A stretch of DNA of 12,589 bases from a virus, in the UHGV virus genome UHGV-0247912, one strand, 5' to 3'. Of this stretch, positions 1 to 12,589 are shown one piece after another. Each line of letters begins with the position of its first letter. Within the stretch, counting starts at the first letter, position 1. The notes under the pieces are model-generated. The model was not told the DNA's origin and made no database searches. It was given only the letters and a program-made list of their open reading frames with translations. A program made the position numbers and the translations under genes.

Positions 1-1158
1 GAGATAGCTGATCGTGATGGCCTGTCAGCCAGGATAAGCCCAAAAGGGAAAATTACTTTCCAGTACCGTTACAGATTCAACGGTAAGCCAGTGCGAATGA
101 AGATCGGTGAATACGGGAAAATGAGTCTGAAAGACGCCCGCTATGCGGTGTCTGAATACAGGGAGTTGCTTACGAAAGGGAAGAATCCGGCACTGTGCGT
201 AAAGCAGGCCATAGCCTTTGAGCAGGGCAAGCGATCTATATCCGACGTAGTGGAAGACTATCTATCCCTGCCGAACGTCATTAAGCTGGTGGCATATAAA
301 GAAGTCAAAAGCGCATTGATGCGCCACGTAGTCAACAAGTACGGCGACTACATAGCTGACGACGTAACGACAAAACAGTGGATGGATATATTTGGCGAGA
401 TCACTGCGGCGGGTCACGCGGTTACGGCTGGTTTGATATTGAAGCGAATGAAAATCATCGTTAACAGCGCAATCAGGCGTGGGCTAATGACTAACACGGC
501 GATAAACAATATCCGTGTAGCTGACGTTGGCGAGCATTATGCGGTGGTGGAGCGTTACCTTTCATGTGAGGAGATAGGCCACTTCTGGCGCACGGTAGAC
601 AGTTCGCAGATCTATCCGCAGAACAAAATAGCCTTAAAGCTATTATTGCTAACCGGGTGCAGGGTTGGTGAATTGCAGAAAATGAGAAGGGAACACCTAG
701 ATCTGGACAACGGTGTATGGACCGTTCCGGCGGCGGTGGCGAAGACAAGAAGTGAAATCAGGCGGGGATTATCTGACTTGTCGATAAAAATGCTCAGGGA
801 GGTTTTAACCTCCCATGAGTATGATTATGTATTCCCGCCAGTGATTAACGGCGGCAACAGGCCAGTAAACGTATCAGTGATAAAAGTAGCTGCAATATTC
901 GTGCGTAAAAGGATGGGCGGTAAATCATGGTCCTGTCACGACCTCCGCAGGACGTGCCGGACACACCTTTCAGCTATAGGTGTTCCGGTACATATTGCAG
1001 AAAAGATCTTAGGCCATTCATTAAGGGGAATACTGGCGGTGTACGACAAATATGATTATCTTGATGAACAAAAGGAGGCACTAAATAAGTTTGCTGATTA
1101 TGTGTTATCTTTGGCTGACGTTAAACCAATCCGATCAAAGAACTGCATTACGTCCTGA
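1..1158 (+). CDS. int: tyrosine recombinase / phage integrase (P4-type); N-terminus lies upstream of the window
   Basis: Frame 1 is open from base 1 (EIADRDGLSARISPKGKITFQYRYRFNGKPVRMKIGEY...), typical integrase N-terminal domain. C-terminal catalytic region has HDLRRT, LGHS and a Tyr near the end (AVYDKYDYL), i.e. the R-H-R-Y pattern. Stop TGA at 1156-1158. Confidence 0.9.
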   Translation, partial: EIADRDGLSARISPKGKITFQYRYRFNGKPVRMKIGEYGKMSLKDARYAVSEYRELLTKGKNPALCVKQAIAFEQGKRSISDVVEDYLSLPNVIKLVAYKEVKSALMRHVVNKYGDYIADDVTTKQWMDIFGEITAAGHAVTAGLILKRMKIIVNSAIRRGLMTNTAINNIRVADVGEHYAVVERYLSCEEIGHFWRTVDSSQIYPQNKIALKLLLLTGCRVGELQKMRREHLDLDNGVWTVPAAVAKTRSEIRRGLSDLSIKMLREVLTSHEYDYVFPPVINGGNRPVNVSVIKVAAIFVRKRMGGKSWSCHDLRRTCRTHLSAIGVPVHIAEKILGHSLRGILAVYDKYDYLDEQKEALNKFADYVLSLADVKPIRSKNCITS

Positions 1159-1328
1159 TAGCGGTACATAACGCCACGCCCGGTCCCAAGTACGTCAACC
1201 GGGTCGGGGAACGGAGTTCCGTTCCGTTCCCATTTTTTACGCCATAAGTAAAACGTTCCCCTGCTAATTCCCCCAAGCATCCGGCAGATGGCAGGGCGAC
1301 TAAGAAGGATTGCCCCGGTTTTATCCAT
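1098..1328 (-). CDS. xis: excisionase / AlpA-family small DNA-binding protein (putative Xis)
   Basis: 76 aa; HTH then FPDPVDVLGTGRGVMYRY, resembling the lambda Xis/AlpA pattern (FPPPVKDGREYLF). RBS GGGGGA about 6 nt before the ATG. Start overlaps the upstream stop (TAATG); 3' end overlaps the convergent int by 61 bp. Confidence 0.65.
   Translation of the reverse strand: MDKTGAILLSRPAICRMLGGISRGTFYLWRKKWERNGTPFPDPVDVLGTGRGVMYRYQDVMQFFDRIGLTSAKDNT
1207..1239 (+). terminator. candidate rho-independent terminator downstream of int, embedded in the convergent xis coding sequence
   Basis: GGGAACGG (1207-1214) pairs with CCGTTCCC (1224-1231), 8-bp stem and 9-nt loop, followed directly by A-TTTTTT (1232-1238), about 50 nt after the int stop. 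Confidence 0.4.
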
Positions 1329-1990
1329 TATTTATCCCCCGTGTATTCAACGTGTCCGATACATCCATCAATAATAGCTTGCGCCATATTGCGATAATCG
1401 CACGAAAAATCATTGTCGTGGTTAAAGTCAATCTCTTTTGCCGCGTCTTCACCCATAACATTGACAGCAAGTGCAAGCGCGATTTCAGCAAGTGCCTTTT
1501 CTTTCGGATCTATATGCAGCTTGAAAGAGCATGTTGTCCATGATAGCGGCCTCTCGCCACAAAAATCTTCCTTGCTTTCACATATAGCCCATTTATCACC
1601 AACATATTTAAACCTGACGACATCAAGAATAGTTCCACTTGTCAAACCTACGCAATCAAGCCACACATTAACAGGAGGCTTATCACCTACGACCCATTCC
1701 GTTTTTTCTTGTTGTGTTTCGCAGTCACGGCGTTCATCTTCGATTAATCCATCAATAATTTCACTTTCTTTATTCATGCCGTCATCATCCTTGTTAGATA
1801 AATTAGCGTATTTATCAAATTTCCAGCTTGCCGCCATAACTGAATAAGTGCCGCGAGTATCAGCGCGGACGCCAACTAAATAGCATGATCCAAAATTGTA
1901 TTCCGTGCGGCATGTTGTTACCTCAAACGATGGGTAAACATCAGGGTTAGTGCGATGACGAATTATGCCAATTACTCTTGATTCACTCAT
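1328..1990 (-). CDS. hypothetical Cys/His-rich protein (220 aa), low-GC cargo gene
   Basis: ORF 1328..2005 in the track; ATG at 1990 is preferred because it is preceded by GAGGA (the track start at 2005 is TTG). Local GC about 32-43% against about 50% in flanking phage genes. No recognisable family. Stop overlaps the xis start. Confidence 0.6.
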   Translation of the reverse strand: MSESRVIGIIRHRTNPDVYPSFEVTTCRTEYNFGSCYLVGVRADTRGTYSVMAASWKFDKYANLSNKDDDGMNKESEIIDGLIEDERRDCETQQEKTEWVVGDKPPVNVWLDCVGLTSGTILDVVRFKYVGDKWAICESKEDFCGERPLSWTTCSFKLHIDPKEKALAEIALALAVNVMGEDAAKEIDFNHDNDFSCDYRNMAQAIIDGCIGHVEYTGDK

Positions 1991-2005
1991 TTTGTTTATC
2001 CTCAA

Positions 2006-2182
2006 TTACGCCACTGTTACATTGTCAACCTTAATAAAATATTCAGGATGATTTTCTATTTCGTGCTTAAAGTGCGCGTGACACAATCGCCACTCACGCG
2101 CCTGGTTGTGAAAGTAATAAACGTATTCGCCATCAACCTTATACAAAATGCCTGTAGGTTTAGCCATGTAATAACTAGCCAT
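2006..2182 (-). CDS. small hypothetical protein (59 aa), nin-region ORF
   Basis: Found by manual translation (below the ORF-track size cutoff): MASYYMAKPTGILYKVDGEYVYYFHNQAREWRLCHAHFKHEIENHPEYFIKVDNVTVA. ATG overlaps the NinB stop (TAATG), suggesting translational coupling. No family recognised. Confidence 0.35.
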   Translation of the reverse strand: MASYYMAKPTGILYKVDGEYVYYFHNQAREWRLCHAHFKHEIENHPEYFIKVDNVTVA

Positions 2183-2613
2183 TATTGCCCCCAGCGTTTT
2201 ATAAATTCCTCGTTTAATTTCGTATCACCTGACCATTGAACATTATGTTCAGCACCGAACGAGTAGATCAGTTCGATTAATTCGCTAAATTCCGCTTTAC
2301 TCATCCGGCTGGTTGATGTTCCCAGCACAACAAAGCCTGATTTGTCCAGGTTAGGGACAACGCCATATTTCTTAAGCCCGGCAGTGAATACCGCCTTCCA
2401 GTCTTCCGGCGACAGCCTCTTACCGTACCAATTAACCTGATCACTAATGTCGGTTAGCAACGCCCATAGAAGGCTATTTTGGCTTAGCGAGCGGGTTTTC
2501 TCCTGGATGGTGATTATCAGCGGGCTTTTGCTATCAGGCTGTATTTCCCTTATCTGCCTGATAGCATTTTCTTTCACGGCGTCGTTGACTATCTCAAATC
2601 TAATTTGCCTCAT
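2182..2613 (-). CDS. ninB: NinB-family recombination protein (lambda Orf/NinB-like)
   Basis: 143 aa; MRQIRFEIVNDAVKENAIRQIREIQPDSKSPLIITIQEKTRSLSQNSLLWALLTDIS follows the pattern of lambda NinB (MKKLTFEIRSP...VVTIQERNRSLDQNRKLWA...). Start overlaps upstream stop (ATGA). Confidence 0.85.
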   Translation of the reverse strand: MRQIRFEIVNDAVKENAIRQIREIQPDSKSPLIITIQEKTRSLSQNSLLWALLTDISDQVNWYGKRLSPEDWKAVFTAGLKKYGVVPNLDKSGFVVLGTSTSRMSKAEFSELIELIYSFGAEHNVQWSGDTKLNEEFIKRWGQ

Positions 2614-2807
2614 AATACACCGTTGCTATTTTTCCATTGCGCCCGCGCATACATAATCGCCTGCAAAGAAATTAGCCGCGAGCTTGTCATGTATTTTTCC
2701 TTTAATCTTTTCATATCAACCGTAACAGGCTTATCAGGATCATCGCCGCGCATGTATTCCGCGATAGTGCTTAAGTCTTCCACTGTTAAATCCAAATCCT
2801 TGTTCAT
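2610..2807 (-). CDS. small hypothetical protein (65 aa), acidic N-terminus
   Basis: ATG at 2807 preceded by AGGGGGA; stop overlaps the ninB start; continuous with neighbouring minus-strand genes. Confidence 0.5.
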   Translation of the reverse strand: MNKDLDLTVEDLSTIAEYMRGDDPDKPVTVDMKRLKEKYMTSSRLISLQAIMYARAQWKNSNGVL

Positions 2808-2816
2808 AATTCCCCC

Positions 2817-3023
2817 TTACACAATCCGCATTGTGTTTCTTAATTCCCCACGCAGCGCCCGTAATGCATCGCGCATTGGCACGAAAACACTGTTGAATTT
2901 TACGTGTTTATATTTCCGCATCAGTGGCGGTGTATAAACCATCGCGCCGCAAGAATTGCATGGAAAACGGAAATGTGATTCATCAATGAATGTTTCAACT
3001 GAATAAAAGATTACCCGTCTCAT
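2817..3023 (-). CDS. small hypothetical protein (68 aa) with a CxxC motif
   Basis: ATG at 3023 overlaps the stop of the upstream gene (ATGA); contains FPCNSCG. Confidence 0.45.
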   Translation of the reverse strand: MRRVIFYSVETFIDESHFRFPCNSCGAMVYTPPLMRKYKHVKFNSVFVPMRDALRALRGELRNTMRIV

Positions 3024-3547
3024 AACTCTAACCCAGTTTCGCTGTTAAGTTTTTCGATTTCAAATACTGGTTTATCCGGCAGCAGGCCGTTATTTTTCCG
3101 GTATTCGTTCAGGCGGCTGTTAAATTCAAATACGATAGGACTCGAACAACCATAGAAGCGAGCTGATCTAAAAAAGTATTTCCCATCAAATTTATTAATT
3201 GTTAATAAATTTTCACTGCCTAACATCTTTAAAACCCGACAAATTTTCCTCTGTTTTATTTCGAGTTTTAATTCTTTTTTAACATCCTCAGCAGAAAAAT
3301 AATCGCTACTATTTAGAAATAAAGGCATGATTTTTTTTATTGCCATTTCGCGCACTGACTTCAAGCAATATGATAATCGCGGCCCTCCCATTTCCACAGG
3401 AATAATAGCGCCGTCAGAAACCATATCACGCAAACTATTAACGATCTCGATTTCAGGACCTGGAATAGATTTAATAATTGTTGCTTCACCAGCAACAGTG
3501 GCATCCTGTAAAAATTTCGCTATTTGTGTTTTATAAATGGTTTTCAT
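3020..3547 (-). CDS. hypothetical protein (175 aa), strongly low-GC cargo gene (moron candidate)
   Basis: ORF 3020..3583 in the track; ATG at 3547 preferred (GAGG about 9 nt upstream; the 3583 start is GTG inside the terminator hairpin). GC counted at about 30% over 3121-3360 against about 52% in the adjacent helicase gene. Possible winged-helix-like segment near the C-terminus. No family recognised. Confidence 0.6.
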   Translation of the reverse strand: MKTIYKTQIAKFLQDATVAGEATIIKSIPGPEIEIVNSLRDMVSDGAIIPVEMGGPRLSYCLKSVREMAIKKIMPLFLNSSDYFSAEDVKKELKLEIKQRKICRVLKMLGSENLLTINKFDGKYFFRSARFYGCSSPIVFEFNSRLNEYRKNNGLLPDKPVFEIEKLNSETGLEL

Positions 3548-3565
3548 TGTTTCTAGCCTCGTTTT

Positions 3566-3606
3566 AAGCACAAAAACATCCACCAGAAAGCGGTCAACTT
3601 TCCGGT
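3566..3606 (-). terminator. candidate rho-independent terminator after the helicase gene (tR2-like position)
   Basis: On the minus strand CCGGAAAG-uugaccg-CUUUCUGG (8-bp stem including one G-U) followed by UGGAUGUUUUUGUG; it sits between the DnaB-family gene stop (3627) and the low-GC gene start (3547). Confidence 0.4.
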
Positions 3607-3626
3607 AAGCCGTTTGCTCAAGTTAA

Positions 3627-5042
3627 TTAAAAAGATGCGTTATTCTGATTGTTTCGTTGGTTAAATCGGCTTGTGCGATGATTCATGGACTGAATACATG
3701 CAGACGCTGCGCGGGCCTGGTCACAAGGGAGGATATTGCCGTTGTCATCAAACCGCTGGTAAACAGTGCCAGTTTTCCCGTGACGGTTTTTAGATACAAT
3801 TATTTCCATATATTCGCGTGCTACAGACTGTTCATCGTAGTAACCATCGCGGTACACCATGATGATCCTGTCTGCATCTTGCTCAAGGTTCCCTGAATCA
3901 CGAAGATCAGAATTGTTAGGACGCTTGTTCGGGCGCTCCTCAACGCGGCGGGACAACTGCGCCAGCGCCAACACTGGTACGCGCAATTCTTTCGCCATCA
4001 TCTTCAACGACCACGACAATTGCCCTACAGCGAGATCGTGACGTTCGGCCTTAGCCAGCTTCATCAACCCTATGTAGTCAATCATTACCATACCCATGCT
4101 GGGGTGTTCCTGTTTCATCCGTTCTACGGTGGCGCGCATTTCCTCAACCGTTAACTGCGAAGCGTCAACGATCCACACATCAAGGTTAGCAAGTGCGCTC
4201 ATTCCCTGGCCGACATGCGCCCAACCATCATCATCAAGTTTTACCGGATTGCGCAGGCAGTCAGTTGATAAATTACCAGCGCCAGCGATGGCACGTTCGG
4301 TCATCTGATCGAGTGACATCTCAAGCGTGAAGAACAAAACGCCAACACGCTGATCCTTGCTGCCAGGGTAAGGGCATTCAGCAGCAGCGCGGGCAATTGC
4401 CAGCGCCAACGCAGATTTACCAGACCCAGGACGTCCGGCGAGAAGCACCAAATCAGTAGCGTTAATGCCGCCTAACATTTCGTCGAGTGGTTCTATCCCC
4501 GTTTTGATGTTGTCAGAATTGACACCGCATTCCATGCGTTTGCTTAACACCTCCGTGTATTCCTGTACCGCATCGCGCAACAACACCGGAATGATCTTGT
4601 CTTTCGTTACCTTTAATTTTGAATACCGGGAATCAAAATCCTTCATCGTTTCTTTGACTACTTCAAGCGTCCCCGTTTCCAGTTTGTAGCGCATATCGTC
4701 GATGAGTTCCAACATCTGCCGCCGCTGGTGCTCTTCACGTAGTAGCTGTGCGTATCCCTTCAGGTTGGCAGCAGAAGGACACGATCGCGCCGTTTGCATC
4801 AGTGGTACAAAGTTTTCATTGCCAATCTCATCGCCAACCAATAACGCGTCTATAAGATTTCTGTTTCTGGCTTGCGCCCGGATAACTTCAAACGCACGTT
4901 TATAAAGCGGGATCGTGAACACTTCAGGATCAAGCGTGGCGAGAACATCTTGCGCGTTAGGAGTAAGGCCACCCAACAACAGCCCGCCGATAACTGACGC
5001 CTCACGTTCCTGCCGTAGTGAGTTTATTTGCTCAGTTACCAT
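3627..5042 (-). CDS. replicative DNA helicase, DnaB family
   Basis: 471 aa; Walker A GRPGSGKS, DnaB-type motifs (FFTLEMS, IIVSKNRHGKTG, RFDDNG); RBS GGAGGAAA 8 nt before the ATG at 5042. C-terminal tail is longer than in E. coli DnaB. Confidence 0.9.
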   Translation of the reverse strand: MVTEQINSLRQEREASVIGGLLLGGLTPNAQDVLATLDPEVFTIPLYKRAFEVIRAQARNRNLIDALLVGDEIGNENFVPLMQTARSCPSAANLKGYAQLLREEHQRRQMLELIDDMRYKLETGTLEVVKETMKDFDSRYSKLKVTKDKIIPVLLRDAVQEYTEVLSKRMECGVNSDNIKTGIEPLDEMLGGINATDLVLLAGRPGSGKSALALAIARAAAECPYPGSKDQRVGVLFFTLEMSLDQMTERAIAGAGNLSTDCLRNPVKLDDDGWAHVGQGMSALANLDVWIVDASQLTVEEMRATVERMKQEHPSMGMVMIDYIGLMKLAKAERHDLAVGQLSWSLKMMAKELRVPVLALAQLSRRVEERPNKRPNNSDLRDSGNLEQDADRIIMVYRDGYYDEQSVAREYMEIIVSKNRHGKTGTVYQRFDDNGNILPCDQARAASACIQSMNHRTSRFNQRNNQNNASF

Positions 5043-5060
5043 TATGTTATTTCCTCCGGT

Positions 5061-6179
5061 TTACAAAATGGAAAATTCAGGGTAATAAACAAAGCGCCCG
5101 ATCTCTCCATGATCCTGGCTGTAAATAATAACCGCCGCCAGGCGACGCGACCGCCAGCCGCCATTAGTCGAATAGGCATCCTTACCCGCTAACGTGCCGT
5201 GATACTCAACAACGCCAAGCGATGACTCGATCAGCCGTTGATGATGCCAGTGCCCGCAGTGGGCGTAAACAGCAGCAGACTTGCCGAAATCCTCGCGCCA
5301 GTCAGCTACGCAAGCAGACAATAAATTTTCTGGCTTTTTGATAGTGTGCCCGTGGTGGTAAGCAAGAAATGTTTTGCCGTACTGTGTGTGGTGGACGATA
5401 GCAGGGGACACATCAACCGTCACGCGCGGTTCATCTTCGTAAAAAGCCGCCAGCGCCGCACGTAGCCAAATCATGCCTGACTGATCGTGATTGCCTGATA
5501 ACACCTGGATTTCAACATCTTTATGATTTAACAACATCTTTCCTACCGCCCGCCGTACAGACCGGATCGCCACATAAACAAGTTTTGCGTAGCGACTATC
5601 CTGATCAAGAATATGCCCGCTTGTTGGCGTAACCGGGACCATACCATCAGAATGAAGCAGGTCACCACCGAGAAGTAAGACGGCTTTTTCAGACATCGGA
5701 GCAGCGCCAACGGCATAATCAAAGAAGTTATTTAGCACGCGTTCAGCGATCCCAGTGTCGTAGCTCTCGCCGCATTCAGCTTTATGGGCAAGCGCCCCGA
5801 TATGCAGATCAAACACAGGATAAAGGGCCAGGCTTTTTTGAAAATCAATTTCAGGCACTGGCACAGCCTCCGCGCGTGGTATTTCATCAGTGAAAGCGTC
5901 GCGGGCCGCTTCCATTAGCTGTTCCATTTCTTCGCGGTCACGGGCTGTTTTAATCCAGCGCATGATAACATTGCCGTTCTTATCCACTAGCAACGACTCA
6001 CCATTGACGCCAAAACCAGGCGCGCGGCGTGTTGATAATAAACCCCGTTTCGCCAGTTTTGCGCCCAGGCGTTCGACATTGCGTTTAGACATGCCGTACT
6101 TTTCAGCGATCTGTTTGTACGTTAATCCGTTGTTATATTCAGCGATCAATTGCTCATCACTGATTTTTCTTTGCGACAT
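5061..6179 (-). CDS. HTH domain + calcineurin-like metallophosphoesterase domain protein (372 aa)
   Basis: ATG at 6179 with GGAGGG RBS (the track start at 6203 is an alternative start codon). N-terminal HTH (LTYKQIAEKYGMSKRNVERLGAKLAKRGLL); phosphoesterase-type motifs FDLH, GGDLLHSDG, GNHD, HHGH, GHWHH. Confidence 0.7.
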   Translation of the reverse strand: MSQRKISDEQLIAEYNNGLTYKQIAEKYGMSKRNVERLGAKLAKRGLLSTRRAPGFGVNGESLLVDKNGNVIMRWIKTARDREEMEQLMEAARDAFTDEIPRAEAVPVPEIDFQKSLALYPVFDLHIGALAHKAECGESYDTGIAERVLNNFFDYAVGAAPMSEKAVLLLGGDLLHSDGMVPVTPTSGHILDQDSRYAKLVYVAIRSVRRAVGKMLLNHKDVEIQVLSGNHDQSGMIWLRAALAAFYEDEPRVTVDVSPAIVHHTQYGKTFLAYHHGHTIKKPENLLSACVADWREDFGKSAAVYAHCGHWHHQRLIESSLGVVEYHGTLAGKDAYSTNGGWRSRRLAAVIIYSQDHGEIGRFVYYPEFSIL

Positions 6180-6212
6180 AATGTTAATCCCTCCAGTTAA
6201 CAAAATGTATAC

Positions 6213-6944
6213 CTACTTACACGCAAAAAGTTCAGACACCCAAAGTTGACCCTTAGCAGTAAATAGTGATTGGACGTAACCTCCAGCCGAACATTTTACC
6301 ACTCCATAGCCTTTGTCTACGAACCACTGCTTGAACATACGCCCGCCGCGCTTAATTCTCGTATCGTACACGTCAACCTGTTCAAGTTTTTTGTTGAGTT
6401 GCGTAGCAGTCATACCCAAAGGCTTGGCAACCTGTGTAGCGTTGCGATGCTGTTCGTTTCTTACAATCGCATCACAGACAGCCGCTTTCGGTGCTAATTC
6501 CTTATTTTCCAGCGCCAGACGATCAATTTCTTTCTGTGCTAATAGTTTTTGTTCAACCTCATCAGCCCATGCGCGAGCCGCCGCCACCGGATCAGTGAAA
6601 TCCGGCAAAGCTGGCTGCCGTACCTGTTTTTCGAGTTCCTGCCAGCGATCGACAAGTCGCGCCGTAAATTCAGGGCAGTTTTGAGCAACGACAATTATAC
6701 TATCTCGCTTGCCCTGCTCGCCTTCAAAAACGTAGGCCTTATCTTTTACCTTGAATCCTAAGTTATTGATTCTTTCGAGAAACTGCAATGCAGGACGCCG
6801 GATTACACCTTTATCAGCAAGGCGTTCTATAGAAACAAGCATGTTATCGTGACGGAACTTATTAACTCCGTTCCACTTATTTAGAAAATCAACGATCTCA
6901 ATACTGTTCATCTTAACAGCATCAAACACCATTAATTCAGACAT
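6213..6944 (-). CDS. rha: Rha-family phage regulatory protein / antirepressor-like (Rha N-terminal domain + ANT/KilAC-like C-terminal domain)
   Basis: ATG at 6944 with GGAG RBS. N-terminus has SIEIVDFLNKWNGVNKFRHDNMLVSIERL (the RHDN signature of Rha); C-terminus has ATQVAKPLGMTATQLNKKLEQVDVYDTRIKRGGRMFKQWFVDKGYG. Confidence 0.7.
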   Translation of the reverse strand: MSELMVFDAVKMNSIEIVDFLNKWNGVNKFRHDNMLVSIERLADKGVIRRPALQFLERINNLGFKVKDKAYVFEGEQGKRDSIIVVAQNCPEFTARLVDRWQELEKQVRQPALPDFTDPVAAARAWADEVEQKLLAQKEIDRLALENKELAPKAAVCDAIVRNEQHRNATQVAKPLGMTATQLNKKLEQVDVYDTRIKRGGRMFKQWFVDKGYGVVKCSAGGYVQSLFTAKGQLWVSELFACK

Positions 6945-7076
6945 TGTAATTTCTCCGTAAAACGCGCTACAACGCAAAAATCCCACCGCGTAACCCGTTT
7001 GCACAGGTTGCAGTGTCTTATTGCGTTATAGACGCTCTCAGGTGGCTAATTTTTGATTTACAGGATGGTATGAAGG

Positions 7077-7178
7077 TTATAGATTGACCAGAAGGAACAA
7101 ACCGCCGAACAAAGCGACGTTAACGGCGATTGCAGCAGCGATGGCAAAAGCCAGGGCAAAAACGTGTTTACCGTCCAT
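7077..7178 (-). CDS. small hydrophobic single-helix peptide (33 aa)
   Basis: MDGKHVFALAFAIAAAIAVNVALFGGLFLLVNL; strong RBS GAGAGGA about 8 nt before the ATG at 7178; hand-translated codon by codon. It is the C-terminal part of track ORF 7077..7439. Confidence 0.45.
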   Translation of the reverse strand: MDGKHVFALAFAIAAAIAVNVALFGGLFLLVNL

Positions 7179-7311
7179 TTTGAAATCCTCTCTAAAACGC
7201 TCTCTAACGAGATAAATAGCTAAAGGTATGCAAGTGTAGCACTCAATGCTTTTTAGCTCGCTGGCGAGCTTGTTTTGCGGGTAATTTTGTGTTTTTGCGG
7301 ATCGTGTTTGG

Positions 7312-8364
7312 TCAAAGAGCGCCACATCGTGTATCACGTAGCGTTTTTGGTTTAAGCAGGAAATCAAGTGTCGCAGTGAAGCCATCGCCGAAGTAAAAAT
7401 CTGAAGCATTGTTTTTGAACGTTTCAAAGTAGGCGACAAAGCCGTTAATGCTTTTGTCTTTCAGGTAGTCAGTGAACGCATAAATCTTGCGTTCAAGATC
7501 CCGATCCAGTTCGGCAGGTGGCAACATGCCATCAAACGTGCTGTTAAATGCCTCCACTACGTCGGCAGCGTTTGCAGTGGCTGACAGTTTGCGCCATTTT
7601 TCAGCATCAGCCAGATACCCATCAAATTTAGTCACCCGGCAAATGTTTATAGGCTTAGGTGTTCCACCACGGCTACGCCATTGCGTTAAAGCCCACTCAA
7701 TCACTAATGTGATCTCATCCTCCGTATACGCTTTACGTGTTTTTGTTTCTGTCAGTAGTTCTACGAATGGCTTAGCATCACGACATTTACACCCTGCCTT
7801 TTCGTTGTAGAAGTCAAGGCAACGCAATGCCGCATCGCTTATCTGAAAGTCACCATCCTGATTAACTTCTTTTCTTTTTATATTTTTCTTTTCTTCTTCT
7901 GTTTCTTTTTCTTCTTCTACTTCTATTTCTAATTCATGACCCTTTCCTGACCCGGTCATGACCCTATCATGACCCTTTGGTGTTGGATTGATTAACTTTT
8001 CTAATTTTAATTGCTCCTTCGCTGTGTTTATGGCGGCCCTGTAAGCGCTTTTAGAAGTCATTGATTGGTCCAGCCTTTTCAATAACTTTAAACAAGTTAT
8101 GTGGCCTTGAGAACATTCAAACAAACCAATTTCGATGAAGTATTTCATCATTTCTTCTATACGTTTTTCAGTAGATCCGACGTTTCGCGCAATGATTCTC
8201 GCGTCATGTCGTAGGTCAAAAGTCAGATTGTGCTGATCTACGTCATAAGTTATTAGTTCGAGGCAATACCAATAAAGCCCGTACCCTTCCAGGCCATAAT
8301 CTAACAAAACGTTTTGAAGTTTTTCATCGCGGTTCGCATCGCTGTCATGCTTAAACCACTTCAT
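7312..8364 (-). CDS. replication initiation protein / replisome organizer (O-like, phage replisome-organizer N-terminal domain type)
   Basis: 350 aa; N-terminus MKWFKHDSDANRDEKLQNVLLDYGLEGYGLYWYCLELI matches the replisome-organizer N-terminal domain pattern; acidic/basic linker; RBS GGAGGG; lies directly downstream of the immunity region. Confidence 0.8.
   Translation of the reverse strand: MKWFKHDSDANRDEKLQNVLLDYGLEGYGLYWYCLELITYDVDQHNLTFDLRHDARIIARNVGSTEKRIEEMMKYFIEIGLFECSQGHITCLKLLKRLDQSMTSKSAYRAAINTAKEQLKLEKLINPTPKGHDRVMTGSGKGHELEIEVEEEKETEEEKKNIKRKEVNQDGDFQISDAALRCLDFYNEKAGCKCRDAKPFVELLTETKTRKAYTEDEITLVIEWALTQWRSRGGTPKPINICRVTKFDGYLADAEKWRKLSATANAADVVEAFNSTFDGMLPPAELDRDLERKIYAFTDYLKDKSINGFVAYFETFKNNASDFYFGDGFTATLDFLLKPKTLRDTRCGAL
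7861..7933. repeat. AT-rich homopyrimidine/homopurine tract next to the iterons (candidate DNA unwinding element)
   Basis: About 70 bp almost entirely C/T on the plus strand (cttcttttctttttatatttttcttttcttcttctg...); encodes the Glu/Lys-rich linker of the initiator. Confidence 0.5.
7934..7977. repeat. four tandem 11-bp iterons (TCATGACCCTT-like), candidate origin of replication inside the initiator gene
   Basis: Plus strand units: 7934-7944 tcatgaccctt, 7945-7955 tcctgacccgg, 7956-7966 tcatgacccta, 7967-7977 tcatgaccctt. Units 1 and 4 are identical; the period is one helical turn. Confidence 0.6.
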
Positions 8365-8367
8365 AGA

Positions 8368-8625
8368 TCATCCCTCCGGCAACATCACTACATAGACATC
8401 ACTGAATGCATCAAGACGACAAACAAATCCTTTATCCATTAACGCGGCGAAGGCATCATGTACCGTATGAACAGGAAGTTCACACATTGCGGCTACTTCT
8501 TTGCGTGATGCATCATGTACCCGTCCTTTGTTATCTGCCTTTTCAGCCAGAGCCATTAAGACAAGTTTTTGAATCGGGCTATTAAGTTTTACGTTCCATG
8601 CTTTACTAATCATGTTTATACTCAT
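8368..8625 (-). CDS. small HTH / winged-helix DNA-binding protein (85 aa), first gene of the rightward-type operon (Cro/CII position)
   Basis: ATG at 8625 with AGGAG RBS (track ORF 8368..8703 starts earlier without an RBS); KLVLMALAEKADNKGRVHDASRKEVAAMCELPVHTVHDAFAALMDKGFV looks like a winged-helix DNA-binding domain. Confidence 0.55.
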   Translation of the reverse strand: MSINMISKAWNVKLNSPIQKLVLMALAEKADNKGRVHDASRKEVAAMCELPVHTVHDAFAALMDKGFVCRLDAFSDVYVVMLPEG

Positions 8626-8733
8626 CGCATTTTCTCCTATGGTTAGAGTGAACGCGCGGGCGGGCATCCCATTAGCATTAGATAGCAGTGACTGACCGCT
8701 CAACAGATCCCGCCGTTGCGTGATATTTGTTTT

Positions 8734-8767
8734 TCGCTTCGCAGCGACACCGGATTTTTAAAGAGCA
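8734..8767 (-). promoter_or_regulatory. candidate nutR-like site (boxA-like plus hairpin) in the minus-strand leader
   Basis: Minus strand reads TGCTCTTTAAAAAT (close to lambda nutR boxA CGCTCTTAAAAATT), then 6 nt, then hairpin UCGCU-GCGA-AGCGA. Confidence 0.3.
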
Positions 8768-8809
8768 TAAGGTAAGTGCCTTTTTGTGCCTTCCGTATCT
8801 TTTTCCTTG

Positions 8810-8929
8810 CGTCTTTGCAAGTATGGCCTTACCTTGTCTGCAAGTTTACAAAATGGAATTTTAAGATCAAGGCTTAAAATACACGTTTTGTGACTTGCAT
8901 CAAACTTTTTGAGGTTATAGGGTAGCGAC
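8810..8929. promoter_or_regulatory. divergent immunity control region (PR-like and PRM-like promoters, candidate operators)
   Basis: Lies between the divergent cI-type gene and the minus operon. Heptamer TGCAAGT at 8816-8822 and 8839-8845 and its complement ACTTGCA at 8893-8899. Possible minus-strand promoter TTGATG (8905-8900), 16-nt spacer, TATTTT (8881-8876). Exact operators and promoters are not resolved. Confidence 0.4.
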
Positions 8930-9577
8930 ATGAAAACAAAATGGTATGACTTAGCAAAGCAGCTCATGCGGGCGCAGGGCATGAGCCAGGATTCACTCGC
9001 GGATCGTATGGGGATAACTAAAGGCGGCCTGTCACACTGGCTGAACGGTCGCCGAGAGCCAAATCTTGAAGATATTGCGCGGATTATGCGCGAGCTTGGT
9101 CGTCGGCAGTTTACTGTTACACATGATGGCATGGTCATTGATGATTCTGTTTCTAATACACTTCAGGCCGTGCCGCCGCGTGATTTAGGTAGTTACCCGG
9201 TTATTGACTGGAAGGACACAGTAAACAATATGGATGACGCAAGGCGTTCAGCATTACGACACGTTACGACTAGCGTTATTTGTTCAGATGACAGTTACTG
9301 GCTGGTTGCCAAAGGTGAATCAATGAACGCGCCGCAGGGGTTGAGCATCCCGGCGGGGACGATGATACTTGTGGACCCGCACGCGCCAGCTATTGACGGC
9401 AAACTGGTTATAGCCCAGCTTGAGGAAGGGCAGATACCGACGTTTAAACAGTTGATTATTGATGGAGGTCAAAGGCTTTTACGTTCGCTCAATCCGCTGT
9501 ATCCGCCAATCCCTATGAATCCAGAATCAAAAATTATAGGCGTGGTGGTTGATGCGAAGATCGTAAACCTGCCATAA
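8930..9577 (+). CDS. cI: cI-type phage repressor (N-terminal HTH, C-terminal LexA/S24 autopeptidase domain)
   Basis: 215 aa; HTH GMSQDSLADRMGITKGGLSHWLNG; C-terminus GESMNAP...TFKQLIIDGGQRLLRSLNPLYPPIP parallels lambda cI ([24 protein letters not shown]) including the catalytic Ser and Lys. Confidence 0.9.
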   Translation: MKTKWYDLAKQLMRAQGMSQDSLADRMGITKGGLSHWLNGRREPNLEDIARIMRELGRRQFTVTHDGMVIDDSVSNTLQAVPPRDLGSYPVIDWKDTVNNMDDARRSALRHVTTSVICSDDSYWLVAKGESMNAPQGLSIPAGTMILVDPHAPAIDGKLVIAQLEEGQIPTFKQLIIDGGQRLLRSLNPLYPPIPMNPESKIIGVVVDAKIVNLP

Positions 9578-9582
9578 ACATT

Positions 9583-9607
9583 AGCCGCCGAATGGCGGCT
9601 TTTCTTT
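9583..9607 (+). terminator. rho-independent terminator after the repressor gene
   Basis: AGCCGCC-gaat-GGCGGCT (7-bp GC-rich stem) followed by TTTCTTT, 6 nt after the stop codon. Confidence 0.65.
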
Positions 9608-9699
9608 GCCTGGAAAACACCAAAACGTAAACAGAAAACGTTATTTATTATTTAAATATCAATGGCATATAAAATATTTTAAAAAAGTATACAAAATGG

Positions 9700-9728
9700 A
9701 TTGACTCGATGTTTTACGGGGCGTATAT
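9700..9728 (+). promoter_or_regulatory. strong sigma70-type promoter (PL-like), AT-rich upstream region
   Basis: -35 TTGACT (9700-9705), 17-nt spacer, -10 TATATT (9723-9728); very AT-rich 9640-9698 (UP-element-like). Confidence 0.5.
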
Positions 9729-9983
9729 TGCGAGTCAAAGGAAGGGCGCAGGTAACAAAAGCAACTTCCTGGCACTTTAAAAATCAGGCTTAACACCTTG
9801 TCAACCGTGGAGTAACTCCCCGATGGGGGACCGAAAGCGGCACTGATAACAAGGCGCATGGGGTGTTTAAAGCGTTACATCCCCCACGAAACCGCACGCA
9901 AGGCGACGAGTCAGCTTGCTTGGAGTGAGCAAGGTCACGCCGGGAACGGCGATGATTGCGGGATTAGTTGAAAGATGTTAAGC

Positions 9984-10021
9984 CGCTCATTAACAATCTG
10001 GTCAGCCGCTGGAAGTGCGGC
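9984..10021 (+). promoter_or_regulatory. candidate nutL site: boxA-like CGCTCATTAACAAT plus boxB-like hairpin
   Basis: CGCTCATTAACAAT (9984-9997) resembles boxA (CGCTCTTA / GCTCTTTAACAA); 7-nt spacer; hairpin GCCGC-UGGAAGU-GCGGC (10005-10021) with a purine-rich loop; sits just upstream of the N-like gene. Confidence 0.5.
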
Positions 10022-10077
10022 AATTAACGAAGATGATTTTTTATTAAGTATCATCAAGGATATACGGAGATCAGATT

Positions 10078-10368
10078 ATGAGCGTTACAATTATATATGG
10101 TAAATGTGATAGCAAAATGAATGCCAGGGAACGCAGAAGGATAAAAAGAGAAAACGAAAGAAAATCATCACCTGCAATCAATAAAACAGACAATGTGGAT
10201 AAAGCTATTCGATTTGCAAACGAGGAAAGATGCAAACCAAATAGCATTAAAGAACGTCGCAAAGGATCAGTAAAATGGTATACGGAAAATGAAAGCGGCA
10301 GCTACTACCACGCAACGCAACCACGCCATTTAGGGGAAAAACCCCTGGATAAAGTCCGCTACCATTAA
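10078..10368 (+). CDS. N: N-like transcription antitermination protein (arginine-rich motif)
   Basis: 96 aa; N-terminus MSVTIIYGKCDSKMNARERRRIKRENERK has an arginine-rich motif like lambda N (MDAQTRRRERRAEKQ) and, from memory, P22 gp24; first gene after the PL-like promoter and nut-like site; RBS GGAG 8 nt upstream. Confidence 0.7.
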   Translation: MSVTIIYGKCDSKMNARERRRIKRENERKSSPAINKTDNVDKAIRFANEERCKPNSIKERRKGSVKWYTENESGSYYHATQPRHLGEKPLDKVRYH

Positions 10369-10398
10369 TACAAAATGTAAACATCCGGAGGTGACATT

Positions 10399-10521
10399 AT
10401 GGTTATTCAGGCGCTTCAATTCAAACTGGCAGTAGCGGAAATGCTTCACGATGCCGAAATGTGGAGCGCCGCGAATAAAGCCTTATACATAGTGTTAACA
10501 GCACGGGAGATTAAATGGTGA
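10399..10521 (+). CDS. small hypothetical protein (40 aa), translationally coupled to erf (Arf-like position)
   Basis: Manual translation: MVIQALQFKLAVAEMLHDAEMWSAANKALYIVLTAREIKW. RBS GGAGGTGA before the ATG at 10399; its stop overlaps the erf start (ATGGTGA). Confidence 0.45.
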   Translation: MVIQALQFKLAVAEMLHDAEMWSAANKALYIVLTAREIKW

Positions 10522-11159
10522 AAACAGAGTTACATAAAAAGCTATGGACGATTCAGCAAACGCTGAACGCGCCGAAAAATCAGCGTAATAATTTTGGTGG
10601 ATATAATTACAGGTCGGCGGAGGATATTTTAGAGGCGGTTAAACCACTGCTTCAAAGTATTACGCTGACTGTAAGCGATGAAATTGTCCTGATCGGCAAT
10701 CGCTATTATGTGAAAGCTACGGCGACGCTAAGCGACGGTGAAGACGAAATAGCGGTAACGGCTTACGCCAGGGAAGAAGAAAGCAAGAAGGGAATGGACG
10801 CAAGCCAGCTAACAGGTGCGACATCAAGTTACGCGCGAAAATATGCTTTGAACGGTTTATTCTGCATTGATGATGCGCGAGATCCTGATACTGACGCATA
10901 CGCTAAGCAGACAGGCCAGCAGCCTCGCCAGCAGAAAAACCCACCAAAACAACAACCACAGCAGCAGAAAGCGCCGCCAAATCCTGATGAAGTATTAGCA
11001 CGTTTCTGTGATGCAGCAGCGAAAGCGCAGGACGCTAACAAGCTGCGTGAAATATTTGGCAAATGCTGGAAATTACTACCGGAAGGATCGGAACATCGAA
11101 TCAAGGCAAAAGATGTTTATGACATCCGGGTAGCAGAGCTTAACGGGGAGATGGGTTAA
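10515..11159 (+). CDS. erf: Erf-family single-strand annealing recombination protein
   Basis: 214 aa; NFGGYNYRSAEDILEAVKPLL...GNRYYVKATATLSDGE...AREEESKKGMDASQLTGATSSYARKYALNGLFCIDDARDPD matches the conserved Erf core (P22 Erf-like); Q/P-rich linker. Confidence 0.9.
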   Translation: MVKTELHKKLWTIQQTLNAPKNQRNNFGGYNYRSAEDILEAVKPLLQSITLTVSDEIVLIGNRYYVKATATLSDGEDEIAVTAYAREEESKKGMDASQLTGATSSYARKYALNGLFCIDDARDPDTDAYAKQTGQQPRQQKNPPKQQPQQQKAPPNPDEVLARFCDAAAKAQDANKLREIFGKCWKLLPEGSEHRIKAKDVYDIRVAELNGEMG

Positions 11160-11563
11160 TGAGTTTAAATTCAATCACGCTGGGCGGGAATATCGGTAAT
11201 GATATGGAGGTTCGCTACACACAAAACGGGAAAGCGATTGGTAGTTTTCCGTTAGCTGTAACGAATGGCTACGGCGATAATAAGCGGACAATGTGGGTCA
11301 CTTGCCTGGTATTTGGTGAGCGTGCGGAAAAATTAGCGCCACATATCCGCAAGGGTGGAAAAATAGTGGTAAGCGGTCGCCTGGATGTTCGGCAATATGA
11401 CCGGAACGACGGCACGAAGGGAACGGCGGTAGAAGTGGCGGTTAACGAATTTGAATTCATGAACGTTAACCAACAAGGCCAGCAGCAGAAAGCGCCTCCG
11501 CAGCAGCAGAATAATAACGGGAATAATCCGCCGATGGACTTTGATGACGATATCCCGTTTTGA
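11159..11563 (+). CDS. ssb: single-stranded DNA-binding protein (short phage SSB)
   Basis: 134 aa; OB-fold N-terminus (ITLGGNIGNDMEVRYTQNGKA...), Q/N/P-rich linker and acidic C-terminal tip DFDDDIPF; start overlaps the erf stop (TAATG). Confidence 0.9.
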   Translation: MSLNSITLGGNIGNDMEVRYTQNGKAIGSFPLAVTNGYGDNKRTMWVTCLVFGERAEKLAPHIRKGGKIVVSGRLDVRQYDRNDGTKGTAVEVAVNEFEFMNVNQQGQQQKAPPQQQNNNGNNPPMDFDDDIPF

Positions 11564-11578
11564 TCCAATAGGTTAGCG

Positions 11579-11857
11579 ATGGTTGATTATCTAAAACCGC
11601 CACCACCGCCACGAACAAAAGAGCAAGTATTAAAAGAAGCCCGTGATCAAATCGATCGCGGGCTTTTTTTATGCGGCACGGCAGCGGAACGGATGGCAAA
11701 AAGATTTAGTGACCTGTACGCAAAACAAATATGGTTCGACAACTGGCAGGCAAGTTTTTATCCGCTGCAAAGAAAACCGGATATGCACTGGCCTGAATAT
11801 GTCGATCCACGTATGCGCAAATATCGCGGGCGTATGGGCCAGGTCATTAACGATTAA
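11579..11857 (+). CDS. hypothetical protein (92 aa), proline tract near the N-terminus
   Basis: Continuous with the erf-ssb operon; stop 12 nt before the next gene; weak RBS. No family recognised. Confidence 0.45.
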   Translation: MVDYLKPPPPPRTKEQVLKEARDQIDRGLFLCGTAAERMAKRFSDLYAKQIWFDNWQASFYPLQRKPDMHWPEYVDPRMRKYRGRMGQVIND

Positions 11858-11869
11858 TGAGGTGTTATC

Positions 11870-12094
11870 ATGATTGAAGAAAAAGAAGTAGATAAGGAAA
11901 TTCCTGACGGTTGTGATGAGCTTATTTGTTTTGACGGCGGCCTGTATGAGTTCGAAACGTCTGCAGGGTGGCACGATAAATGGCCTAAGCCTACTCGCCA
12001 GGAATTAAGCGACCGTAAATCATTCGGCGAAGATGCCGAACGGCTGGCTAATAACAAATGGCTTGATAAGTTAATTGCGGAGGGTGGCAAATGA
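11870..12094 (+). CDS. hypothetical acidic protein (74 aa)
   Basis: RBS GAGGTG 5 nt before the ATG at 11870; stop overlaps the next start (ATGA). Confidence 0.5.
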   Translation: MIEEKEVDKEIPDGCDELICFDGGLYEFETSAGWHDKWPKPTRQELSDRKSFGEDAERLANNKWLDKLIAEGGK

Positions 12095-12204
12095 GCTTTG
12101 CAAAAATTGCCGCATTGCTTGCGGCTTTATCTATCGCCGTGCTGTATCTCAGTGTATCTCTTTATATCACGGTAGCGATCATTAAACTCATTACTAACAT
12201 GTGA
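12091..12204 (+). CDS. small hydrophobic membrane peptide (37 aa)
   Basis: Manual translation MSFAKIAALLAALSIAVLYLSVSLYITVAIIKLITNM; RBS GGAGGGTGG upstream; overlaps the upstream stop. Confidence 0.4.
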   Translation: MSFAKIAALLAALSIAVLYLSVSLYITVAIIKLITNM

Positions 12205-12212
12205 GGCCAATC

Positions 12213-12332
12213 ATGAAAGTCGGTAAGGATATTGTGACTGTCGCGTTTTGCATTATTTGCTTCCTGTTTGTGGTTGTTTCTTGTGGCGCATTTGCTGCGT
12301 TGGTTAGCTTTATTTTTAGAGGATTGCCGTGA
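12213..12332 (+). CDS. small hydrophobic membrane peptide (39 aa)
   Basis: Manual translation MKVGKDIVTVAFCIICFLFVVVSCGAFAALVSFIFRGLP; RBS GAGG 6 nt upstream; stop overlaps the next start (TGATG). Confidence 0.4.
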   Translation: MKVGKDIVTVAFCIICFLFVVVSCGAFAALVSFIFRGLP

Positions 12333-12589
12333 TGAAAACATGGGATGCAAAGGCTGGTGATCTTGTTGTGTTGCCTGAATATCGTGATGACCCTGGCCTG
12401 GTTGTACTGAATAAGATATATAACGATCTCGAGCGCCCGCTAGTGGTTAAATACCTGGACGGAACAATCATAGAACCGCGCTACTTTGATGAGATTGAAC
12501 TAAAGGCCCACAATGTTCGCGTTAAGCCGTTCCGTGCTTATGTTGAAAACCACTGGCGGAAATTGTTCGCCGGACTGAATGGGATGTTT
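12332..12589 (+). CDS. hypothetical protein, 3' end outside the window
   Basis: Open frame from ATG 12332 to the window end with no stop (MKTWDAKAGDLVVLPEYRDDPGLVVLNKIYNDLERPLVVKYLDG...); RBS AGAGGA upstream. Confidence 0.45.
   Translation, partial: MKTWDAKAGDLVVLPEYRDDPGLVVLNKIYNDLERPLVVKYLDGTIIEPRYFDEIELKAHNVRVKPFRAYVENHWRKLFAGLNGMF

Follow-up and report, generated by a model that had tools for sequence, protein, structure and literature searches.

The window (the whole 12,589-nt stretch of DNA that was analyzed, from UHGV virus genome UHGV-0247912) belongs to a mEp021-like (mEpimmI) temperate prophage of E. coli. Near its end we found two tandem small open reading frames, here called ORF-A and ORF-B (Table 1), in the 5′ to 3′ gene order erf, ssb, abc2-like gene, 74-aa gene, ORF-A, ORF-B, 90-aa gene. 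An earlier, sequence-only reading of the window had also placed two peptide genes after the recombination genes, as this order confirms, and had given each its own ribosome binding site. Shine-Dalgarno motifs are indeed present and conserved, with GGAGG before ORF-A in 48/48 homologous loci and GAGG before ORF-B in 42/48, the remaining six having GGGG(T). The stop/start overlaps that it described with neighboring genes exist on the outer sides but not between the two genes themselves. The ORF-A start and the stop of the 74-aa gene share ATGA (12091–12094), a −4 overlap kept in 48/48 loci, and the ORF-B stop and the ATG of the 90-aa gene share TGATG (12330–12334) in all loci, while ORF-A and ORF-B are separated by 8 nt.

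Table 1. Features of the ORF-A/ORF-B locus (positions are those of the window).
Feature	Position	Strand	Description	Basis
Upstream 74-aa gene	11870..12094	+	PHROG 28542; faint DUF2737-like signal	
ORF-A Shine-Dalgarno, GGAGG	12079..12083	+	7 nt before ATG, inside 3′ end of 74-aa gene	sequence
ORF-A	ATG 12091 to TGA 12204	+	37 aa, MSFAKIAALLAALSIAVLYLSVSLYITVAIIKLITNM	ORF list, alignment
Hairpin GCCGCATTGCTTGCGGC, weak T-tail	12109..12125	+	inside ORF-A; the "TERM_2" of mEp021	scan
ORF-B Shine-Dalgarno, GAGG	12203..12206	+	6 nt before ATG, overlaps ORF-A stop (TGAGG)	sequence
ORF-B	ATG 12213 (not 12214) to TGA 12332	+	39 aa, MKVGKDIVTVAFCIICFLFVVVSCGAFAALVSFIFRGLP	ORF list, alignment
Downstream 90-aa gene	12332..12589	+	PHROG 28396; cut by window end	

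PGAP never annotates ORF-A, and annotates ORF-B only where it reaches 40 aa (WP_000868625.1, UMNK88); the resulting 237-nt annotation gap is thus an artefact of a length threshold. PHANOTATE-based phage records contain both ORFs, labelled "hypothetical"; ORF-A has been called as mEp010_29 and MagusPhagus CDS0113, and ORF-B as mEp010_30. The mEpimmI phage paper and its supplements mention neither (PMC11893012), and no report of expression, localization or phenotype was found in the literature searched. The gap could be taken instead for a non-coding spacer carrying a terminator (TERM_2) or an RNA element, with ORFs that are open by chance: PGAP and the mEp021 record show no gene there, mEp021 gives a terminator, and a hairpin with a T-tail does score at 12109–12125. 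We consider this barely credible, and on the comparative sequence data that follow it is already refuted.

The sample comprised 74 loci, of which 51 were related loci (46 from IMG/VR, four annotated records and the window) and 23 came from metagenomes; the first 48 represent 38 distinct haplotypes. ORF-A is open in 50 of the 51 related loci and ORF-B in all 51, and both are open in 23/23 metagenome loci, leaving ORF-A intact in 73/74 and ORF-B in 74/74. Lengths vary (35, 37 or 39 aa for ORF-A and 38, 39 or 40 aa for ORF-B), with every indel in frame. ORF-A has a dN/dS of 0.19 and ORF-B one of 0.32, compared to 0.20 for each of the flanking genes. The control frames of the same alignments, shifted by +1 and +2, yield 1.0–1.5 (ORF-A) and 0.8–1.1 (ORF-B) and have a stop codon in every sequence, whereas the ORF-A and ORF-B frames are open across 27–30 distinct sequences. 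The conserved Shine-Dalgarno sites and the PGAP annotation of ORF-B at 40 aa likewise speak against a spacer. The hairpin with its T-tail is itself unconserved, occurring in ~7–8 of 27 distinct ORF-A sequences and absent or tail-less elsewhere; folding of the region is unexceptional against shuffles (z = 0.22) and there is no Rfam match. The hairpin probably just reflects the run of Ala/Leu codons. ORF-A and ORF-B are genuine genes, and both frames are under purifying selection. The sequence-only reading had named frame conservation as a check on its proposal, and the frames are kept across the 74 loci, with dN/dS far below 1 in the proposed frames only. Rare frameshifted alleles do exist (ORF-A in L027 and P0025; ORF-B in P0024–P0027), so neither gene is strictly indispensable. 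Invariant residues in the alignments include K5, Y19, S23 and Y25 of ORF-A; those of ORF-B are F17, F19, G25, A28, A29, I34 and G37, with C13 nearly invariant.

Both products are predicted single-pass membrane micro-proteins with one helix each. The window has 124 ORFs with 30 aa or more, and these two are the most hydrophobic of them (GRAVY 1.81 for ORF-A and 1.83 for ORF-B); third in the list is a 43-aa GTG form of ORF-B (1.67). Summed Hessa-type insertion energies are negative for both, that of ORF-B being the lowest in the window. One transmembrane helix is predicted in ORF-A at approximately residues 6–31, and the AlphaFold2 model of ORF-B is a single helix (residues 4–37, pLDDT 89.6), its predicted transmembrane part rich in Phe, Cys and small residues. 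Hydropathy and insertion energies, and for ORF-B the structure model, thus bear out the earlier description of each peptide as a single hydrophobic helix. The hydrophobic spans are ~25–29 residues long and neither helix has internal charged residues; in length (≤50 aa) and in having one membrane-spanning hydrophobic helix, both correspond to phage-encoded small membrane proteins. The N-terminal Lys/Arg count equals or exceeds the C-terminal count in every variant, although the window's own ORF-A has one Lys on each side of the helix, a weak charge bias for topology. Helical periodicity of conservation was not significant (ORF-A, peak at 100 degrees, p = 0.15; ORF-B, no peak, p = 0.32), so that no claim of a conserved face on either helix is made here.

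We searched widely for relatives. Neither protein matches a family in Pfam (E ≤ 0.1), PHROGs (E ≤ 0.01), NCBIfam, PADLOC or Rfam, in agreement with the earlier statement that there is no recognizable similarity to named proteins. Apart from its own cluster, an exhaustive HMMER search with ORF-B returned just a frameshift variant and an implausible match of 591 aa. A protein search with a concatenated ORF-A+ORF-B profile yielded nothing beyond ORF-B alleles of 40 aa and a small number of frameshifted singletons. By tblastn against phage records, ORF-B matches were confined to seven phages of the mEp021 group; ORF-A had no match there, probably due to low-complexity filtering. Species-representative genomes gave no match to the 74-aa protein or to the ORF-B profile. 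On these searches ORF-A and ORF-B have no detectable homologs outside this mEp021-like phage group, and they are best read as a new orphan family within a well-known kind of protein, the small accessory membrane proteins of phages.

Several more specific identities were tried and rejected. Paralogy of the two genes had a probability of 2% in profile-profile comparison. [quoted passage not shown] A holin/antiholin pair does not suit the neighborhood, which consists of recombination and small early genes in an operon with an N-like antiterminator and is not a lysis cassette. A class IIb bacteriocin or class II microcin was dismissed for want of a GG leader and of a transporter gene nearby; the N-termini of both peptides are a short Lys-containing stretch that leads directly into the helix.

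The operon can be described from PHROG and Pfam assignments, which identify N-like (a Gp17 homolog), Kil-like, Erf and Abc2 genes; for this phage group, nut sites and antitermination by Gp17 have been described (PMC11893012). The sequence-only reading put the two peptide genes at the operon's end, but in the complete prophage, as in mEp021, the same-strand gene string extends beyond ORF-B by 15 or more genes and takes in ipe and a Dam methylase gene; the window merely stops at 12589. Its term "early-left" can be kept as an analogy only, as mEp021 nomenclature puts nutR1 in this operon. Neither did its comparison with the position of kil survive. In lambda, kil lies on the promoter side of the recombination genes, and Kil of the P22-like phage JEP4 is likewise encoded upstream of them, whereas ORF-A and ORF-B lie downstream. 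The sole Kil-like signal in the window is a 40-aa ORF upstream of the recombination genes (10399–10521), with weak matches to PHROG 2055 (E = 1.4e-3) and to the Pfam model Lambda_Kil, the latter (E = 2e-4) falling short of the curated cutoff, and a Kil-like protein is listed for mEpimmI phages (PMC11893012). Membership of ORF-A and ORF-B themselves in the Lambda Kil family (PF06301/PHROG 2055) was rejected, given the lack of a model match and their location after erf, ssb and the abc2-like gene. They share with lambda and P22 Kil (PF06301) that they are small early-operon products of a temperate phage with N-type antitermination. Kil, however, is a soluble division inhibitor directed at FtsZ/ZipA, while ORF-A and ORF-B are predicted membrane helices.

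The true positional counterpart of the pair is the accessory stretch 3′ of the recombination genes, like the exo-xis region of lambda. The accessory genes of that region (orf60a, orf61, orf63, orf73 and ea22; PMC4195576) are also small, dispensable-looking delayed-early genes directly 3′ of the recombination genes, but have no sequence similarity with ORF-A or ORF-B. The abc2-bearing phages Sf6, S9-5 and JEP4 have no small hydrophobic ORFs at the equivalent position.

The earlier idea of a host-killing function can be framed as functional likeness to type I toxins (TisB, DinQ, Hok), or as "kil" in a loose sense: one or both peptides would form oligomers in the inner membrane, collapse the proton-motive force and stop host metabolism early in lytic growth. 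Both are small hydrophobic membrane peptides whose size and extreme hydrophobicity match those of many type I toxins (TisB, DinQ, Hok/Gef, Ldr, Ibs, ShoB), and their overproduction would probably be toxic. The company they keep also fits, with mEp021 encoding in the same operon another small two-helix membrane protein and Ipe, whose overexpression leads to cell death (PMC11893012), so that membrane-active accessory genes are a theme of this operon. Type I toxin family models (Hok, Ldr, TisB, Ibs, Fst and others) however gave no Pfam or NCBIfam match at E ≤ 0.1. Charge-zipper and pore-forming toxins carry charges inside their helices, unlike ORF-A and ORF-B. An autonomous toxin locus would have its own promoter and antisense RNA, but here coupling to the neighbors in a polycistronic operon is conserved, and no promoter-like site was found on either strand of 11800–12589 (by consensus scan, weak evidence alone), nor an Rfam antitoxin RNA. 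Finally, the Kil-like candidate at 10399–10521 is already present. We hold the toxin reading to be possible but rather unlikely.

Within the block, divergence is highest in ORF-A and ORF-B, whose mean nucleotide distance is 0.25 (flanks, 0.14 and 0.18); the two fall into four to five discrete allelic types. Such a pattern is common in specificity determinants, and might suit an inner-membrane pair that stops injection of further phage genomes, with T4 Imm, P22 SieA and HK97 gp15 as models for such superinfection exclusion or DNA-entry block. These three, with LysM (levivirus M, 37 aa) and phiX174 E, are tiny phage transmembrane peptides that each have one host membrane target, and the products of ORF-A and ORF-B are likewise small, early and predicted to lie in the inner membrane. 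They differ from those five in lacking sequence similarity and in genomic setting, the others being prophage-expressed or lysis genes of tiny phages. Exclusion is nonetheless unlikely. Known exclusion proteins show no sequence similarity to the pair; selection is on the whole purifying rather than diversifying; a lytic operon under repressor control, at a place that follows a terminator-like hairpin, is not where protection of the lysogen would be expected; and Lpp-type exclusion lipoproteins are already encoded elsewhere in the group (PMC11893012).

The inheritance of the block was examined by distance correlation, which is 0.60 for ORF-A/ORF-B, 0.49 for ORF-B/90-aa gene (AMI 0.59), and 0.06 for 74-aa gene/ORF-A; a sharp recombination boundary is found solely upstream of ORF-A. 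The 35-aa type of ORF-A is invariably paired with the 38-aa type of ORF-B. At 8 nt apart, co-inheritance of the pair can be plain linkage, its 0.60 being only slightly above the 0.49 of ORF-B/90-aa gene. The 90-aa gene is loosely co-inherited with ORF-A and ORF-B, and some alleles of its product are named "toxin-antitoxin system toxin subunit" by NCBI. One might then see a three-gene module, in which ORF-A and ORF-B, as partners or anchors at the membrane, tether or regulate the soluble 90-aa protein. In line with this are the stop/start overlap of ORF-B with the 90-aa gene in all loci, their correlation, the position of the single recombination boundary, and the restriction of all three genes to one phage group. 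Yet combinations of ORF-B and 90-aa gene types do reshuffle, no Pfam, NCBIfam or PADLOC model backs the name "toxin", the search against sequences of solved structures was empty, and the structure model of the 90-aa protein is unusable (pLDDT 52.6). We find such a module very doubtful.

The explanation that we favor, giving it about an even chance, is that ORF-A and ORF-B form a delayed-early, co-translated pair of single-pass inner-membrane micro-proteins that act via helix-helix contacts. The pair would be transcribed within a long operon that has its start downstream of the repressor gene and whose other members include erf, ssb, the abc2-like gene, the Kil-like ORF and the N-like antiterminator. 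A hairpin resembling a terminator is conserved within the abc2-like gene (11639–11670), which suggests production of the pair only under active antitermination. Ribosomes would pass from the 74-aa gene to ORF-A, re-initiate on ORF-B 8 nt further on, and proceed to the 90-aa gene, such coupled translation giving roughly matched amounts of product. Both peptides would insert in the host inner membrane, most likely N-in/C-out, and pack against each other or against an integral membrane protein of the host or phage, through a Ser/Tyr-rich face of ORF-A and a Gly/Ala/Cys-rich face of ORF-B. Helix packing is preferred over an amphipathic pore because no charges lie inside the helices and because Y19, S23 and Y25 of ORF-A and G25, A28 and A29 of ORF-B are invariant. 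The co-inheritance of ORF-A with ORF-B also counts in favor of a pair. The partner would be modulated during lytic growth, in the manner of bacterial small membrane proteins and of phage exclusion or takeover factors, as opposed to detergent-like toxicity.

Bacterial small membrane proteins of ≤50 aa offer the nearest comparison for this helix-contact pair, examples being AcrZ, MgrB, MgtS and YohP (PMC12648545). They likewise have fewer than 50 aa, approximately one transmembrane helix and no catalytic domain, and are often unannotated; the known ones bind larger membrane proteins or alter the membrane state. ORF-A and ORF-B are unrelated to them in sequence, and differ in being phage-encoded, tandem and translationally coupled in a lytic operon. 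A more far-reaching idea, which we consider improbable, is that the two make a heteromeric transmembrane complex whose specific effect is to inhibit or hijack an essential inner-membrane machine of the host (e.g., a lipid II flippase, a PTS/Sec component or FtsH).

Two selected genes of a common human-gut E. coli prophage have been missed by RefSeq annotation, ORF-A always and ORF-B unless it has 40 aa. The lesson for annotation is that a length threshold of ~40 aa hides genes; in the archetype mEp021, the record labels this spot a terminator. Should ORF-A and ORF-B be generic membrane toxins or accessory fine-tuners, they would be routine. Binding to a specific host membrane protein, on the other hand, could make them useful for probing or inhibiting it, and if the heteromeric inhibitor is real, it would amount to a phage takeover factor or "protein antibiotic" built from two peptides of an orphan family without relatives. 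ORF-A and ORF-B add an orphan pair, in an Ipe-encoding operon, to the growing list of phage membrane micro-proteins.

The window comprises the left-hand 12.6 kb of a temperate, mEp021-like coliphage in the 'mEpimmI' group, whose members are Nus-dependent, non-lambdoid phages (PMC11893012). Over window bases 10500-12589, identity is 99.9% to a prophage of E. coli MS 21-1 and 86-92% to the seven group members with sequenced genomes (mEp010, mEp013, mEp021, mEp044, mEp515, mEp554 and MagusPhagus). Two small ORFs, ORF-A and ORF-B, follow the recombination genes in a long operon, in the order and with the outer coordinates given by the sequence-only reading. That reading also put them at the end of the operon, which is wrong: complete genomes have at least 15 further genes beyond them.

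Features of the window, with coordinates and strand
Feature	Coordinates	Strand	Remarks
Integrase	91-1158	+	
Replication operon		-	Lin1244-type initiator, KilAC antirepressor, DnaB helicase, NinB
S24/HTH repressor	8930-9577	+	long operon comes after
Bidirectional terminator-like hairpin, strong	9583-9600	+	AGCCGCCGAATGGCGGCT then T-run; directly 3' of repressor gene
Promoter-like site	9701-9729	+	TTGACT-17-TATATT, 10/12 matches, best of the region; after the preceding hairpin
N-like antiterminator	10078-10368	+	first in long operon
40-aa ORF	10399-10521	+	long operon; weak Lambda_Kil signal
Erf	10515-11159	+	long operon
SSB	11159-11563	+	long operon
Abc2-like protein	11579-11857	+	long operon
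Intrinsic-terminator-like hairpin	11639-11670	+	GCCCGTGATCAAATCGATCGCGGGC then T7; within abc2-like gene
74-aa protein	11870-12094	+	directly before ORF-A
ORF-A	12091-12204	+	37 aa
TERM_2 of the mEp021 record	12109-12125		GCCGCATTGCTTGCGGC; codes for Ala-Ala-Leu-Leu-Ala-Ala
ORF-B	12213-12332	+	39 aa
90-aa protein	12332-12589	+	directly after ORF-B; cut by window end

Each ORF has its own ribosome-binding site and overlaps its outer neighbor, as had been read from the sequence. The ORF-A ATG shares bases with the stop codon that ends the 74-aa gene (ATGA), and the ATG of the 90-aa gene with the ORF-B TGA (TGATG). GGAGG lies 7 nt 5' of the ORF-A start and is found there in 48/48 loci; the ORFs are spaced by 8 nt, and the ORF-B Shine-Dalgarno site, TGAGG, contains the ORF-A stop (GAGG in 42/48 loci, GGGG(T) in the remainder).

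Using the 74-aa protein as query we found 46 related loci in IMG/VR; four annotated records were added, and later 23 metagenome loci found with an ORF-A profile. The first 48 loci hold 38 distinct haplotypes of the four-gene block, with 27 distinct nucleotide sequences for ORF-A and 30 for ORF-B. Of 74 loci, 73 have an intact ORF-A and all have an intact ORF-B, counts that are not all independent since the same assembly may figure under two contig names. Length varies by whole codons only (ORF-A 35, 37 or 39 aa; ORF-B 38, 39 or 40 aa). The junction between the 74-aa gene and ORF-A is -4 in all loci, the gap between the ORFs is 2-9 nt, and the junction of ORF-B with the 90-aa gene is -1 or -4. 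Summed over all sequence pairs (Nei-Gojobori), dN/dS is 0.19 for ORF-A, 0.32 for ORF-B and 0.20 for both flanking genes; read in the +1 and +2 frames, the same alignments give 0.8-1.5, with a stop present in every sequence. Taken together, these comparisons argue strongly that both ORFs are translated genes. The single ORF-A exception, locus L027 (IMGVR_UViG_3300045988_060283), is a rare disrupted allele that lacks one A from an A5 run at about position 1735. Among database proteins, ORF-B is frameshifted in P0024, P0026 and P0027, and in P0027 it runs on by read-through into the product of the 90-aa gene; P0025 is ORF-A extended by read-through. Homopolymer sequencing errors could account for such alleles, as could occasional genuine loss.

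PGAP leaves a 237-nt gap at this place in RefSeq genomes and annotates ORF-B only in alleles of 40 aa (UMNK88, WP_000868625.1), the only ones that represent it in the large protein database. The mEp021 record is gene-free at this spot, with 'terminator TERM_2' marked instead. That the ORFs are not genes is hardly credible: the TERM_2 hairpin and a weak T-tail occur together in only about 7-8 of the 27 distinct ORF-A sequences, the remaining alleles having other GC-rich palindromes without a tail or no palindrome, and the predicted fold of the 256-nt region is no more stable than that of its shuffled versions (z=0.22). Rfam has no match in the region. In our view the Ala codons produce this hairpin incidentally; in some alleles it could serve as a weak pause site at most. 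Both ORFs appear as hypothetical proteins in the PHANOTATE-based records of mEp010 (mEp010_29, mEp010_30) and MagusPhagus; the pair is thus already on record in a few phage entries, with no function assigned. The group's paper and supplements do not discuss it.

In hydrophobicity the products take the top two ranks among the 124 window ORFs of at least 30 aa (GRAVY 1.81 for ORF-A, 1.83 for ORF-B), and their insertion energies are negative in sum over 19-25-residue spans (scale of the Hessa 2005 type). ORF-A has a short N-terminus (K5 invariant), a hydrophobic span of ~26 residues with Y19, S23 and Y25 invariant (motif YLSxSLY), then K/E-L-I-T-N/D-M. ORF-B begins M-K/R-V-x-K-D/N, has a helix with many Phe, Cys and small residues, and ends in a short, Gly-containing tail; F17, F19, G25, A28, A29, I34 and G37 are invariant and C13 nearly so. 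AlphaFold2, from the single sequence, models ORF-B as one unbroken helix (residues 4-37, pLDDT 89.6). Neither helix has a charged residue, and their surfaces are Ser/Tyr-rich in ORF-A and Gly/Ala/Cys-rich in ORF-B, as in helix-packing motifs. A helical face in the conservation was not established (ORF-A peak at 100 degrees, p=0.15; ORF-B no peak). N-terminal Lys/Arg equal or exceed C-terminal Lys/Arg in every allele, which weakly favors N-in/C-out topology. We detected no relatedness between the two peptides.

No model in Pfam, PHROGs, NCBIfam or PADLOC matches either peptide, in line with the lack of recognisable similarity noted before. Exhaustive HMMER search with ORF-B of 1.84 billion cluster representatives returned its own 39-aa cluster, one frameshifted variant and one implausible match; tblastn with ORF-B matched only the seven mEp021-group phages, and species-representative genomes gave no match. 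All metagenome matches are human-gut phage-like contigs of 50-55 kb with identical four-gene context. At the corresponding place, small hydrophobic ORFs are absent from the inspected P22-like phages that share Erf, Abc2 and DUF2737-type genes. By these searches the pair forms an orphan family of the mEp021-like group alone, and the 90-aa protein is likewise confined to that group.

ORF-A and ORF-B have the highest mean nucleotide distance in the block (0.25, against 0.14 and 0.18 for the flanks), and their sequences fall into few allelic types. For pairwise distances, the correlation of ORF-A with the end of the 74-aa gene is 0.06 and with ORF-B 0.60; that of ORF-B with the start of the 90-aa gene is 0.49. 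These values indicate a recombination boundary just 5' of ORF-A and a tendency of ORF-A, ORF-B and the 90-aa gene to be inherited together. This co-travel fits a functional module and can also be plain linkage; that the pair is a membrane tether of the 90-aa protein is very doubtful. Among that protein and its homologues P0028-P0068, many alleles are named 'toxin-antitoxin system toxin subunit' at NCBI, a name without support among Pfam, NCBIfam, PADLOC and PDB sequence matches; its AlphaFold2 model is of low confidence (pLDDT 52.6) and mostly beta-strand.

The promoter-like site after the repressor gene is likely the start of the early operon holding the pair. 'Early-left' stands as an analogy only, the mEp021 authors having put nutR1 in this operon. 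The hairpin within the abc2-like gene has a 10-bp stem (-15 to -20 kcal/mol), persists in almost every locus, with substitutions that preserve the pairing (T-G, T-A, C-G), and is predicted terminator T4 of the mEp010 record; it is absent from the list of our promoter/terminator consensus scan. The group uses antitermination by the N-like Gp17, with nut sites in this operon (PMC11893012). Together these indicate that ORF-A and ORF-B are probably delayed-early genes, expressed only under antitermination, and suggest that all genes 3' of the hairpin depend on Gp17/N-like antitermination. The scans gave no promoter near the pair on either strand, making a type I toxin-antitoxin layout unlikely; action as a depolarising toxin we hold to be rather unlikely.

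The likening of the pair to kil fails by position, sequence and protein type. In the P22-like phage JEP4, as on the lambda map, kil lies upstream of the recombination genes. The Kil-like signal sits instead in the 40-aa ORF directly 5' of erf, whose start it overlaps (Pfam PF06301, Lambda_Kil, E=2e-4, 21.1 bits, below the cutoff of 27.6; PHROG 2055, E=1.4e-3, its own PHROG being 34942). This ORF probably corresponds to the 'Kil-like protein' listed for the mEpimmI phages (PMC11893012). The positional analogue of ORF-A and ORF-B is the accessory stretch 3' of the recombination genes, of which the lambda exo-xis region is an example (PMC4195576).

Uncharged helices, packing-type surfaces, coupled expression and co-inheritance lead us to propose a co-translated pair of single-pass inner-membrane micro-proteins, in which translational coupling would match expression. 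Their action may rest on contacts between helices, both within the pair and with a membrane protein of host or phage, a proposal drawn from sequence that we believe about as much as we doubt. There are precedents: the known small membrane proteins of bacteria act in this way, and so do several phage factors for exclusion or takeover. A block of injection in the latent period we consider improbable. Another small membrane protein of the operon (73-78 aa; 8046-8267 in locus L001, 7576-7812 in L002, mEp021_28), apparently with two hydrophobic helices, is encoded about 2.4 kb past the window end, directly 5' of ipe ('inducer of pleiotropic effects'); overexpression of ipe leads to haemolysis and cell death. 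This operon may have small membrane-active genes as a recurrent feature. ORF-A and ORF-B are genuine and conserved genes, for the most part unannotated, that code for two orphan micro-proteins with predicted transmembrane helices, new as a family and familiar in kind as small transmembrane proteins; a specific host target, if found, would raise their interest.
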